Source: Spirochaetales bacterium (lineage in GTDB: Bacteria; Spirochaetota; Spirochaetia; SZUA-6; JAFGRV01). From it: a DNA stretch of 22,156 nucleotides. Numbering within the stretch: position 1 is the stretch's first letter; the number at the start of each line of letters is the position of its first letter. The stretch covers positions 1-22,156 of the forward strand of contig JAFGWI010000019.1 in assembly GCA_016937215.1 (NCBI GenBank). Direction: 5' to 3'. Made by a program: the position numbers and the translations under genes. Shown one piece after another: positions 1-22,156 of this stretch. The notes below the pieces were generated by a model. The model was not told the origin of the DNA, ran no database searches, and was given only the letters and a program-made list of their open reading frames with translations.

Positions 1-126
1 CCATAAAGTTTGGTCACATTTCTCAATTCAACTGTTGCCATATTAACCTCCAAGGGAATAATTATTCATGGATTTTGAAATTAAATACTATCATATAATG
101 ATTATTTGTCAAATATCATTATTATC

Positions 127-1341
127 TTATTCTTTAAAAAAGTTCAACAGATCAGTTGGTTTTTTATCTTCTTTTTCGTCGATTGATAAGGCGGATATTA
201 ACCAAGGTAGTAATTGACTGTTTTTAAATTCGCTCCAATTCGGACTAAAGGGCTCTGGGAATTGAAGAAAATCCTCCTGTGGAATTTTGTCTAAAAGCCG
301 GTGATTGTAATTGGGTAAGACCTTTTCGTTTATTACTTTTAAAACCGAGAAACCATTAAAAAAACCACCTGCCTCGGATAATCTTTTTTGATAGCTGGAT
401 TTTAATATCATTTCCTGAGATTCAATGGATAAATACCACTTTAAAAAATGTTTGGCCCCTTCTTTGTTCTTGGCTTGCAAGGGAATGCCAGCAGCGATGA
501 TATCGTCGCCGATGAATATTTTTTCATTTCTCGATAGCCAGCGAAAATCGAGGTTGTTGAGCTTTTCTTCAGGTATTTTATATAAGATGGATGAGGGATA
601 CAAATAAAGCCCTAGAGTGTTTTCCAGAATTAGTTGGTAAGGCGGGGCATTGAAATATTTGACCGTGTTGTTGTAAAAGTCATTCAACTTTTGTTCGAGC
701 CGTGTTTGCCAGTTGTTGAAGAAACTGATGCTTTTATCCAGGTTTTCATCGTTCCAGGTAATGCTATTTACTTTGTTGTAGGAAAAGTGGGCACCGAATA
801 ATTCTGAAATATAATAGAAGATTTCCTGATTATGAACAGGGGAGTAGCCTATTGATTGATACCTATTGTTTTTCATCTGATTGAGCTTGATGCTGTCATC
901 GATAAGCTTATCGATGGAATAAAACATCTCTGGAATCGTGATTTGATTGTTGCTTTGGCTGAAAAAAACGGTTGGCAGGGTGAAGTTGAGCGGTAAAGCG
1001 CGGAGCTCGTTGTTTATCTGACCTAATTTTTTGAGTCCTTGATAGAATTCCTTGTTTATTTCCCCTGATTCCGGAATTAAATCGTTGATTTTTTCAAATT
1101 TGAGCAAATTCTGATGTTCCAGCACGGTATTGCTGATTATCAGATCTGGCTGGTTTTGCTTGTCCATTTCTGTTATGGGGTTTTTGCTGTAAATTATTTT
1201 TAGAATTCGGCTATTCTGGTTTTTATGGTATAGGTCACTGTAGGCCAATAAACTGGGCCTGTTGGTAACAACGGTTATTTCCTGAGATACCTGACAACCG
1301 GATAGAATCAAGCTAAAGATCAAAATAATGTGCCATTTCAT
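127..1341 (-). CDS. Putative substrate-binding lipoprotein (family-1 ABC solute-binding-protein-like), 404 aa
   Basis: N-terminal signal peptide with lipobox (MKWHIILIFSLILSGC). The C-terminal segment EGAKHFLKWYLSIESQEM resembles the conserved A.FidFLls.EaQ motif of family-1 solute-binding proteins. No ATPase or permease is visible downstream inside the window, so any operon would continue past position 1. Confidence 0.45.
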   Translation of the reverse strand: MKWHIILIFSLILSGCQVSQEITVVTNRPSLLAYSDLYHKNQNSRILKIIYSKNPITEMDKQNQPDLIISNTVLEHQNLLKFEKINDLIPESGEINKEFYQGLKKLGQINNELRALPLNFTLPTVFFSQSNNQITIPEMFYSIDKLIDDSIKLNQMKNNRYQSIGYSPVHNQEIFYYISELFGAHFSYNKVNSITWNDENLDKSISFFNNWQTRLEQKLNDFYNNTVKYFNAPPYQLILENTLGLYLYPSSILYKIPEEKLNNLDFRWLSRNEKIFIGDDIIAAGIPLQAKNKEGAKHFLKWYLSIESQEMILKSSYQKRLSEAGGFFNGFSVLKVINEKVLPNYNHRLLDKIPQEDFLQFPEPFSPNWSEFKNSQLLPWLISALSIDEKEDKKPTDLLNFFKE

Positions 1342-1563
1342 CGAAGCTACTCTACTCGATGGAACTGTGTGCTGTCAAGCTTTCGTTAGTATTGCGGCAG
1401 GGCAAGGTTGTGAAATGGTTTCATGCCCTAATTAAGAGGTCTTGATGGATGTGTTGTCTCCGGGGTTAAAAACAGGGGCGGAACAAGGGGGTTGTGCGAG
1501 GGCTTTGGTTTTTGGCTTGAAAAAAAAGCACCTGGGTTTGAAGTGTTAGGGATAGGAGGCATG

Positions 1564-1735
1564 GCTTGCTATTTTTTCAAAAATGGCAAGCCAAAGCGTT
1601 TTATGCCGGATAATTTCCGGCATAAAACCTTCGGAGCGCCAGCGGAGTGCCGGATAGCCCGACCTGCCATGCCCCTGGGCGGCAGGTAACACCCAAAAAC
1701 AAGAGGAGGGCTGGCTTCTGGTTTCAACTTTTTTT
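1564..1735 (+). ncRNA. Candidate structured RNA/regulatory element, copy A (paralogue of 13279-13397)
   Basis: Hairpin gcttgc-N16-gcaagc (1564-1591) whose loop is the AT palindrome gctattttttcaaaaatggc. Hairpin atgccgg-ataattt-ccggcat (1603-1623). cttcgg (UUCG-type) followed by gagcgccagcggag (1629-1647). Hairpin cctgcc-N12-ggcagg (1663-1686). T7 run at 1729-1735. The first roughly 85 nt align nearly base-for-base with 13279-13365. Overlapping ORFs on both strands (1492..1689, 1546..1800) are judged spurious. Confidence 0.3.
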
Positions 1736-1902
1736 CCTTGCTGGAGAGTTGTAATATGGTTCTGTTTCCTTTTGTTCTGTAGCATGATTTGTCGCATCAT
1801 AATTATGCTGTAATTGATTAGTTTTAAGTTATAATGGGCCTTGATTTTGTTGGGATTCCCAAGGATTTATTTTGTTCATAACAAAGTTAAAGGAGAAAAG
1901 AT

Positions 1903-3246
1903 ATGAAAAAAACATTATTCTGCCTTATGCGGCCGGCGTTTTTATTTTTATTAGTGGTGATGATTTTGTTGTCCGCAATGGGCTGTGATGTGAGAAATGG
2001 GGCGGCTGAGGAAGGGCTTGGTGAAAAGGCTTTATTGGAACCCTTGGCTGTTATTGACCTGGGTGACCAAGGGGCTATCGAGTTTGTTGAGATTTCACCT
2101 GGTGAATTGGTTGTTGGCGCATTGCTGGGTTCTCCTGATGTTCAAATAAAGGGAATTGATGAATCTCCGCTGGCTGTTTACCGATTTTATACAGGCCAAG
2201 AGCCGCCAACTGAATTGCTGGCTGCTTATGAACGCAGCAAGGTTGCTCAGGCTTTGGATTCCGAGGTCACTGGTTCTGATAACCAGGTTATCCGTCAAGC
2301 TAGTTTGGCAGGCCAATCAAAAATGACGGCCAATGAATTTGAATCTGCCTATTTTAACGCGCCCAACATGAGCCAATATGATTATAAGGTGCTTTATAAA
2401 AATTCAACTGCTTTGTTCCGGACTATACAAAATTGTTTTACTCTTGGTATCCGGGTTTATTCCAGCCAGGGAACGGTCCGATTTAACCTGAAAACCAAAA
2501 TTGGAAGCAGCTGGTCAACTGAATATACCCGTGTTGTTCCTCAGGGAAGTACCTATTATGCTTATACTGGAGGAGTTTGGCGTTCCCGAATGGCGGAGGT
2601 TGTTGAGTCGGACAATGACATTTTCCAGGTAATGTATTTTGGAATGAAAAAAATTTTTGTTTGCGCGAGTTTTGGCGGAAGTTCCAGCACTGATATTCAT
2701 CCTGTTGTGGAAGAACAGGTAAAGGCCGAGGGGATTGTGTTCAATAGTAACAACTGGAATAAGAGTTCGGGTGATGGTGTGTGTTCAAGATCCGATGCTG
2801 ATCACGCGGCAGGAGTTATGAAAGACTGGGCTGCTTTGAATTCTCTGCCTCGGGCCAATATGAACCTTCTGGTTGTGGGTAAGAGCGCCGGAGGTGTCCG
2901 GGCCTGGTATGCTTTTAAACGGAATTTCGGGACACTTGATGATTTTAACAAAGTGGCACTGGTTTTTGTCGATCCCCATGGTTCAGCCCTTGGAGATGGT
3001 GAAGTTGGCACTTACAGCGACGATCAGAGCCTGACATGGCCATCATCCTGGTCCACCAACAAGAGCTTTTTCAGGGTCTATAATATTTATCAGCATTCAA
3101 ATGGATTAACAGGAGCCAGTTTTCCAAGTTCCAATGTTTATAAAAACATAAAAATTACCGGCAATAGTGTGAGTCATGATAATATTCCTGGCCGCCAGGA
3201 AACAAAGGATTTGATCAGAGAAGCTGTGAGGTTTTTAAAACCCTGA
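1903..3246 (+). CDS. Putative secreted lipoprotein, serine hydrolase (alpha/beta-hydrolase/lipase-esterase-like), 447 aa
   Basis: Signal peptide MKKTLFCLMRPAFLFLLVVMILLSAMGC with a Cys consistent with a lipobox. Nucleophile-elbow GxSxG motif in LLVVGKSAGGVRAWYAF, with downstream D and H candidates. SD-like aaaggagaaaag lies 5 nt before the ATG. Confidence 0.45.
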   Translation: MKKTLFCLMRPAFLFLLVVMILLSAMGCDVRNGAAEEGLGEKALLEPLAVIDLGDQGAIEFVEISPGELVVGALLGSPDVQIKGIDESPLAVYRFYTGQEPPTELLAAYERSKVAQALDSEVTGSDNQVIRQASLAGQSKMTANEFESAYFNAPNMSQYDYKVLYKNSTALFRTIQNCFTLGIRVYSSQGTVRFNLKTKIGSSWSTEYTRVVPQGSTYYAYTGGVWRSRMAEVVESDNDIFQVMYFGMKKIFVCASFGGSSSTDIHPVVEEQVKAEGIVFNSNNWNKSSGDGVCSRSDADHAAGVMKDWAALNSLPRANMNLLVVGKSAGGVRAWYAFKRNFGTLDDFNKVALVFVDPHGSALGDGEVGTYSDDQSLTWPSSWSTNKSFFRVYNIYQHSNGLTGASFPSSNVYKNIKITGNSVSHDNIPGRQETKDLIREAVRFLKP

Positions 3247-3277
3247 CAGAAATGCTTTGCATTTATTGCTTGGTGGA

Positions 3278-3389
3278 GTGAATTTTCATTGGCATTCACT
3301 TTTTGACGTGAATGCTCATTGGCATTCACTTTTTGACGTGAATGCTCATTGGCATTCACTTTTTGACGTGAATGCTCATTGGCATTCAC
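3278..3389. repeat. Tandem array of four 30-bp units, each carrying the palindrome GTGAATGC-TCATTG-GCATTCAC (REP-like); the first copy has a degenerate left arm (gtgaattt)
   Basis: Read directly from the sequence. Arms gtgaatgc at 3308, 3338 and 3368; arms gcattcac at 3292, 3322, 3352 and 3382; constant loop tcattg; constant inter-unit spacer tttttgac. A further degenerate palindrome aaatgctttgcattt sits at 3250-3264. The array lies between the stop of the hydrolase gene (3246) and its terminator hairpin (3435-3466), i.e. in its 3'UTR. ORFs 3257..3451 (+) and 3174..3506 (-) are translation artefacts of this repeat. Confidence 0.9.
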
Positions 3390-3434
3390 TTTTATCATGC
3401 CGTTATGCTGGAAAATATTGGGCAGAAAAGGCTT

Positions 3435-3480
3435 GGTTGTGCCTGTTATGAAAAATAGGCACAACCTGCTTTCTTTTTCG
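3435..3480 (+). terminator. Rho-independent terminator for the 1903-3246 gene
   Basis: Perfect 10-bp stem ggttgtgcct / aggcacaacc with a 12-nt loop, followed by tgctttctttttcg (T-rich tail). Confidence 0.55.
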
Positions 3481-3570
3481 AATGCATTCAAAAAAATAGC
3501 CCCCATTTAGCTAAACAAATACTTCACAGGCAGCTATAATCTGTAAAAATCATCGTTTTTAGAGCTATTT

Positions 3571-4131
3571 TCAATAATAACGTGTTAATTCCACTTCTTC
3601 CAATGCTGTGTAATGAGCGCCGCGTGGTGTGAGGCGTGATTCAAAAAGCACAAACTTGTCTAGGGAGAATTCAAAGGGCTCGTATATGAATTTATCCAGG
3701 GACCCTGCCGGAACCCTGGCGAATTTGTTTCTGGCCAGGGTAATATGGACCTTGGAGTCCCTCTTTTGTTCGGGCCGATAGCCGAGGCCGCTGATTTCCT
3801 TTAGATAGGTCTTCTGGAAATTGATAATATCACTGCTGCCCTGCCCTAGGGGAGTGTAAATCACCCGGGGCTGTCCCTTTGGCGGGAATTGTTCCAGACC
3901 AAGCAGGACGGTATCTATGGGCGGGCGCTTTAAGGCGCTGCTTGTGTTCATTAACGTTATCAAGTCCTGGACCTGTCCAGGGTTCAGTTCACCGAAAAAA
4001 TGCAGGGTAATGTGAAGCCCCTTGGGTTGGACTGGTTTTAGACCTCGGTAATTACTTTTGAGAAACTCAAAATAGGGTTCAAGGGCTTCAAGGGCCTTGT
4101 CCGGTAATGATAATGCGGCAAATATTCTCAT
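3571..4131 (-). CDS. thpR: RNA 2',3'-cyclic phosphodiesterase / 2'-5' RNA ligase (2H phosphoesterase family)
   Basis: Two HxT/S motifs typical of LigT/ThpR (HITLHFFGE and HITLARN); 186 aa. The stop of the upstream recO overlaps its start by 4 bp (ATGA). Confidence 0.8.
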   Translation of the reverse strand: MRIFAALSLPDKALEALEPYFEFLKSNYRGLKPVQPKGLHITLHFFGELNPGQVQDLITLMNTSSALKRPPIDTVLLGLEQFPPKGQPRVIYTPLGQGSSDIINFQKTYLKEISGLGYRPEQKRDSKVHITLARNKFARVPAGSLDKFIYEPFEFSLDKFVLFESRLTPRGAHYTALEEVELTRYY

Positions 4132-4895
4132 ATAAACTCCTTACTTTGCTTGAGGCTGTTTAACGGGCCTTCCAGTAAGCCCTGGATGCAGCTAAACAGA
4201 AGCATCTTGAGATTGAGTGCTGTGTTTTTTTCCAAACTGATTTCCAGGGCCGAGATAAGGCTTAATGCGGGTGTTGTGTCCAAGTATTTTCGCGCGCCTG
4301 GAGGCAGCGGTAATTGATCGGCCGGGAATCGCGACTGGCATTGGCTGCAAAAAAGGCCGTCCTGGCTGTGATGGTAAAAGAGAGTTTCTTCCGGTGCTAT
4401 TTTACGGCTACAGGAATCACAGTTCGCGAGGTCCAGCGAAAAGCCATTGATTTTTAAAAAACGGTAGAGGTATTGCAATAAAAGATAGATCCTTTTATTC
4501 TCGGTCATATTTTCAAGAATTTCCAGTGACTGGTCTATAAGTTCGTAAAGCTGGCTATGCTCTGTGCCGCCGCCAAAGGACTTGAGTATCATTTCACAGA
4601 AAAGTGAGGCTGTATAGAATTTCTCTATGGATTCATGGCCAGAATGAAATGCCTTGAGCCCCTCACCATCATTGAGTTTGTATTGATTTTTAACCGGGTT
4701 CAGGTATAAATAGGCCTTGTAACGGCCAAAAGCCTCGGTAAAAGGCCGCAGTTTGCTTTTAATTTTCTGAGTACCATGGGCTGTGGCGTAAATAATACCT
4801 TCTTCAGCCGAATAAAGAGTAAGACTGCGGTGGATTTCGCCAAAAGCCTGAGATTTAAGAACAATAACCTGGTGAATCTGGTTTCTTGAGGCCAA
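4128..4895 (-). CDS. recO: DNA repair protein RecO
   Basis: About 255 aa. C-terminal zinc-finger CDSCSRK...x20...CSQCQ (CxxC-N-CxxC) and the overall length and layout are typical of RecO. Translationally coupled to thpR. Confidence 0.8.
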   Translation of the reverse strand: MASRNQIHQVIVLKSQAFGEIHRSLTLYSAEEGIIYATAHGTQKIKSKLRPFTEAFGRYKAYLYLNPVKNQYKLNDGEGLKAFHSGHESIEKFYTASLFCEMILKSFGGGTEHSQLYELIDQSLEILENMTENKRIYLLLQYLYRFLKINGFSLDLANCDSCSRKIAPEETLFYHHSQDGLFCSQCQSRFPADQLPLPPGARKYLDTTPALSLISALEISLEKNTALNLKMLLFSCIQGLLEGPLNSLKQSKEFI

Positions 4896-4901
4896 GTACC
4901 G

Positions 4902-5324
4902 TCACTTCCACTTGGTTTCATCACCAAGAATATTTTCCAAATGGGTCGCGTAATCTTTCAGTCGCTGGCGTGAATCCGAGCCTTCGGCCTGGTACAATAA
5001 TGCCTGGCTGCCACCTGAATTCAAGCTTAATGCCGTATACTGGCCGGTTTCGGTGCGCTGTAACCAGTCCAGGGTTGAGAGAGTCAGGTGATTAATCTGA
5101 TGCTGGTTCTGGGAATAGGTCAAATCCACCACGACCTTGCCCAGATGGGCCCCGAATTCCAGTGTCGGTGTTTCACCGCTTTTGATTTGGAAAAAAAAGG
5201 ATTGAATCCTGTCTTCCCAGGGGGATATCAGGGAAATAAAATCGTTAATCGCTTCAATAGGCATGAAATCCCTTGCCTGGTCCTTGATCTCCTTGGAGAT
5301 GTTTTTCATAGCATCTTTTTTCAT
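4902..5324 (-). CDS. Hypothetical protein, 140 aa, no recognised motif
   Basis: Clean ORF ending 6 nt upstream of the recO start and in the same orientation; probably co-transcribed with recO-thpR. No family recognisable by eye. Confidence 0.4.
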   Translation of the reverse strand: MKKDAMKNISKEIKDQARDFMPIEAINDFISLISPWEDRIQSFFFQIKSGETPTLEFGAHLGKVVVDLTYSQNQHQINHLTLSTLDWLQRTETGQYTALSLNSGGSQALLYQAEGSDSRQRLKDYATHLENILGDETKWK

Positions 5325-5671
5325 GCAAACTCCTTTTTCCCCACTGCTAGTGTTTTTACTTTCTGAAGGTTTCCGTAAAGAATTTTGCTTCTTTGTCGGA
5401 AAGCATCAGTTTCCGGCTGTTTTCCAGATGTCATATTATGTACTTTTTTATTGTTTTTGAATAGACCCTGATTTTATATCCTTGGGTAGGTAAGTTGATG
5501 ATTATGCTCAATGGTGAGTGAGATTTTTCAAAAATCCTGTTTTCCTTAGGTTCAGAGTTTTTTTTCTTTCTTGAATTCTCCTTTTATGATGCTTAGACTT
5601 TGGTCTTAAAATGTAAAATGTTTTTTTTACAGGCATTTTTTATTTTTTTAATAATAATTTCAAAAAAAAAC

Positions 5672-5700
5672 TTGACCTGGAATGTAACTTGTACTATATT
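5672..5700 (+). promoter_or_regulatory. Sigma70-type promoter for the GntR-SPFH operon
   Basis: TTGACC (5672-5677), 17-bp spacer, TATATT (5695-5700). Confidence 0.45.
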
Positions 5701-5733
5701 TATATTGTATTAAGACATTAGTACAATAGTACA
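5690..5733 (+). promoter_or_regulatory. Candidate autoregulatory operator: TGTACTA (5690-5696, overlapping the -10) ... TAGTACA (5719-5725) A TAGTACA (5727-5733)
   Basis: Inverted and direct heptamer repeats with a GTAC core lie between the -10 and the GntR start. YtrA-subfamily GntR repressors bind short inverted repeats overlapping their own promoters (established knowledge). The assignment here is inference. Confidence 0.35.
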
Positions 5734-5749
5734 TTCATACATTGCAATA

Positions 5750-6217
5750 ATGTCTATAAACCTGGATAAGGGCTTTGTAAAAAAGCCCCGGGAACATGGA
5801 GGAATCAGGTTTATGCAGGATAAGATTCATGAAGAACTTGAATTTACTCTGGACCCCAAGAGCGGGGTTCCGTTTTATAAACAGATTATTCTACAGATAG
5901 AGATGGCCATAGCTGACAAGAGGCTGAATCAGGGTGACCAGCTGCCTACTGTTCGAGGGCTGGCAGTAGATTTGCAGGTGAATCCCAATACCGTGGCCCG
6001 GGCTTACAGTGAACTGGAAATCCGGGGGATTGTGAACACGCAACAAGGCACAGGAACCTTTATCAGCGACAAGAAGATCAAGCTCACCGAGGTAGAACGG
6101 GAAAGGATTCTGGCCGAGTTGGTGAGGGGATTTGTTTCCAAAGCGTCGTCCTATGGCTTTTCCCTGGCAGAGATCAGGACCTATCTGGAAGATCTGGAAA
6201 AAGATAAAGAGGAATAG
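5750..6217 (+). CDS. GntR-family transcriptional regulator, short YtrA-like subtype
   Basis: Winged-HTH signature LPTVRGLAVDLQVNPNTVARAYSELEIRGIVNTQQGTGTFI with only a short C-terminal extension. The ATG at 5750 has no SD. An internal ATG at 5813 (MQDKIHEEL...) is preceded by GGAGG at 5798-5802 and is the more likely true start, giving about 134 aa. Confidence 0.75.
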   Translation: MSINLDKGFVKKPREHGGIRFMQDKIHEELEFTLDPKSGVPFYKQIILQIEMAIADKRLNQGDQLPTVRGLAVDLQVNPNTVARAYSELEIRGIVNTQQGTGTFISDKKIKLTEVERERILAELVRGFVSKASSYGFSLAEIRTYLEDLEKDKEE

Positions 6218-6228
6218 GAGGAATTTTA

Positions 6229-7359
6229 ATGCTGGAGAAATTGACTTTTAAGGAACATAACCGAATTAAAAATTTGCCGAAATTGCATTTGCCCAAGGAT
6301 TTCGGTTATAATGCTTTTTCGTTTCTGGTGCTGGGCCTGTTTTTGGCTGCCGGAATCGTGATTCAAAACCTGGCCGTTGGTGAATTGGAATCGGAGGTGA
6401 TTCTGGCTGTCGTTCTGGGCACTTTTATGTGCGGCGGAATTTTGTACCTTGTTCCCATGTGGATCGCGGTGATTCAGTTTTCCATATTGGCCTGGGTTGG
6501 CCTTTATGTGGGAGTCGGCGGGAATATTTATCCCTTGTTCGGATTTCTGGTAGCTGCCTTTTTGTTTTCATCCTGCTTTCAACTGGTTCAGCATTGGGAC
6601 AAGGTAGTGATTCTGCGTTTCGGCAAATTCAGAAAAGCCAGAGGGCCAGGCTTGTTTTTGCTTTTTCCGATTATCGACCGTGTGGCTGCTTTTGTGGATA
6701 CCCGGATTCGAGCCACTGATTTCAGCGCTGAAAAAACTCTCACAGCAGATACGGTTCCTGTTCATGTGGACGCGCTGGCTTTCTGGATGGTTTGGGATGT
6801 GAAAGGGGCTGTGCTTGAGGTGGAGGATTTTGTGGAAGCTGTGGTTCTTTCTGCCCAGACTGCTTTGCGAGACGGCATTGGCAAGCATGAATTGGCCGAT
6901 CTATTGTCTGACCGGGACCAGCTGGGCAAGGAGATTCAGAAAATTCTTGATGCTAAAACAAGCCCCTGGGGCATTACGATTCTATCGATTGAAATTACTG
7001 ATATTATTATTCCCAAGGAACTGGAAGATGCCATGAGCCGACGTGCCCAGGCAGAGAGGGAGCGACAATCCCGGGTAATTCTGGGAACTGCGGAACTGGA
7101 AGTAGCTGATAAATTTCAACAGGCCGCGGAGAAATATAAAGATAATCCTACCGCCCTGCATTTACGCGCCATGAACATGATTTACGAGGGTATACGTAAA
7201 AAAGGCACTATCATGCTTCTGCCATCGAGTGCCCTGGATTCCATGTCTCTTGGCGCCAATCTGGGGGCATTGAATCTGGCCAAGGATTTTCAGCAGGGAA
7301 AGTTGGATGACTCATTTTTGCCTGATGAAGAAAAGGGAAATGGCGAAGCTGAGGATTAG
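6229..7359 (+). CDS. SPFH/band-7 (stomatin/prohibitin-like) membrane protein, 376 aa
   Basis: N-terminal hydrophobic helices. SPFH core VILRFGKF..GPGLFLLFPIIDRV...TADTVPVHVDALAFW...ITILSIEITDIIIPKELEDAMSRRAQAERERQSRVILGTAELE, then a coiled-coil and acidic tail. GGAGGA SD 7 nt before the ATG. The gene starts 11 bp after the GntR stop, so the two form an operon. Internal overlapping ORFs are spurious. Confidence 0.8.
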   Translation: MLEKLTFKEHNRIKNLPKLHLPKDFGYNAFSFLVLGLFLAAGIVIQNLAVGELESEVILAVVLGTFMCGGILYLVPMWIAVIQFSILAWVGLYVGVGGNIYPLFGFLVAAFLFSSCFQLVQHWDKVVILRFGKFRKARGPGLFLLFPIIDRVAAFVDTRIRATDFSAEKTLTADTVPVHVDALAFWMVWDVKGAVLEVEDFVEAVVLSAQTALRDGIGKHELADLLSDRDQLGKEIQKILDAKTSPWGITILSIEITDIIIPKELEDAMSRRAQAERERQSRVILGTAELEVADKFQQAAEKYKDNPTALHLRAMNMIYEGIRKKGTIMLLPSSALDSMSLGANLGALNLAKDFQQGKLDDSFLPDEEKGNGEAED

Positions 7360-7501
7360 GCAATCAACTGGAGGCAAAATGTGATCCATGGCATTGAGTT
7401 GTTTGGGAATTTTTTGGGCGTTGCCTGATAAGCCCGGGACAACAATTCTATATTTGAGTACAAATATTACGAATTGCGAGTTATTTTACTTCGGTGCTGT
7501 G

Positions 7502-7590
7502 GCCATTCCAAATATAAACTATTATTAAGGCAGTTAAAAATCATCAGCTGTAATTAAATTGCATACAAAAAGGTTTATATTTGGAATGGC
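7502..7590. repeat. Perfect 18-bp inverted repeat gccattccaaatataaac / gtttatatttggaatggc separated by 53 AT-rich nt
   Basis: Read directly: 7502-7519 is the exact reverse complement of 7573-7590. Could be a stem-loop RNA or a MITE-like element. Confidence 0.85.
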
Positions 7591-7614
7591 TTAGCCGGGG
7601 GCTTTCAGGCTGCA

Positions 7615-7705
7615 GAAACTGTTGCATAACTATAATTAAGAGTATTTCAACTCGCCTACTGGGTCCATAATTGGTTTAGACGAGTTATTCATAGGCAACA
7701 GTTTC
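7615..7705. repeat. Second long-range inverted repeat gaaactgttgc(ataact) / (agttat)tcatag-gcaacagtttc enclosing about 70 nt
   Basis: 11-bp perfect arms at 7615-7625 and 7695-7705. A 6-bp extension (ataact/agttat) is interrupted by a 6-nt bulge. Confidence 0.6.
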
Positions 7706-7832
7706 GTATTTTAAGGTTGTGCAACAACCTCTGCATGGCCGAGCAACAAATCGAAGATTTGTGACAAGGCCCGCCACTTCGGCTTCGCCTTCGAAGGTTA
7801 AGGTGCGGAAGTTATCCGCCCCTTAACGCTTT

Positions 7833-7862
7833 GTTCGACTATTTTTGAAAAAATAGTCGAAC
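7833..7862. promoter_or_regulatory. Perfect 14+14 bp palindrome gttcgactattttt-ga-aaaaatagtcgaac about 120 bp upstream of the ABC operon
   Basis: Read directly. Flanked by near-direct repeats ccttaacgcttt (7821-7832) and ccctaacgctttt (7875-7887). The AT-rich centre ctatttttgaaaaaatag is nearly the reverse complement of the palindrome at the head of element A (1568-1587). Candidate protein operator or element boundary. Confidence 0.5.
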
Positions 7863-7982
7863 ATGGCTTCAATCCCTAACGCTTTTAGCCGGGGTGCTGT
7901 TATTGGCTAGAGAGGCAGGAAGCATATATTCCGCTGACTTGCTTCCATCAAGGAAATCATAGATTTGGAAAAGGAGAGAACG

Positions 7983-8660
7983 ATGATACAAGTAAAAGAT
8001 GTAGAAAGGACCTATGTTGCTGGAGATACCAAGGTCCATGCCCTGAAAGGGGTCAGTTTATCGGTTAAAGAAGGGGAATTCCTTTCCATTGCCGGGCCTT
8101 CAGGGTCGGGGAAAACAACCCTTTTGAACATTATCGGATGCATTGATGATGCTGATAAGGGTGATGTGATTATTGATCAGGTGGATGTGCGCAGCAAAAA
8201 ACCCGATGAACTAGCCGTATTTCGCCGTGAAAAGCTGGGTTTTGTGTTTCAAACCTTTAATTTGATTCCTGTAATGTCTGCTTATGAAAATGTGGAAATG
8301 GTTTTGAAACTACTAAAGATTTCCGACGCTGAGGCCCGTGAAAGGACCATGGCCATTTTAAAAGAAGTTGGTCTGGAAGGTATGGAAGACAGACGCCCCA
8401 GCCGCTTGTCCGGAGGGCAGCAGCAGAGAGTGGCCATTGCCCGCGCTTTGGTAAAAAACCCGACCCTGGTGCTGGCTGATGAACCTACTGCCAATCTTGA
8501 TTCAGTAACAGGTAAAGCGGTTCTGGATATCATGAAGGCCATGAACAAAAAATACGGCACAGCTTTTATTTTTTCAACCCACGACAAAATGGTCATGGAT
8601 TTCGCGGAGCGTTTGGTTATGCTTCATGATGGCAAAATCGAAAGCGATAAAAGGAGGTAA
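7983..8660 (+). CDS. ABC transporter ATP-binding protein, MacB/LolD family
   Basis: Walker A GPSGSGKTT, signature LSGGQQQRVAIARAL, Walker B LVLADEPT, H-loop STHD. The ORF-track start at 7965 lacks an SD. The ATG at 7983 (MIQVKDVERTY) follows AAGGAGAG with a 5-nt spacer and is taken as the start. Confidence 0.9.
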   Translation: MIQVKDVERTYVAGDTKVHALKGVSLSVKEGEFLSIAGPSGSGKTTLLNIIGCIDDADKGDVIIDQVDVRSKKPDELAVFRREKLGFVFQTFNLIPVMSAYENVEMVLKLLKISDAEARERTMAILKEVGLEGMEDRRPSRLSGGQQQRVAIARALVKNPTLVLADEPTANLDSVTGKAVLDIMKAMNKKYGTAFIFSTHDKMVMDFAERLVMLHDGKIESDKRR

Positions 8661-8663
8661 GTT

Positions 8664-9938
8664 ATGGCTAAAGCCAAATTGCGGATGGGATATTTGTTTT
8701 CCTTTGCCGTAAAAAACCTGATGCGCTATAAAAAGCGCACGCTGATTACTGCTTCGGCTATTGCTTATGGGCTTTTGATGTTTTTATTGATTGACGGCAT
8801 GCTCACCGGAGCGGACAAGGAATCGGAACGCAATCTGATTTGGTATGAAACAGGAAGCGCCCGAATTTATAATAAGGAATATTGGGAGAATCGAGAAAAT
8901 GTTCCTGTTAAATACACAATCGATAATCCTGATGAAATCATGAAGGCCCTTGATGATCGAAATATCAAGGCAGCACCCCGCATTACCTTTGGCGCCGAGA
9001 TGATCATCTATGAAGATCCCTATCCTGAGTCGGGTAATAAATTTGTGCGTGCTGTTGGTGTGGATCTTGACAAAGACAGCCAGGTTTTTCAGCTTCAGGA
9101 CAAATTAGATGAAGGGCGTTTTCCCAAAGCCGGTGAATTTGAGGTTGTAATTGGCTCATGGCTGGCAAAGGACTTAGGAGCGGAATTGGGCTATCCTATC
9201 ACTGTTTCAACTCGAAGCAAAAACGGCTTTATTCAGACCTTTGATGTTGAAATAGTCGGTATTCTCACAACGCCTAACCCCATTGTTAACAAGAGCACAT
9301 TAATGATGCCCATTGATATTGTTGACGAGATGCTTTTAATGGAAGGCTCGGTAACGGAAATAAATATGGCTTTTTCGGAGATCGGGGATATTGATAAGCA
9401 GCTTGCTCCGATTCAAAAACTGATTGCTGATGTTAGTCCGAGCAACGAGGTTCTTTCGTGGAAGATCCTGGGAGCCGATTATCTGGCTATAGCATCCGCG
9501 AAACGTGAAGGAACCAGCTCCATTATTGGTTTGGTTTTTCTGATTGCCCTTATTGGTATTTCCAATACCATGCTCATGTCGTTATTTGAGCGCCGTCGTG
9601 AAATCGGAACCATGCGGGCCTTGGGCATGACTGATTTTGAGGTGATGATTTCCTTTTTGTTTGAAGCAGGTGGAATAGGTCTTTTGGGCGGTATTCTTGG
9701 TGTGATTTTGGGAATCGGCGCGAATTTTTATATGGTCAATTATGGCATTGATTTTACATCACTTATCGGTGATATGGATATTGGTTATCGAATTGCTACC
9801 GTGTTTAAATCAATATGGGTGATACCTTCATATTTTCTGTCGGTGCTTATGGGTTTTGGCCTTTCAGTTCTGATCGCGATTTTACCAACACGCAAGGCCT
9901 TGAAAGTTTCCATTACAGAATGCCTGCGGGCGGAATAA
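8664..9938 (+). CDS. ABC transporter permease, FtsX/MacB-type (LolC/E-like architecture), 424 aa
   Basis: One N-terminal TM helix, a roughly 220-aa periplasmic domain, then three C-terminal TM helices containing the FtsX signature region (SLFERRREIGTMRALGMT). Starts 4 nt after the ATPase stop. Confidence 0.85.
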   Translation: MAKAKLRMGYLFSFAVKNLMRYKKRTLITASAIAYGLLMFLLIDGMLTGADKESERNLIWYETGSARIYNKEYWENRENVPVKYTIDNPDEIMKALDDRNIKAAPRITFGAEMIIYEDPYPESGNKFVRAVGVDLDKDSQVFQLQDKLDEGRFPKAGEFEVVIGSWLAKDLGAELGYPITVSTRSKNGFIQTFDVEIVGILTTPNPIVNKSTLMMPIDIVDEMLLMEGSVTEINMAFSEIGDIDKQLAPIQKLIADVSPSNEVLSWKILGADYLAIASAKREGTSSIIGLVFLIALIGISNTMLMSLFERRREIGTMRALGMTDFEVMISFLFEAGGIGLLGGILGVILGIGANFYMVNYGIDFTSLIGDMDIGYRIATVFKSIWVIPSYFLSVLMGFGLSVLIAILPTRKALKVSITECLRAE

Positions 9939-9950
9939 GGAGGATATTTT

Positions 9951-11213
9951 ATGAATACCTATGTTGTGGCGTGGAGAAATATTGGAAGAAACAAACGGCG
10001 CACAGCTCTTTCAGCTGTTGCTATTACAGTTGCTGCCTTTGGCATGGTTCTTCTTTTCAGTATTATCGCAGGATTAAGTTTTGAAATGCAGGATAATTTT
10101 GTCCGCTATATTACCGGTGATATTTTGATAGAGCATGAGGAATTTGAAAAATATCAGGACATAAATCCTCTGCATTTTTATGTTCCCGATCAAGAGGAAT
10201 TGATCAAAAAAATGGAGGCTCTTGAGGGCGTAGCCCATGCTTTTCCTCGAATCAATTTTGGAGGCCAACTCTACAGTCAGGCTAGTATCGGAGAATTTAA
10301 GCGGGTTTCGATATTTGGTTTTGACCCGGTTGCCGAATCTGATACCATGAATATGACGTCCCATTTGGTTCCTGAAACCAACAGCCAAATGCCGGCGGCG
10401 AATTCACGGGAGGTTATCATAAGTGAAGGGCTGGCTAAAAGGGAAGGCTTAAAGGTTGGTGATAAAATCAATCTGGCTACCATGACTGTCCGAAGGGCTG
10501 CTTTTCAGATTACCATGAAAATTTCCGGAATCGCTTATTTTGATTTTTCACAAATGAATGAAGGCATTGTTTTTATTCCTTTTGATTTGGCTCAATATAT
10601 CGTTGATTATTCCGGATTTGACGGAGCCATGAGCGTTAATGTCGTGAAAAAGACCAATGTTGAACGAGGTGATCTGGAAAAACAAATTAATGATGTGTTA
10701 AAAACTGAAAGCGCATATCAGGGGATTACAGCAAGGGCTTTTGAAAACGTATCGACCATTTATTCTTTTTTAAAAATGGCAGAATACATTTATTATTTTA
10801 TGGGGTTACTCTTCTTTTTGCTGGCCTCTACAGTTATTATTAATACAACCATGATGGTAATTTTTGAACGCACCAGGGAAATCGGAACATTGTCAGCTCT
10901 GGGTATGAAAGGCAAGGAAATTGTCAGATTGTTTTTTACTGAAGCCCTTATTATCGCCATTATAGGCAGCTTGGTGGGGGTCGTAATTGGCACAGCTATG
11001 GCGATTTGGCTGGAACCAACGGGTTTTGATTTTAAGGAGGCCATGCAGGGTGTGGATTTCCAGATTTCCGGTATGATGAAGCCTAAATGGAACCCGGTTA
11101 TCGCTATTTTTGTGTTAGCCGCCGGTATTGTTGTATCTTCATTTGCAGCCTATTTTCCGGCAAAGCGGGCTTCCCGGATCAAACCCATAGAGGCTATGCG
11201 TAAGGATTATTAA
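9951..11213 (+). CDS. Second ABC transporter permease, FtsX/MacB-type, 420 aa
   Basis: Same topology. FtsX motif IFERTREIGTLSALGMK. GGAGG SD before the ATG. Heteromeric two-permease plus separate-ATPase organisation, as in LolCDE-type systems. Confidence 0.85.
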   Translation: MNTYVVAWRNIGRNKRRTALSAVAITVAAFGMVLLFSIIAGLSFEMQDNFVRYITGDILIEHEEFEKYQDINPLHFYVPDQEELIKKMEALEGVAHAFPRINFGGQLYSQASIGEFKRVSIFGFDPVAESDTMNMTSHLVPETNSQMPAANSREVIISEGLAKREGLKVGDKINLATMTVRRAAFQITMKISGIAYFDFSQMNEGIVFIPFDLAQYIVDYSGFDGAMSVNVVKKTNVERGDLEKQINDVLKTESAYQGITARAFENVSTIYSFLKMAEYIYYFMGLLFFLLASTVIINTTMMVIFERTREIGTLSALGMKGKEIVRLFFTEALIIAIIGSLVGVVIGTAMAIWLEPTGFDFKEAMQGVDFQISGMMKPKWNPVIAIFVLAAGIVVSSFAAYFPAKRASRIKPIEAMRKDY

Positions 11214-11261
11214 ATATCTGGGCCTCTTTTATAAAGGGGCCTATTGAAAACGGAGGTAATG

Positions 11262-11990
11262 ATGAAAAAAATATTATCAGTCATAATTATTTTATTTTTA
11301 ACAGGAGCGCTTTTCGGTCAGACAGCTGAAGAGATCATTAAACGGATGGAATCTAACCAGATCAAGGACACGGCCTATTCCGAAGGGAAGATCATTGTAA
11401 AGGACAGATTTGGTGAAAAGATAACAAGCTTTAATTCATGGACCAAGGGCGAAGAATTGTCCTTGATTGAGTTTACGTCTCGCGCGGAACGGGGACAAAA
11501 GATTCTTCGAACAGAAGATGTGATTTATGTCTTTTTTCCCGATGCCGAAGAAGTCATGCCTATTGGCGGAGCGGCTCTTCGTGATTCGGTCGTCGGGTCT
11601 GACCTTTCCTATGAAGATATGACAGGCGACAAGGGTTTGCTTGATTCCTATGATGTCGCGCTGCTTGGTTCTGAGGCAATAGACGGCCATGACTGTTTTC
11701 ATATCACCATGAAAGCAAAATCACCTACTGTGCCTTATCCGAAACAGGATGTTTGGGTGGACAAAAAAATCTATGCCTGGCGTTTGGTGCGGAAGTATTC
11801 GCTCTCCGACCGCTTGATCAAGGAAATTAAAATCAACACGATCGAAAATATCGAGGGGAGTTACATTCCCATGGACATGACGATTCAGGATAAACTGAAG
11901 AAGAATTCCTCTACCCGTTTTATTATAGAAAAGATTCAGTTTAACATCAAAATAGATGAGTCTTTTTTCTCGCTTGAGGAACTCTACTAA
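11262..11990 (+). CDS. LolA-like periplasmic protein (outer-membrane lipoprotein-sorting-protein-like family)
   Basis: Cleavable signal peptide MKKILSVIIILFLTGALFGQ. About 220-aa mature protein, the size of LolA-fold proteins, and sited directly after the FtsX permeases. The ORF-track start at 11244 is a TTG. The ATG at 11262 follows GGAGG (11252-11256) with a 5-nt spacer. Family assignment is from memory of similar proteins and is not computed. Confidence 0.5.
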   Translation: MKKILSVIIILFLTGALFGQTAEEIIKRMESNQIKDTAYSEGKIIVKDRFGEKITSFNSWTKGEELSLIEFTSRAERGQKILRTEDVIYVFFPDAEEVMPIGGAALRDSVVGSDLSYEDMTGDKGLLDSYDVALLGSEAIDGHDCFHITMKAKSPTVPYPKQDVWVDKKIYAWRLVRKYSLSDRLIKEIKINTIENIEGSYIPMDMTIQDKLKKNSSTRFIIEKIQFNIKIDESFFSLEELY

Positions 11991-13135
11991 TGGTTTTTCG
12001 ACGCTGTTTGTTTATCTTTTTTTTACTGGTTCCCGGCTGTTTCCTTTTTGGAGACAGCTGGAATACCATTACTTTGGATTTATCAAACACCTTTACCCGG
12101 GATGCGAAGGATAATTATTATTTACTTCCCGGGGGAAAAGCCTCCATGAGTTTTGAGATGGACAGCGATCGTAATATCAAGGGCGGGATTGAATTAAGTC
12201 TGGACGCCGGGCTTTCCTTTCCCCTTGTTCTGGATCGTTTGTTCATCAAGGCGAGGTTTGACGATTTGCGCCTGACCATGGGAAAAACACGGCTTCCCTG
12301 GGGGCGGGGGTTTTTCTTTAACGCCGGTGATATTATCTGGGATTCCACCAGCCTTGTCACGGATTTGGCTGCCCAGGAATTTCGTACCGATGCTTCGTTT
12401 TTGTTCAGCCCCTATTTTTCCTTGGGACGCTTTACTTTTCTTGAAGCGGTTGTGCTGACCCCGGACATAGACCCTGTGGACATGGCGGCAGCTCAGCTTG
12501 CAGGGATGCCTCCGGAATTACCCCTGTCACATGAACTCAGGGCCGGCCTTCACGGCCAGACAAAATTTTTTGGCGCTGACATCGAGGCAGCCTATCTGTT
12601 TGAAGGTGCCCACGTCATCGATGAGGCTGACCACAAGGCCATGGTCAGCCTCTTTCTCAGCCCCTATATGGACCTTTATGCTTCGGTCAGTTCCCGGCTG
12701 CCCCAAAGCCTGGGTGATTCGGAAAGCTATGGTGAGGTTTTTTATGATAACCTTCAGTTTTCATTTGGTACTTTTTACAGCCACAGCTTTGAGTCCGGGG
12801 CTTCTCTTTCAGGGCGCCTTGAAACATTGCTGTTTCCCTCAAAGGAATTCAAAGCCCTTAGCATTGATGAGAGAGCAGCCGGTGACACCTATGCCTTGTA
12901 TTTATATCCGGAAATATCCTTTGCTCCGGAGCCGATTATGCAGTTTTTTTTACGCGCTATTCTTTCACCCGTGGACCTCAGCACTATTATCATGCTGGGG
13001 GGCAATTTTGAAACCTATCAGAACCTGGTTTTTTACATAGCTTCAAGTTTGATGCTTGGTGAAGAGGAGGACCTTTTCTGTTTTGAAAATAATGGTGGAT
13101 TTTCAATTAAAACCGGTATCAGCTATGTTTATTAA
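11990..13135 (+). CDS. Putative outer-membrane beta-barrel protein, 381 aa
   Basis: N-terminal signal peptide MVFRRCLFIFFLLVPGCFLFG. C-terminal GISYVY with a terminal aromatic residue and alternating hydrophobics (beta-signal-like). Its start overlaps the stop of the LolA-like gene (TAATG), indicating translational coupling. The internal +2-frame ORF 12498..13040 is spurious. Confidence 0.45.
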   Translation: MVFRRCLFIFFLLVPGCFLFGDSWNTITLDLSNTFTRDAKDNYYLLPGGKASMSFEMDSDRNIKGGIELSLDAGLSFPLVLDRLFIKARFDDLRLTMGKTRLPWGRGFFFNAGDIIWDSTSLVTDLAAQEFRTDASFLFSPYFSLGRFTFLEAVVLTPDIDPVDMAAAQLAGMPPELPLSHELRAGLHGQTKFFGADIEAAYLFEGAHVIDEADHKAMVSLFLSPYMDLYASVSSRLPQSLGDSESYGEVFYDNLQFSFGTFYSHSFESGASLSGRLETLLFPSKEFKALSIDERAAGDTYALYLYPEISFAPEPIMQFFLRAILSPVDLSTIIMLGGNFETYQNLVFYIASSLMLGEEEDLFCFENNGGFSIKTGISYVY

Positions 13136-13172
13136 AAAAGCCATTTAGTAAGCAGCCCTTACTATTTCTCGG

Positions 13173-13233
13173 AGGTGGTGTTAGCTCTTGTCTCTTTTTC
13201 AAAGCGAAAGGGAGATTAACACCGCCTTTTTTC
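13173..13233 (+). terminator. Rho-independent terminator of the ABC/LolA-like/OMP operon
   Basis: Stem ggtggtgttag (13173-13183) pairing with ttaacaccgcc (13216-13226) with G-U wobbles, followed by ttttttc (13227-13233). Confidence 0.55.
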
Positions 13234-13278
13234 ATTGGCTATTGTGCTGAATGTGTTAGTGATTGGAGCTGTGAGGAG

Positions 13279-13397
13279 GTTTTTTTCAAAAAACCGACGA
13301 AAAGCTTTTTGCCGCGTTTTTAGCGGCAAAAACTTCGGAGCGAAAGCGGAGCAGTGGAATGAACGGCCCCGGAAGGGTGTTTTTGTGCCGGTTTTTT
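13279..13397 (+). ncRNA. Candidate structured RNA/regulatory element, copy B (paralogue of 1564-1735)
   Basis: Palindrome ggttttttt-c-aaaaaacc (13279-13296). Hairpin ttgccgc-gttttta-gcggcaa (13309-13329). cttcgg + agcgaaagcggag (13333-13351). T6 run at 13392-13397. Same order and spacing as copy A, with compensatory changes in the 7-bp hairpin. Confidence 0.3.
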
Positions 13398-13556
13398 GCC
13401 CAGGTTATAATTACTATTTCGCGGAAGCGTATAAAGAATCCAGTTTGCTGTAAAAACGCGGGCAAAACCATTTTGAATAGCAATAATGTTACGGCACAGG
13501 ATTCCCTTCCGGGGAAACACCCCAGAGAGTAAAATGATTTATATGGCCGCGTAATT

Positions 13557-15167
13557 TTATTTGGAATAATATTGAAGCAGTTTCACGAAAAAATAGATTT
13601 TTTTGTAGATTTCAGCCAGTTGGTTTTGTATGGTGTTATCTGAATGTGTTTCAATTTCCTTCCAGTTGATGATGATCTCGGGCGGTTCGGTTCTGCAATC
13701 GTCGAGCATTTGTTTGAGGCTTTTCCCAAGGGTAATCAAGTGCTGGGCGGTTTCGAAAACAATGCGTTTGGCGTCATCGTTGATTTCCTTGAGCATTTGC
13801 CGCAGCGTGCGGTCGAATTTTTTGTCCTTGTCTGCCCGCAGAGCCACTTGTTTCAGTTTTTGCCGGATACTGCTTTCCTCTGCCAGGCTGTTGTCAAATT
13901 CGATCAGGTCATCGGATAGTTGCACAAGCTGATGAAAGGTGTCGGACAATTGCTGTGATAACAGATTTGAGGTCCATTTGCCGCGAACCAGTAAGAGATC
14001 AACCACTTCACGTACGTCCTTTTTACAGTAGTCGATAAGAAAAGCGCGAAGATAATTCATGGGAGTCACATAAATAAAACCAGCCAGTATTTTCTTTTTA
14101 AACATGGTGTTGGTGTTTTCGCTGTAGTTTTTCATTCGCGAGATACTGGTGGTCCCGAAAACCCGGACGCACAATTCATCGATATTTTTGCTTCGTTTTT
14201 CATGGGAGAGTTTCTGAAGTGTCAATTCTGTCTGGGTTTTCATTTTGCTTAAATAGGGTTCAACGATTTTGTTGCGTTCGATATGGGGCGATATTTTGAA
14301 AAAGGGATCGTTGTCAATGTGTCGGATGATTTGTTCGAAGACTCCGCTTTTTTGAACATCGTGAAGCTGTTTGAGAATTTTTTTGAGACCTGTTCTGGAA
14401 ACCACTTCAACGCCGCGGTATTCCTTGAGGGTGTCCTGGATGTAATCCCAATTTATCGGGCGGTCCAGCATAAAAGCCACGTCAATAAAGTCCTTGAGTT
14501 CATCAGTGATATATTCTCCGCCGATGGCTTCAAAATTGGGTTTGTAGAAAAAATTGCCTTCAGGCAGGGCGGAATCAAATTTGCGTAAAAAGAAGTAATA
14601 GTCAAAGTGCACCAGATTCAGGAATTGTTGCAGAAAATTGTAATTGCCGTTAATGCTTTTGGCTTTTTCCGAATCAAAGCCGGTAAAAAAGCGAATCATT
14701 TCTTCTTTGAGTTCTTCGGTAAGCTGATTGATCTCAGTGATTTTGACACGCTCCCGAATGGCATCTTCGGTGAAATTATTTTTGACCTCAGCCTGATCCT
14801 TGGTTAAAAAAGATTCTATTACAATGGTTTTTAAGGCAGCTGATGATTCCGCGTGATTCACCATGGCCTGGGCAGGACCCAGAACCTTGTAGAATTCATA
14901 GAAAAACTTGGCCAGGCCTGGCAGAACATTGCGGTTTTTAGGATTATAAAATTTCTGCCTGTTTTTTTTGAGCCATTTACCGATTTCCTTCAAGGCCCTT
15001 TGTTTCCGGAAGTTTGGATCGGCTTGGCCGGTTATAAAAGCAATAACCTTCTGGAAAAAATTGAGATTCTCGGTTTTTGGTTCTTCCTTGACAACTGGTT
15101 CCTGATCAGGAAGATTTTCACTATCTGCCATATGATTAATGCTAAGAAAATCAGCCCTTTCTGTCAA
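13557..15167 (-). CDS. Hypothetical protein, 536 aa, predicted cytoplasmic, Lys/Glu-rich, no recognised domain
   Basis: Long uninterrupted ORF with no signal peptide and no nucleotide-binding or catalytic motif recognisable by eye. Monocistronic; flanked by convergent and divergent neighbours. Confidence 0.55.
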   Translation of the reverse strand: MTERADFLSINHMADSENLPDQEPVVKEEPKTENLNFFQKVIAFITGQADPNFRKQRALKEIGKWLKKNRQKFYNPKNRNVLPGLAKFFYEFYKVLGPAQAMVNHAESSAALKTIVIESFLTKDQAEVKNNFTEDAIRERVKITEINQLTEELKEEMIRFFTGFDSEKAKSINGNYNFLQQFLNLVHFDYYFFLRKFDSALPEGNFFYKPNFEAIGGEYITDELKDFIDVAFMLDRPINWDYIQDTLKEYRGVEVVSRTGLKKILKQLHDVQKSGVFEQIIRHIDNDPFFKISPHIERNKIVEPYLSKMKTQTELTLQKLSHEKRSKNIDELCVRVFGTTSISRMKNYSENTNTMFKKKILAGFIYVTPMNYLRAFLIDYCKKDVREVVDLLLVRGKWTSNLLSQQLSDTFHQLVQLSDDLIEFDNSLAEESSIRQKLKQVALRADKDKKFDRTLRQMLKEINDDAKRIVFETAQHLITLGKSLKQMLDDCRTEPPEIIINWKEIETHSDNTIQNQLAEIYKKIYFFVKLLQYYSK

Positions 15168-15399
15168 ATTTTGATATTCCTAAAGCTGATTAAAACAAGG
15201 ATAAATTTACCCGGCTTTATTTACACTTGAAATTATCTGTAAAAATAATGATTTTTGCTATTTTTTAAGAGCTTCATTATCCCTGGCAAGAAATTTTTAT
15301 CAGCACATTTGGATAAATCACTTTGCTCAAATGTAAATTCGCTGAATTTTACAGCCTTGTCTTCCTCCTCTTATCATTATCGTTTAAAATACTGGTAAA

Positions 15400-16425
15400 A
15401 TGCAAAAGAAAAAAAGAAAATTGCTTTTAAATTCTCTTGTTTCTGACCAGAAATTTTCCCTGTATGCCATTTTGTCCTTTTATGAACTAATGAAGCGGCT
15501 GGAAATTCAGGGCCCGGCCCGCTTTGCTTTTGATTATCTTCGGAAATGGCAAAATCAGTATTGTAATGGAAGGGGAGAGGAGCTCACTGTGGTCATGGTG
15601 GCTTTGGCTTTTCCGAATATCCATTTGGAACCTGAACCGCCTTATTGTTACGCTGAAATAGCTCCCTTTGGACGGGCCCATTTTTACCGTGAGCTGATGG
15701 ATAGGCTGAAAGCCCTTTCTTCTGATCTTCGAAAGGAATTGGGGCTTTCCCGGAAGGATATTCAACTTTTCTCTAATTCCCGCTTTCCGGAAAAACCCAT
15801 GGCCTGGGCCGCGGGGCTTGGGTTTTTAGGCAAAAATACTTTATTGATTCATCCTGAAATAGGATCTTCCATGGTTTTGGGTGGCATGATCGTGAATTTT
15901 GCTTGGGACGATGAGGAGGCCCCTGTACTTCCGCTTCAAAGCCAATGCGGTGACTGCCGGCTTTGCATCCAGGCCTGTCCCCAGGGGGCCTTGAGGCAGG
16001 AGAATGGCCTTGTTCTTGAACGCTGTTTACAGCATTTGTCTAGCTCTGAAACTATCTGGCCAGGGACTGTGAAAGCTAAATGGGGCCGCCGTTTTTATGG
16101 CTGTGAGCTTTGTCAGGAGGTTTGTCCTTTTTACAAGAGAGTTTCAGGGCCAGTGAGCCATTTTCCCGGTTACCTTGGCCCCTATGTTGATCTGGAGCAT
16201 TTGCTAAGCCTTGATCCATCGGCCTTAAGGGCTTATCTGAAACCATCAGTACTTGGCCGAAGCTGGATACCGGTTCGCGCTCTTTATCGAAATGCCATCA
16301 TCGCCCTTCAAGGCCAGGATTTCAGGGCGTTTGAAGAACGCCTGAAATCCTTGGCCTCTGGTGCGGATGAACTCCTGGCTGATGCCGCGAAGTGGCTTTT
16401 GAAGCAGCCTCGGCGAAAGCAATAA
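15400..16425 (+). CDS. queG: Epoxyqueuosine reductase
   Basis: Two 4Fe-4S ferredoxin-type clusters CGDCRLCIQACP and CELCQEVCPF in the C-terminal half, an N-terminal DUF1730-like region, and a length of about 340 aa. Confidence 0.8.
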   Translation: MQKKKRKLLLNSLVSDQKFSLYAILSFYELMKRLEIQGPARFAFDYLRKWQNQYCNGRGEELTVVMVALAFPNIHLEPEPPYCYAEIAPFGRAHFYRELMDRLKALSSDLRKELGLSRKDIQLFSNSRFPEKPMAWAAGLGFLGKNTLLIHPEIGSSMVLGGMIVNFAWDDEEAPVLPLQSQCGDCRLCIQACPQGALRQENGLVLERCLQHLSSSETIWPGTVKAKWGRRFYGCELCQEVCPFYKRVSGPVSHFPGYLGPYVDLEHLLSLDPSALRAYLKPSVLGRSWIPVRALYRNAIIALQGQDFRAFEERLKSLASGADELLADAAKWLLKQPRRKQ

Positions 16426-16482
16426 CCGCGGACTAGGCCTTCAGGAGGCTCGCGGCTATGGGTTATCGGCTTAGGATCAGGA

Positions 16483-17499
16483 TCAAGGTTTGTAAACCTG
16501 TGCTGAGTTTTCAGCCCCGAAGCTGGCCTCCCGTGAGGCGCAAATCATCCAGTCCTCTGCCGAGTTGGAGTCGCTGCTGCCCGGAATACGGCCCATGGAA
16601 CGTGTGGCTGTTGAATCATCGGGGTTAATGGCATCTTCGGGCCGAATTTCCGTGCTTCCCGATGCCCAGCCATGCTGTTTAAACAATTCTTCGGCCCTTT
16701 CCATGGTTTTGAGGCTGCCAAAGCCGCGGTATTTTTCATCAGACTGGCTCGTGCGGTTTGAATAGACAAGGCCGTCTATCAGCTCGCCTTGGGGAGAGCT
16801 GTACAAGCTAAGGACACCATTATTGGCGCTTAGTCCTGTGCCCTGGGGCAGCCAGAAATCGTAGGCCTGGTGTGAAGAGTCATAACCCTGTGATATTTCG
16901 GGGCTTTGGATTTCGTTTATTTCTTCGGGGATTCCCTGGGGTTTGGTGTGTAACAGCAGGAAATCGTTGGCTAGAAGTTCCATTGCCGGGAAAACAAAGC
17001 GTTGGTCCCAGTTGTTTCGGGTTCCTTCAAAAAAACAGAGCCCGCCGATATTTCCCGCTTCGAGCAAGCGAATTTCCACCAGATCGGGGTGGGTCGAGCT
17101 GCCCTGGGTCGTGAATTCATTAATCAGGGCTTTGGGGAGCCTGGGATTATAGCCGTAAAAAGCGGCAAGAAGGTCCTGGCTGTTGCCTTGAACGTCATTA
17201 ACCCTGAGGCGCAGAGTGTATTCCTGGCCGGGTATTTGCCCGGTAGTGCTGATGGTCACTGATTGCTTCTCCATCTCTATGCCACTCACTTCGAGTTCCG
17301 GCTCAAAGCTGATATCTTCAGCTGTTAGTTCAATGTTTTCGTCAAAGCTCAGAGTCAGCCCTTTGGGGCTGTTGGAAAAATCCTGGAGCTGGGGAGGGTT
17401 CAGGTCCACCTTTGCCTCGGAGGTTTCAAAGGGCGGGGGAGTGCAGCAGGCCAGAAAGGCCGCTGTGAGGATGTAAATAAGGGTGCTTTTTTGAATCAT
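16483..17499 (-). CDS. Lipoprotein with lamin-tail-domain (LTD)-like segment, 338 aa
   Basis: Lipobox LTAAFLACC. The segment ALINEFTTQGSSTHPDLVEIRLLEAGNIGGL matches the LTD hallmark (INE...dewVEl.N). Pro/Ser-rich linker after the lipobox. Confidence 0.5.
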   Translation of the reverse strand: MIQKSTLIYILTAAFLACCTPPPFETSEAKVDLNPPQLQDFSNSPKGLTLSFDENIELTAEDISFEPELEVSGIEMEKQSVTISTTGQIPGQEYTLRLRVNDVQGNSQDLLAAFYGYNPRLPKALINEFTTQGSSTHPDLVEIRLLEAGNIGGLCFFEGTRNNWDQRFVFPAMELLANDFLLLHTKPQGIPEEINEIQSPEISQGYDSSHQAYDFWLPQGTGLSANNGVLSLYSSPQGELIDGLVYSNRTSQSDEKYRGFGSLKTMERAEELFKQHGWASGSTEIRPEDAINPDDSTATRSMGRIPGSSDSNSAEDWMICASREASFGAENSAQVYKP

Positions 17500-17686
17500 G
17501 GGTGACTCCTTGTGCTATAAAGTGGCTTTAAAAGCCCTGTTTTTTTGCTGACCCCTTCTCTGAGCCAGGCAGCTGGTTTTCAATCCCCTAGGGAATAGGA
17601 AGCAGGCAAGCTTGTTTTTCAAAACAAACGCAGCCAGCAACAACCATGCTGGCCAAAGCTGACAAGCGCAATCAGGCTGCATGGAT

Positions 17687-17744
17687 ATAGTGAATCCCAA
17701 TGAGGATTCACGTGGACATAGTGAATCCCAATGAGGATTCACGT
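17687..17744. repeat. Two tandem 27-bp units (31-bp period) each containing the palindrome GTGAATCC-CAATGA-GGATTCAC
   Basis: Read directly. atagtgaatcccaatgaggattcacgt appears at 17687-17713 and again at 17718-17744. Read on the minus strand it is GTGAATCC-TCATTG-GGATTCAC, the same loop and arm family as the 3278-3389 array. Located in the divergent region between the LTD lipoprotein gene and the Crp/Fnr-like gene. Confidence 0.85.
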
Positions 17745-18082
17745 CACCGAGCAGGAAAGGCGAAGCATTAATGACCAGAGGTCGTAAAACCCTAAAAAAA
17801 CAAAAGTGATTTTCCCGTTGAAAAAAGGCTTCTCAGTGCCAAAAGATTTTAATGCACTATTCCGATAATCATCAGGGGTCCAAGGGTTTTCACTTTGCCG
17901 TTCCCATAAGTATTAATACCCTTGAAATGTCATCCTGCTTTGGGTTTTTTTTATCTTTTTTGTCTACTTTTTTTAAAAAAGCTGAGTTACATTGTAAAAG
18001 GCTTTGAAAGATATTTTTTTCGTTACCATTGCTGCTTGTATTGGTTATAGGGTAAAATCCCCAAAAGAAAGAGGAGTTTTAA

Positions 18083-18703
18083 ATGTCTGATCCAACCTTG
18101 TTCAAGAATTTTGGTCTTCAAGTGCCCAAGGGTGAAACCATTTTCAAAGAAAATGAAGAAGGCAGTAAAATGTACATCATTCAGGAAGGAAAAGTCAGGA
18201 TTTCCAAGAATATCCACGGCAAGGAACATGAACTGGCGGTTTTGATCAAGGGTGAGTTTTTCGGCGAAATGGCCATTGTGACCCAGGAAAAGCGAACGGC
18301 CAGTGCCTCGGCCCTGGAGGATACTTCGCTTCTTTCCTTTGACCGCGAGGGCTTTGCCAGCATGATCAACAAGAACGCCAAAATCGCCTTGAACATTATT
18401 GAAAAACTTTGCCGGCGCTTGCAGGCAGCCAATCAGCAGATCAAGGCCATGGCTCCGCGGAACCTAAAAGGGATGATCGCCCTGAGCCTGTACTATGACT
18501 TTAAAAATGCCGACGGCAAAATGGTCTCCTATTCCAAAAGCCTTGAGGAGATATCCCTGAACCTTCAGCTGCCCTTGCAGGATATCAAGGATCAGGTGGA
18601 AGGAATGATCAAAAGCGGGATTTTAAAGCTGGAGAATGACCAACTGATTCTGCTGAACAGCCCTGGCCTGGATGACATCGCCGACGATGTTGTTAAACGA
18701 TAA
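18083..18703 (+). CDS. Crp/Fnr-family regulator (cNMP-binding domain plus C-terminal winged-helix-like region), 206 aa
   Basis: cNMP-binding beta-roll: YIIQEGKVRISKNIHGKEHELAVLIKGEFFGEMAI...RTASASALEDTSLL. C-terminal SLEEISLNLQLPLQDIKDQVEGMIKSGIL resembles an HTH. AGAGGAG SD 8 nt before the ATG. Confidence 0.65.
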   Translation: MSDPTLFKNFGLQVPKGETIFKENEEGSKMYIIQEGKVRISKNIHGKEHELAVLIKGEFFGEMAIVTQEKRTASASALEDTSLLSFDREGFASMINKNAKIALNIIEKLCRRLQAANQQIKAMAPRNLKGMIALSLYYDFKNADGKMVSYSKSLEEISLNLQLPLQDIKDQVEGMIKSGILKLENDQLILLNSPGLDDIADDVVKR

Positions 18704-18920
18704 AAAGGGCCTTCGCCGACTGCGCCTTCGGTTCTATAATATTCTTGATCAGAAGGTGGGGCGGGAGAAAGCAGTGCTTCGCCGGACTATTGGGGAGATC
18801 GAGAAGCTTTTGGCTGGCAGGAAGTGAAGGGCTTGTTATCCTCTATAGATTTGAGCTGATTTGACAGAGCATTTTGGGAACGATCAATAAGAACCGACGT
18901 TTTTTTCAAGCCGCTAAACC

Positions 18921-19997
18921 CTAATCCTCTACCACTGCGTCGATCACCCCGCCGGCCAGAACCAGGTCGTCCTGGTACACAACGGCATACTGACCGGGTG
19001 TAATGGCCCTCTGCTCCTTGTCAAAACGCAGTATGCAGGACCTCTCATCCTGGGGAATCACCATGCAGGGCGCCGGGTTGTGGCGGTAACGGATCTTGGC
19101 CTGGGCCCGGAAGGGCTCTGAAAAAGAGGCCATGCCTATCATGTTGAGGCTCACCACCTTGAGGCCGCCCTTGAGGAGTTCCGCGTCAGTACCCACCACT
19201 ACCTGGTTGGTCTTGGGCAGAATATCCACCACATAAAGAGGCTCGCTATAGGCAACCCCCAGCCCCCGGCGCTGGCCGATTGTGTAATGAAAATAACCTT
19301 CATGCTCGCCCATGACCTCGCCCCGGCTGTTGATGATCTGGCCGGTGCCTACATCGATATCCAGAAGGTCCTCGTAATCACCAGCGTAAAAATCCTGGCT
19401 TTCCTTTTTTTCCACTGCCTTGAGCCCCAGTTCACGGGCCATGGCCTTAATCTCCTCTTTCCGGAAAGCGCCCAGGGGAAAACGAACCCCCGAAAGCTGA
19501 TCCTGGGTGAGCAGGGCCAGAAAATAGGACTGGTCCTTTTTGTCATCCAGCCCACGTTTGAGCAAATAGCGCCCTGAAGCGGTATCCTGCTCCACCCGAG
19601 CGTAGTGGCCCGTGGCAAAAAGGTCGAACTGGACACCCGATTCACGGGCCTTTTCCAGCATCAGGTGAAATTTCATCTGGTGATTGCAGCGCACGCAGGG
19701 ATTAGGTGTCCGCCCCTGTTTGTATTCGTCGCGGAAATAGTCCAGCACCTGGCTTGAATATTCCTTTGAAAGGTCCACCACGTGATAGGGAATGCCCAGC
19801 TCCTTGCTGAGAGCCCTGGCATCCTCGATATCCTCGGCCTCATCAGGCCCGAAACAAGCAGAACGCTTTACATTCACATCGTAGGAATCATCCCATATTT
19901 TCATGGTCAATCCAATGACCTCATGACCCTCTTTTTGCAGTAAATGAGCGGTTACCGAGGAATCCACCCCGCCGCTTAAACCAACAGCTATTTTCAT
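18921..19997 (-). CDS. mnmA: tRNA-specific 2-thiouridylase MnmA
   Basis: PP-loop SGGVDSS and the catalytic Cys region NPCVRCN; conserved throughout. The ORF-track start at 20015 is a TTG. The ATG-ATG pair at 20000-19995 follows GAGGA, and the second ATG (19997, 4-nt spacer; MKIAVGLSGGVDSS) is taken as the start. Confidence 0.9.
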   Translation of the reverse strand: MKIAVGLSGGVDSSVTAHLLQKEGHEVIGLTMKIWDDSYDVNVKRSACFGPDEAEDIEDARALSKELGIPYHVVDLSKEYSSQVLDYFRDEYKQGRTPNPCVRCNHQMKFHLMLEKARESGVQFDLFATGHYARVEQDTASGRYLLKRGLDDKKDQSYFLALLTQDQLSGVRFPLGAFRKEEIKAMARELGLKAVEKKESQDFYAGDYEDLLDIDVGTGQIINSRGEVMGEHEGYFHYTIGQRRGLGVAYSEPLYVVDILPKTNQVVVGTDAELLKGGLKVVSLNMIGMASFSEPFRAQAKIRYRHNPAPCMVIPQDERSCILRFDKEQRAITPGQYAVVYQDDLVLAGGVIDAVVED

Positions 19998-20015
19998 CAT
20001 GTCCTCACAGATCAA

Positions 20016-20350
20016 GTTGATCGGGTCTCAAAACCCTCCATGCCGTGCCAGACCCCGGGACGCGGCAAAAACCGGTTGTCAATAATACTCTTTTTGGGCT
20101 GTTTGGAAAAGGGGGCCGGCATACTCTCGTGCCATTTGCGGGCTTCTTTTTTTTGGGCATTACCTGGTGAAAAGGCTAATTGACACAGCTTCCCGGAACC
20201 CGAACGAACAGCCCCCAAAACAGCGGCACCAGGCCCGGGCTTTCCGCTCCAACTCCTCGCGCCGCTGAATAAACGGAAGCTTCCGGATCTCTCTCCTTTC
20301 TCACGAGCCCCGCGGCCTTGCCCCGGCGCGGCGCTGCGGGGTTTCCGCTT
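20016..20350 (-). other. GC-rich non-coding island upstream of mnmA: candidate structured RNA or leader (identity unresolved)
   Basis: Markedly more G+C-rich than the surrounding sequence, with runs such as ccccggg, gcgccgc and cccgggc. The only ORF (20012..20353) translates to low-complexity RG/PG-rich text. Contains stems, e.g. ccccgcgg...ctgcgggg and the perfect palindrome cggaagcttccg. Strand assigned only by position relative to mnmA. Confidence 0.25.
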
Positions 20351-20755
20351 CAATCCCTAATGCGGTGAAAGGCGGGCTGTGGCCGGAATTGGCGCTGGGC
20401 ATAATCGATCCAGCTGTCTTCCTGTATGGCATGAAAGCTGGTGCTCAGCGCTATGTTCAGGGTATCACCTGTATTTTGATCCAGAACAATGTTTTTTTGG
20501 CCCGGAATGTCTGACACAGGGAGCCATGCTTTGAAATTCAGCATTCAGGTTAATATTTTTATGAAGCTGAGCCTCGTGCTTCAAGCTTTGAAGATGCTCC
20601 TCTTCCTCAAAAAGCTTTTCATCATAGGGGGCCGCCCGCGCCAGCTTCATCAAGCTCTTAACAGTGTTGAAATGAGCAGTTAAATCGCATGCCCCCCCTA
20701 AGATTACAGGATTTTTTAGTGTGAAACCCGGAAATTTGGTCTTTAGAGTGGCCAT
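20350..20755 (-). pseudogene. Small gene (about 135 aa if merged) split into two frames at a T7/A7 homopolymer (20492-20498)
   Basis: ORFs 20465..20755 and 20350..20544 are adjacent, same strand, in different frames, and overlap exactly over the homopolymer. A 1-nt indel would fuse them (MATLKTKFPGF...HSGP | KNIVLDQNTGDTLNIALSTSFHAIQED...). Could be a sequencing error, a true pseudogene, or slippage. Confidence 0.3.
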
Positions 20756-20825
20756 AACCGTCTCCTGTCGGGTTAAAATACACTAAGCTATGGAAATCAG
20801 GGGGCAAGAGATAAAGGATTTGAAG

Positions 20826-20859
20826 AAAAAAAAAGAGGATATCCCGAGGGGATATCCTC
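20826..20859 (-). terminator. Rho-independent terminator of the repeat-protein gene
   Basis: Perfect 11-bp stem gaggatatccc / gggatatcctc with loop gag, immediately followed on the minus strand by U9 (A9 at 20826-20834 on the plus strand). Confidence 0.7.
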
Positions 20860-21094
20860 GTGGTGATTAAATAATATCACCCAAAATGGTGATTAATCAT
20901 TGATTATTCGATTACTCGGGTAAAAATTTGTTCCGCACCGGAGATTAGATGATAGGGTGTATTTATAAATAAAGCTATTTCATTATATCCTTCTAATTCC
21001 GGACTAATGCTACCGTCATAGTCCTCATTGTAAATCTTCGAACATTCAGAGTGTCTCTTAAGCATAAATTTTCGTCAGTAAGTTCTGCTTGTGT

Positions 21095-22156
21095 TTAGTT
21101 ATTCATCATAGTAGCGCAAAAAACGATAAAATTTTGAGCCGGGTATTCGATCCCATTTATTGTAACGGTCCCAACAGCTGTATCTGTGTAGATAGTATCA
21201 CTCGTAACATCATAATTAGCCACAATCGTTGAAATGGTCGTTGAGTCAAAAGTAATAACCAAATTTGCGGTTATGGTTCTGGTCGTGTCTTCATTAAAGG
21301 TTTCTGAAAGTGTTCCGTTTACTGAAAATGGATGTGGTGAAGTTGGTAAGGGTGTATTTGTGAATGTTGTTATTTGTCCATTATCAGAGATGGGTGTTTT
21401 CTCAATGGTGGGATCCTGATCTCCAGCAGCCCAGCTGAGCATCATTGCTGTGAATAAAAAATTATATCCTATTTCTTCATTGTCTATTTCAGGATCTGGT
21501 GTTACTTCAGGGTCGTTTGAAATATTTTGAATCAAATAAGTATAAAATGCCTGAGCGTTTATTTCAACATCGTTTATAATAATTGTACCGACTGCAATAG
21601 GATCGGCTATGTTCGAATTGTCATAATCAAATGACCCGTTGATTGTGAATAAATTGGGGTCATTGGTGAAAATGAAATTGAAAGTTATATTTCCGTTTAT
21701 TTCTGTGCCAGTTGATAATAAATTTCCGCTTGCCTTATAATCTGGTTCTTCTGAATTGTATACAGCATTATTTAAAGTTGCATTCATCACGCCATCACTA
21801 TTGCTAGCTGAAACTGTTGTGCCATCAGGGTCAGTGATCTGTCGATAAAGATTTGTGCATACCTCATAAGCATATAATTCTGTTTCTTCATTTAACACCG
21901 GGATTTCAGTTACTTCAGGTTCCGGTGTCACTTCAGGTTCCGGTGTCACTTCAGGTTCTGGTGTCACTTCAGGTTCTGGTGTCACTTCAGGTTCTGGTGT
22001 CACTTCAGGTTCCGGTGTCACTTCAGGTTCTGGTGTCACTTCAGGTTCCGGTGTTACTTCAGGTTCCGGTGTTACTTCAGGTTCCGGTGTTACTTCAGGT
22101 TCCGGTGTTACTTCAGGTTCCGGTGTTACTTCAGGTTCTGGTGTTACTTCAGGTTC
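21095..22156 (-). CDS. Secreted/surface repeat protein, 5'-truncated by the window edge: N-terminal (TPEPEV)n linker then two related Thr/Asn/Ile-rich beta-type domains
   Basis: The reading frame is open to the end of the window. The M at 22039 in the ORF track is a GTG (Val) codon inside the repeat, not a start. The C-terminal part contains an internal duplication ([22 protein letters not shown] vs [22 protein letters not shown]). Confidence 0.7.
21911..22156. repeat. At least 13 tandem copies of the 18-bp unit ggttcYggtgtYacttca (encoding TPEPEV on the minus strand), continuing past the window end
   Basis: Read directly. Units differ only at two Y positions, which fall on third codon positions (ccg/cca Pro, gtg/gta Val). 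Confidence 0.9.

Follow-up and report, generated by a model that had tools for sequence, protein, structure and literature searches.

The window, that is, the whole stretch of 22,156 nucleotides analysed here, contains four copies (A, B, C, and D) of a single interspersed intergenic repeat, whose ~60-nt handle is, with high confidence, homologous to the Flavo-1 motif (Rfam RF01705). Because of strong covariation, the element is considered an expanded, multi-branched Flavo-1 variant lying outside the reach of the Rfam model, rather than a new family. The copies are best read as resembling an inserted (mobile) interspersed repeat more than a conserved small-RNA gene. For the whole we lean, with some reserve, towards a Flavo-1-type, non-autonomous interspersed repeat that folds strand-specifically.

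The original prediction for this DNA had described A and B as two copies of a novel structured family, and it is partly supported: a structured family with more copies does exist, whereas the novelty, a tetraloop, and ends at T-runs did not hold. The likeness between A and B is real and far above chance. The 18-mer TTCGGAGCGNNAGCGGAG is found without mismatch at 1630-1647 and 13334-13351, where ~0.12 matches would be expected by chance even with 3 mismatches allowed. The similarity begins ~20 nt earlier than had been stated, with GTGTTAG-GAT-GGAG at 1543-1558 and 13253-13268. The comparison of the 7-bp hairpins was right (ATGCCGG/CCGGCAT in A, TTGCCGC/GCGGCAA in B, with two double compensatory changes), as was the 7-nt loop in both copies. 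The true stems are 11 bp long in A (TTTTATGCCGG) and 10 bp in B (TTTTTGCCGC), and the sequence given for B before the hairpin had two T too many. Both copies are also longer than had been thought: A ends in TAACAC-CCAAAAA (1687-1699) and B in AACAC-CCC (13516-13523). Pairing of its 5' hexamer with TAAYRC at the 3' end delimits copy A as 1543-1699. Neither T-run (1729-1735 and 13392-13397) marks the end of a copy: A stops at 1699, and the T-run of B sits within its long P3. A 120-170 nt transcript ending at these T-runs is not supported, with no terminator called on the plus strand. The putative cUUCGg tetraloop is part of a helix: CUUCG is the 5' strand of the third hairpin and is closed by CGGAG or CGAAG (in A, B, C, and an additional instance, L007).

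Finding further copies had been proposed as a test of the prediction, and two were found, C (7882-7410) and D (20363-20147), both on the minus strand. Copy C was detected by a 5'-box search with mismatches and has its parts in the same order as A (box, H1 with the TTTTTTCAAAAA apex, H2, H3); D was located by a fuzzy box search. A, B, and C have H1-H2-H3 in common inside P2, and their TTTTTTCAAAAA apex is absent from D. A candidate fifth copy at 20838-20885 was rejected and is instead a terminator-like hairpin of a minus-strand gene.

The handle is a three-way junction on one strand. Its closing helix, P1, consists of a 5' GYRUU(A) pairing with (U)AAYRC. Inside it lies the base of P2, in which GGG-A-UW-GNA-stem pairs with stem-GRA-WA-G-CCC and the internal loops are purine-rich. 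P2 is followed by a variable hairpin (P3) and then by a 3' CC-oligo(A) tail (CCAAAAA). The 3' box obtained from the cross-genome comparison reads GRA-WA-G-CCC-GR, a variable hairpin, and (T/G)AAYRC-CC-AAAA. Variable hairpin cargo sits within P2 and P3, and because of it the length of the element ranges from 60 nt (the minimal element, in one microvirus) to ~470 nt (copy C). About 35 positions of the handle are highly conserved across three phyla. This exceeds what is seen in most selfish hairpin repeats and would suit a functional RNA or a ribozyme-like core. The parts of each copy are listed in Table 1.

Table 1. Position of the four copies and their parts in the window. Minus-strand parts are given 5' to 3' on that strand.
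Feature	Position	Strand	Remarks
Copy A	1543-1699	+	complete, 157 nt; R1 55.2 bits, E=1.7e-10, full length
A: P1 5' strand	1543-1548	+	GTGTTA
A: P2 base, 5' strand	1549-1561	+	GGG-A-TA-GGA-GGCA
A: H1	1563-1592	+	apex TTTTTTCAAAAA
A: H2	1598-1628	+	
A: H3	1629-1647	+	
A: P2 3' strand	1648-1660	+	TGCC-GGA-TA-G-CCC; GA at 1661-1662
A: P3	1663-1686	+	
A: P1 3' strand	1687-1692	+	TAACAC
A: tail	1693-1699	+	CCAAAAA
Copy B	13253-13523	+	complete but partly degenerate, 271 nt
B: P1 5' strand	13253-13258	+	GTGTTA
B: P2 base, 5' strand	13259-13271	+	GTG-A-TT-GGA-GCTG
B: H1	13278-13295	+	
B: H2	13306-13332	+	
B: H3	13333-13351	+	
B: P2 base, 3' strand	13352-13366	+	CAGT-GGA-AT-G-AAC-GG; two P2-base mismatches
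B: long P3 base, 5' strand	13367-13377	+	CCCCGGAAGGG, pairs with CCCTTCCGGGG
B: long P3 base, 3' strand	13504-13514	+	CCCTTCCGGGG
B: P1 3' strand	13516-13520	+	AACAC
B: tail	13521-13523	+	CCC, without A-run
Copy C	7410-7882	-	473 nt; 3' half expanded or rearranged
C: P1 5' strand	7882-7877	-	GCGTTA
C: P2 base, 5' strand	7876-7864	-	GGG-A-TT-GAA-GCCA
C: H1	7862-7833	-	
C: H2	7827-7797	-	
C: H3	7796-7777	-	
C: TGGC	7776-7773	-	
C: further long hairpins		-	~340 nt; include an inverted repeat with 37-nt arms at 7502-7590
C: 3'-box-like sequence	7607-7599	-	UGAAAGCCC
C: end	7422-7410	-	AACGC-CC-AAAAAA
Copy D	20147-20363	-	complete, 217 nt; GC-rich, different interior without the TTTTTTCAAAAA hairpin; R1 34.1 bits, E=6.7e-6, full length
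D: P1 5' strand	20363-20358	-	GCATTA
D: P2 base, 5' strand	20357-20347	-	GGG-A-TT-GAA-GC
D: interior	20346-20248	-	
D: P2 base, 3' strand	20247-20237	-	GC-GGA-AA-G-CCC; GGG at 20236-20234
D: P3	20233-20227 and 20169-20163	-	CCTGGTG with CACCAGG; T at 20162
D: P1 3' strand	20161-20157	-	AATGC
D: tail	20156-20147	-	CC-AAAAAAAA

The minimum free energy (MFE) fold of copy A includes P1, H1, H2, and P3 (z=-5.6). The fold of copy B (13253-13522) closes P1 and the long P3 (z=-3.5). The inverted repeat I19 is located within this P3, and an inverted duplication that was considered for B is simply both strands of the one long P3. Copy C has kept its terminal AACGCCCAAAAAA 470 nt downstream of its own 5' box, and its fold closes P1 (z=-9.8). 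The 3' half of C is uncertain, because its fold with P2 closed as in the rest of the family is 13.8 kcal/mol less stable than the MFE fold.

Structure rather than sequence is conserved, as originally predicted. P1 covaries among the window copies: GTGTTA/TAACAC in A, GCGTTA/AACGC in C, and GCATTA/TAATGC in D. In the interior of A, B, C, and L007, aligned with MAFFT, 93% of the cells are paired and 17 of 40 pairs are changed on both sides; with slid partners, the pairing is 40-49%. The core was compared in 26 distinct instances aligned to a covariance model (R1, described below). There, 95% of the cells are paired and both-sided changes occur in 9 of 15 pairs, with the caveat that fitting to R1 favours pairing, although the seed pairs were already visible in a plain MAFFT alignment. 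None of 500 shuffles paired as highly, and sliding the partners resulted in ~40% pairing. The outer stem of H1 is a clear case: it is GGCTTGC/GCAAGCC in A and GTTCGAC/GTCGAAC in C, so that 5 of the 7 outer pairs differ and all are compensated. The pairing of H3 is consistent but unproven, because U-A/U-G variation alone was seen. The both-sided changes in the interior and the core argue that the likeness is due neither to coding nor to chance, and the frame-shifting indels that had been noted are confirmed (with a difference of 5 nt between A and B from the H1 apex to H3). So many compensated differences between copies from the same genome indicate old copies under structural selection, as would also be found in a functional RNA family.

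The structure belongs to one strand. In all 24 instances compared, the fold of the sense strand (5' GYRUUAGGG...) is more stable than that of the antisense strand, with a mean difference of -5.2 kcal/mol; these cases are not independent, because the advantage is partly built into the purine-rich loops of the shared core. For copy D the sense versus antisense difference is -18 kcal/mol and there are 13 versus 5 G-U pairs.

Flavo-1 has been known since 2010 from Bacteroidetes and certain Spirochaetes (Weinberg et al. 2010, PMC2864571). It is an orphan motif (PMC2864571; PMC9029176) and, among the orphan families of Rfam, ranks with the most abundant (PMC9029176). The window comes from a Spirochaetales MAG and so lies within the taxonomic range of Flavo-1 (Bacteroidota and some Spirochaetota). 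The Rfam check proposed with the original prediction gave no hit: at the gathering threshold (42 bits for Flavo-1), no family was matched over the whole window. Flavo-1 surfaced only through local E-value searches and intermediate sequences. Copy D then matched the full model at 28.6 bits (E=3e-4, sub-threshold), the 23-nt apex of the model being replaced by an insert of 84 nt, and copy B gave a partial match of 21.2 bits, while Flavo-1 was absent from the local-search results for the A region. All window copies remain below 42 bits.

The intermediate sequences were found by scanning genomes with a query made of the 5' box and the AT hairpin. Instances were detected in flavobacteria (Postechiella, Jejuia, Psychroserpens, and others) and, with the same boxes, in a Treponemataceae MAG (at least 9 loci), a Treponema species, and an Anaerobutyricum. 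An instance on a contig binned as Bacteroidales is very near copy A. The flavobacterial instances retrieved by the 5' box of the window score 44-67 bits on Rfam Flavo-1, which is above the threshold. In the Rfam alignment the model spans the P2 arm (GGG-A-UU-GAA-GC ... GC-GGA-AA-G-CCC). R1 was built from 15 non-window instances, 5 of them above the Rfam threshold, and its structure comprises P1, the P2 base, and the P3 base. In a search of the window with filters off, R1 recovered A and D at full length and the 5' parts of C (21.2 bits, E=0.0045; its 3' end scored 12.6 bits) and B (15.2 bits, E ~0.09, with the 5' part alone aligned). The Flavo-1 alignments and the R1 matches therefore place the window copies in homology with Flavo-1. 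When the helix base GGG-A-UW-GNA-GC / GC-GRA-WA-G-CCC was looked for in each copy, A and D matched fully and B with two mismatches; in C the 5' strand and the inner 4 bp are present and the 3' strand is displaced.

The conserved core of the proposed novel family is thus a motif known since 2010. This comes close to the outcome that had been named as refuting the prediction, namely that the copies are fragments of one known repeat. The window copies share with Flavo-1 the nucleotides and pairs of the helix base (GGGAUUGAAGCGGAAA ... GAGCGGAAAGCCC in copy D), a U-run/A-run apex (in A, B, and C), a high number of copies per genome, and the lack of an assigned function. They also differ from it. 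Flavo-1 is a single ~76-nt hairpin with a U-rich/A-rich apex, whereas the window copies measure 157-473 nt and have several hairpins within P2; the lone ~23-nt apex is replaced by 90-280 nt of additional hairpins, which makes P2 multi-branched. The Rfam model stops at the P2 base and is without P1, P3, and the CCAAAA tail, which are conserved and covarying here. The Flavo-1 family is therefore larger and more modular than its Rfam model, with a conserved closing helix, a second variable arm, an A-tail, and an apex that can be replaced by hundreds of nucleotides. Because the family exceeds the model, many of its members, including all four window copies, are unannotated.

The genomic setting of copy C points to insertion. 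A GntR-Band_7-ABC-FtsX-FtsX-LolA_like-unknown operon is syntenic in three related Spirochaetales MAGs, whose slipin (Band_7) proteins are 71-76% identical to that of the window. The Band_7/ABC spacer is 31, 34, and 83 nt long in these relatives and 605 nt long in the window, with copy C inside; this empty-site comparison covers one site only, and C is the least canonical copy. No element was found with R1 (E<=1) in 58.7 kb of the three syntenic relatives, compared to 4 copies in 22 kb here. MnmA homologues were at most 59% identical. Presence and absence at an orthologous site, seen at this one site, and the multiple copies amount to MITE-like behaviour. A MITE, by definition, has terminal inverted repeats like those of an autonomous IS and is flanked by a target-site duplication. 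The structure of the present element departs from this definition: only the 5-6 bp of P1 are inverted at the ends, and neither a long terminal inverted repeat nor a target-site duplication nor a transposase was detected. No direct repeats flank A, C, D, or the instances elsewhere, and the window is without a transposase.

Orientation is mixed. By position, the window copies are A (+), C (-), B (+), and D (-). In the wider set of instances, the element shares its strand with the downstream gene in 16/26 and lies opposite to it in 10/26, a split indistinguishable from random, and both neighbours are on the opposite strand in 7/26. Abundance is specific to lineages (at least 10 copies are present in the Treponemataceae MAG), and the copies form genome-specific subfamilies. 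A metagenome scan for TTTTTCAAAAATN8AAAGCGTT, a pattern specific to one subfamily, gave 24 matches, all by chance and none of them the element. With moderate confidence, we regard the element as a non-autonomous repeat whose copies inserted, in both orientations, into intergenic DNA and into the genomes of phages.

The element is also present in ssDNA phages. Its boxes were detected in 24 viral contigs, 17 of which are Microviridae with capsid F and Rep genes. These matches came from the 3'-box pattern and from the pattern with both boxes; the AT-hairpin pattern gave no viral match. In three microvirus lineages the element and the genes share a strand, and in one (7 contigs) they are on opposite strands. 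A Bacteroidetes-type promoter motif is located downstream of the element in some flavobacterial and microviral instances. Literature searches yielded nothing specific on intergenic stem-loops of microviruses or on REP/RAYT in these phyla, and a search for the box sequences yielded V5-tag primers only.

Several other explanations were weighed against an interspersed repeat. The copies might be independently transcribed, trans-acting small RNAs, in which case each copy would be a gene whose handle binds a protein or serves as a scaffold and whose variable hairpins provide specificity. This was the idea of the original prediction and is also what Rfam presumes for Flavo-1. The strand-specific covariation with G-U pairs on the sense strand only and the high conservation of the junction core across phyla agree with it, as does a sigma-70-like TTAACA-18-TATTGT that ends 7 nt before copy B. 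Flavo-1 regions have also been reported among unannotated transcribed regions in Leptospira (bioRxiv 10.1101/2023.03.29.534852). However, the copies lack a common promoter at a constant distance, none of them is followed by a terminator, and consensus scans were inconsistent, with a promoter-like site before B only. A length that varies from 60 to ~470 nt, the empty operon spacer at the site of copy C, and the absence from the 58.7 kb of syntenic relatives also fit poorly with a small-RNA gene, as does the position on the non-coding strand in one microvirus lineage. In Flavobacterium psychrophilum, transcribed regions have Flavo-1 hits on the same or the opposite strand, and many of the hits show no transcription (PMC9723704). 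Small RNAs are thus an unlikely explanation. A cis-acting leader or UTR element upstream of start codons, modulating translation or mRNA stability with the A-rich tail as a ribosome landing site, appears improbable. It would account for the instances with the next gene on the same strand, where the start codon is mostly 20-70 nt past the tail, and for the position of A 203 nt before the gene at 1903-3246 and of D ~150 nt before mnmA; several 5' transcribed regions of F. psychrophilum also coincide with Flavo-1 hits (PMC9723704). But the orientation split is no different from random, with 10/26 copies facing a convergent gene and 7/26 antisense to both neighbours (B and C are among these classes), and the downstream genes are unrelated (Rep protein, mnmA, unknowns). 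Two instances, L002 and L046, have a Bacteroidetes-type promoter (TTG ... TAnnTTTG) between the element and the downstream gene, so that the transcript of that gene does not include the element.

An ssDNA signal, such as a complementary-strand origin or a primosome or primase entry site, used by Microviridae and scattered in host chromosomes, is very improbable. Microviruses have little non-coding DNA, and the element does occupy part of it in at least 17 contigs of several lineages; one strand folds better in all instances (24/24). The gene strand of Microviridae is the packaged strand, and it is the sense strand of the element in three lineages, but in one lineage (7 contigs) the element is opposite to the genes. 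Within 22 kb, the chromosomal copies alternate (+, -, +, -) and so cannot all face the same replication strand. Paralogous small protein genes, with a GGAG-like box before a short ORF that starts with ATG or GTG (A MACYFFKNGKPKRF..., B VRRFFSKNRRKAF..., C MFDYFFKNSRTKR*), are hardly credible. A purine-rich box and a start codon do precede an ORF in A, B, and C, which have a YFFKN motif in common. The apparent Shine-Dalgarno box is, however, the conserved GNA internal loop of P2, and YFFKN is the TTTTTTCAAAAA hairpin apex. No such ORF is present in copy D or in the instances from other genomes, the stem substitutions are compensatory and not synonymous, and the reading is refuted by the frame-shifting indels (5 nt net between H1 and H3 of A and B) and by the ORF of C, which stops after 13 codons. 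Three other identities were rejected. The core sites of integron attC have the polarity 5' RYYYAAC ... GTTRRRY 3', and the element has the opposite one (5' GCGTTA ... TAACGC 3' whichever strand is read, with GTT 5' and AAC 3'). An intrinsic terminator would end in a U-run and the element ends in an A-run; terminator-like calls were made only for H2, on the opposite strand. For tRNA-like or CCA-end mimicry, there is no T-loop motif.

As for the favoured interspersed repeat, it may propagate, or be selected, in a single-stranded form of its sense strand, either RNA or ssDNA, and the handle may be the recognition site of a putative trans-acting factor. A co-transcribed copy would add a very stable structure to the RNA and, by analogy with REP, ERIC, and BOX, could affect its processing or stability. 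Candidates for co-transcription are A and D, which precede the gene at 1903-3246 and mnmA, respectively, and B, which follows the operon that ends at 13135. More speculatively, Flavo-1-type elements might form an undescribed cross-phylum class of non-autonomous mobile elements with no long TIR or TSD, interchangeable hairpin cargo, a strand-specific ssDNA or RNA intermediate, and a three-way-junction handle that would be either the substrate of an enzyme (e.g. an HUH-type nuclease or a reverse transcriptase) or itself catalytic. The class would have colonised Bacteroidota, Spirochaetota, some Firmicutes, and Microviridae genomes. We consider so broad a reading doubtful. If the repeat interpretation is confirmed, labelling Flavo-1 hits as "sRNA genes" would be misleading, and the search for function should move to whatever recognises the handle.

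Among known systems, REP/BIME, ERIC, BOX, and Correia-type elements (REPINs, MITE-like) are likewise multi-copy, intergenic, and found in either orientation. Like the present repeat, they are imperfect palindromes kept by compensatory change, have modular variants with internal insertions, occur in mosaic arrays with other repeats, and are present or absent between relatives. Unlike these simple 20-40 nt palindromes or long-TIR elements, the present repeat has a three-way-junction core with the ~35 cross-phylum positions. In REP/REPIN-RAYT systems, 20-40 nt palindromes with a GTAG or CGTC tag flank a RAYT gene. The conserved loop here reads G-N-A-G, with GTAG, GGAG, GAAG, and GCAG all occurring among the instances, so there is no strict GTAG/CGTC tag; nor was a RAYT identified in the window.

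The TD-2/TD-1 motifs of Treponema denticola (Rfam RF03162, clan CL00124; PMC1950547) resemble the element in being spirochaete-specific, multi-copy hairpin repeats with no assigned function. Their sequences and folds are unrelated to the Flavo-1-type handle, and the window has no TD-2 or TD-1 hit at the Rfam gathering threshold. In the Treponemataceae MAG, the copies lie in arrays of TD-2 repeats, of which the element is the last module, and the TD-2 hits end precisely where the Flavo-1-type 5' box starts.

Outside the window, the Flavo-1-type element (RF01705) was found in company with a second known repeat. In the Treponemataceae MAG JARGFC01, intergenic mosaic arrays are built of three-hairpin modules of the type of TD-2 (the Treponema denticola hairpin repeat, RF03162), with loops of the ACGGAU type. 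A Flavo-1-type element directly follows each array, and its 5' box is the exact end point of the TD-2 matches.

The element is also found in the short non-coding DNA of Microviridae genomes carrying capsid F and Rep genes, all of them IMG/VR contigs of 4.5-8.5 kb. Its orientation relative to the phage genes varies among Microviridae lineages, and one microviral version (L046 1673-1732) is just 60 nt long. In L046 and in another locus, L002, Bacteroidetes-type promoter motifs (TTG ... TAnnTTTG) lie just downstream of the A-tail at the element's end, which places the element upstream of the next gene's promoter and not in the leader.

Within the window, the spacer between the Band_7 and ABC genes is about 150 nt long when copy C is subtracted (7360-7410 + 7883-7982), compared with 31-83 nt in three Spirochaetales MAGs with a syntenic operon. 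The left flank of copy C contains GGAGGCAAAATGTGATCC, which resembles the ribosome-binding site and ATGATC start of the ABC gene in these relatives; it might be a vestige of the start region that was originally there.

Three short overlapping ORFs, situated upstream of copy D and across it, may represent a gene remnant adjoining its insertion; the 96-aa ORF, the only one of the three scanned, had no match in Pfam. A fuzzy 3'-box search also proposed a fifth copy of the element at 20838-20870. This candidate was rejected: the site is a perfect hairpin followed by a T-run, terminator-like in sequence. The gene 21095-22039, also on the minus strand, ends approximately 225 nt upstream of it. At its N-terminus this ORF carries (TPEPEV)n, encoded by an 18-nt tandem repeat (21855-22156) which continues past the window end.

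The window additionally contains a second family of hairpin repeats, present at two sites and without a match in Rfam. Its hairpin changes from GTGAATGC/GCATTCAC to GTGAATCC/GGATTCAC, a G:C to C:G change that is compensated.

Coordinates of the arrays, carriers, motifs and repeats (window positions unless a locus, L, outside it is named)
Feature	Position	Strand	Remarks
TD-2-type arrays	L008 490-1023; also L001, L014, L015, L018		Treponemataceae MAG JARGFC01
Microviridae carriers	L045, L046, L047, L049, L053, L055, L061, L063-L065, L067, L069, L070, L072, L073, L075		
Bacteroidetes-type promoter motif	L002 ~7190-7250		
Bacteroidetes-type promoter motif	L046 ~1640-1672	minus	
Short overlapping ORFs	20012-20755	minus	96, 64 and 113 aa; upstream of and across copy D
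Perfect hairpin, then T-run	20838-20870	minus	GGATATCCCC-TC-GGGATATCC
Tandem hairpin repeat, site 1	3269-3390	+	four 30-nt units, CTTTTTGACGTGAATGCTCATTGGCATTCA
Tandem hairpin repeat, site 2	17682-17746	inverted orientation	two 31-nt units

Follow-up and report, generated by a model that had tools for sequence, protein, structure and literature searches.

A tandem palindrome array in an uncultured Spirochaetales genome as the probable amplified inner module of a mosaic interspersed repeat

Small hairpin repeats that are interspersed in genomes influence where transcripts end, how stable mRNAs are and how genomes rearrange; to our knowledge they have been studied almost solely in Proteobacteria and Firmicutes. 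In the BOX element of S. pneumoniae and S. suis, the end modules boxA and boxC surround a variable number of tandem boxB modules, and this number varies between strains; in S. suis, the same inner module is found together with end modules that differ, and terminal inverted repeats let the two end modules pair (PMC3049150). Pneumococci also harbor SPRITE, a repeat that resembles a Rho-independent terminator (PMC3049150). The REP sequences, in turn, are recognized by a GTAG at their 5' side, by an imperfect palindrome of 30-40 nt and by their occurrence as inverse REP/iREP pairs. The enzyme TnpA-REP needs the mismatch in the stem, such that a perfected palindrome is not cleaved, and in vitro it is able to build BIME copies in tandem (PMC3333891). 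In E. coli, arrays of REP partly terminate transcription and stabilize mRNA (bioRxiv 10.64898/2026.03.23.713779).

The locus described here lies in an uncultured spirochaete. The window, that is, the whole stretch of DNA that was analysed, is a complete contig of 22,156 bp from a GenBank MAG labelled Spirochaetales bacterium (locus tags JXR70_), and it is ordinary chromosome, with genes for RecO, LigT, GntR, a Band-7 protein, a MacB/LolA-like ABC system, a DUF5312 protein, a QueG-like protein, MnmA and a cNMP-binding protein (18083-18703). A first tandem array of palindromes (array 1) is placed between convergent genes, with a gene for a 447-aa protein upstream and LigT downstream on the other strand. 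As had been predicted, it follows the stop codon of the upstream gene (3244-3246) and precedes a 13-bp hairpin that has a T-run (3435-3466). The upstream gene had been named a hydrolase-lipoprotein; the hydrolase part of this name is supported by no Pfam family, whereas a lipoprotein signal is plausible, and the protein is probably a lipoprotein. Relatives of this gene in a sister MAG (P0002) and on a JGI contig (P0003) are non-syntenic and carry neither tandem repeats nor matches to the module described below. A second array (array 2) occupies the gap between two divergent genes, one for a 338-aa lipoprotein and the other for the cNMP-binding protein.

Tandem Repeats Finder delimits array 1 at 3278-3393 (period 30, 3.9 copies, 97% matches) and array 2 at 17682-17744 (two copies of a 31-bp unit). 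The units of array 1 lie head-to-tail on the plus strand. All four had been described as perfect 8-bp stems, and this is true of units 2-4, which read GTGAATGC-TCATTG-GCATTCAC and, with unit 1, are separated by three TTTTTGAC spacers, but not of unit 1, whose left arm GTGAATTT brings in two mismatches. After the last unit, TTTTATCA stands in place of TTTTTGAC and reads further as TTTTATCATGC. In the TCATTG orientation, a perfect unit forms nine pairs, the ninth being a U-G that closes a CAUU tetraloop. If the array is transcribed, its units would be expected to form stacked hairpins, in line with the original prediction. The alternative pairing register between neighboring units, which was predicted as well, is the one used in the minimum-free-energy fold of the whole array 1 region, where nested inter-unit helices are formed. 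A terminator scan flags each of units 2-4 as a hairpin with a T-run.

A second site with a G/C swap at stem position 7 had also been foreseen, and it was confirmed in array 2, whose two units read GTGAATCC-CAATGA-GGATTCAC with a period of 31. They lie on the strand opposite to array 1, and position 7 and its partner are swapped together from G:C to C:G, such that the change is compensated. In the window, the degenerate palindrome pattern has six matches, as compared to 0.03 expected from shuffles. Neither array is a CRISPR, as was correctly anticipated, because the spacers are 8-9 bp long and identical or nearly so inside each array, in contrast to the unique spacers of ~26-72 bp that a CRISPR would have. 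Every Logan contig that extends into one of the two arrays (L017, L037, L038, L043 and L044) ends inside it.

The likeness between the two arrays extends past the palindrome, which the repeat finder was first to show. Homology reaches ~48 nt upstream and ~95 nt downstream of the arrays; the local alignment of the upstream flanks scores 29 versus 14.2 +/- 2.2 in shuffles, none of 2000 of which reached 29, and the bases 3' of the last unit match as well (TTTTATC-ATGC versus TATATCCATGC in array 2, reverse-complemented). We defined the anatomy of the repeat by aligning three copies, those of array 1, array 2 and the Logan contig L042, and by an HMM search (nhmmer) with the 3' part. These three are the full copies read as DNA; the other 14 are known as translations only. 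In the TCATTG orientation, the element (~160-250 nt) runs from a 5' flank, F5, through one to four units to a linker, a hairpin H2, AGAAAAGGC, a further hairpin H3 and a tail, and the palindrome is its repeatable inner module (Table 1). F5 is ~50 nt long, carries a small hairpin (H0) and in copy 1 overlaps the last codons and the stop of the 447-aa gene. Each 22-bp palindrome is followed by an A/T-rich spacer of 8-9 nt. The linker has the consensus T.TAT.CATGCAGCC across the family, H2 has the consensus GCCGGAAA..TTTCCGGC, H3 consists of a variable GC-rich outer stem around ATTTTT-GAAA-AAAAT, and the tail is rich in pyrimidines and ends in ..CCCTAAC (..TCCCTAAC). Loci with one, two, three and four units exist. 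Of the three copies read as DNA, two, those of array 1 and L042, have a degenerate first unit next to F5; degenerate edge units are typical of repeat arrays.

Using nhmmer, we found five occurrences of the H2-H3-tail part in the window and two in L042 (4.8 kb). The three window copies that lack units have another upstream segment, X (CACT.CG...CGAAGGTTTT), in common, and at least two kinds of 5' flank are seen among the pseudo-proteins introduced below, which makes the family a mosaic. Neither an empty site nor a target-site duplication was found, the ends of the element being too diverged across the three full DNA copies for such a duplication to be called. By eye, long terminal inverted repeats, with an inverted H2-H3 at the 5' end, seemed to be present in copy 2 and at 7775-7882, but the 3' module has no nhmmer match at E below 0.1 in the regions upstream of five copies, and terminal inverted repeats of the BOX type were thus not found there.

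Table 1. Coordinates of the repeat copies and their parts in the window
Feature	Position	Strand	Remarks
F5 of copy 1, with H0 (AAATGC-TTT-GCATTT) at 3250-3264	3228..3277	+	homologous to 17743-17792 (-) and L042
Array 1 unit 1, degenerate, GTGAATTT-TCATTG-GCATTCAC	3278..3299	+	2 mismatches; lone-unit fold -2.3 kcal/mol
Array 1 units 2-4, perfect 22-bp palindromes	3308-3329, 3338-3359, 3368-3389	+	lone-unit fold -10.7 kcal/mol each
Array 1 TTTTTGAC spacers	3300-3307, 3330-3337, 3360-3367	+	
Linker of copy 1, TTTTATCATGCCGTTAT	3390..3406	+	repeat finder, three-copy alignment, nhmmer
H2 of copy 1, weak version, GCTGGAAAATATTGGGCAG	3407..3425	+	seven-copy H2/H3 alignment
H3 of copy 1 (3435-3466, 13 bp) with T-rich tail; apparent terminator of convergent genes	3435..3489	+	
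Copy 2, full module	17585..17792	-	units 17721-17742 and 17690-17711 (CC variant, 31-bp period); F5 17743-17792; H0 17756-17770; linker 17668-17689; H2 17633-17653; H3 17610-17631; tail to 17585
Unit-less copy with X, H2 (1604-1622), H3 (1563-1592) and CCCTAAC tail	1543..1649	-	nhmmer E = 1.9e-22
Unit-less copy with X, H2 (7802-7820), H3 (7833-7862) and CCCTAACGC tail	7775..7882	+	nhmmer E = 1.1e-19
Unit-less, more diverged copy with X, H2 (13311-13327, stem GCCGC/GCGGC), H3 (13278-13295) and CACTAAC tail	13253..13356	-	nhmmer E = 5e-4; fits covarying structure
H2-H3-tail part, five occurrences	3396-3489, 17586-17683, 1540-1630, 7795-7886, 13250-13326	+, -, -, +, -	
Spurious ORF across array 1, units as (QKVNANEHSR)n	3177..3506	-	GenBank JXR70_01345, 105 aa, shorter call from internal start

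With respect to the distribution of the repeat, a search with the pattern GTGAATNNTCATTGNNATTCAC gave 16 single matches in 185,579 GTDB species genomes and 19 single matches in JGI metagenomes, all of which are attributed to chance since their NN positions are not complementary and their flanks are unrelated; a scan of viral contigs gave no match. However, the 30-bp period keeps a reading frame open, such that the spurious ORF of array 1 (110 codons) could be used as a probe. In an exhaustive HMMER search of 1.84 billion proteins, this probe found itself and five proteins of 50-63 aa, which carry 2-3 copies of its decapeptide and alignable flanks. A profile search extended the set to 16 proteins, 15 of them "hypothetical proteins" with JXR70_ tags and one encoded on L042 (SRR13394436). 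One of the 15 is the window's own array ORF, and the remaining fourteen come from elsewhere in the MAG, on contigs other than the window, whereas neither search of the 1.84 billion proteins gave a match in any other organism. L042 carries the third full DNA copy, with two units. Thus, there are at least 16 further unit-bearing loci, 14 on other contigs of the MAG and two on L042, and the original prediction of a dispersed palindrome family, as opposed to a local duplication without relatives elsewhere in the genome, holds true in this regard. What is dispersed, though, is the larger mosaic module, and the palindrome is not free-standing. A copy is present in 5 of the ~9 sizeable intergenic gaps of the window, and in the sequence seen there is about one copy per 4-5 kb, an estimate that is skewed by the choice of the window for its arrays. 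Rfam returned nothing at the gathering threshold and sub-threshold noise only at a relaxed one.

Taken together, array 1 is likely to be the inner module, amplified in tandem, of a mosaic interspersed repeat in one uncultured Spirochaetales genome, a repeat that is non-coding and lineage-specific. The element is multi-copy, strictly intergenic and found in all orientations relative to its neighboring genes. Its best analogue, and closest match in architecture, is the BOX element with its A-B(n)-C organization; in the spirochaete repeat, 1-4 units are likewise enclosed by a conserved F5 and a conserved linker-H2-H3 part. Both are composite intergenic repeats with end modules around a variable tandem inner module that folds largely on its own, both are restricted to one lineage, and copies of both are often mis-annotated as small ORFs. 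The likeness to the S. suis version goes further in that the spirochaete family has at least two kinds of 5' flank and an H2-H3 part that comes with or without units. The two families nevertheless are probably without sequence similarity; their host phyla differ (a spirochaete versus a Firmicute), and Rfam gave no match. Furthermore, the inner unit has 30 bp and a perfect hairpin of 8-9 bp, as compared to the 45 nt of boxB, and no terminal inverted repeat that would pair the two ends was found.

Two other families invite comparison with parts of the element. Like SPRITE, H3 is a dispersed long hairpin, but it is followed by a C/T-mixed tail in five of seven copies, rather than by a U-tract, and some copies lie upstream of genes; H3 of copy 1, with its T-rich tail between convergent genes, may have been co-opted as a terminator. 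The transposon-type hairpins of Borrelia resemble the spirochaete family in that they are dispersed, sit right after lipoprotein genes and even overlap the last codons, and show compensatory and G-U changes. They differ from it in having a bulged T, in being single rather than tandem, and in that their parent IS is known, whereas no parent IS is known for the family described here.

The units themselves are conserved in a manner that is informative about the constraint acting on them. Of the 37 units that could be read in the 16 pseudo-proteins, 34 have NE as their loop codons. Stem positions 7 and 16 are paired in 27 of the 30 units that have G or C at both (18 G:C and 9 C:G, with three unpaired G/C combinations), a covariation with a Fisher p of 3.5e-5, or of 0.002 with a single count of each unit type per locus. 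Both variants of position 7, together with hybrid units, are found inside single arrays, which suggests exchange between units. H2 and H3 behave likewise: across seven copies, 88% of cells hold standard pairs and 11 of the 17 pairs have changes on both sides, values reached in none of 500 shuffles, while in control alignments with the partner slid by 1-3 columns pairing falls to 40-52%. Because the stem sequence changes while the pairing is kept, the constraint is on folding of a single strand (ssDNA or RNA) and not on a reading frame or on a symmetric duplex site. The G-T and A-C mismatches are distributed over both strands, and thus they do not single out one strand, or DNA over RNA, as the folded form. 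Between loci, the units are 86-95% identical, F5 60-69% and the 3' part ~52%, although this contrast is partly an ascertainment effect, since most loci were found through their units. Should it be real, it would indicate a host function rather than pure selfishness.

How the arrays arose can be read in part from their junctions. In each of the copies read as DNA, the start of the spacer copies the element's own 3' linker (TTTT|TGAC versus TTTTATC in array 1, TATGTCC|AC versus TATATCC in array 2, and TGTAT|TTC versus TGTATAC in L042), and the last spacer bases repeat the end of F5. The match between spacer and linker is also visible in the translations (MYK/RYK and MYI/RYI). Since the spacer ends thus match their own flanks, the arrays appear to grow in place by duplication of the unit together with a few flanking bases. 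We considered the 30- and 31-bp junctions as proof of two wholly independent duplications from a single-unit ancestor, but this had to be softened, as most arrays have a ...TGAC spacer end in common, and for the same reason the 30-bp unit probably predates many of the copies. The tttttgac spacer, which had been described as constant, is constant within array 1 but not in the family as a whole, where the commonest spacer of the other arrays is TATTTGAC, besides TATATGAC, TGTATTTC and TATGTCCAC.

We envisage that the family spread as a non-autonomous (selfish) element, which would have been moved by an enzyme encoded elsewhere, and that the number of units changed locally through slippage during replication or unequal exchange among palindromes that are nearly identical, as has been described for boxB (PMC3049150). 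Array 1 would then have acquired its local effects incidentally: by analogy with REP arrays (bioRxiv 10.64898/2026.03.23.713779), its three units of hairpin plus U5, together with H3, would constitute a stacked partial terminator and a protector of the 3' end of the lipoprotein mRNA, the hairpins and the H3/U-run blocking 3' exonucleases and partly terminating this transcript. The same structure could also buffer the convergent LigT-RecO transcript.

A different reading would have the repeat selected by the host as a structured RNA module, be it an element of 3' and 5' UTRs or a family of small RNAs, the loops of which bind or titrate an RNA-binding protein, or which sets transcript ends. In its favor, the units and their loop are near-invariant while the flanks have drifted (to 52-69% identity), H2 and H3 covary, and both copy 1 and copy 2 have a terminator-like hairpin after the array in the same orientation; the REP arrays of E. 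coli, which partly terminate and stabilize transcripts, offer a precedent. The copies, all of which are intergenic where this can be read, sit 3' of genes, 5' of genes and in one case antisense between tandem genes, and six of seven are co-oriented with a neighboring gene. This co-orientation carries little weight, however, as it is automatic in convergent or divergent gaps, and the two tandem gaps that are informative are split, one copy being sense and the other antisense. In one unit, the loop is oriented opposite to the flanks of that unit, the G-U versus A-C mismatches favor no single strand, the neighboring genes are functionally unrelated, Rfam gives no match, and the searches of genomes, metagenomes and proteins yielded no relative outside the Spirochaetales MAG genome that carries the repeat.

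Termination in particular does not unite the family. The hairpin and T-run at 3435-3466 had been taken for the intrinsic terminator of the upstream gene itself, but it is H3 of the repeat, which is present in seven copies. A T-run follows H3 in copy 1 only, the C/T-mixed tail being that of five of the seven copies, and array 1 alone has U5 after each hairpin. Thus, the combination of a GC-rich hairpin and a U-tract that defines an intrinsic terminator is confined to array 1 and not conserved across copies, and since the U-run is conserved neither after the units nor after H3, termination is not a conserved property of the family. On balance, we regard a host-selected RNA module as unlikely.

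The arrays could also belong to a true REP/REPIN system, in which the palindromes are ssDNA substrates of a RAYT (TnpA-REP, a Y1 HUH transposase) that spreads them and builds the arrays by strand transfer. Several properties of REP/BIME of Enterobacteria and Pseudomonas (PMC3333891, PMC3337134) are indeed found in the spirochaete family: short extragenic palindromes at a high density of about one per few kb, which are combined into mosaics of hairpins and specific linkers, are sometimes amplified in tandem, lie at 3' ends and between convergent genes, and have compensated stem changes. Their local effects likewise are probably partial termination and mRNA protection (bioRxiv 10.64898/2026.03.23.713779). 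The maintenance of the hairpin by covariation is what structure-specific recognition of ssDNA predicts, the in vitro assembly of tandem BIME copies by TnpA-REP (PMC3333891) would supply a mechanism for the arrays, and an annotated pseudo-ORF (P0026) spans two whole modules in head-to-head arrangement, a single case that is inferred from this pseudo-ORF only.

The name "REP-like family" that the original prediction had used is therefore apt in the broad sense of dispersed extragenic palindromes, which here are found on at least 14 other contigs, at two loci of the window and at two of L042, but the strict features of a REP are absent. No GTAG precedes the units, where TGAC, GGTGGA, GGTGAC, GCTGTC or TTTC is found instead. 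The palindrome has 22 nt rather than 30-40, and the stem of canonical units is perfect over 8 bp, with a U-G pair in addition, whereas TnpA-REP requires a mismatch (PMC3333891). Inside the arrays, the units are direct repeats with the same loop orientation, and no REP/iREP inverse pairing was found. Moreover, the window ORFs scanned include neither a Y1 transposase nor a member of another transposase family. A RAYT-driven system of the known kind hence seems improbable to us.

A related proposition dispenses with the known enzyme and holds that the near-invariant 22-nt hairpin is recognized in single-stranded form by a protein dedicated to this lineage, with the recurrent amplification to 2-4 copies in place being selected rather than accidental. 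The protein might be a new hairpin-specific HUH enzyme or another ssDNA enzyme that spreads the element and builds the arrays, or alternatively an RNA-binding protein for which the arrays are multivalent landing pads in UTRs. Whichever it is, its handle would be the perfectly conserved hairpin. We consider this, too, to have a low probability.

We regard it as very unlikely that the arrays are operators in duplex DNA, with the 22-bp palindromes binding a dimeric regulator such as the cNMP-binding protein at 18083-18703 and the 30-31-bp phasing placing the sites on one face of the helix, as had been suggested. The dyad symmetry is perfect, the spacing regular, and copy 2 lies upstream of the cNMP-binding gene, in a region between divergent genes. 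Yet stem positions 7 and 16 covary from G:C to C:G, whereas a non-contacted position of a symmetric site could drift, and this disfavors a same-face array. Furthermore, 30 bp correspond to 2.86 turns, which is out of phase, and the candidate regulator has a cNMP-binding domain only, with no HTH at the threshold used. Copies also occur at 3' ends, in 5' regions and in antisense position beside unrelated genes. GTGA-N14-TCAC is unlike the CRP box (TGTGA-N6-TCACA) and FNR boxes, the spacing of the half-sites being different, which counts against an operator array as well. Comparison by eye gave no convincing likeness to CsrA-type GGA loops, parS, matS, SlmA sites, Fur, Rex or CRP boxes, recombinase sites of the dif/lox type, or attC.

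Finally, it is exceedingly improbable that the array ORFs are real small proteins that form a 16-member paralogous family with a VNANEHSRQx decapeptide repeat: even though 15 GenBank "hypothetical proteins" have alignable N- and C-terminal parts, the differences between the window copy and the L042 copy are spread evenly over codon positions 1, 2 and 3 (9/9/10), copy 2 has stops in the frame of the array ORF and a 31-bp period that breaks it, starts and stops differ between copies, changes within the "codons" compensate one another on the two sides of the palindrome, what looks like an "N-terminal domain" is two covarying hairpins read in reverse complement, and the protein searches gave no homologues outside the Spirochaetales MAG genome, all of which is evidence against real proteins and for a non-coding repeat.

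In summary, the mosaic repeat that array 1 probably belongs to is itself an undescribed family, but of a kind that is ordinary in bacteria, as exemplified by pneumococcal BOX and E. coli REP/BIME. The repeat has given rise to at least 15 false "hypothetical proteins" in GenBank annotation. Its arrays break short-read assemblies, and they would be natural length-variable markers. It extends a known design, that of end modules combined with an amplifiable inner hairpin, to an uncultured spirochaete.

All k=31 Logan contigs that reach either of the two palindrome arrays, array 1 within copy 1 or array 2 within copy 2 of the mosaic repeat, end inside the array (L017, L037, L038, L043 and L044, from SRR13394436/7). 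In both samples, then, assembly at short k breaks at the arrays, and these contigs do not give the number of units. The window itself ends within a tandem repeat, which codes for a Pro/Glu-rich (EPEVTP)n sequence; the corresponding ORF lies on the minus strand, from about 21095, and runs off the contig end, and its product has no Pfam match.

Further pieces of the repeat family, and other features, are listed in the table below. In the diverged unit of L042, a Logan contig from SRR13394436, stem position 2 has changed from T:A to A:T with compensation. The loop is inverted with respect to the unit's own linker-H2-H3; a loop can therefore flip within the palindrome. The short palindrome following hairpin H3 of copy 1 is made of the unit's inner arm bases (GAATGC/GCATTC) and is flanked by runs of T5 and A7; it may represent a collapsed unit or a chance occurrence. 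A 600-nt intergenic gap at 7360-7964, which is dense in hairpins, harbors an inverted repeat, an F5/H0-like piece and an H2-H3 copy lacking palindrome units.

Repeat pieces, ORFs and other features
Feature	Contig	Position	Strand	Remarks
Long ORFs over repeat copies	window	1546-1800, 3177-3506, 17515-17742	-	
Long ORFs over repeat copies	L042	282-542, 2408-2569		
Single diverged unit	L042	386-407		GAGAATAC-CAATAA-GCATTCTC
Loop-less 10-bp palindrome	window	3481-3490		GAATGCATTC; just 3' of H3
Inverted repeat	window	7502-7590		37-nt arms, 78% complementary
F5/H0-like piece (5' flank with small hairpin)	window	about 7731-7765		inverted orientation
Unit-less H2-H3 copy	window	7775-7882		
338-aa lipoprotein gene	window	16483-17499	-	downstream of array 2
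Sigma-54 -24/-12-like element	window	17836-17850	-	TTGGCACTGAGAAGCC; upstream of copy 2, read from sequence
18-bp tandem repeat	window	21912-22156		13.6 copies

With respect to the surroundings of array 2, the precomputed hits for the lipoprotein include PF26342 (TP_1001_2nd), a domain of Treponema pallidum TP_1001, and the Pfam scan run here listed nothing for it at E <= 0.001. The element upstream of copy 2 resembles the sigma-54 -24/-12 consensus, with a spacing one base short, and this match is probably due to chance.

The ORF over array 1 bears the annotation JXR70_01345 (hypothetical protein). On other contigs, a further 14 JXR70 "proteins" are likewise translated repeat. The annotation of this genome is thus inflated by the repeat family.

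Follow-up and report, generated by a model that had tools for sequence, protein, structure and literature searches.

The 623-bp spacer that separates the SPFH gene from the ABC ATPase gene (positions 7360–7982) is lineage-specific DNA wedged into an operon whose genes abut or overlap in related spirochaetes, and its last ~130 bp (7776–7904) are a copy of a non-coding repeat family with two hairpins, dispersed over the 22-kb contig. The family has four firm copies and a fifth, probable one there, all of them intergenic, with a unit of ~116–130 nt. (The contig, at its full 22,156 nt, is the stretch of DNA that we analysed and is called the window below.) The accretion of small, structured interspersed repeats, specific to this lineage, inside the operon is the best explanation for the spacer, and we hold it to be probable.

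Related spirochaete loci share the gene order gntR, SPFH, ABC ATPase, two FtsX permeases, LolA-like, and an unknown gene. Thirty-two of them have the SPFH gene upstream in this same order, and in thirty-one the SPFH-to-ATPase gap is only −23 to +83 bp, mostly with overlapping genes, versus 623 bp here. The collections searched held no close relatives at the nucleotide level, and the best ATPase homologue had ~73 per cent protein identity. We placed the ATPase start at ATG 7983, which agrees with the recorded protein and with the N-termini of relatives; TTG 7965 opens an extension of the reading frame and is not the start. The first-pass annotation had given the region as 7360–7964, so the left end stands while the corrected start moves the right end to 7982. 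The spacer had also been called unusually long, which holds against the orthologous loci but not within the contig, where seven other spacers measure 232–583 bp. Two start sites frame it:

7370–7384, forward strand: Shine–Dalgarno-like GGAGG, 4 nt and an ATG-TGA start-stop (sequence)
7973–7985, forward strand: the present ATPase ribosome-binding site GGAGAG with its ATG (sequence, recorded protein, relatives’ junctions)

The start-stop lies 11–25 nt past the SPFH stop, at the position of the ATPase start in relatives, and judging from its sequence may be what remains of the coupled start of the ancestor. In some relatives (L004, L010, L011, and L048), a tetR gene overlaps the ATPase start. A decayed TetR gene was considered as the source of the spacer and rejected (tblastn of the L004 TetR against the spacer, best E 0.15), as was a remnant of some other neighbouring gene: 2062 ORF fragments from fifty-four related loci gave only chance-level matches to the spacer.

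The spacer is a chain of hairpin-forming modules. All of the inverted repeats listed by the first-pass annotation are present in the sequence, including the perfect 18-bp inverted repeat (arms 7502–7519/7573–7590), the 11-bp arms GAAACTGTTGC/GCAACAGTTTC (7615–7625/7695–7705), CCTTCGAAGG at 7788–7797 with CTTCG motifs before it, and the perfect 14+14 palindrome (7833–7846/7849–7862). The palindrome ATATTTG-AGTA-CAAATAT is also there, though it occupies 7450–7467 and thus ends one base before the 7468 originally reported. This much dyad symmetry was said to be unusual, and it does exceed chance: the 18-mer, with up to three mismatches allowed, occurs twice against 0.08 expected, and the folding z-scores are far below shuffles. 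For the whole spacer, z = −10.7 on the forward strand and −8.8 on the reverse strand relative to shuffled copies; a separate shuffle set gave −9.1/−7.5, and four coding controls of equal length gave −1.4 to +1.6. As had been claimed, there is no long ORF, the longest touching the spacer being 56 aa and 46 aa, the latter at 7388–7528 with a hydrophobic N-terminus. Pfam returned nothing for ten spacer fragments, and a protein database held no homologue of the spacer ORF fragments, including concatenated reading-frame fragments. Rfam 15 had no matches across the whole window at gathering thresholds, and at E ≤ 10 over 7300–8050 it gave only chance matches to miRNA and snoRNA models. No tRNA or tmRNA was found.

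The repeat family consists of the following copies, scored with two covariance models, R1 (built from c1 and c2) and R2 (the refined model):

7776–7904, forward strand: copy c1 (BLASTN self-match, alignment, covariance model, covariation; Logan contig L003)
1521–1636, reverse strand: copy c2, in the divergent spacer of two lipoprotein genes (covariance model 140.6/128.7 bits, alignment)
13231–13340, reverse strand: copy c3, in a convergent spacer (R1 43.7 bits, E 1.4e-10; R2 87.9 bits)
3392–3507, forward strand: copy c4, in a convergent spacer (R1 42 bits, E 4e-10; R2 108.6 bits)
17562–17652, reverse strand: probable diverged copy c5, partial, in a divergent spacer (R2 16.1 bits, E 0.04; sequence)

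BLASTN aligned 7806–7904 with 1619–1521 on the opposite strand (72 per cent identity over 99 nt, E 1e-9). R1 then finds 13231–13340 and 3392–3507 at 42–44 bits, with the next unrelated match at 15 bits. Copy c1 begins with a front of CTYCG motifs with CTTCGAAGG (7776–7797), followed by hairpin H1 (7797–7809/7815–7827), the linker GCTT, hairpin H2, which is the 14+14 palindrome (pairing 7832–7845/7850–7863), and the conserved tail CATGGCTTCAATCCCTAACGCTTTTAGCCGGGGTGCT (7863–7898); the covariance-model match runs on to 7904. Direct repeats had been noted on either side of the palindrome, and CCTTAACGCTTT (7821) and CCCTAACGCTTT (7874) are indeed identical at 11 of 12 positions, but they do not form a target-site duplication: they are a conserved internal family motif, AACGCTTT / AACRCTT, also found in other copies. 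Copy c3 retains H1 with new base pairs and has a degenerate H2, and c5 retains the H2 centre and the tail.

Comparison of the copies supports the two helices. Between c1 and c2, ten of the twenty-seven pairs have changed on both sides, and across four copies compensatory changes are found in 17/27. The fraction of cells that are paired is 89 per cent, compared with 44–48 per cent in a control where partners were slid by 1–3 columns, and none of 500 shuffles reached the observed value. RNAalifold, run on an alignment of its own, predicted the same two helices, and each family copy folds with a z of −5 to −5.8. The stems vary between copies with pairing kept, while the loops, the linker, and the ~35-nt tail are conserved, as are the H2 centre T(4-5)GA(5-6) and its loop in all five copies. 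The copies share only ~72 per cent identity yet are still structured, which selection for a role in the host explains no less well than pure selfishness does.

Two copies may form part of a larger composite. Tandem hairpin units of the form GTGAATsCTCATTGssATTCAC lie directly before c4 (four 30-nt units at 3269–3388) and, in element orientation, directly before c5 (two 31-nt units at 17682–17743), and these also carry a compensatory change (GC/GC versus CC/GG). Copies c1, c2, and c3 have no tandem units, so the composite pattern is seen in these two cases only. A protein search with the 110-aa ORF that runs through the tandem repeats returned only itself. The family accounts for at least one doubtful gene call, the hypothetical protein JXR70_01345, which crosses the repeats at 3174–3506.

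We infer that the family is mobile solely because its copies are dispersed. The contig copies showed no recognisable terminal inverted repeats or target-site duplications, no empty site was identified, and the 22-kb window has no transposase gene. The family model gave nothing at E < 0.3 over 403 kb of related loci (L004–L061), degenerate patterns for the family and the tandem hairpins had no matches in viral contigs, and blastn of the spacer against plasmids and phages found no match. Among the possibilities raised by the first-pass annotation, MITE-like insertions came closest to the truth, but the annotation had picked out the 18-bp inverted repeat as MITE-like, whereas the repeated piece comprises the 14+14 palindrome, the hairpin next to it, and the motifs on their flanks.

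The remainder of the spacer, to the left of c1, holds four further hairpins, none assigned to a strand:

7443–7476: weak AT-rich hairpin CAATTC..GAATTG around the palindrome at 7450–7467 (folding z −1.2)
7502–7590: IR1, a hairpin of 89 nt whose AT-rich core is closed by perfect 18-bp terminal arms (z −6.1/−4.9)
7611–7735: long imperfect hairpin (repeats I3 and I4; folding z −3.7/−5.2)
7737–7771: hairpin GGCC..CAAATC-GAA-GATTTG..GGCC, directly upstream of c1 (repeat I7, folding)

The inverted repeat of IR1 extends to 37 nt with 78 per cent complementarity. No second copy of it was found in the window, eighty-five loci, or the JGI metagenome, viral, plasmid, and phage collections. Its exact 18-mer occurs at twenty-four loci in the JGI metagenomes, as a single arm each time and with no extension of the similarity, which is the chance level, and as two single matches in viral contigs. 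There is also no target-site duplication at IR1, where the flanks (..TGTG and TTAG..) include no abutting direct repeat. The left arm of the next hairpin (7611–7635) has two alternative partners, 7685–7705 or 7711–7735, with an inner hairpin at 7713–7729, and this module is likewise a singleton in all of the data searched. An nhmmer search of the window’s remaining spacers with the left-hand modules, one at a time, gave nothing. At the position matching the 7737–7771 hairpin, c2 has an unrelated hairpin. The stretch 7443–7501 was rejected as a degenerate extra copy of the family (covariance model E = 1.7; nothing with nhmmer). The palindrome at 7450–7467 does look like the H2 centre, as the sequence on either side of IR1 does like the family tail, but these likenesses are unsupported.

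Two sites could drive transcription of the genes on either side of the spacer:

5672–5735, forward strand: putative ancestral operon promoter TTGACC-17-TATATT with a conserved YtrA-type GntR operator, ATTGTAYTAA..TTAGTACAAT
7903–7930, forward strand: sigma-70-like promoter candidate TTGGCT-16-TATATT (consensus scan, 9/12)

The operator was identified from the upstream regions of twenty-seven related loci (among which L001 is the window’s own sequence) and from a cluster of half-sites. It is present upstream of gntR in all relatives as an inverted ATTGTACTAA..TTAGTACAAT, and in the window the half-site cluster occurs at 5688–5750 only. On this sequence evidence, 5672–5735 likely corresponds to the region that controls all of these genes in relatives. 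A second GntR operator in the spacer was rejected, as there is one half-site with two mismatches and the window-wide count equals chance. The promoter candidate starts at the end of the c1 tail, ends 52 nt before ATG 7983, and shares its −10 hexamer with the gntR promoter.

Taken as accreted repeats, these modules suggest a sequence of events. The family would be a small, non-autonomous interspersed repeat that spreads, or once spread, much as BOX, ERIC, REP, BIME, or MITE elements do, its hairpins being recognised by a mobilising or host protein or preserved by selection at the transcript level. IR1 and 7611–7735 would be further small repeats of the same general kind. Insertion would have broken the translational coupling of SPFH and ATPase, after which the transporter could be expressed in either of two ways. 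Transcription from the gntR promoter might run on through 623 nt of structured intercistronic RNA, whose hairpins would attenuate the message or make it more stable, or it might start at the promoter-like site at 7903–7930, which begins at the repeat’s end. If the repeats act at all, they probably do so as mRNA hairpins with a new promoter after them.

A bolder reading makes the element a structure-specific recognition module under purifying selection, its loops, linker, and tail conserved and its stems free to covary, either a substrate for HUH/RAYT-like mobilisation or a multi-copy, protein-bound, cis-acting RNA signal; we regard this as unlikely. If true, the mobilisation form would represent an undescribed hairpin-recognising system in Spirochaetota. 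In the cis-acting form, one protein would co-ordinate the processing or decay of many transcripts, and by landing between SPFH and the transporter genes the element would have re-wired the operon adaptively.

Another doubtful reading is that the family is a functional transcript-end or attenuator module, with c1 ending or attenuating the gntR-SPFH transcript and the transporter using a new promoter downstream; H1 (followed by GCUUUG) and H2 would then be intrinsic-type terminators or 3′-end stabilisers. Family hairpins in element orientation do rank best in a terminator-like scan of the window, where the top sites are c4 H2, c2 H1, c3 H1, the H1-like hairpin of c5, and the tandem GTGAAT hairpins, and both the compensatory changes, which keep the structure, and the promoter-like site at the end of the c1 tail are in keeping with such a role. 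But c1 itself was not flagged, the scan finding no terminator-like sites over 7200–8100 on either strand; in c1, H1 contains a U.C mismatch and its stem is not followed by a U-run, and the family’s U-tracts are short and interrupted (GCUUUG). Copies c3 and c4 lie downstream of a gene and co-oriented with it, but this is uninformative because in convergent spacers either orientation fits one gene, and c2 and c5 sit in divergent spacers with nothing obvious transcribed into either. A terminator role also leaves the conserved 35-nt tail and loops unexplained.

The conservation of the H2 centre and loop in 5/5 copies could instead reflect a double-stranded DNA operator for a dimeric regulator (a YtrA-type GntR protein, or a global factor that reads the conserved centre ATTTTTGAAAAAAT), the copies together marking a regulon. 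A short GntR regulator is encoded two genes upstream, and c1, c2, and c5 are promoter-proximal. We consider this operator quite improbable. The outer 6–7 bp of the arms are wholly different between copies and still complementary, a pattern expected of a hairpin and not of a sequence-specific operator. Furthermore, the GntR operator shared by all relatives is ATTGTACTAA..TTAGTACAAT, the spacer’s half-sites are at chance level (one, with two mismatches), and c3 and c4 are in convergent 3′ spacers.

The first-pass annotation had listed among its candidates a structured leader or riboswitch, that is, a signal-sensing 5′ RNA controlling the ABC/LolA-like transporter genes, and we now find this very improbable. 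The sense strand folds very strongly, the two alternative partners of 7611–7635 superficially resemble a terminator/antiterminator switch, and c1, c2, and c5 are each upstream of and co-oriented with a gene. However, 31/32 orthologous loci have essentially no spacer, so a conserved riboswitch or leader is ruled out, and these loci keep the operon intact, an outcome that the annotation itself had named as counting against a leader. In addition, Rfam gave no match at gathering thresholds or any meaningful one at E ≤ 10, the spacer has no U-tract terminator, and the one structured part that is conserved also turns up 3′ of unrelated genes (c3 and c4). Even c2 is upstream of its gene’s best promoter match (TTGACA-18-TAGAGT, 1378–1349).

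We give equally little credence to independent small RNA genes, another of the original suggestions, or to a type I toxin-antitoxin-like locus. Both could draw on the strong local folds, a minus-strand promoter-like site found by the scan at 7511–7483, and the 46-aa ORF with its hydrophobic start. Against them stand the lack of canonical terminators in the spacer and of terminator-like sites on either strand of 7200–8100, the lack of conservation, and the empty Rfam, Pfam, and protein database searches. Reverse-strand peptides in c1 (MFDYFFKN..) and c2 (MACYFFKN..) were rejected as real products because their differences sit on covarying stem positions and c4 has no start codon.

Independently assembled Logan contigs are identical to the spacer edges, 7360–7472 and 7736–7982 (including c1), and 7473–7735 has the MAG assembly as its sole support. 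In two Logan assemblies made independently from the same samples, the sequence breaks off at 7468 and at 7472 and picks up again at 7736, which is only a hint of presence/absence polymorphism. It is scarcely credible that this uncovered middle is an artefact of the MAG assembly, since the spacer would still comprise at least 360 bp of non-orthologous DNA without it, repeats, strain polymorphism, or poor coverage of strong hairpins explain the breaks equally, and the far end of L001 is likewise a break, within the tandem repeats at 3364.

Reading the spacer as accreted repeats replaces a wrong riboswitch or leader interpretation of the LolA-like transporter operon with a testable one, and adds a previously undescribed structured repeat family from an uncultured Spirochaetales lineage, at ~1 copy per 4–5 kb in this contig. 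The locus would be a case of repeats splitting a translationally coupled operon and leaving the downstream genes dependent on a new ribosome-binding site, and perhaps on a new promoter as well. The covariance model can be used to mask H1-H2 elements in related MAGs, and if the hairpins are sites of protein recognition, the family would give a way into the study of how spirochaetes mobilise repeats or process RNA.

Several classes of small repeat resemble parts of the spacer. IR1 looks like a MITE (Correia elements, RUP, Nezha), with its 89-bp length, 18-bp terminal inverted repeats, and tightly folding AT-rich core, but it differs in having no target-site duplication and no second copy in the data searched. 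The H1-H2 family is MITE-like in being small, intergenic, and multi-copy and unlike MITEs in having neither evident terminal inverted repeats nor a recognisable duplication. Non-autonomous derivatives of IS200/IS605-type elements have ends defined by subterminal hairpins, carry no terminal inverted repeats, and insert without duplications. This would fit the absence of both features from the H1-H2 family, along with its conserved loops and varying stems. On the other hand, the end hairpins of IS608-type elements resemble each other and H1 and H2 do not, the window has no Y1 (HUH) transposase gene, and no target tetranucleotide was established as conserved among the copies.

The ERIC/IRU and REP/BIME elements of enterobacteria are structured, intergenic, and often intercistronic, like the H1-H2 family, and they attenuate transcription or alter the stability of flanking mRNA (PMC3049150). 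A BIME is a mosaic of palindromic units, much as the spacer is a mosaic of hairpins. REPs are described as single GC-rich palindromes of 20–40 nt that carry either a GTAG or a CGTC tag (PMC3733652). Neither tag can be seen at the foot of the H1, H2, or GTGAAT hairpins, and the H1-H2 unit, unlike a single-palindrome REP, combines two different hairpins with a 35-nt single-stranded tail. One REP survey includes three Spirochaetota genomes only (PMC12306157).

The BOX elements of Streptococcus pneumoniae are composites of the form boxA-boxB(n)-boxC that can sit in operons and be co-transcribed (PMC3049150). They belong to a different phylum from the Spirochaetota host here, and their terminal inverted repeats resemble those of ISSpn2 (PMC3049150), whereas none were seen in the H1-H2 family. 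Compared by description, both are under 200 bp, non-coding, intergenic, dispersed, structured, and confined to one lineage. In two copies of our family, tandem hairpin units (four and two, with none in the other copies) precede a fixed part, which may parallel the variable number of boxB units in BOX.

The 623-bp spacer (7360-7982) between the SPFH gene and the ABC ATPase gene is a lineage-specific insertion that has no coding capacity and belongs to no known RNA family, and its segment 7776-7904 is a member of a dispersed, structure-preserving repeat family. All of the inverted repeats listed in the first-pass annotation were recovered by reading 7200-8200 and running a repeat finder:

7450-7467, 7+7 palindrome
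7502-7519/7573-7590, perfect 18-bp arms of the 89-nt inverted repeat IR1 (7502-7590), extendable to 37 nt at 78% complementarity
7615-7625/7695-7705, 11-bp arms, the left of which also pairs with 7711-7735
7788-7797, CCTTCGAAGG, with CTTCG motifs before it
7833-7846/7849-7862, perfect 14+14 palindrome, flanked by CCTTAACGCTTT and CCCTAACGCTTT

That annotation had also described a lack of long ORFs and an unusual degree of dyad symmetry, and both descriptions held. ORFs touching the spacer reach at most 56 aa. The symmetry is far above chance: the IR1 18-mer occurs twice with up to three mismatches (0.08 expected), and the spacer folds at z = -10.7 (plus strand) and -8.8 (minus strand), with four equal-length coding stretches at -1.4 to +1.6 as controls. 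The ATPase start (ATG 7983), which sets the end of the spacer at 7982, matches both a protein on record and the place where the proteins of relatives begin.

Further copies of spacer sequence exist in the window. Sensitive BLASTN against the rest of the window aligned 7806-7904 with 1619-1521 in opposite orientation (99 nt, 72% identical; E 1e-9), and the alignment of these two copies is gapless. An unfiltered search of the window with a covariance model of this pair added two copies, with the best unrelated match at 15 bits; a four-copy model added a fifth. E-values from these purpose-built models are rough.

7776-7904 (+), c1, the copy in the spacer
1521-1636 (-), c2
13231-13340 (-), c3, 43.7 bits
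3392-3507 (+), c4, 42.0 bits
17562-17652 (-), c5, diverged (E 0.04), with the H2 centre and tail kept

Aligned with each other, c1 and c2 share a conserved CTYCGAAGG, followed by hairpin H1 (GTT-stem-ARTTA-stem-AAC; 7797-7827 in c1), a GCTT linker, hairpin H2 (in c1 the 14+14 palindrome, with conserved centre ATTTTTGAAAAAAT) and, as a conserved tail, CATGsCTyCwATCCCTAACrCTT..GGTGCT. What the first-pass annotation reported as 'direct repeats' and 'cttcgg motifs' are internal features of this family.

The stems diverge between c1 and c2 while pairing is kept. The H1 stem reads AAGGtGCGGA/TCCGCcCCTT in c1 and TTATGCCGGA/TCCGGCATAA in c2, the H2 stem reads GTTCGAC../..GTCGAAC and GGCTTGC../..GCAAGCC, and both sides changed in 10 of 27 pairs. 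In the alignment of c1 to c4, the firm copies, 89% of cells are paired, compared with 44-48% when partners are slid by one to three columns. Double changes occur in 17/27 pairs, a value reached in none of 500 shuffles, in an alignment that had been fitted to the covariance model. RNAalifold, given an independent MAFFT alignment, predicted both helices again, and 18 of its 28 pairs covary.

The family statistics all come from one 22-kb contig, in which every copy is intergenic (one lies where the neighbouring genes share a direction, two where they diverge and two where they converge); of the eight spacers above 200 bp, five carry one. Tandem hairpin units of 30/31 nt (GTGAATsCTCATTGssATTCAC) lie directly before the element, on the same side, at two copies:

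3269-3388 (+), four units, at c4
17682-17743 (read on -), two units, at c5

The two loci differ by a compensatory change (GC/GC vs CC/GG). Because these units adjoin c4 and c5, the family looks composite. An annotated hypothetical protein, JXR70_01345 (3174-3506, minus strand; 105-110 aa, KVNANEHSRQ three times), reads through the tandem units and c4; a search of 5.8 billion proteins found no homologue, and the gene call is probably spurious. Elsewhere, a TTGACA-18-TAGAGT promoter (within 1378-1341, minus strand) ends 7 nt before ATG 1341, the start of a gene for a 404-aa lipoprotein, which points to an mRNA with little or no leader. Copy c2 sits on the upstream side of the promoter, outside the transcript.

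A role for the family as an attenuator or 3'-end module is a live rival, since a window-wide scan for terminator-like sequences ranks sister-copy hairpins, read in the orientation of the element, highest. However, c1 itself fails as terminator-like, and no such site was found in 7200-8100. The spacer contains no GntR operator pair. A promoter-like site, TTGGCT-16-TATATT (7903-7930, sense), starts exactly at the end of the repeat tail, 52 nt before the ATG. The covarying stems and conserved loops and tail could also suggest a protein-recognised hairpin module, which we regard as improbable.

Across 403 kb of related spirochaete loci the family model had no hit below E 0.3, and no copy matched Rfam on either strand. 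Neither degenerate family patterns nor the tandem-unit pattern had any match in viral contigs, and blastn against plasmids and phages returned nothing. The family is lineage-restricted and new.

In the left ~400 bp of the spacer, IR1 folds at z -6.1 and a hairpin at 7611-7735 at z -3.7/-5.2; neither has a second copy in the window. The IR1 18-mer had 24 chance matches in JGI metagenomes, none with a paired arm. Two Logan assemblies, made from the samples behind the contig (SRR13394436, SRR13394437), end at 7468 and 7472 and restart at 7736, leaving 7473-7735 supported by one assembly only. The breaks bracket IR1 and the hairpin, whose outer arm ends exactly at 7735. They would fit a repeated or polymorphic segment, and poor coverage of strong hairpins would fit equally. 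The left part may consist of further small repeats. The IR1 flanks (TTTTACTTCGGTGCTGT at 7485-7501 and TTAGCCGGGGGCT at 7591-7604) resemble the family tail (TTTTAGCCGGGGTGCTGT at 7881-7899), a likeness without statistical support; it looks as if IR1 landed in an older, now degenerate family copy. No gene remnant was found, and neither a spurious ORF through neighbouring repeats nor the concatenated reading-frame fragments of the spacer had a homologue in the protein database.

The other end of the window's own Logan sequence, at 3364, falls inside the tandem repeats. The contig itself ends at 22156 because of at least 14-17 tandem 18-nt units (CACTTCAGGTTCYGGTGT; 21855-22156, also 21485-21514), which run off the end inside a minus-strand ORF (21095-22039) that presumably encodes a hexapeptide-repeat surface protein.

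The 22,156-bp contig is from an NCBI MAG labelled Spirochaetales bacterium, for which the collections contain no close relative (top ATPase homologue 73% identical). The spacer interrupts this neighbourhood:

5813-6217, short GntR regulator, the first gene
6229-7359, SPFH/Band-7 membrane protein, just before the spacer
7983-8660, ABC ATPase, just after the spacer
then, in order, two FtsX/MacB-type permeases, a LolA-like protein and a 381-aa protein without family

Among 52 spirochaete loci gathered via permease alignment, the order gntR, SPFH, ATPase, permease, permease, LolA-like, unknown is widely kept. Of the 32 loci with an upstream SPFH gene, 31 have -23 to +83 bp, usually an overlap, between its stop and the first base of the ATPase gene. 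The exception, L012 (1855-3314), has a 1458-bp gap occupied by an extra FtsX-type permease gene, and is thus coding. In four lineages tetR overlaps the ATPase start in place of SPFH. At L004, L005, L010, L011 and L048, a TetR-family gene overlapping or abutting that start takes the place of gntR-SPFH immediately ahead of this transporter operon; the transporter's regulator has therefore been exchanged in evolution.

All 27 related loci examined (L012-L061) carry a TTGACA-17-TAnAnT promoter with an overlapping palindrome (ATTGTACTAA-N4-6-TTAGTACAAT) ahead of the short gntR gene, as does the window (5672-5735). Very likely the palindrome serves as a YtrA-type operator through which the whole gntR-SPFH-ABC-LolA-like operon is autoregulated. 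Together with the gap data, this means that the genes ancestrally formed a single operon, tightly coupled and controlled from a YtrA-type GntR operator. The spacer arose newly in the window's lineage. A conserved regulatory RNA (leader or riboswitch) is rejected as its identity: orthologous operons lack the spacer, which the first-pass annotation had itself named as grounds for rejection. Eleven nucleotides past the SPFH stop, a Shine-Dalgarno-like GGAGG, 4 nt and an ATG-TGA start-stop mini-ORF (7370-7384) occupy the exact place of the ATPase ribosome-binding site and start in relatives; this could be what is left of the ancestral coupled start, or a working start-stop site.

The spacer would have grown by accretion of small interspersed repeats, and we consider this account of its origin and identity probable. 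Accretion would have broken the SPFH-ATPase translational coupling, and the transporter genes may now depend either on read-through across 623 nt of hairpin-rich intercistronic RNA or on the promoter-like site next to the repeat. Judging from the analogous BIME, ERIC, Correia and BOX elements (PMC3049150), attenuation or stability effects would be expected, though any particular consequence for expression is tentative. Unlike MITEs, the H1-H2 family shows neither terminal inverted repeats nor duplications, and unlike REP elements it shows no REP tag. It resembles the structured interspersed repeats of the BOX/ERIC/BIME type, and we class it as a new family of that type.

Follow-up and report, generated by a model that had tools for sequence, protein, structure and literature searches.

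A palindrome in an ABC/LolA-like operon of a Spirochaetales bacterium is probably part of a Flavo-1-type structured intergenic repeat

Four copies (A, B, C and D) of a structured repeat were found on a 22-kb Spirochaetales contig belonging to a metagenome-assembled genome (MAG); the window analyzed here is this whole stretch of 22,156 nt. The conspicuous palindrome at 7832–7863, upstream of the ABC/LolA-like genes of an operon, is very probably the first stem-loop in the apical domain of copy C. This copy, a Flavo-1-type structured intergenic repeat, runs on the minus strand, antisense to the operon. The identity of the palindrome as a stem-loop of such a repeat is well supported. A, B and C are homologous copies of one repeat family, and all four copies are kin to Flavo-1. 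The Flavo-1 RNA motif (Rfam RF01705) was described as a computational motif of unknown function (Weinberg et al., 2010; PMC2864571); its original alignment had apical stems of variable length and came mostly from Bacteroidetes, with a few members from Spirochaetes (PMC2864571).

The 30-bp palindrome gttcgactatttttgaaaaaatagtcgaac was present at 7833–7862, where a preliminary description of this DNA had placed it. Its arms are perfect and its centre is 2 nt long, as described, but the arms are 15 + 15 and not 14 + 14, since the flanking T7832 and A7863 also pair. It is the longest perfect inverted repeat of the window; in 60 dinucleotide-preserving shuffles the longest arm measured 7–12 nt, usually 8–9 nt. 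A 2-nt loop had been considered too tight for an RNA hairpin. The innermost A-U pair opens, however, and the predicted fold has 14 bp and a 4-nt loop (–20.3 kcal/mol on the plus strand, –17.9 kcal/mol on the minus strand), so this argument fails. The start of the ABC gene lies 120 nt downstream of the palindrome, with a weak sigma-70-like match at 7903–7930 between the two. A reading as an intrinsic terminator, with a GC-rich stem and then a T-run, was rejected, as the sequence that follows the palindrome is ATGGCTTC on the plus and AAAGCGTT on the minus strand; a scan for terminator-like sites in 7200–8100 found none. A tRNA/tmRNA search was also negative.

The likeness between the palindrome and two other sites had been described as one of the core (element A) or of the centre (element B). 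The core in A lies at 1568–1587 exactly as given, and its reverse complement agrees with the core of C at 17 of 18 positions; the one in B (ggtttttttcaaaaaacc) exists as well, at 13278–13295, one base off the position first reported. The likeness really spans about 115–155 nt. The reverse complement of 7768–7882 aligned over its full length with A (1543–1664) and B (13253–13364), a BLAST match between opposite strands reached 72% identity over 99 nt (E = 2e-8), and the blocks GTTAGGGATNGGAG and CTTCGGAGCGNNAGCGGAG have a chance expectation near zero in the window. A shared origin of the three sites, which had been raised as one option, is therefore borne out by full-length homology and by the fourth copy, D. 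Read from its 5' side, the element begins with GYGTTAG(G/T)GAT.G.AG and continues with an inner stem of 3–4 bp, hairpin 1 (hp1, T-run/A-run), AAAGCG, hairpin 2 (hp2), hairpin 3 (hp3, CTTCG-loop-CG(G/A)AG) and the return strand of the inner stem.

Covariation was assessed in four sequences, A, B, C and a copy from another MAG (L055), against 500 shuffles and slid controls. In this set 93% of the cells were paired and 16 pairs had changed on both sides; none of the 500 shuffles reached this covariation, and the slid controls gave 2–3 both-side pairs. The centre of hp1, T5/A5 (T5-6/A5), was invariant across the copies, and six outer pairs of this hairpin had changed on both sides: the outer arms read GGCTTGC/GCAAGCC in A, GTTCGAC/GTCGAAC in C and GGCACGTG/CGCGTGCC in L055. 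As the outer 8–9 bp of each hp1 arm change in a compensatory way, it is the pairing that is conserved and not the sequence. The inner stem is compensated likewise (GCA/TGC in A, CTG/CAG in B, CCA/TGG in C). The L055 copy (positions 12–133, minus strand, 122 nt) comes from a 'Bacteroidales' MAG of the same accession series and habitat and is 88.5% identical to A, most differences being compensatory. With 54% GC it stands on a contig of 31% GC, at the contig end; either the copy spread horizontally between unrelated hosts, or this end of the contig is chimeric.

Copy A (1543–1697, plus strand) is complete, as judged from its skeleton, its fold (z = –6.8) and its identity to the L055 copy. It has an outer stem GTGTT/AACAC, the skeleton AGGGATAGGAG ... 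GGATAGCCCGACC, hp1 at 1563–1592 (with one T.G pair), hp2 at 1599–1627, hp3 at 1629–1647, a 3' hairpin and the tail CCAAA. Copy B (13253–13364, plus strand), recognized by alignment and pair counts, sits between convergent genes and has the 5' skeleton GTGTTAGTGATTGGAG, a short hp1 (13278–13295), hp2 (13306–13332), hp3 (13333–13351) and the inner stem CTG/CAG; neither a 3' skeleton nor an AACAC-CCAAA tail was found in it, so its 3' end is decayed. Copy D (20152–20362, minus strand), located upstream of mnmA, had escaped the preliminary description and was brought out by R1, a covariance model that we built from canonical copies (see below). Its order is GCATT-AGGGATTGAAGCGG, a GC-rich apical insert of 84–86 nt, GGAGCGGAAAGCCCG, a hairpin and TAATGC-CCAAAAAAAA; the T/A palindrome of hp1 is missing. 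Two mechanically called ORFs, 20012–20353 and 20350–20544, overlap copy D and are therefore probably not genes.

The core of copy C (7768–7882, minus strand) is defined by the alignments with A and B, by R1 and by the pair counts. It begins with GCGTT at 7882, within the 5' skeleton GCGTTAGGGATTGAAG (7882–7867), and continues with the inner stem CCA/TGG, hp1 (7862–7833, or 7863–7832 with the additional pair; centre TTTTTTCAAAAA in element orientation), the AAAGCG linker, hp2 (7826–7798) and hp3 (CTTCG..CGAAG, 7796–7777). About 260 nt downstream of its GGGATTG the 3' skeleton GAAAGCCC follows at 7606–7599, on the minus strand and in correct order and orientation, and then the canonical tail AACGCCCAAAAAA at 7422–7410, which includes AACGCCCAAA at 7422–7413 and reads GGCAACGCCCAAAAAA over about 7425–7410. 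Between the 3' skeleton and the tail lies a chain of hairpins; the one at 7502–7590 is long and imperfect, with 37-nt arms that are 78% complementary. Copy C would accordingly have a probable full extent of about 470 nt (7410–7882, minus strand), and nearly the whole 624-nt spacer between the SPFH and ABC genes may be one expanded or nested element. The closing helices P0 and P1 did not form in free-energy folding of the 486-nt region, where GGGAUU (7876–7871) pairs with AAUUCCC (7411–7405) instead, at a probability of about 0.47; as thermodynamics does not predict these helices, we infer this extent from the order of motifs only.

The skeleton common to all copies, GYRTT-AGGGAT.G.AG ... A.AGCCCG ... 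AAYRC-CCAAA, also occurs in Bacteroidota and Treponema genomes. Its outer stem (GYRTT/AAYRC) has 5 bp, and its basal helix, GGGAT-N-G / A-N'-AGCCC, contains conserved purine-purine mismatches; the apical domain and the 3' hairpin that follow are both variable, and CCAAA forms the tail. In A, B and C the apical domain is made up of three hairpins, the first of which carries the invariant T5-6/A5 centre. A scan of one genome per species with the pattern GTTAGNGATNGNAG-N6-20-TTTTTNNAAAAA returned at least 56 loci, and since the pattern demands TTTTTNNAAAAA the view of the apical stem is biased and copy numbers cannot be derived from it. The matches listed were mostly from Flavobacteriaceae, with others from further Bacteroidota (including Bacteroidales) and from Treponema/Treponemataceae. 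Most of the listed loci showed GCGTTAGGGAT.G.AGCGG, a CCTTTTT..AAAAAGA hairpin, AGCG.A.AGCCCGACC, a second hairpin and GG.AACGCCCAAA, and Rfam names them Flavo-1 (RF01705) at 47–74 bits.

In 27 canonical copies 94% of the extended structure (P0, P1, GC/GC step, T/A apical stem and 3' hairpin) was paired and both sides had changed in 13 pairs; none of 500 shuffles did as well. The outer stem GCGUU/AACGC was 99% paired in these copies, and every variant of it is compensated: GTGTT/AACAC in A, GCATT/AATGC in D and GAGTT/AACTC in a further locus (L025). Outer stem and CCAAA tail occur together in A and D; C has GCGTT and AACGCCCAAA, and B has neither. The basal helix reads GGGATAG/GGATAGCCC in A, GGGATTG/GGAAAGCCC in D and GGGATTG with GAAAGCCC in C, and is partly intact in B; its N/N' pair covaries in the family (UA 31, AU 20, GC 3). 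Of the internal loop N-AGCGG/AGCG-N-A with its GC/GC pairing, copy D keeps GAAGCGG...GGAGCGGAAAG; in A, B and C the loop is replaced by the inner stem of 3–4 bp, and AGCG blocks turn up again both after hp1 and within hp3. An apical U-run/A-run stem as in the Rfam consensus (auCCUUUuuug...caaaAAAGau) is present too, and four of the seven copies that were not picked by the scan pattern have a T-run/A-run stem.

The gathering score of Rfam for Flavo-1 is 42 bits, and a search of the whole window at gathering level gave no match. In E-value mode (E ≤ 10) the regions of A and C yielded no Flavo-1 but only noise, for example miRNA-like hairpin matches; copy D scored 28.6 bits (E = 3.1e-4) with the Flavo-1 model, below the gathering score. 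R1 found copy C at 22.7 bits (E = 0.0014 for the whole window), D at 12.6 bits and A weakly (12.4 bits, E = 0.36); it missed the L055 copy and detected the two-hairpin variants of Treponema at 32–45 bits. The window copies are structural variants of Flavo-1 that lie outside its curated cut-off. They share with Flavo-1 the basal skeleton GGGAU-N-G-N-AGCGG ... AGCG-N-A-N'-AGCCCGA with covarying N/N', the flanking GCGUU...AACGCCCAAA of most copies, a variable-length apical stem that often starts CCUUUUU/AAAAAGA, and the occurrence of many copies per genome. They differ in that A, B and C carry a three-hairpin domain on a short covarying inner stem instead of a single apical stem and have an altered AGCGG/AGCG internal loop, in that copy C may reach about 470 nt, and in their host, an uncultured Spirochaetales lineage.

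The copies from Treponema/Treponemataceae (L005, L030, L056 and L058) have the same skeleton and tail and two apical hairpins, the first with an identical GC-ATTTTTTCAAAAAT-GC centre on a different outer stem; they lack hp3 (CTTCG..CGGAG), and their ATAGCCC block is duplicated internally. The conservation of the T/A centre between Treponema and the Spirochaetales lineage is partly an ascertainment effect, as the scan pattern demanded TTTTTNNAAAAA. In L030 (4344–4479, minus strand) the 2-nt centre of hairpin 1 is flipped relative to L005 and L056, reading TTTTTGAAAAAA and not TTTTTTCAAAAA, within one genome; such a flip would be the product expected from inversion of a hairpin loop at the DNA level. 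In the Treponemataceae MAG of L005, a match to the Rfam TD-2 RNA (156–257, plus strand, 51.6 bits) ends where the Flavo-1-like copy starts, and the sequence upstream of the L056 copy is similar to this TD-2 region; the two may form a composite repeat unit in Treponema. Two canonical Flavo-1 copies from Algibacter (L031, 2131–2281; L057, 7543–7696) have an insert of about 70 nt in the T-run/A-run apical stem. It contains GATTGCCAC.TCGCT.ACTCCT.GCAAT.AC and appears to be a nested insertion of another short repeat into this stem.

The behavior of the family was followed in 56 copies, 52 from other genomes (among the matches listed) and the 4 of the window, with genes taken from a simple ORF call. 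Fifty-three of the 56 were intergenic, and the four orientation classes relative to genes were about equally filled (17/12/11/10). In the well-aligned helices of 55 copies, G.U outnumbered A.C by 24 to 2, from which it follows that one defined strand folds, in the form of RNA or of single-stranded DNA. In Rfam, Flavo-1 is entered as 'Gene; sRNA' (RF01705), and each copy could be an independently transcribed small RNA acting in trans, with hp1 as a functional arm, for instance a U-rich/A-rich protein-binding loop. The single folding strand suits this idea, as do the strong covariation in the 27 canonical copies and in A, L055, C and B and the preservation of the skeleton across two phyla. We nevertheless consider it unlikely. 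Promoters and terminators are not conserved beside the copies: a TAnnTTTG box (the –7 box of Bacteroidetes) lay within 70 nt upstream of only 2 of 48 Bacteroidota copies, a T-run just downstream of 3 of the 48, and the flank profiles showed no conserved upstream motif. The copies are oriented at random to genes, and many border directly on coding regions; the 3' parts of B and C have diverged, decayed or been rearranged; and the apical domains vary in length between about 20 and about 250 nt. A transcriptome study of F. psychrophilum placed Flavo-1 matches on the sense or the antisense strand of transcripts and found no transcription for many of them (PMC9723704). In some cases (L021/L050, L009/L010) canonical copies from different genera sit at orthologous positions, which speaks for a small RNA as well and fits long-term retention, possibly with a host function.

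Among the 56 listed loci no protein family, such as a transposase, recurred beside the element. Literature on RF01705 and on REP/RAYT in Flavobacteria held nothing on function. Scans of metagenomes with variant-specific patterns gave no match; scans of viral contigs were negative as well and thus give no hint of a phage origin. Several GTDB contigs end within the element. The Logan short-read contigs L001 and L002, from the same organism, stop about 110 nt into the SPFH-ABC spacer, some 30 nt before the 7502–7590 hairpin, which suggests an assembly break induced by a repeat or hairpin.

The operon itself was compared with three related Spirochaetales MAGs (L059, L060 and L061), which keep its order GntR-SPFH-ABC ATPase-FtsX-FtsX-LolA-like-unknown and whose SPFH proteins are 71–74% identical. 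Their SPFH-ABC spacers measure 31, 34 and 83 nt, respectively, compared with 624 nt in the window, and each ends in a GAGGAGG ribosome-binding site. Skeleton motifs were absent from 58 kb of these three genomes, against four in the 22-kb window. As the spacers of the relatives are short and free of the skeleton, the structured block was gained inside the operon in this lineage: the element is a lineage-specific gain of about 0.5–0.6 kb between the SPFH stop codon and the ribosome-binding site of the ABC gene. All four genomes have, upstream of GntR (5671–5733, plus strand, in the window), a block of TTGAC(A/C)-N17-TA(T/A)ATT followed by TGTA...TACA repeats; the window's version reads TTGACC-N17-TATATT followed by TGTATT/GTACA repeats. 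This block, unrelated in sequence to the palindrome, is likely the real promoter and YtrA-type operator of the GntR-SPFH-ABC-LolA-like operon.

These comparisons bear on the reading first proposed for the palindrome, an operator for a dimeric protein, namely the YtrA-like GntR (5750–6217) or the Crp/Fnr-like protein (18083–18703), serving a small regulon that includes the ABC/LolA-like operon. Perfect symmetry, a position 120 nt upstream of the ABC start, the weak sigma-70-like match between palindrome and gene and the invariant T5-N2-A5 centre in A, B and C would all agree with an operator, and like the operators of the YtrA subfamily of GntR proteins the palindrome lies near an ABC-transporter operon that starts with a short GntR gene. 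Conserved half-sites at a fixed position in orthologous operons were, however, not found. The outer arms covary, keeping pairing and not sequence, and the palindrome is missing from the same operon of the three relatives, with their spacers of 31–83 nt. What all four genomes share is a different block, rich in TGTA..TACA, which overlaps the promoter in front of GntR, and in this the palindrome, with arms not conserved in sequence, differs from the YtrA-type case. In addition, it is embedded in a conserved element of at least 115 nt with two further hairpins and the Flavo-1 skeleton, copy B lies between convergent genes, copy C is antisense to the operon, and the family has no orientation preference relative to genes. 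The hp1 centre does not appear to resemble the half-site consensus of either GntR or Crp/Fnr proteins, which also counts against an operator. We give this reading almost no credence.

Slightly less improbable, though still very doubtful, is a domesticated RNA acting in cis as a processing site, stabilizer, attenuator or insulator that uncouples expression of the ABC/LolA-like genes from that of GntR-SPFH. The palindrome does fold on the plus strand, that of the mRNA, too (–20.3 kcal/mol), but the sense strand of the element is the minus strand. The spacer is far more structured than shuffles on both of its strands (z = –7.6 and –8.0), and transcription could restart from the promoter-like match at 7903–7930; yet 7200–8100 holds no terminator-like site, the relatives run the operon without such a spacer, and other copies stand in unrelated contexts and in all orientations.

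We slightly favor the view that the family behaves as a dispersed, non-autonomous repeat, similar to REP sequences or MITEs. One strand, as RNA or single-stranded DNA, would fold into a shape that is recognized by a factor acting in trans, and the repeat would spread or persist owing to this recognized shape. The palindrome would then be a structural module of the folded shape and not a gene-specific regulatory site, and whatever influence it had on the ABC/LolA-like genes would be incidental to the placing of a very stable structure in the operon. In line with this view are the intergenic location of nearly all copies in every orientation, the scarcity of promoters and terminators beside them, the lack of a recurring neighbor gene, the degraded 3' parts of B and C, the contig breaks in the spacer, the GC contrast of the L055 copy and the F. 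psychrophilum data. Mobility is inferred here, as no transposase, target-site duplication or near-identical pair of empty and filled sites was found; the contrast between filled and empty spacers is with distant relatives only (SPFH 71–74% identical). Terminal inverted repeats beyond 5 bp were not seen, and no target-site duplication was recognizable in the flank profiles.

REP/BIME sequences and REPINs of Proteobacteria appear similar in mode: they are short, intergenic, multi-copy and strongly palindromic, with compensatory pairing, have no fixed orientation, often lie in clusters or nested, and cause assemblies to break. They differ in that REPs are mobilized by RAYT tyrosine transposases, while no RAYT or other Y1 transposase came up here, where one 22-kb contig of the genome was covered; the present family has no conserved GTAG-type head and its skeleton is a branched multi-helix fold instead of a single imperfect palindrome. 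Bacterial MITEs (Correia, RUP, ERIC) resemble the family in being non-coding and about 0.1–0.2 kb long, with decayed copies, presence/absence polymorphism between relatives and insertion into operon spacers; here only a 5-bp closing stem is present, no target-site duplication is identifiable and there is no cognate IS element. Going further, one may speculate that the Flavo-1 skeleton is a recognition platform for a strand-specific mobilization enzyme or an RNA-binding complex acting in trans, with the variable apical domain as a cargo or specificity module; we think this improbable. If it were true, the invariant AUUUUUUCAAAAAU hairpin, common to the Spirochaetales lineage, Treponema and (as CCUUUUUU/AAAAAAGA) Flavobacteria, would be a conserved ligand- or protein-binding module, and the 88.5%-identical L055 copy would reflect recent movement between unrelated hosts. 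An integron attC-like reading of the element was rejected, since its GTT.../...AAC boxes stand in the wrong order and do not form part of an array.

Other repeats were noted in the window. At 3269–3390 there are 3–4 tandem hairpin units of 30–31 nt (GTGAATGC-tcattg-GCATTCAC), and at 17682–17743 two tandem units (GTGAATCC-caatga-GGATTCAC) that are related to them by reverse complementarity, with compensatory changes in the stems. Together they look like a second, unrelated REP-like family; a CRISPR reading of these 30-nt units was discarded because there are no spacers. An 18-nt tandem repeat of at least 11 copies at 21855–22156 runs to the contig end, in or next to the ORF 21095–22039 (minus strand), and is probably a coding peptide repeat and the reason for the contig end. 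Downstream of this gene, GAGGATATCCC-cga-GGGATATCCTC followed by nine T (20826–20859, minus strand) is an ordinary intrinsic terminator.

In terms of annotation, a misleading regulatory clue can be dropped: control of the ABC/LolA-like operon is most likely exerted at the conserved promoter/operator-like block in front of GntR. Among Rfam families without known function, Flavo-1 ranks with the most abundant. What the present data add for this family are the extended architecture with its outer stem, second hairpin and CCAAA tail, the expanded Spirochaetales variants missed by the Rfam model, and a folding that is strand-specific, yet goes along with no promoter, terminator or orientation preference and with gain inside operons. 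Taken together, these traits speak more for a structured repeat of a selfish or semi-domesticated kind than for a classical small RNA, and the intact and decayed copies, together with the filled and empty operon spacers, provide material for testing the selfish-repeat idea.

Follow-up and report, generated by a model that had tools for sequence, protein, structure and literature searches.

A dispersed, strand-specific structured repeat has six copies in the window (the whole 22,156-nt stretch of DNA analysed, one contig of a Spirochaetales MAG), and copy B, situated between two convergent transcription units, is one of them; the repeat is a spirochaete variant of the Flavo-1 class (RF01705). 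Copy B is itself partly decayed, the junction being retained while the closing stem and some of the basal pairs are gone. At its present site it is most likely without a dedicated regulatory role and adds, at most, stable structure between the two transcription units. For the family as a whole, we consider it fairly probable that the element is a Flavo-1-class structured repeat of the REP/BOX-like kind, probably mobile and acting as a folded single strand.

Extent and parts of copy B

The sequence-only reading placed the element at 13279-13397, about 45 nt after the operon terminator, with the motif order AT palindrome, GC hairpin, P4 and T-runs. This order was found in copy B as described. 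The start was set too late, however; the shared element begins 26 nt upstream, at the box GTGTTAGTGATTGGAG, and, when measured from this start (13253 instead of 13279), the distance to the terminator upstream (13170-13232) is about 20 nt. The same 5' box is seen in Rfam-confirmed Flavo-1 loci and in the original Flavo-1 alignment. Copy B was matched by nhmmer with an E value of 2e-43 and scored 91.4 bits over 13253-13368 against the covariance model R1, which was built from copies A, B, and C.

As listed in Table 1, copy B contains the 5' box and the four-way junction, and its basal 3' strand is damaged; three of the five basal pairs survive, one (U-A) being compensated. A U-rich tail stands in place of the 3' hairpin and closing stem of copy A, and no terminator was called at its T-runs (13380-13384 and 13392-13397). 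Hairpin P2 corresponds to the U-run/A-run stem at the distal end of flavobacterial Flavo-1, the two being overlaid in the covariance model alignments. The core GCGAAAGC of P4 (13340-13347) matches the 'mini-hairpin DNA' consensus GCGNNAGC, and P4 as a whole is a small-scale version of the Flavo-1 core (helix-GNA-GC..GC-GNA-helix), which in a minimal 50-nt element, L152, reads GCA-GC-GCCA-GC-GAA. P3 is terminator-like when read on the minus strand. Downstream of the tail, an inverted repeat at 13444-13473 aligned by BLAST with positions 66-96 of copy B (80.6% identity, E 0.028), a weak match.

Table 1 Coordinates of copy B, its parts, and the related copies in the window
Feature	Position	Strand	Remarks
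Copy B, whole element	13253-13400	+	end approximate
5' box GTGTTAGTGATTGGAG	13253-13268	+	conserved in A, B, and C; counterpart of the Flavo-1 5' strand GCGUUA[GGG]A[UW]GNAG
Junction-closing helix, 5' strand GCUG	13268-13271	+	4 bp; pairs with 13352-13355
Junction-closing helix, 3' strand CAGU	13352-13355	+	RNAalifold
Hairpin P2, AT palindrome GGTTTTTTTCAAAAAACC (as RNA, GGUUUUUUU CAAAAAACC)	13278-13295	+	
Hairpin P3, GC hairpin TTTTTGCCGC/GCGGCAAAAA (UUUUUGCCGC-GUUUUUA-GCGGCAAAAA)	13306-13332	+	insertion relative to canonical Flavo-1
Module P4 CTTCGGAGCGAAAGCGGAG (CUUC-GGA-GCGAAAGC-GGA-G)	13333-13351	+	
Basal 3' strand GGAAUGAACGGCC	13356-13368	+	homologous to GGAUAGCCCGACC of copy A and Flavo-1; R1 alignment and hand mapping
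3' tail CCCGGAAGGGUGUUUUUGUGCCGGUUUUUUGC	13369-13400	+	two T-runs; UAACAC closing strand absent
Possible inverted fragment of a further copy	13444-13473	-	resembles P3 5' arm and loop; weak
Copy A, most intact	1543-1699	+	R1 141.5 bits
Copy C	7882-7762	-	nhmmer E 3e-9; R1 121.7 bits
Copy D, second variant	3492-3269	-	BLAST with A, E 7e-8; R1 19.9 bits, E 6e-4
Copy E, D-type variant	17569-~17800	+	BLAST with A, E 5e-4
Copy F, minimal form	20367-20309	-	R2 16.3 bits, E 0.013; R1 14.3 bits

The repeat family in the contig

Searches with nhmmer, BLAST, and covariance models revealed six related copies in the 22-kb contig, three per strand and all intergenic. Copies A and B share the 5' box, two covarying hairpins, and the invariant CTTCGGAGCG-NN-AGCGGAG, with 76% column identity across about 150 nt, and the 19-mer CTTCGGAGCGNNAGCGGAG occurs in the window only at 1629 and 13333 and was matched in none of 100 shuffles. 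Copy A is composed of the closing stem GUGUUA/UAACAC, the Flavo-1 basal helix, the four-way junction, a 3' hairpin (CCUGCC..GGCAGG), and a CCAAAAAC tail. Copy C, located about 80 nt upstream of the start of the ABC operon and divergent from it, carries GCGAAGC within P4 and has a shortened basal 3' strand. In copy D, a region resembling the 5' box is accompanied by an AT hairpin and a second hairpin (3492-3403), after which come about four tandem 30-nt GTGAAT..ATTCAC hairpin units (3388-3269); copy E, which is 71% identical to D in the alignment, is made up of the 5' box CUAGGGAAUAGGAAG, hairpins, a pair of 31-nt GTGAAT hairpin units at 17682-17743, and the 3' end GUAAAACCCUAAAAAAAC. Copy F reads GCAUUA[GGG]A[UU]GAAGCGGA[AA]C[CCC]G, with a GC-rich hairpin after it. 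The hint of further copies in the sequence-only reading was thus right as to their existence (C, D, E, and F) and wrong as to the place suggested: the aaccgacg...T7 string at 18893 is a chance occurrence, sharing only an 8-mer for which about 0.7 chance matches are expected in 2 x 22 kb (BLAST E 4).

The gene contexts of the copies are mixed. Copies B and D lie between convergent genes, A and E in divergent promoter regions beside unrelated genes, and C antisense between tandem genes. Identity among the copies of the contig is only about 70%, so any amplification would be old. No copy was found in 102 kb from five related Spirochaetales MAGs, a set that includes MAGs reached through a phosphorylase homologue. 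At the orthologous site in one related genome (L108), the DUF5312 gene is convergent with the ABC/LolA/OMP operon across a spacer of 42 nt, as compared with 421 nt here. No transposase, recombinase, terminal inverted repeat, or target-site duplication was identified; the nearest to a terminal inverted repeat is the 6-bp closing stem alone (GTGTTA/TAACAC in A), and no direct duplication was evident by inspection at the ends of copy A or of 40 relatives.

Fold and covariation

In its intact form, represented by copy A, the element is a three-way junction at which a closing stem (GYGUUA/UAACRC), a long arm, and a short hairpin on the 3' side meet. The conserved Flavo-1 internal loops, [GGG]A[UW]GNA[GC..]/[..GC]GNA[WA]G[CCC], are located at the base of the long arm, and in this genome two extra hairpins in the long arm produce a four-way junction, one of these inserted hairpins being the mini-module GGA-GCGNNAGC-GGA. 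The helix closing the four-way junction (RNAalifold columns 20-23 with 111-114) is GGCA/UGCC in A, GCUG/CAGU in B, and GCCA/UGGC in C, all compensated. The stems of P2 and P3 are likewise fully compensated between copies (P3: AUGCCGG/CCGGCAU in A, UUGCCGC/GCGGCAA in B, and GGGGCGG/CCGCACC in C), in agreement with the covariation of the hairpin stems argued for from the sequence. Strand specificity was indicated by a hand count of four G-U and no A-C pairs on the sense strand in the helices of A, B, and C, and the sense strand gave a better fold than the antisense in 35 of 40 unique relatives, by a mean of 4.05 kcal/mol. Copy A folds with -73 kcal/mol (z-score, -5.25); copy B folds no better than its own shuffles (z = -0.77). 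The compensated stems, together with internal loops conserved across two phyla, argue for selection on function rather than pure junk.

Relation to Flavo-1

No match was obtained in an Rfam scan of the whole window at gathering thresholds, and the Flavo-1 threshold of 42 bits was not reached by any copy. In a permissive scan, the Rfam Flavo-1 model gave 21.2 bits (E 0.053) for copy B, aligned to P3 and P4 and not to the basal helix, and nothing for copy A. The same model calls flavobacterial loci at 47-60 bits and misses every phage copy. R1, on the other hand, matched nine loci end to end (positions 1-122; E 7e-7 to 6e-3), P3 and P4 being skipped in the printed alignments, although only the 3' halves of these loci count as independent evidence because the loci had been fetched with a pattern taken from the 5' box and loop of the window. 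Rfam confirms six of the nine (L119, L120, L110, L113, L117, and L123) as Flavo-1, with 47-60 bits. Two stretches outside the search pattern, the 3' strand GGAWAGCCCGACC and the closing UAACRC, nevertheless match copy A. A second model, R2, built from 29 canonical elements, gave 9.1 bits (E 0.8) for A, aligned as GGGAUAGGAGG..[65]..CCGGAUAGCCC, 7.7 bits for B, and 12.4 bits for C. With R2 scores this low and the Rfam model below threshold, the link to Flavo-1 rests on R1 and on the architecture.

The basal architecture of copy A, GUGUUA[GGG]A[UA]GGA[GGCA]...[UGCC]GGA[UA]G[CCC]GA-hairpin-UAACAC, shows the Flavo-1 basal helix with its conserved loops, which copy B retains with the surviving pairs described above and copy C with the shortened 3' strand. 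Within this helix, pair 16/66 is U-A in 17 and A-U in 12 of the 29 sequences, a score reached by none of 500 shuffles. The arm of A, B, and C does not end in a single distal hairpin but in the four-way junction of P2, P3, and P4. The original Flavo-1 alignment has the same boxes, tolerates variable or large distal inserts, and includes a Treponema member (PMC2864571). The range of Flavo-1 covers Bacteroidota and a few Spirochaetes, T. denticola NC_002967.9 being listed in the supplement (PMC2864571), and the window, as a Spirochaetales MAG contig, falls within it. Since Rfam's own model stays below threshold, the element is presented as a new variant rather than a curated member. Rfam gives the type of Flavo-1 as 'Gene; sRNA'. 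Many Flavo-1 matches in F. psychrophilum are not transcribed, and matches there occur in either orientation relative to transcribed regions (PMC9723704); a Leptospira study reports matches within unannotated transcribed regions.

Occurrence in single-stranded-DNA phages

Five GenBank Microviridae genomes and one Inoviridae genome carry full elements in their non-coding DNA. A microvirus capsid gene was present in 11 of 36 IMG/VR element loci and in none of 84 control loci (p = 5e-7), and two further loci were inovirus-like. Moreover, the element is conserved better than its phage flanks. The majority coding strand carries the element in 14 of the 36 IMG/VR loci; in microviruses from IMG/VR and GenBank together, the orientation relative to the genes is sense in about 9 and antisense in 6-7 cases, mar49 and MG945282 being among the antisense genomes. 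The proposal that the element always lies on the packaged (+) strand of microviruses was rejected on account of this mixed orientation, which does not fit a simple packaged-strand role.

The GCGNNAGC/GCGNAGC sequences constitute the mini-hairpin DNA consensus, far more stable as DNA than as RNA, and occur at the primase start sites of G4, St-1, and alpha3 and in ssiA (PMC13037366). In the wider CTTC-GGA-GCGNNAGC-GGA-GAAG family, the loops are mostly not GNRA. A scan of a genome collection with the 19-mer returned, among the matches listed, mostly chance matches in GC-rich genomes, together with Treponema relatives and the CTTC...GAAG hairpin family. A plasmid collection queried with the phage-type element gave no match, and no described Flavobacterium or microvirus repeat of a Flavo-1-like kind was found in the literature.

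Nature of the repeat and alternative explanations

Collectively, these results point to a family that is non-autonomous, REP/BOX-like, and, judging from its distribution, probably mobile. It may have been acquired and amplified in this lineage, inserting into intergenic DNA in either orientation, and its active form would be a folded single strand read in trans by a putative factor. The active strand is somewhat more likely to be DNA than RNA, because the modules end in mini-hairpin-DNA caps and elements of this type occur in ssDNA phage genomes; the G-U (G-T) pairs and GNNA loops are compatible with RNA as well as DNA. Between the REP-like element and the independent sRNA offered by the sequence-only reading, the former was favoured by the six copies in 22 kb as against none in 102 kb of related MAGs, the empty site in L108, and the modular, decayed copies, and the latter gained little. 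For the annotation of the contig, this means that a single repeat family, and not riboswitches or sRNA genes, occupies the long intergenic regions.

As an sRNA, copy B would be an independent gene of a multi-copy family, trans-acting or protein-binding, transcribed from about 13252 to the T-run at about 13397. A sigma-70-like TTAACA-18-TATTGT does end at 13245, 7 nt before copy B, but one such match against 1.5 expected is at chance level, and no promoter-like site was found on the sense strand upstream of A, C, D, or E. Similarly, GCCGG followed by T6 at 13388-13397 could mark an RNA end, yet no terminator was called in this tail and A and C have no T-run. The strand-specific fold with G-U pairs, the Rfam class, and the Leptospira transcripts fit an RNA product, as do the six GGA motifs each that inspection revealed in A and B, recalling CsrA-type sponges, although copy C has only two. 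Against this stand the shuffle-like fold of copy B, the many untranscribed or antisense copies in F. psychrophilum (PMC9723704), and several microviruses in which the sense strand is the non-coding one. We therefore regard an sRNA gene as improbable. A passive role in RNA, in which the repeat is kept as a 3' UTR structure protecting mRNA ends or blocking convergent read-through, as for some REP elements, appears equally improbable. B and D do lie between convergent genes directly after gene ends; the tandem hairpins of the D type, read on the plus strand, give a hairpin with T5 just downstream of the gene at 1903-3246, with four terminator-like sites in the D region versus 0.4 expected; and copy A is very stable. 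Nevertheless, a real terminator already precedes copy B, A and E occupy divergent promoter regions, C lies between tandem genes in antisense orientation, and the genome with the short spacer (L108) manages without the element at the same site. Moreover, a mere barrier needs no sequence-specific internal loops, whereas those of the element are conserved across phyla.

That the element is a working ssDNA signal, serving the host or integrated or transferred ssDNA elements either as a priming site (a complementary-strand origin of the G4-type, ssi, or sso class) or as a site of recombination in folded form, with chromosomal copies, B included, that are functional or relics, is unlikely, if a little less so than the two preceding explanations. 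Two unrelated ssDNA phage families, which have only host-dependent steps such as complementary-strand priming in common, carry this fold in their non-coding regions, and the P4 module recurs in the variable centre of attC-like sites. In architecture the element recalls the sso elements of rolling-circle plasmids, whose long imperfect hairpin is conserved at the base and variable at the tip. Its GCGNNAGC/GCGNAGC mini-hairpins are as at the primase starts of G4, St-1, and alpha3 and in ssiA (PMC13037366). Conversely, the orientation in microviruses is mixed; the chromosomal copies split 3:3 between the strands of the one contig, and hence show no replication-strand bias; the window has no other trace of an integrated ssDNA element or ICE; copy B lacks both the closing stem and the 3' hairpin; and GTTA...TAAC runs in the order opposite to attC. 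The remaining explanation, that the likeness of A and B reflects chance A/T runs with generic hairpins or terminators, or that the element is a riboswitch or cis-leader, has a negligible probability. It draws on the low-complexity A/T palindromes and on the position of copy A about 200 nt upstream of a plus-strand gene, and is already refuted by the 19-mer, the alignment, and the R1 results. The 19-mer and the 5' box, common to A, B, and C, are of non-low complexity with no matches expected, so that the similarity is not confined to A/T runs, the outcome under which the sequence-only reading would have given up the element; R1 gave 91-141 bits for A, B, and C, the sequences from which it was built. 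The same reading had dismissed a 5' leader or riboswitch at copy B, rightly in view of the convergent genes and of six copies in mixed contexts and both orientations. With B between convergent genes and C antisense there is no consistent downstream gene, copies A-E do not share a co-oriented position upstream of related genes, and no Rfam riboswitch was matched in the window.

Returning to the favoured explanation, a dispersed Flavo-1-class repeat, we also put forward, tentatively and as a possibility rather than an expectation, that Flavo-1 in general is not an sRNA but a cross-phylum family of folded ssDNA, made of three-way junctions of helix-GNA-GC..GC-GNA-helix modules with GCGNNAGC caps. 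It would serve a host-dependent step (complementary-strand priming or integration) in the Microviridae and Inoviridae of Bacteroidota, and would have spread in a REP-like manner to Flavobacteria and, by horizontal transfer, to this spirochaete lineage, gaining hairpins and reaching about one copy per 4 kb.

Comparison with known systems

The RAYT-mobilised REP/BIME elements of Proteobacteria resemble the present family as short structured extragenic repeats of high copy number in both orientations, in lineage-specific families with compensated stems and often between convergent genes, and they are thought to act as folded single strands. The present elements differ in being 120-230 nt long, branched, and unrelated in sequence; they are not 20-40 bp imperfect palindromes with a tag, and the GTAG/CGTC tag is absent from their ends. 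The BOX (boxA-boxB(n)-boxC of S. pneumoniae), Correia, and MITE-like repeats are also modular, intergenic, noncoding, and stably folded, and a BOX-like modularity is seen in D and E, where 5' and 3' modules flank a variable number of ~30-nt tandem hairpin units. In contrast to BOX and Correia, to which it is unrelated in sequence, no terminal inverted repeats or target duplications were seen in the element, and its conserved non-Watson-Crick internal loops are not known from either.

G4-type origins, ssi, and sso share with the element a folded ssDNA with a conserved base and a variable tip, GCGNNAGC-type mini-hairpins (PMC13037366), and a location in the non-coding region of ssDNA phages. The orientation of the element relative to the phage genes varies, and such signals would not be expected to occur in dozens of chromosomal copies free of strand bias. 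Integron attC sites likewise act as folded single strands, in which the paired boxes are conserved, some bases are unpaired, and the terminal structure varies strongly, and the attC-like sites L004, L011, L032, L057, L079, and L083 carry the CTTC-GGA-GCGNNAGC-GGA-GAAG hairpin in their centre. Here, however, a three-way junction replaces the single bulged hairpin, and the box polarity is 5'-GTTA...TAAC-3' instead of 5'-RYYYAAC...GTTRRRY-3'. Identity with attC was rejected, the GTTA/TAAC polarity being reversed on both strands, and neither an integrase nor a cassette array was found in the window.

The closest counterpart is Flavo-1 itself, since 2010 among the most abundant Rfam motifs of unknown function. 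Common to both are the 5' strand GYGUUA[GGG]A[UW]GNAG and the 3' strand GNA[WA]G[CCC]GACC with 1x1 and 3x3 internal loops, the U-run/A-run distal hairpin in a distal part of variable length, the multi-copy intergenic occurrence in either orientation relative to transcription, and a range including a few Spirochaetes. The window differs in the insertion of P3 and P4 on the 3' side, giving the four-way junction, and in the damaged basal helices of B and C, and thus presents an expanded four-way-junction variant of Flavo-1 amplified in a spirochaete. The question of what Flavo-1 is becomes one of testable alternatives, an ssDNA signal or mobile repeat versus an sRNA. The closing stem and 3' hairpin, seen in copy A and in all 40 collected relatives, lie outside the Rfam model, and the Flavo-1 motif therefore has a larger conserved architecture than the curated one.

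Copy B and the repeat family

In the region 13000-13700, copy B contains all parts in the motif order claimed for it in the sequence-only reading. The pattern CTTCGGAGCGNNAGCGGAG occurs at two sites in the window, 1629 and 13333, and in 0 of 100 shuffles. Copies A and B align with 76% column identity, and the alignment places the beginning of the common element at a conserved box 26 nt 5' of the start first proposed; the existence of copy B is thus upheld, with its boundary moved upstream. Further copies, which had been anticipated, do exist (C, D, E, and F), but 18893 is not one of them: the string 'aaccgacg + T7', proposed as a degenerate copy, is an 8-mer at chance frequency (BLAST E 4) and was rejected. 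The operon terminator at 13170-13232, GGTGGTGTTAGCTC...GGAGATTAACACCGCC followed by T6, includes GGTGTTAG, which is similar to the 5' box of the element, plus TTAACAC; a simple terminator scan made no call there because the loop exceeds the length set by the rule.

Positions of the elements and their parts in the window and in phage genomes
Feature	Position	Strand	Sequence	Basis or setting
A/T palindrome hairpin, copy B	13278-13295	+		sequence
GC-cored hairpin, copy B	13306-13332	+		sequence
String, copy B	13333-13351	+	CTTCGGAGCGAAAGCGGAG	sequence
T-runs, copy B	13380-13384 and 13392-13397	+		sequence
5' box, copy A	from 1543	+	GTGTTAGGGATAGGAG	A/B alignment
5' box, copy B	from 13253	+	GTGTTAGTGATTGGAG	A/B alignment
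Copy C	about 7884-7771	-		nhmmer profile of A+B, E 3e-9
Copy D, second variant	3492-3403	-		BLAST and alignments
Copy E, second variant	17569-~17800	+		BLAST and alignments
Copy F, minimal	20367-20309	-		covariance model
Phage element	L259 4293-4398			non-coding, complete Microviridae/Inoviridae genome
Phage element	L260 4088-4254			non-coding, complete Microviridae/Inoviridae genome
Phage element	L261 4586-4673			non-coding, complete Microviridae/Inoviridae genome
Phage element	L262 2443-2523			non-coding, complete Microviridae/Inoviridae genome
Phage element	L263 4277-4362			non-coding, complete Microviridae/Inoviridae genome
Phage element	L264 1185-1276			non-coding, complete Microviridae/Inoviridae genome
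Flavo-1-type elements	L133, L137, L140, L149, L152, L155, L179, L182, L221, L229, L230, L235, L247			IMG/VR loci

Copy C lies ~80 nt upstream of the ABC operon and is divergent from it. The second variant (D and E) carries, after the 5' box and AT hairpin, 2-4 hairpin units of 30/31 nt (GTGAAT..ATTCAC) in tandem. The window is one complete contig (22,156 nt) from a Spirochaetales MAG. The six copies in 22 kb, three on each strand, are all intergenic and occupy 5 of the 9 intergenic regions longer than 200 nt in the window. The genes nearby are ordinary (ABC/FtsX/LolA-like/OMP operon, DUF5312, Fer4, cNMP-binding, RecO, LigT, GntR, SPFH, and MnmA), and no transposase or integrase was found among the neighbouring genes in the window.

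The tandem units at 3269-3388 (+) and 17682-17743 (inverse orientation) constitute the middle module of D and E, each unit being a perfect hairpin, GTGAATGC-TCATTG-GCATTCAC. On the + strand, three units at 3308-3389, directly 3' of the gene 1903-3246, read as hairpin plus T5, and four terminator-like sites were observed behind this gene against 0.4 expected. An 18-nt unit, CACTTCAGGTTCTGGTGT, is repeated in tandem at least 11 times at 21855-22156 (and 21485-21514) and runs on to the contig end; this array overlaps the minus-strand ORF 21095-22039 where the ORF has its upstream end, extends beyond the ORF start, and presumably corresponds to a hexapeptide-repeat protein.

Lineage specificity

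The repeat is lineage-specific. Searches with R1 (covariance model from A/B/C), R2 (covariance model from 29 canonical Flavo-1 elements), BLAST, and the motif gave no copy in 102 kb of sequence (seven loci) of five related Spirochaetales MAGs, against ~28 expected at the density of the window; the family has therefore been acquired or amplified in this lineage. In L108, the related locus with the orthologous B site, DUF5312 is convergent with the same ABC/LolA/OMP operon across a spacer of 42 nt, compared with 421 nt in the window. In L108 (16090-17201), the GntR regulator gene directly adjoins the ABC ATPase gene; in the window (5750-7964), the two genes are separated by an SPFH/Band-7 gene plus a spacer of 605 nt, in which lie copy C and, at 7502-7590, an inverted repeat of 37 nt.

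Fold and relation to Flavo-1

RNAalifold predicted a four-way junction for A, B, and C, closed by a 4-bp helix with compensatory changes across the three copies (GGCA/UGCC, GCUG/CAGU, and GCCA/UGGC). Hairpin P2 is the AT palindrome (stems GGCUUGC, GUUCGAC, and GG), the P3 stems are AUGCCGG, UUGCCGC, and GGGGCGG, and P4 reads CUUCG...CGGAG in A and B and CGAAG in C. Because the aligned strand has four G-U pairs (hand count) and no A-C pairs, it is taken as the sense strand (plus for A and B, minus for C). The fold of copy A was far more stable than those of its shuffles (z = -5.25); that of copy B alone was not (z = -0.77).

No Rfam match was obtained in the window at gathering thresholds, and a permissive scan gave a 21-bit partial match of copy B to Flavo-1. 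A metagenome scan using the 5' box and loop led to flavobacterial loci, seven of which Rfam assigns to Flavo-1 (RF01705; 47-60 bits). Outside this pattern, which covers the 5' box and loop only and none of the 3' features, the fetched flavobacterial loci have in common with copy A the 3' strand GGAWAGCCCGACC, a short hairpin, and the closing strand, the last of which, (G/U)AACGCC in the flavobacterial loci, pairs with 5' GCGUU. Copy A fits the Flavo-1 architecture exactly (GUGUUA [GGG]A[UA]GGA[GGCA] ... [UGCC]GGA[UA]G[CCC]GA - hairpin - UAACAC), with a compensated C-G to U-A change in the closing stem relative to the flavobacterial loci. R1, made from A/B/C only, aligned to Flavo-1 loci end to end (positions 1-122, E 7e-7 to 6e-3), P3 and P4 being skipped in the printed alignments. 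The reverse test was weak, R2 scoring 9.1 bits on copy A (E 0.8), because a 65-nt insert needs bridging. Copy B keeps 3 of the 5 basal-helix pairs (GUG/AAC and UU/AU) and lacks the closing stem, and copy C has a shortened 3' strand; thus, of the three copies, A is intact and the other two have partly decayed.

Two Treponema sp. MAG loci, L016 (6241-6314) and L018 (~6150-6260), hold GC-rich relatives carrying CTTCGGAGCG-NN-AGCGGAG, then GGGATAGCCTGCC..GGCAGG, like copy A. The AGCGGAGCCCGGAGTGAC unit is duplicated in L018, R1 gave 20 bits on L016, and Rfam gave no match.

Flavo-1-type elements in single-stranded-DNA phages

A viral-contig scan with GCGTTAGGGATNGNAG gave 122 matches, about the chance level for a 14-mer, 36 of them with the whole architecture. 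A microvirus capsid gene was present in 11 of these 36 loci and in none of 84 control loci (Fisher p = 5e-7); two further element loci were inovirus-like, with Zot and Rep genes. In GenBank, the full element lies in a non-coding region of five Microviridae (Peromfec virus RodF7_7, Microvirus mar49, Microvirus mar63, bajarodmic virus 65, and MG945282) and of one of the Inoviridae (Dulem virus 62). R2 recovered all six (E 1e-9 to 1e-16), and the Rfam Flavo-1 model reached its threshold on none of the phage elements.

These elements are three-way junctions of the Flavo-1 type, better conserved than their flanks and variable in position within the genome; relative to the genes, they are sense in three and antisense in two of the five GenBank microviruses and sense in the inovirus. 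The sense strand is the more stable in 35 of 40 unique elements, and pair 16/66 covaries perfectly (U-A 17, A-U 12; 0 of 500 shuffles as high). We found no paper describing Flavo-1-type elements in Microviridae or Inoviridae, and their residence in ssDNA phages is a side finding worth further work.

Core module and mini-hairpin DNA

The smallest element (L152, 50 nt) consists of [GGG]A[UA]GCA[GC]GCCA[GC]GAA[UA]G[CCC] and a 3' hairpin, which reduces the core module to helix-GNA-GC..GC-GNA-helix; in the window copies, P4 (CUUC-GGA-GC-GNNA-GC-GGA-G) is a small version of this module. The consensus of 'mini-hairpin DNA', GCGNNAGC and GCGNAGC, is extraordinarily stable as DNA, far less so as RNA, and occurs in ssiA, in N4 promoters, and where primase starts on the complementary-strand origins of G4, St-1, and alpha3 (PMC13037366). 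Such cores in the window are GCGAAAGC (B), GCGCCAGC (A), and GCGAAGC (C).

Among the genome-scan matches listed, 18 of 104 continue with GAAG (1.6 expected) and form the hairpin CTTC-GGA-GCGNNAGC-GGA-GAAG, a mini-hairpin-DNA core with symmetric GGA/GGA flanks and mostly non-GNRA loops. This hairpin is widespread and recurs across phyla. The attC-like sites L004, L011, L032, L057, L079, and L083 have it in their variable centre, and it was also seen in Kapaibacterium (L005/L008), Patescibacteria (L047, L049, and L082), L006, L078, and viral loci L251-L258; in one phage family it forms the tip of a Flavo-like element.

Nature of the repeat and of copy B

Copy B belongs, in a partly decayed form, to a strand-specific structured repeat present in six copies. 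The family is probably a REP/BOX-like mobile element, so that the 'REP-like' half of the sequence-only reading is supported, and it would be active as a single strand in folded form. That strand is somewhat more likely to be DNA than RNA, given the mini-hairpin DNA sequences, the loops that are mostly not of the GNRA type, the residence in ssDNA phages, and the Flavo-1 copies that are untranscribed or antisense. Against this view, neither a mobilising enzyme nor terminal inverted repeats nor target-site duplications were found for the repeat, the copies are old, being only ~70% identical, and the conservation of structure and loops suggests function; the orientation in microviruses is also mixed.

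A dedicated function for copy B itself is improbable. That it is an sRNA gene, the other half of the same reading, would agree with its promoter- and terminator-like signals, but these occur at B only and at chance level, and we regard the proposal as quite improbable. A riboswitch, already judged the less plausible option from the sequence, is excluded by the genomic context. That the element works as a signal for ssDNA priming or recombination seems to us unlikely, and we would give little credence to a passive 3'-end structure.

Among the known systems close to the repeat is Flavo-1, whose 239 members were classed as non-cis-regulatory and lie, 'all but a few', in Flavobacteria, the rest being from Bacteroidetes or Spirochaetes; the original alignment has the same boxes, two base subtypes, and highly variable distal inserts, one of its members is from T. 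denticola, and GAGCGAUAGCGUAGC is an example of its distal loops (Weinberg et al. 2010, PMC2864571). In F. psychrophilum, Flavo-1 matches occur in sense or antisense orientation to transcribed regions, and many show no transcription (PMC9723704). A Leptospira preprint lists Flavo-1 matches in unannotated transcribed regions. The repeat is homologous to this class, with the four-way junction as a new feature: compared with canonical Flavo-1, P2 of the window copies is the distal U-run/A-run stem, whereas P3 and P4 are insertions.

Follow-up and report, generated by a model that had tools for sequence, protein, structure and literature searches.

Pneumococcal BOX elements have the modular organization boxA-(boxB)n-boxC, are predicted to form stem-loops when transcribed and are over-represented between convergent genes; the pneumococcal repeats have been proposed to act as terminators or as transcript stabilisers (PMC3049150). 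The BrickBuilt MITE of Porphyromonas gingivalis consists of a leader, a 23-nt minisatellite and a tail, and has small inverted-repeat ends (PMC4596501). REPs are extragenic palindromes of 20-40 bp that carry an unpaired GTAG or CGTC tag (PMC3733652, PMC3184786). They are mostly arranged as inverted (HH/TT) dimers, head-to-tail dimers being negligible (PMC3733652), and the GTAG REPs flank RAYT genes (PMC3733652, PMC3184786). In type III toxin-antitoxin systems, repeats of 31-62 nt present in 1.9-5.6 copies are followed by a terminator and then by the toxin gene, and such loci have been reported in Treponema (PMC3401426).

We analysed a window of 22,156 bp, which is a whole contig of a Spirochaetales MAG (locus tags JXR70_*). 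Two tandem palindromes are located there between a putative lipoprotein gene and a divergent gene encoding a Crp/Fnr-like protein (locus 2), and a larger array of the same palindrome is found elsewhere on the contig (locus 1). Our analysis suggests, with a probability of roughly 0.6, that these palindromes are a tandemly amplified hairpin in one subfamily of a lineage-specific, small, structured and interspersed intergenic repeat.

The likeness of this repeat to BOX and BrickBuilt rests on their layout as described in the papers cited above: in all of them, 5' and 3' modules surround a variable number of units (four or two here, and none in three further copies), and the copies are dispersed between genes. 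Like BOX, the repeat is modular, with an internal unit present in zero to several tandem copies, is predicted to form stem-loops and probably sits in untranslated regions. Unlike BOX, it occurs in another phylum; boxB is 45 nt long and not a perfect palindrome, and BOX copies resemble one another far more closely than those described here (39-68% identity). The dispersed terminator-like hairpin SPRITE (PMC3049150) resembles the second hairpin of the locus-1 tail. With BrickBuilt, the repeat shares a leader, short tandem units in variable number, a tail, an intergenic location, multiple copies and restriction to one lineage. In contrast to BrickBuilt, no inverted-repeat ends were found, and only two of the five copies carry a tandem part. 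In addition, the 23-nt units of BrickBuilt follow each other directly, and no description presents them as perfect hairpins.

The individual units are of REP size (22 nt, with a stem of 8-9 bp and a loop of 4-6 nt, in intergenic DNA), and they resemble REPs in their 8-9-bp stems, in their short loops and in the compensatory stem changes by which subfamilies differ. In the REP-like SMAG elements, a gene followed by one to three units can show altered transcript stability (PMC3733652, PMC3184786). Unlike REPs, however, all units here run head-to-tail with a period of 30-31 nt, and no gene for RAYT, an IS200/IS605-like Y1 transposase, was found in the window. REPs have stems of 5-13 bp and number in the tens to thousands per genome; the 22 kb analysed here contain two palindrome loci and five copies of the core. 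The REP tag is missing as well: there is no GTAG, and GACG on the sense strand (CGTC on the other strand) precedes four of the six units, its G being the first paired base of the stem, while the two remaining units carry GGAG and CACG in its place. Finally, the repeats of type III toxin-antitoxin systems (ToxIN) form pseudoknots, whereas the present units are simple hairpins with no accompanying toxin gene.

Tandem palindromes and their common module

At locus 2, GTGAATCCCAATGAGGATTCAC occurs on the plus strand at 17690-17711 and again at 17721-17742. These are units 2 and 1, respectively, of the minus strand, where each reads GTGAATCC-TCATTG-GGATTCAC, a perfect 22-nt palindrome with an identical core in both; the two were recovered by pattern matching, and unit 1 was also folded. 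They are held by a 31-nt tandem duplication at 17682-17744 on the minus strand (TRF: period 31 nt, 2.0 copies, 96% matches; repeat search: family D10, 97% identity). The pattern GTGAATNNTCATTGNNATTCAC, which gave no match in 100 dinucleotide shuffles, is confined in the window to these two sites and to four plus-strand units at 3278-3389. The latter form the locus-1 array (3278-3393, plus strand; TRF and pattern match), which has a period of 30 nt and a degenerate first unit (GTGAATTT..GCATTCAC). The single difference between intact units of the two loci is at pair 7:16, where G:C is replaced by C:G, a compensatory change. The description of two tandem palindromes in the first-pass annotation, their assignment to the same family as locus 1 and the claim that the swapped stem pair preserves the hairpin thus all hold.

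All six units are arranged head-to-tail with a fixed period of 30 or 31 nt. The spacers between them are 8-9 nt long and identical or nearly so within each array, unlike the unique spacers of repeat-like length of a CRISPR array, a candidate that was rejected for this reason. For unit 1 of locus 2, folding predicts a CAUU loop on a 9-bp stem that includes a closing U.G pair (minus strand, -10.9 kcal/mol; plus strand, -10.0 kcal/mol). The U.G pair closing the stem is invariant and formed on the sense strand only, and the loop is invariant even though one stem pair is swapped.

The elements are real, since their sequences recur in an independent Logan assembly made from two sequencing runs, SRR13394436 and SRR13394437. 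The Logan contigs end within the arrays, and the unit counts (two and four) are those of the MAG assembly alone. Another Logan contig of the organism, 1476 nt long, has ends unrelated to the repeats. We dropped the use of Logan contig ends as a sign of further copies, as these contigs are fragmentary generally and only breaks inside tandem arrays are meaningful. The right end of the MAG contig sits in an 18-nt coding repeat.

Both arrays are part of a longer module with the same layout: a leader of 27 nt comes first, followed by the n hairpin units and by a tail of some 100 nt that contains two hairpins. The locus-1 leader (3251-3277, plus strand) starts 5 nt past the stop codon of gene 1903-3246, and that of locus 2, AATGCTTCGCCTTTCCTGCTCGGTGAC, covers 17743-17769 on the minus strand. 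Aligned in register with the first unit, AATGCTTTGCATTTATTGCTTGGTG at 3251-3275 and AATGCTTCGCCTTTCCTGCTCGGTG at 17745-17769 (minus strand) are identical at 20 of 25 positions. None of 1000 shuffles reached the score of this alignment, and the leader motif is restricted within the window to the two array loci. The tails align collinearly over about 90 nt (z = 6.6; score reached by 0 of 1000 shuffles), so that, as judged by alignment, the two modules are shown to be homologous well beyond the palindromes, with about 130 nt of homologous flanks. The polarity previously deduced from the conserved loop is indeed fixed, and it is explained not by the loop alone but by the fact that the whole region (leader, units and tail) is one homologous module. 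Weak similarity continues for 23 nt beyond the leader, over the last codons of gene 1903-3246, at a score reached by 11 of 1000 shuffles and by 45 of 963 random window segments. We did not count the six terminal codons of this gene, into which the leader seems to continue, as part of the element, given that the similarity is marginal and that the C-terminus REAVRFLKP* is conserved in orthologues, from which the bases up to 3246 are ancestral coding sequence.

The tail of locus 2 (17583-17698, minus strand; covariance model 68.1 bits, E = 2.7e-16) begins in the 3' arm of the last palindrome. Its first hairpin, GGCCAGCA...TGCTGGCT, lies at 17631-17655 (minus strand) and was found both as a terminator-like scan match and in MFE folds. 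The second hairpin (H2), at 17605-17635 (minus strand), was recognized by folding and by its homology to the terminator hairpin of locus 1. The tail of locus 1 spans 3381-3488 (plus strand; covariance model 94.5 bits, terminator scan), and its H2 (3435-3466), followed by a U-rich tract, is a strong predicted bidirectional intrinsic terminator in the terminator scan. H2 of locus 2 is weaker and has no U-run, the U-tract being present at locus 1 only. Over both loci, H2 comprises 13 pairs with 96% of cells paired, two compensatory pairs and three G.U changes.

Five copies of a two-hairpin repeat

The first-pass annotation missed both this leader/tail module and the wider family to which it belongs. 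The tail corresponds to a core of about 110 nt, formed by hairpins H1 and H2, of which the 22-kb contig contains five copies, all intergenic; this count refers to the single genome contig analysed. An nhmmer search started from the locus-1 tail recovered a third copy around 1554-1629 on the minus strand (E = 2.7e-6), and an HMM of the three tails then matched 7807-7885 on the plus strand (E = 1.1e-5) and 13280-13333 on the minus strand (E = 0.023). The full extents of these copies are 1540-1651 (minus strand; covariance model 119.6 bits), about 200 nt upstream of gene 127-1341 (minus strand); 7773-7885 (plus strand; 109.3 bits), 80 nt upstream of an ABC/FtsX/LolA-like operon; and 13250-13355 (minus strand; 80.2 bits, with alignment as further evidence), about 200 nt downstream of a DUF5312 gene. 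All three are free of GTGAAT palindromes and have a longer core that reads CTCCGAAGG, H1, AACGCTTTG, H2 and CATGCC-TCCTATCCCTAAC. The base of the core H2 is G+C-rich and varies between copies, whereas its top, ATTTTTGAAAAAAT, is conserved.

The stems of the family covary. RNAalifold, applied to the five-copy alignment of about 110 nt, yields 13 pairs in H1 and 14 pairs in H2. The share of paired cells in this alignment is 87.2%, whereas shuffles give 65.4% and none of 500 attains the real value, and 19 of the 27 pairs are changed on both sides, that is in a compensatory manner, against a shuffled mean of 7.9. When the partners are slid by 1-3 columns as a control, pairing falls to 42-50%. Pairwise identity of the core is 39-68%. 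With the covariance model, the five copies reach 68-120 bits and the rest of the window no more than 26 bits, the latter matches being antisense self-matches. In 118 kb of other loci, of which about 101 kb belong to other Spirochaetales, the model found nothing beyond the Logan contigs of this organism.

We found no homologue of the leader and the GTGAAT hairpin unit upstream of the three palindrome-free copies. However, the 3' arm of the last palindrome, GGCATTCAC, aligns with the start of the core in other copies (GGCACTCCGC, GCCACTTCGG), which suggests that the palindrome originated within a single subfamily and later multiplied locally. Terminal inverted repeats, as required of a MITE, are absent: in both modules, the best alignment of the 5' end with the reverse complement of the 3' end scores no better than shuffles. 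The ends of the element are poorly defined, we saw no target-site duplication, and no transposase domain was detected among the 20 longest ORFs. The contig has seven gaps that exceed 300 nt, and five of these contain a copy of the family. All five copies are co-oriented with an adjacent gene, but this orientation is uninformative in four of the five cases because the gaps are convergent or divergent.

Searches beyond the contig gave a similar picture of restriction. Exact-pattern scans with GTGAATNNTCATTGNNATTCAC found no match in viral contigs; GTDB representative genomes yielded 16 singletons and JGI metagenomes 19. We rejected the GTDB and JGI matches, which come from unrelated taxa, have non-complementary NN pairs, share no common flanks and are at chance level (about 17 expected per 596 Gb); the source genome and any relatives with the family are therefore absent from the GTDB representatives, the JGI metagenomes and the viral contigs. 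In-frame translations of the arrays gave no candidates in a set of 5.8 billion proteins searched for spurious ORFs over arrays, and neither plasmids nor phages matched the locus-1 module in a blastn search. Rfam returned no match at the gathering threshold over the whole window, the best hits in E-value mode reaching 15-23 bits against thresholds of 40-376. Three described types of element were rejected by comparison with established consensus motifs. A CsrB/RsmZ-like sponge does not fit because conservation of GGA is lacking, locus 1 reading GCAUUCAC. ANTAR dual hairpins are contradicted by the UCAUUG loop, which lacks the A1/G4 pattern, and by the occurrence of arrays in a 3' UTR as well. 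The half-sites of parS and Rex sites resemble GTGAA/TTCAC, but their orientation or spacing does not fit.

Gene context and related genomes

The gene downstream of the locus-2 element (16483-17499, minus strand) encodes a TP_1001-like putative lipoprotein. It is assigned to PF26342 (TP_1001_2nd) in the precomputed table, and its N-terminus, ...LTAAFLAC, contains a plausible lipobox. Of the earlier label of LTD lipoprotein, the lipoprotein part is thus borne out by lipobox and family; the lamin-tail domain is not, as no Pfam model matched in scans of this gene, the lamin-tail-domain model included. The divergent gene on the other side (18083-18703, plus strand) has a cNMP-binding domain, and its product aligns over residues 13-193 with CRP of M. 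tuberculosis and also with GlxR structures. No HTH domain was called in this product by Pfam, but the cNMP-binding domain and the alignment with CRP and GlxR structures make the Crp/Fnr-like label reasonable. The palindromes are 191-243 nt upstream of the ATG of the lipoprotein gene (17499), with which they are co-oriented, and 341-393 nt upstream of the regulator gene, in agreement with the first-pass placement of the element upstream of the lipoprotein gene in a divergent gap. Locus 1 sits between the convergent 3' ends of genes 1903-3246 (plus strand), for which domain scans gave no family assignment, and 3571-4131 (minus strand).

The divergent regulator/lipoprotein pair is kept in three related Spirochaetales (loci L041, L042, L043 and L044). 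The lipoprotein of the nearest relative is 59% identical to that of the window (L041), and the others are 50% (L042) and 46% (L043 and L044) identical; in L043 and L044, QueG-like and DUF5312 genes follow downstream, as they do in the window. The regulator/lipoprotein spacers of the relatives measure 255, 103 and 229 nt, compared with 583 nt here, and contain no GTGA-N14-TCAC, no perfect hairpin with arms of at least 7 bp and no tandem repeat. The element is thus absent from the orthologous intergenic region in all three relatives. Likewise, the 3' spacers of the orthologues of gene 1903-3246 are 31-83 nt long, against 324 nt in the window.

Alignments with L041, L042 and L043 reveal a conserved intergenic block at 17900-17990 (minus strand), with the palindrome GTATTAATAC at 17910-17919. 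From its conservation, this block is probably the promoter/operator region of the divergent pair; in L042, a homologous TTAATAT is found about 20 nt upstream of the lipoprotein RBS. The roughly 330 additional nt of the window, which include the module, separate the conserved block from the lipoprotein RBS. In 17400-18150, no sequence was accepted as a sigma-70-like promoter by the scan, and none was detected by the promoter scan at locus 1 either. Provided that transcription still begins at the ancestral promoter, the hairpins probably lie in a 5' UTR of about 395 nt of the lipoprotein gene, because the putative promoter block lies further upstream. A spacer of 583 nt with palindromes, compared with spacers of 103-255 nt without them, is better explained by insertion than by a conserved operator, and we infer that the module is an insertion in the regulator/lipoprotein spacer.

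Origin of the palindromes and alternative readings

How could such arrays have arisen? We suggest that one subfamily of the repeat, represented by the copies at 3251-3488 and 17583-17769, gained a 27-nt leader and a perfect 22-nt hairpin on the 5' side of the core. Local tandem duplication of this hairpin would then have produced four units of 30 nt at locus 1 and two units of 31 nt at locus 2. The family may have spread as a non-autonomous repeat, either mobilised in trans via its hairpins or by recombination. Mobilisation of hairpins in trans has been proposed for REPs with RAYT, and transposition of the IS200/IS605 type is single-stranded. The hairpins would have no sequence-specific regulatory role, but once transcribed inside untranslated regions they could affect the host mRNA incidentally. 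At locus 1, H2 and its U-rich tail may act as a terminator for the convergent genes, whereas at locus 2 the module would have come to lie between the promoter block and the lipoprotein RBS, H2 having apparently lost its U-run. Some observations count against this scenario. The copies are old (39-68% core identity), unlike recently active repeats; their compensated stems could instead mean a host function; and neither a transposase gene in the window nor terminal inverted repeats were found.

Such a host function would imply that the core and the repeated GTGAAUSC-UCAUUG-GSAUUCAC hairpins (in two copies) are selected as a functional RNA module, in mRNA untranslated regions or as processed small RNAs. 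The module may work as a terminator or attenuator, block 3'-5' exonucleases, or offer a multivalent docking array to an RNA-binding protein recognizing the conserved loop. We regard this reading as possible but doubtful. It is favoured by the strong covariation of the stems at such low identity, by a unit loop that stays invariant while a stem pair is swapped, and by a closing U.G pair that is invariant on the sense strand only. The tail hairpins also fold better on the sense than on the antisense strand (-25.1 versus -18.7 kcal/mol at locus 1 and -20.9 versus -15.9 kcal/mol for the other tail), sense transcription is possible for all five co-oriented copies, and locus-1 H2 is a good predicted intrinsic terminator. 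However, five copies in 22 kb adjoin unrelated genes, which argues against one specific regulatory function, and the relatives manage the same genes without the element. The excess of G.U over C.A cells in the family stems (8 versus 3) is not significant, and the uninformative orientation of four copies, the restriction of the U-tract to locus 1, the missing promoter and the lack of an Rfam match further weaken the case. A more specific version is rather unlikely in our opinion: that the family is an undescribed structured RNA class of one uncultured Spirochaetales lineage, located in UTRs, whose amplified GUGAAUSC-UCAUUG-GSAUUCAC hairpins are multivalent sites for an RNA-binding protein or a titratable sponge. 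If it were true, how strongly the host mRNA (here that of the TP_1001-like lipoprotein) is expressed, or how stable it is, would be adjusted by the number of units.

It is tempting to see in the arrays operators for a dimeric DNA-binding protein, such as the adjacent Crp/Fnr-like regulator, which would bind cooperatively to 22-bp dyads placed about three helical turns apart. The perfect 8-bp dyad arms end in GTGA and TCAC as in CRP/FNR operators, the period of 30-31 bp is close to three helical turns, and locus 2 is in the divergent gap next to a cNMP-binding regulator that aligns with CRP-family structures. Nevertheless, this interpretation is very improbable. The CRP/FNR consensus is TGTGA-N6-TCACA, whereas the spacing here is GTGA-N14-TCAC, at odds with the N6 geometry of CRP, Rex and GlxR sites, and the region has no GTGA-N6-TCAC. 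The palindromes are not conserved with the regulator, as the three relatives keep the gene pair without them, and the larger array is between two convergent 3' ends rather than at a promoter. The doubt that the first-pass annotation had itself expressed about a link to Crp is thus reinforced. Moreover, the 130 nt or so of homologous flanks fit a duplicated element and not independently evolved operators, and the sole substitution between the loci is one that keeps pairing, not a recognition sequence. These flanks could also come from a one-off local duplication, locus 2 being a copy of the 3' flank of gene 1903-3246 without any family behaviour. The weak similarity that reaches 23 nt into the end of that coding sequence would agree with such an event, but it is marginal, three more copies of the core exist without leader or array, and the copies are too diverged for one recent duplication, so that we give this reading little credit. 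Tandem direct repeats followed by a palindromic terminator are finally the architecture of the RNA antitoxin of type III toxin-antitoxin systems, and 30-31 nt in 2-4 copies is at the edge of the reported ranges (PMC3401426). Orphan antitoxin-like arrays of this type are however effectively refuted by the missing toxin gene: no ToxN, CptN or TenpN-like gene follows either array (Pfam and PADLOC negative), no plus-strand gene at all follows locus 1, the gene downstream of locus 2 is a conserved lipoprotein gene with repeat-free orthologues, and the tail occurs without tandem repeats in three family copies.

The amplified hairpin of an interspersed repeat is close to the passive extragenic repeat that the first-pass annotation had named as the outcome refuting its own proposal, and that earlier interpretation is, overall, partly supported. 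Recognizing the repeat removes from the annotation the tempting reading of a conspicuous palindrome as a Crp operator. It also explains the unusually long intergenic regions of the contig, most of those above 300 nt holding a copy, as well as the breaks of short-read assemblies of this organism at the arrays. Our results add a spirochaete case to the modular interspersed repeats with an internal hairpin array of variable number, such as BOX and BrickBuilt. If these elements modulate termination or mRNA stability, the lipoprotein gene, with its probable insertion in the 5' UTR, would be an obvious place to test it.

Palindrome-free copies of the two-hairpin element

Three further intergenic copies of the two-hairpin element, at 1540-1651 (minus strand), 7773-7885 (plus strand) and 13250-13355 (minus strand), correspond to the tail of the palindrome loci and lack the GTGAAT palindromes. 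Across the five copies of the element in the window, the stems show strong covariation (19 of 27 pairs).

The copy at 1540-1651 is directly preceded on its 5' side by a cluster of G+C-rich hairpins (1652-1700, minus strand), comprising ACCTGCC...GGCAGGT and CCGGC...GCTGG, in a genome of 44% G+C; this cluster had no match in Rfam. The ABC/FtsX/LolA-like operon is preceded by a gap of 600 nt, which at positions 7500-7770 contains several long inverted repeats (7502-7538/7554-7590; 7614-7624/7696-7706). In the same region, the hairpin GGTTGTGCAACAACC (7715-7729) has a stem matching that of H2, the second hairpin, at the palindrome locus 3251-3488, and is possibly the remnant of one more copy of the element.

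Contig ends

An 18-nt unit repeated 13.6 times in tandem (21912-22156) encodes (EPEVTP)n; it lies towards the N-terminus of an ORF on the minus strand, which is cut off by the contig end. This repeat is the end point both of the MAG contig and of the Logan contigs, assembled independently from the same organism's sequencing runs. The left end (1-40) falls within the 5' end of a gene on the minus strand. Its product starts with MATVELRNVTKLYG, which looks like the N-terminus of an ABC-type ATPase; on this side the contig thus does not end in a repeat.

The divergent Crp-like/lipoprotein gene pair

Only one part of the intergenic region between the regulator and lipoprotein genes, a block at approximately 17900-17990, is kept in relatives. 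It contains a perfect 10-bp palindrome, GTATTAATAC (17910-17919), with the counterparts GTATTAATAT in L041 and GTTAATATT in L042, two related Spirochaetales loci. For the divergent pair, this palindrome may serve as a -10 element or an operator, and as a candidate binding site of the Crp-like protein it is preferable to the GTGAAT palindromes.

The PADLOC matches of the Crp-like protein (18083-18703) to Pycsar and TIR effector models span its cNMP-binding domain only (residues 13-125), and are no evidence for a defence system.

The divergent arrangement of a small cNMP-binding Crp-like gene and a TP_1001-like lipoprotein gene (16483-18703) is kept in distant Spirochaetales (L041, L042, L043 and L044). 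This conserved pairing suggests that the two genes are functionally linked.

Follow-up and report, generated by a model that had tools for sequence, protein, structure and literature searches.

A GC-rich island upstream of mnmA on a Spirochaetales contig is very probably a copy of the Flavo-1 repeat motif

A GC-rich non-coding stretch lies directly upstream of mnmA on a contig of an uncultured Spirochaetales bacterium (the window, i.e. the whole stretch of 22,156 nucleotides that was analysed), and the question raised by this locus is what kind of sequence it is. The original prediction described 335 bp (20016-20350) as a candidate structured non-coding RNA, considered RNase P RNA, and named a leader or the remnant of a foreign gene as alternatives. 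The core of high GC content, 20232-20363 on the minus strand, is very probably a copy of Flavo-1 (RF01705). This intergenic repeat, which forms hairpins and occurs in multiple copies, is known from Bacteroidetes (Weinberg et al. 2010, Genome Biol 11:R31), and the supplement to that study lists a few members in Spirochaetes. Taken as a whole, and with its reading as a dispersed repeat included, a Flavo-1 copy is the best explanation of the locus (probability about 0.8). The proposal of a structured non-coding RNA holds insofar as the core corresponds to a published candidate structured RNA motif, but the specific identities offered for it fail.

The features surrounding the island are the following.

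18921-19997, minus strand: mnmA, tRNA 2-thiouridine synthase (358 aa), with an SD-like GAGGA before the start
20082-20109, minus strand: candidate sigma-70-like promoter, TTTCCA-16-TATTAT, in the gap from the element to mnmA (9/12 in a consensus scan)
20465-20755, minus strand: orphan ORF upstream (96 aa; NCBI hypothetical JXR70_01430)

The mnmA product carries Pfam tRNA_Me_trans domains and is 100% identical to the NCBI entry 'MnmA [Spirochaetales bacterium]', and the 96-aa ORF has no Pfam match, a search of 5.8 billion proteins having returned no homologue besides itself. From the mnmA start (ATG at 19997, minus strand) up to this next called ORF (20465-20755), the sequence is non-coding for 467 nt. 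The GC peak of the contig coincides with the island (0.687 over 150 nt at 20192 and 0.66 over 200 nt at 20201, compared with a contig mean of 0.443 and a standard deviation of 0.07), but of the 335 bp first described as GC-rich only the part at about 20190-20400 stands out, the remainder not exceeding mnmA in GC content. The whole 335 bp (20016-20350) has a GC content of 58.8%, versus 54.6% in the adjoining mnmA, and the 335-nt window with the highest GC content (60.6%) falls within mnmA, not the island. Because 17725-21953 is 100% identical in two independent Logan assemblies, the island is not an assembly artefact.

A 113-aa ORF (20012-20353, minus strand) spans the island and, together with the GC maximum of the contig, might suggest that a GC-rich protein-coding gene, foreign or decayed, left a remnant here, a reading that is very improbable. 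The GC content of this ORF by codon position (0.61/0.57/0.59) shows no periodicity, as opposed to 0.65/0.35/0.64 in mnmA; the ORF, the one of six frames that was searched, has no Pfam match and no homologue but itself among 1.84 billion representative proteins. The initial statement that the stretch holds no credible ORF is true in substance. A blastn search of the island for distant similarity to plasmids and phages yielded only chance matches of 23-45 nt, and the conserved parts are accounted for base by base by the Flavo-1 model.

At the curated Rfam thresholds no match was obtained on the island. For RNase P, tmRNA, 6S, SRP and riboswitches, Rfam returned nothing at E<=10 in the region or at E<=5 in the window, on either strand of the region, and ARAGORN reported 0 tRNA or tmRNA genes in the window. 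The probability that the island is a housekeeping RNA (RNase P, 6S, SRP or tmRNA) diverged beyond Rfam detection is negligible. The likeness to RNase P RNA is confined to one short string, GGAGCGGAAAGCCCGGGCC, and its superficial resemblance to the P4 5' strand AGGAAAGUCCGGGCUCC. This string is indeed the reverse complement of 20232-20250, but it belongs to the conserved 3' strand of Flavo-1; a covariance model match and a P4 3' strand are absent, size and architecture are wrong for RNase P RNA, and the sequence shows no excess folding stability. The second string cited in the same context, CCAGGTAATGCC, is present as the reverse complement of 20156-20167.

The best Rfam match of the whole window was Flavo-1 (RF01705) at 20229-20371 (minus strand), covering the full model (1-76) with 28.6 bits (E 0.001 on 1 kb, 0.022 on the window) and not reaching the gathering threshold of 42 bits. 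The cmscan search by which the original prediction was to be checked, and a negative outcome of which was to speak against it, is thus formally negative at the curated threshold, but the missed threshold is a false negative. The score is low because the model must skip an 84-nt stretch at the apex (a 64-nt apical insertion according to the model R2 introduced below), and because the lead GCAUUAG of the type-1 elements counts as an insertion in a consensus dominated by type 2.

Strand profiles for nhmmer were built from the 26 type-1 rows of the published alignment, the consensus strands of which are 5' GCGUUAGGGAUWGNAGCGGAAA and 3' GAUUGNAGCGGAWAGCCCGACC (Weinberg 2010). For both, the top match of the window fell in the island; the two matches share a strand and follow each other in the expected order. 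The 5'-strand profile matched 20367-20340 (minus strand; 22.6 bits, E 1.6e-6), and its sole matches in 1.22 Mb of fetched loci were the same island in the loci L161 and L162; the 3'-strand profile matched 20256-20236 (minus strand; 11.6 bits, E 0.007), which alone is not significant at database scale, where a match in L039 reaches 12.0 bits. A covariance model, R2, was built solely from ten published members in Bacteroidetes records, mostly Flavobacterium, which form 18 pairs, are 95.8% paired and show covariation exceeding that of 500/500 shuffles. R2 aligned to the island at 20371-20229 (minus strand) over its full length (1-85), with 57.7 bits and an E-value of 1.5e-13 (rough, like all E-values of the models built here, because calibration was shortened), every pair being canonical and 64 nt being inserted at the apex. 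In a control of about 1.2 Mb of other loci a Lewinellaceae (Bacteroidetes) MAG gave the top score, 23.6 bits, with zero matches outside Bacteroidetes; the island fits the Flavobacterium-based model far better than elements in other Bacteroidetes do (<=23.6 bits). The full-length score of 57.7 bits was obtained under default filters on both the window and L161, and a local match of only 21.4 bits with filters off, which is attributed to the scoring mode. The island is a 'type 1' Flavo-1 (GCGUUAGGG...AGCCCGACC), of the subgroup found in Flavobacterium johnsoniae and F. psychrophilum. The host range fits, the contig being from a Spirochaetales MAG and Flavo-1 having been reported from Bacteroidetes and a few Spirochaetes; against the identity, the apical insertion exceeds that of the published members examined in both length and GC content.

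The anatomy of the element and of the sequence that follows it is as follows.

20232-20363, minus strand: Flavo-1-type element (132 nt, GC 0.659; Rfam and R2)
20341-20363, minus strand: conserved 5' strand GCAUUAGGGAUUGAAGCGGAAAC (nhmmer type-1 profile)
20331-20340, minus strand: inner 5' strand CCCGCAGCGC, 5' halves of P5 CC, P6 CGC and P7 CGC (R2 alignment)
20266-20330, minus strand: GC-rich apical insertion (65 nt, GC 0.63), at the place of a short hairpin in published members
20274-20285: perfect 12-nt palindrome CGGAAGCTTCCG, possibly forming a small apical hairpin CGGA-AGCU-UCCG (from the sequence)
20232-20265, minus strand: conserved 3' strand GCGGCGCGAGGAGUUGGAGCGGAAAGCCCGGGCC, 3' halves of P7 to P1 (nhmmer and R2)
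20163-20233, minus strand: hairpin directly 3' of the element, CCUGGUG (20233-20227)/CACCAGG (20169-20163), with a 57-nt loop (from the sequence)
20150-20166, minus strand: Box 2, CAGGUAAUGCCCAAAAA, which includes most of the string CCAGGUAAUGCC of the original prediction

The 5' strand GCAUUAGGGAUUGAAGCGGAAAC provides the 5' halves of P1 (GGG), P2 (UU), P3 (GC) and P4 (AAC) as well as the internal-loop sequences GAA and GGA, and the inner strand CCCGCAGCGC is common to the Flavobacterium 'CCCACAG...GCGAGGAC' subgroup. Joined as GCAUUAGGGAUUGAAGCGGAAAC-CCCGCAGCGC, they can pair with GCGGCGCGAGGAGUUGGAGCGGAAAGCCC on the 3' side in seven short helices (P1 GGG/CCC, P2 UU/AA, P3 GC/GC, P4 AAC/GUU, P5 CC/GG, P6 CGC/GCG, P7 CGC/GCG), all 18 of the 18 consensus pairs being Watson-Crick pairs. 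The register is that of the published SS_cons, with the purine-rich internal loops GAA/GGA and GGA/GGA lying between helices, and two internal repeats 101 nt apart would be the two strands of one hairpin. The apical insertion, given as [64] in the R2 alignment and as [84] in the Rfam alignment, includes most of a local hairpin CCCCGC...GCGGGG (20308-20341, overlapping P4-P6) and the palindrome, which had been correctly reported as cggaagcttccg; no similarity to the insertion was detected by blastn for distant matches, plasmids and phages included, or in the rest of the contig.

The multiple GC-rich stems that had been held to be notable are no more than the composition gives. The z-scores of the minimum free energy were +0.71 (minus strand) and -0.30 (plus strand) for 385 nt and +0.61 and -0.12, respectively, for the 151-nt core, so that stability did not exceed that of shuffled sequence in either case. 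This is not counted against Flavo-1, because its helices are short and interrupted by non-canonical loops. Enforcing P1-P4 raised the minimum free energy from -57.1 to -53.1 kcal/mol, and enforcing P1-P7 raised it to -44.1; nearest-neighbour folding favours local hairpins, a point against the identity, and the Flavo-1 fold is not predicted by thermodynamics alone.

The 22-kb contig carries about five Flavo-1-derived repeats, the island included. The others are listed below, with scores from a second covariance model, R1, built from elements B and F only to represent a composite family.

1535-1668, plus strand: element B, P1-P3 closing helices around a 90-nt insertion with two hairpins
3380-3487, minus strand: element D, degenerate (R1 29.5 bits, E 9e-6)
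7768-7884, minus strand: element F, Flavo-1 5' strand and a B-like two-hairpin insertion, with a degenerate 3' strand
13251-13360, plus strand: element A, of the same composite family as B and F (R1 51.2 bits, E 3.4e-11)

The composite family (A, B, F and D) is lineage-specific and consists of Flavo-1 closing strands enclosing two extra hairpins, in the stems of which the copies differ almost only by compensatory changes: B and F are 84% identical, and 10/25 pairs are altered on both sides. The connection to Flavo-1 is seen in element B with R2 (20.1 bits, E 0.0015) and the 3'-strand profile (E 0.029 at 1651-1665), in element F with the 5'-strand profile (E 6e-4) and an exact 14-mer, TTAGGGATTGAAGC, common to F and the island, and in element A with a partial Rfam Flavo-1 match (21.2 bits, 13297-13344). 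The island itself is not a full member of the A/B/F composite family (R1 only 7.2 bits, E 3.3), its similarity to the family beyond the 5' strand and Box 2 not being significant (z about 1); the likeness of its palindrome to the hairpin 2 tips of B and F (CCGGAUAAUUUCCGG, GCGGAUAACUUCCGC) is without statistical support.

A third conserved box, CAGGYAAYRCCCAAAAA, occurs downstream of three copies. As a pattern it has three occurrences in the window (1683 plus, 7427 minus and 20166 minus) versus 0.02 expected, an expectation limited by the derivation of the pattern after the copies had been seen. Box 2 of the island and its copy in B are identical at 19/22 positions, and 0/300 shuffles were as good. 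The hairpin directly 3' of the island may have an equivalent in element B (CCUGCC/GGCAGG), as judged from these two examples only. A search around the element for terminal inverted repeats and target-site duplications gave no convincing example. As for CRISPR repeats, the only match was to CRISPR-DR10 (E 4.6), with no array, and a Pfam scan of 20 ORFs of the window detected no cas domains.

According to the ORF map, B and the island lie sense-upstream of genes, A and D sense-downstream, and F antisense. These mixed orientations agree with the pattern in F. psychrophilum, where Flavo-1 matches are sense or antisense to transcripts or lie outside them (PMC9723704).

A cis-regulatory leader specific to mnmA (a riboswitch, an attenuator or a protein-binding 5' UTR) that governs tRNA thiolation is a quite improbable alternative. 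The element precedes mnmA immediately and in the same orientation, in a spacer of considerable length (467 nt), and two relatives also have long mnmA spacers (390 and 464 nt), but no Rfam cis-regulatory family matched and the same motif is found beside unrelated genes. In the protein database the next best match to MnmA was 59% identical, and a scan of genome and metagenome contigs with MnmA gave nothing above 50% identity. On the contigs of three homologues (MnmA 55-57% identical) no sequence related to the island was present upstream of mnmA; the mnmA spacers of L163 and L166 (MnmA 57% identical) are AT-rich and unrelated, with no Rfam or R2 match, and the AT-rich spacers of the relatives share a block of their own, GGATAACCGGGTAACTAAAACTGTGGAAAGAGAAA, with no likeness to the island. 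The conservation that had been looked for upstream of mnmA is accordingly absent in the nearest relatives. Because the upstream sequences of the relatives are unrelated and the motif recurs in four other intergenic regions, the element is not specific to mnmA; the island is very probably a new member of a known multi-copy motif family. The best promoter-like site (20109-20082) is downstream of the element, which would for this reason fall outside the mnmA 5' UTR; the number of promoter-like sites in the region does not exceed that in shuffles, and this candidate is weak.

That the Flavo-1 copy is a discrete gene for a trans-acting sRNA, with its own promoter and 3' end, is unlikely. Flavo-1 carries the Rfam type label 'Gene; sRNA' and was rated a probable RNA, not cis-regulatory (Weinberg 2010); its purine-rich loops are conserved on one strand only, which argues for a strand-specific function, and a hairpin CAGCGGCGCGAGG...CCUGGUGCCGCUG followed by UUUU might serve as a weak 3' end. 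However, promoter-like sites are lacking upstream of the element, as is a canonical terminator downstream of it on the minus strand, the copies of the family occur in all orientations, many F. psychrophilum copies lie outside transcribed regions, and a count of about five copies within 22 kb, diverged or degenerate, is more typical of a repeat than of an sRNA gene.

As a dispersed repeat rather than a device specific to mnmA, the Flavo-1 copy would fold into a long irregular hairpin when transcribed in the same sense as the 96-aa ORF and mnmA, and a trans-acting protein would probably make contact with it through the conserved purine-rich loops. The most likely effects would be those of REP, ERIC and BOX elements: the copy may punctuate transcripts, protect or process their 3' ends, and/or be recognised by an element-copying enzyme. 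This functional reading, drawn by analogy, is offered tentatively. To our knowledge, no function has been established for Flavo-1 since its description in 2010. On a broader view, which is possible if rather doubtful, Flavo-1 would be no classical sRNA but a structured repeat, mobile or competent for recombination, that takes other modules into its apical loop and spreads both inside genomes and from one phylum to another; a search for the protein that recognises the purine-rich loops would then be well placed in this genome.

For annotation, the result means that a GC-rich 'orphan' beside a housekeeping gene is a copy of a known repeat missed by the curated Rfam threshold, the Rfam Flavo-1 model penalising both long apical insertions and the minority subtype. 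Similar islands may likewise be Flavo-1 and should therefore not be taken for new housekeeping RNAs or riboswitches. Whether Flavo-1 works at the level of RNA or of single-stranded DNA, or is a mobile element, is a question for which the about five modular, partly nested derivatives on a spirochaete contig provide material, as do the strict pairing in otherwise varying stems and the very close match to a model derived mostly from Flavobacterium. What is known of mnmA itself is unchanged by the finding.

Among known systems, ERIC/IRU, REP/BIME and the pneumococcal BOX elements are short, multi-copy, imperfect palindromes that lie in intergenic regions in either orientation, are modular and tolerate insertions; their hairpins, when co-transcribed, can alter mRNA stability or processing. 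The island has no sequence similarity to them, and the comparison is one of mechanism, not of membership; in contrast to them, neither a transposase of the RAYT type nor inverted terminal repeats or target duplications were seen here. Published Flavo-1 members measure 58-149 nt, and the member from Treponema denticola (NC_002967.9/1611636-1611767) measures 132 nt (Weinberg 2010 alignment). The T. denticola member is of the same phylum and the same length as the island and likewise has a long apical domain between conserved strands (GCGAUUGAAGCAGAAAUCC ... AUUGGAGCGGAAAGCGCGG), but it belongs to the other subtype, with a GCG/CGC-like outer stem and without the GCGUUAGGG lead, and the two apices are unrelated. 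Compared with the type-1 'CCCACAG...GCGAGGAC' subgroup of Flavobacterium, the island has a 65-nt GC-rich insertion at the apex in place of about 15 nt (CCU-GACGA-AGG), an uncultured Spirochaetales bacterium as host instead of flavobacteria, and a score under the Rfam gathering threshold; its innermost P4 pair is C-G instead of G-C, a compensatory change. With this subgroup it shares the same strands, the P1-P7 register, the purine loops and the variable apex, and, like Flavo-1 in general, it is intergenic and without fixed gene orientation, with four further related or degenerate copies on its contig, its 132 nt lying within the published size range.

The GC-rich stretch upstream of mnmA, originally delimited as 20016-20350, carries on the minus strand a 132-nt copy of the published motif Flavo-1 (Rfam RF01705); this identity and the pairing register of the element are both shown. 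The stretch is no assembly artefact: SRR13394436 and SRR13394437, assembled independently in Logan, both match 17725-21953 at 100% identity. The GC maximum of the window (0.687 per 150 nt at 20192; window mean 0.443, sd 0.073) does lie there and coincides with the Flavo-1 element, but the whole 335 bp has a GC content of 58.8%, which is not above that of the adjacent mnmA, and its left half (20016-20160) is mostly ordinary spacer plus a promoter candidate.

Features of the mnmA locus
20465-20755, minus: orphan ORF of 96 aa, the next called ORF upstream of mnmA
20363-20232, minus: Flavo-1 element, 132 nt, GC 0.659
20363-20341, minus: 5' strand of the element
20340-20331, minus: inner 5' helices
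20330-20266, minus: GC-rich apical insertion, containing most of the CCCCGC...GCGGGG hairpin
20285-20274: 12-nt palindrome within the apical insertion
20265-20232, minus: 3' strand of the element
20233-20227 and 20169-20163, minus: arms (CCUGGUG and CACCAGG) of a hairpin downstream of the element
20166-20150, minus: copy of Box 2, CAGGUAAUGCCCAAAAA, downstream of the element
20109-20082, minus: weak sigma-70-like site downstream of the element, followed by the mnmA start
18921-19997, minus: mnmA

All sequence strings quoted in the original prediction are present, and the lack of a credible ORF holds in substance: an ORF of 113 aa spans the island but lacks codon periodicity, and a search of 1.84 billion representative proteins, covering one reading frame of the island, returned no homologue. 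The multiple stems do not exceed what composition yields (MFE z-scores +0.71 to -0.30, both strands, two lengths). The spacer between mnmA and the 96-aa ORF measures 467 nt. The 96-aa ORF, without homologue among 5.8 billion proteins, overlaps, around an A7 run (20491-20497), an ORF of 64 aa in a different frame (20350-20755, minus); the gene could be spurious or frameshifted. The three assemblies agree in sequence there. A weak Rfam 'Mu-gpT-DE' match at 20753-20802 was dismissed as merely the SD and start codon of this ORF. A strong intrinsic terminator (GAGGATATCCCCTCGGGATATCCTC, then T9) lies at 20835-20859 (minus), downstream of the repeat-protein gene, so that transcription reaching the island probably starts afresh upstream of the 96-aa ORF. 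The ORF at 21095-22156 (minus) runs off the contig end, encodes TPEPEV repeats in a tandem series of at least 13 units of 18 nt, and gave no Pfam match.

Regarding the class of RNA, Rfam at curated thresholds gave no match anywhere in the window, and ARAGORN found nothing there. At permissive thresholds no tmRNA, 6S, SRP or riboswitch model matched either strand; nor did any model of RNase P, the candidate raised at first, and the string likened to its P4 is the Flavo-1 3' strand. The best permissive match in the whole window was Flavo-1 (20229-20371, minus; 28.6 bits, full model covered), below the Rfam gathering score for RF01705 of 42 bits; at the apex the alignment skips 84 nt. An internal direct repeat, CGGGCTTTCCGCTCCAACTCCT / CGGGGTTTCCGCTTCAATCCCT, whose units start 101 nt apart, underlies this match, which on its own is suggestive, not convincing.

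The Flavo-1 alignment and consensus structure were taken from the supplement of Weinberg et al. 2010 (PMC2864571), in which two subtypes occur, type 1 reading GCGUUAGGGAUW-GNAGC-GGAAA ... GAU-UGNAGCGGAUAGCCCGACC; members span 58 to 149 nt and include a few from Spirochaetes, a Treponema denticola member being 132 nt long. No function of Flavo-1 is published in the literature searched.

Three tests against the published family were performed with no window sequence in training. Profile HMMs were made separately for the 5' and the 3' strand from 26 type-1 rows of the published alignment. Their best window matches were 20367-20340 (minus; 22.6 bits, E 1.6e-6) and 20256-20236 (minus; E 0.007), respectively, in the correct order on one strand; across the 1.22 Mb of loci fetched, the 5' profile matched only the same island, in two loci holding its own copies. 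The covariance model R2 was trained on the published 'CCCACAG...GCGAGGAC' subgroup, whose 10 rows come mainly from Flavobacterium johnsoniae and F. psychrophilum (18 pairs, 95.8% paired, covariation score above all 500 shuffles). It aligned its positions 1-85 with 20371-20229 (minus) at 57.7 bits and an E-value of 1.5e-13 (the E-values of R2, of R1 below and of our other models are rough), with no non-canonical pair flagged and a 64-nt apical insertion. With filters off, R2 returned only a 21.4-bit local piece, which is attributed to the scoring mode. In approximately 1.2 Mb of other loci R2 gave only 23.6, 13.9 and 13.6 bits, in two Lewinellaceae (Bacteroidetes) MAGs; this Flavobacterium-based model fits the spirochaete island better than copies in other Bacteroidetes. 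The Lewinellaceae matches (L069 6836-6935, plus; L062 1099-1187, plus; L062 3840-3923, minus; UUGCGUGAGGGAUGGGAGG...CCGGACAGCCCGGCCC) look like genuine type-1 elements and, having a GC content of 65-70%, indicate that GC-rich versions of Flavo-1 exist outside Flavobacteriia.

Written out, the helices of the island are P1 GGG/CCC, P2 UU/AA, P3 GC/GC, P4 AAC/GUU, P5 CC/GG, P6 CGC/GCG and P7 CGC/GCG (18/18 pairs Watson-Crick), and its internal loops are the GAA/GGA and GGA/GGA of the family. The nearest-neighbour model favours local GC hairpins (-57.1 kcal/mol) over folds with P1-P4 (-53.1 kcal/mol) or all seven helices (-44.1 kcal/mol) enforced; the sequence can thus accommodate the Flavo-1 fold, but energy does not predict it. 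Every testable defining feature of Flavo-1 is present in the island except the Rfam curated score, a shortfall that stems from the apical insertion and the subtype.

Flavo-1 is multi-copy on this contig, all 22,156 nt of which the window covers. Box 1, the 5' strand of the island (GYRTTAGKGATWGRAGS), occurs four times in the window versus 0.01 expected, the pattern having been derived after the copies were seen, and an exact 14-mer (TTAGGGATTGAAGC) is common to the island and 7866-7879. The three other copies of Box 1 stand at the head of a composite repeat, on which the covariance model R1 was trained (B and F alone).

Composite repeats (about 110-130 nt, intergenic) and R1 matches
1535-1668, plus: B (training segment 1541-1656)
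7768-7884, minus: F (training segment 7884-7768)
13251-13360, plus: A (51.2 bits, E 3e-11)
3380-3487, minus: D, a degenerate copy (3487-3380, 29.5 bits)
20365-20325, minus: island (7.2 bits)

Each composite copy runs from a Flavo-1 5' strand through a first hairpin (loop UUUUUUCAAAAA), the linker AAAGCG and a second hairpin to CCUUCGGAGCGAAAGCGGAG. At 84% identity, B and F differ almost exclusively in the two hairpin stems, in which 10 of 25 pairs are altered on both sides and 98% are still paired. R1 had no match in 687 kb of other loci, nearest relatives included. R2 aligned P1-P3 to B around a 90-nt insertion (20.1 bits), and the 3' strand of B, CGGAUAGCCCGACC, is the published consensus; the composite repeats are therefore Flavo-1 closing strands enclosing extra modules, and among the Flavo-1-type elements of the window the island is the most canonical. 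Box 2 (CAGGYAAYRCCCAAAAA) occurs three times versus 0.02 expected (1683-1699, plus; 7411-7427, minus; 20150-20166, minus), each time downstream of and co-oriented with such an element, and in 2/3 cases its start is the 3' arm of a hairpin beginning right after the element.

A Box-1-like string, CUAGGGGAUUGAAAAC, at 17574-17599 (minus) lies upstream of the minus-strand gene 16483-17499, some 90 nt from its start, and may represent one more fragment of the repeat family. A hairpin unit of 30-31 nt forms tandem arrays at 3269-3390 (plus; CTTTTTGACGTGAATGCTCATTGGCATTCA, about four copies) and 17682-17746 (TGGAYATAGTGAATCCCAATGAGGATTCACG, two copies, related to the first array in inverted form); the two Logan contigs break off at 17725, within the second array, suggesting that the unit is dispersed in the genome.

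Conservation of the island upstream of mnmA was not borne out, as the nearest relatives lack it at their mnmA loci. The MnmA of the window is 100% identical to an NCBI protein of a Spirochaetales MAG; the closest others are 53-59% identical, and a search of genome and metagenome contigs for MnmA above 50% identity found none. In two relatives' contigs the spacers upstream of mnmA are long as well (390 and 464 nt); they are AT-rich and show no similarity to the island. These two distant relatives, with 57% identical MnmA, have a conserved block of their own there (L163 5650-5715, L166 4118-4185), a terminator hairpin AAAAGGCGGC...GCCGCCTTTT followed by GGATAACCGGGTAACTAAAACTGTGGAAAGAGAAA, with no Rfam match and no relation to the island.

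We infer that the island is a dispersed structured repeat and not an mnmA device. If transcribed, here in the same direction as the 96-aa ORF and mnmA, the element would fold into an irregular hairpin, whose conserved purine-rich loops would be a likely surface for protein binding. To judge from the analogous ERIC, REP and BOX elements, the likely effects would be punctuation, stabilisation or processing of transcripts, and/or recognition by an enzyme responsible for propagating the element. The island adds a copy to the known Flavo-1 kind. Orientation towards neighbouring genes is mixed (B and the island sense-upstream, A and D sense-downstream, F antisense), in agreement with F. psychrophilum, where Flavo-1 matches are reported in sense or antisense orientation to transcribed regions as well as outside such regions (PMC9723704).
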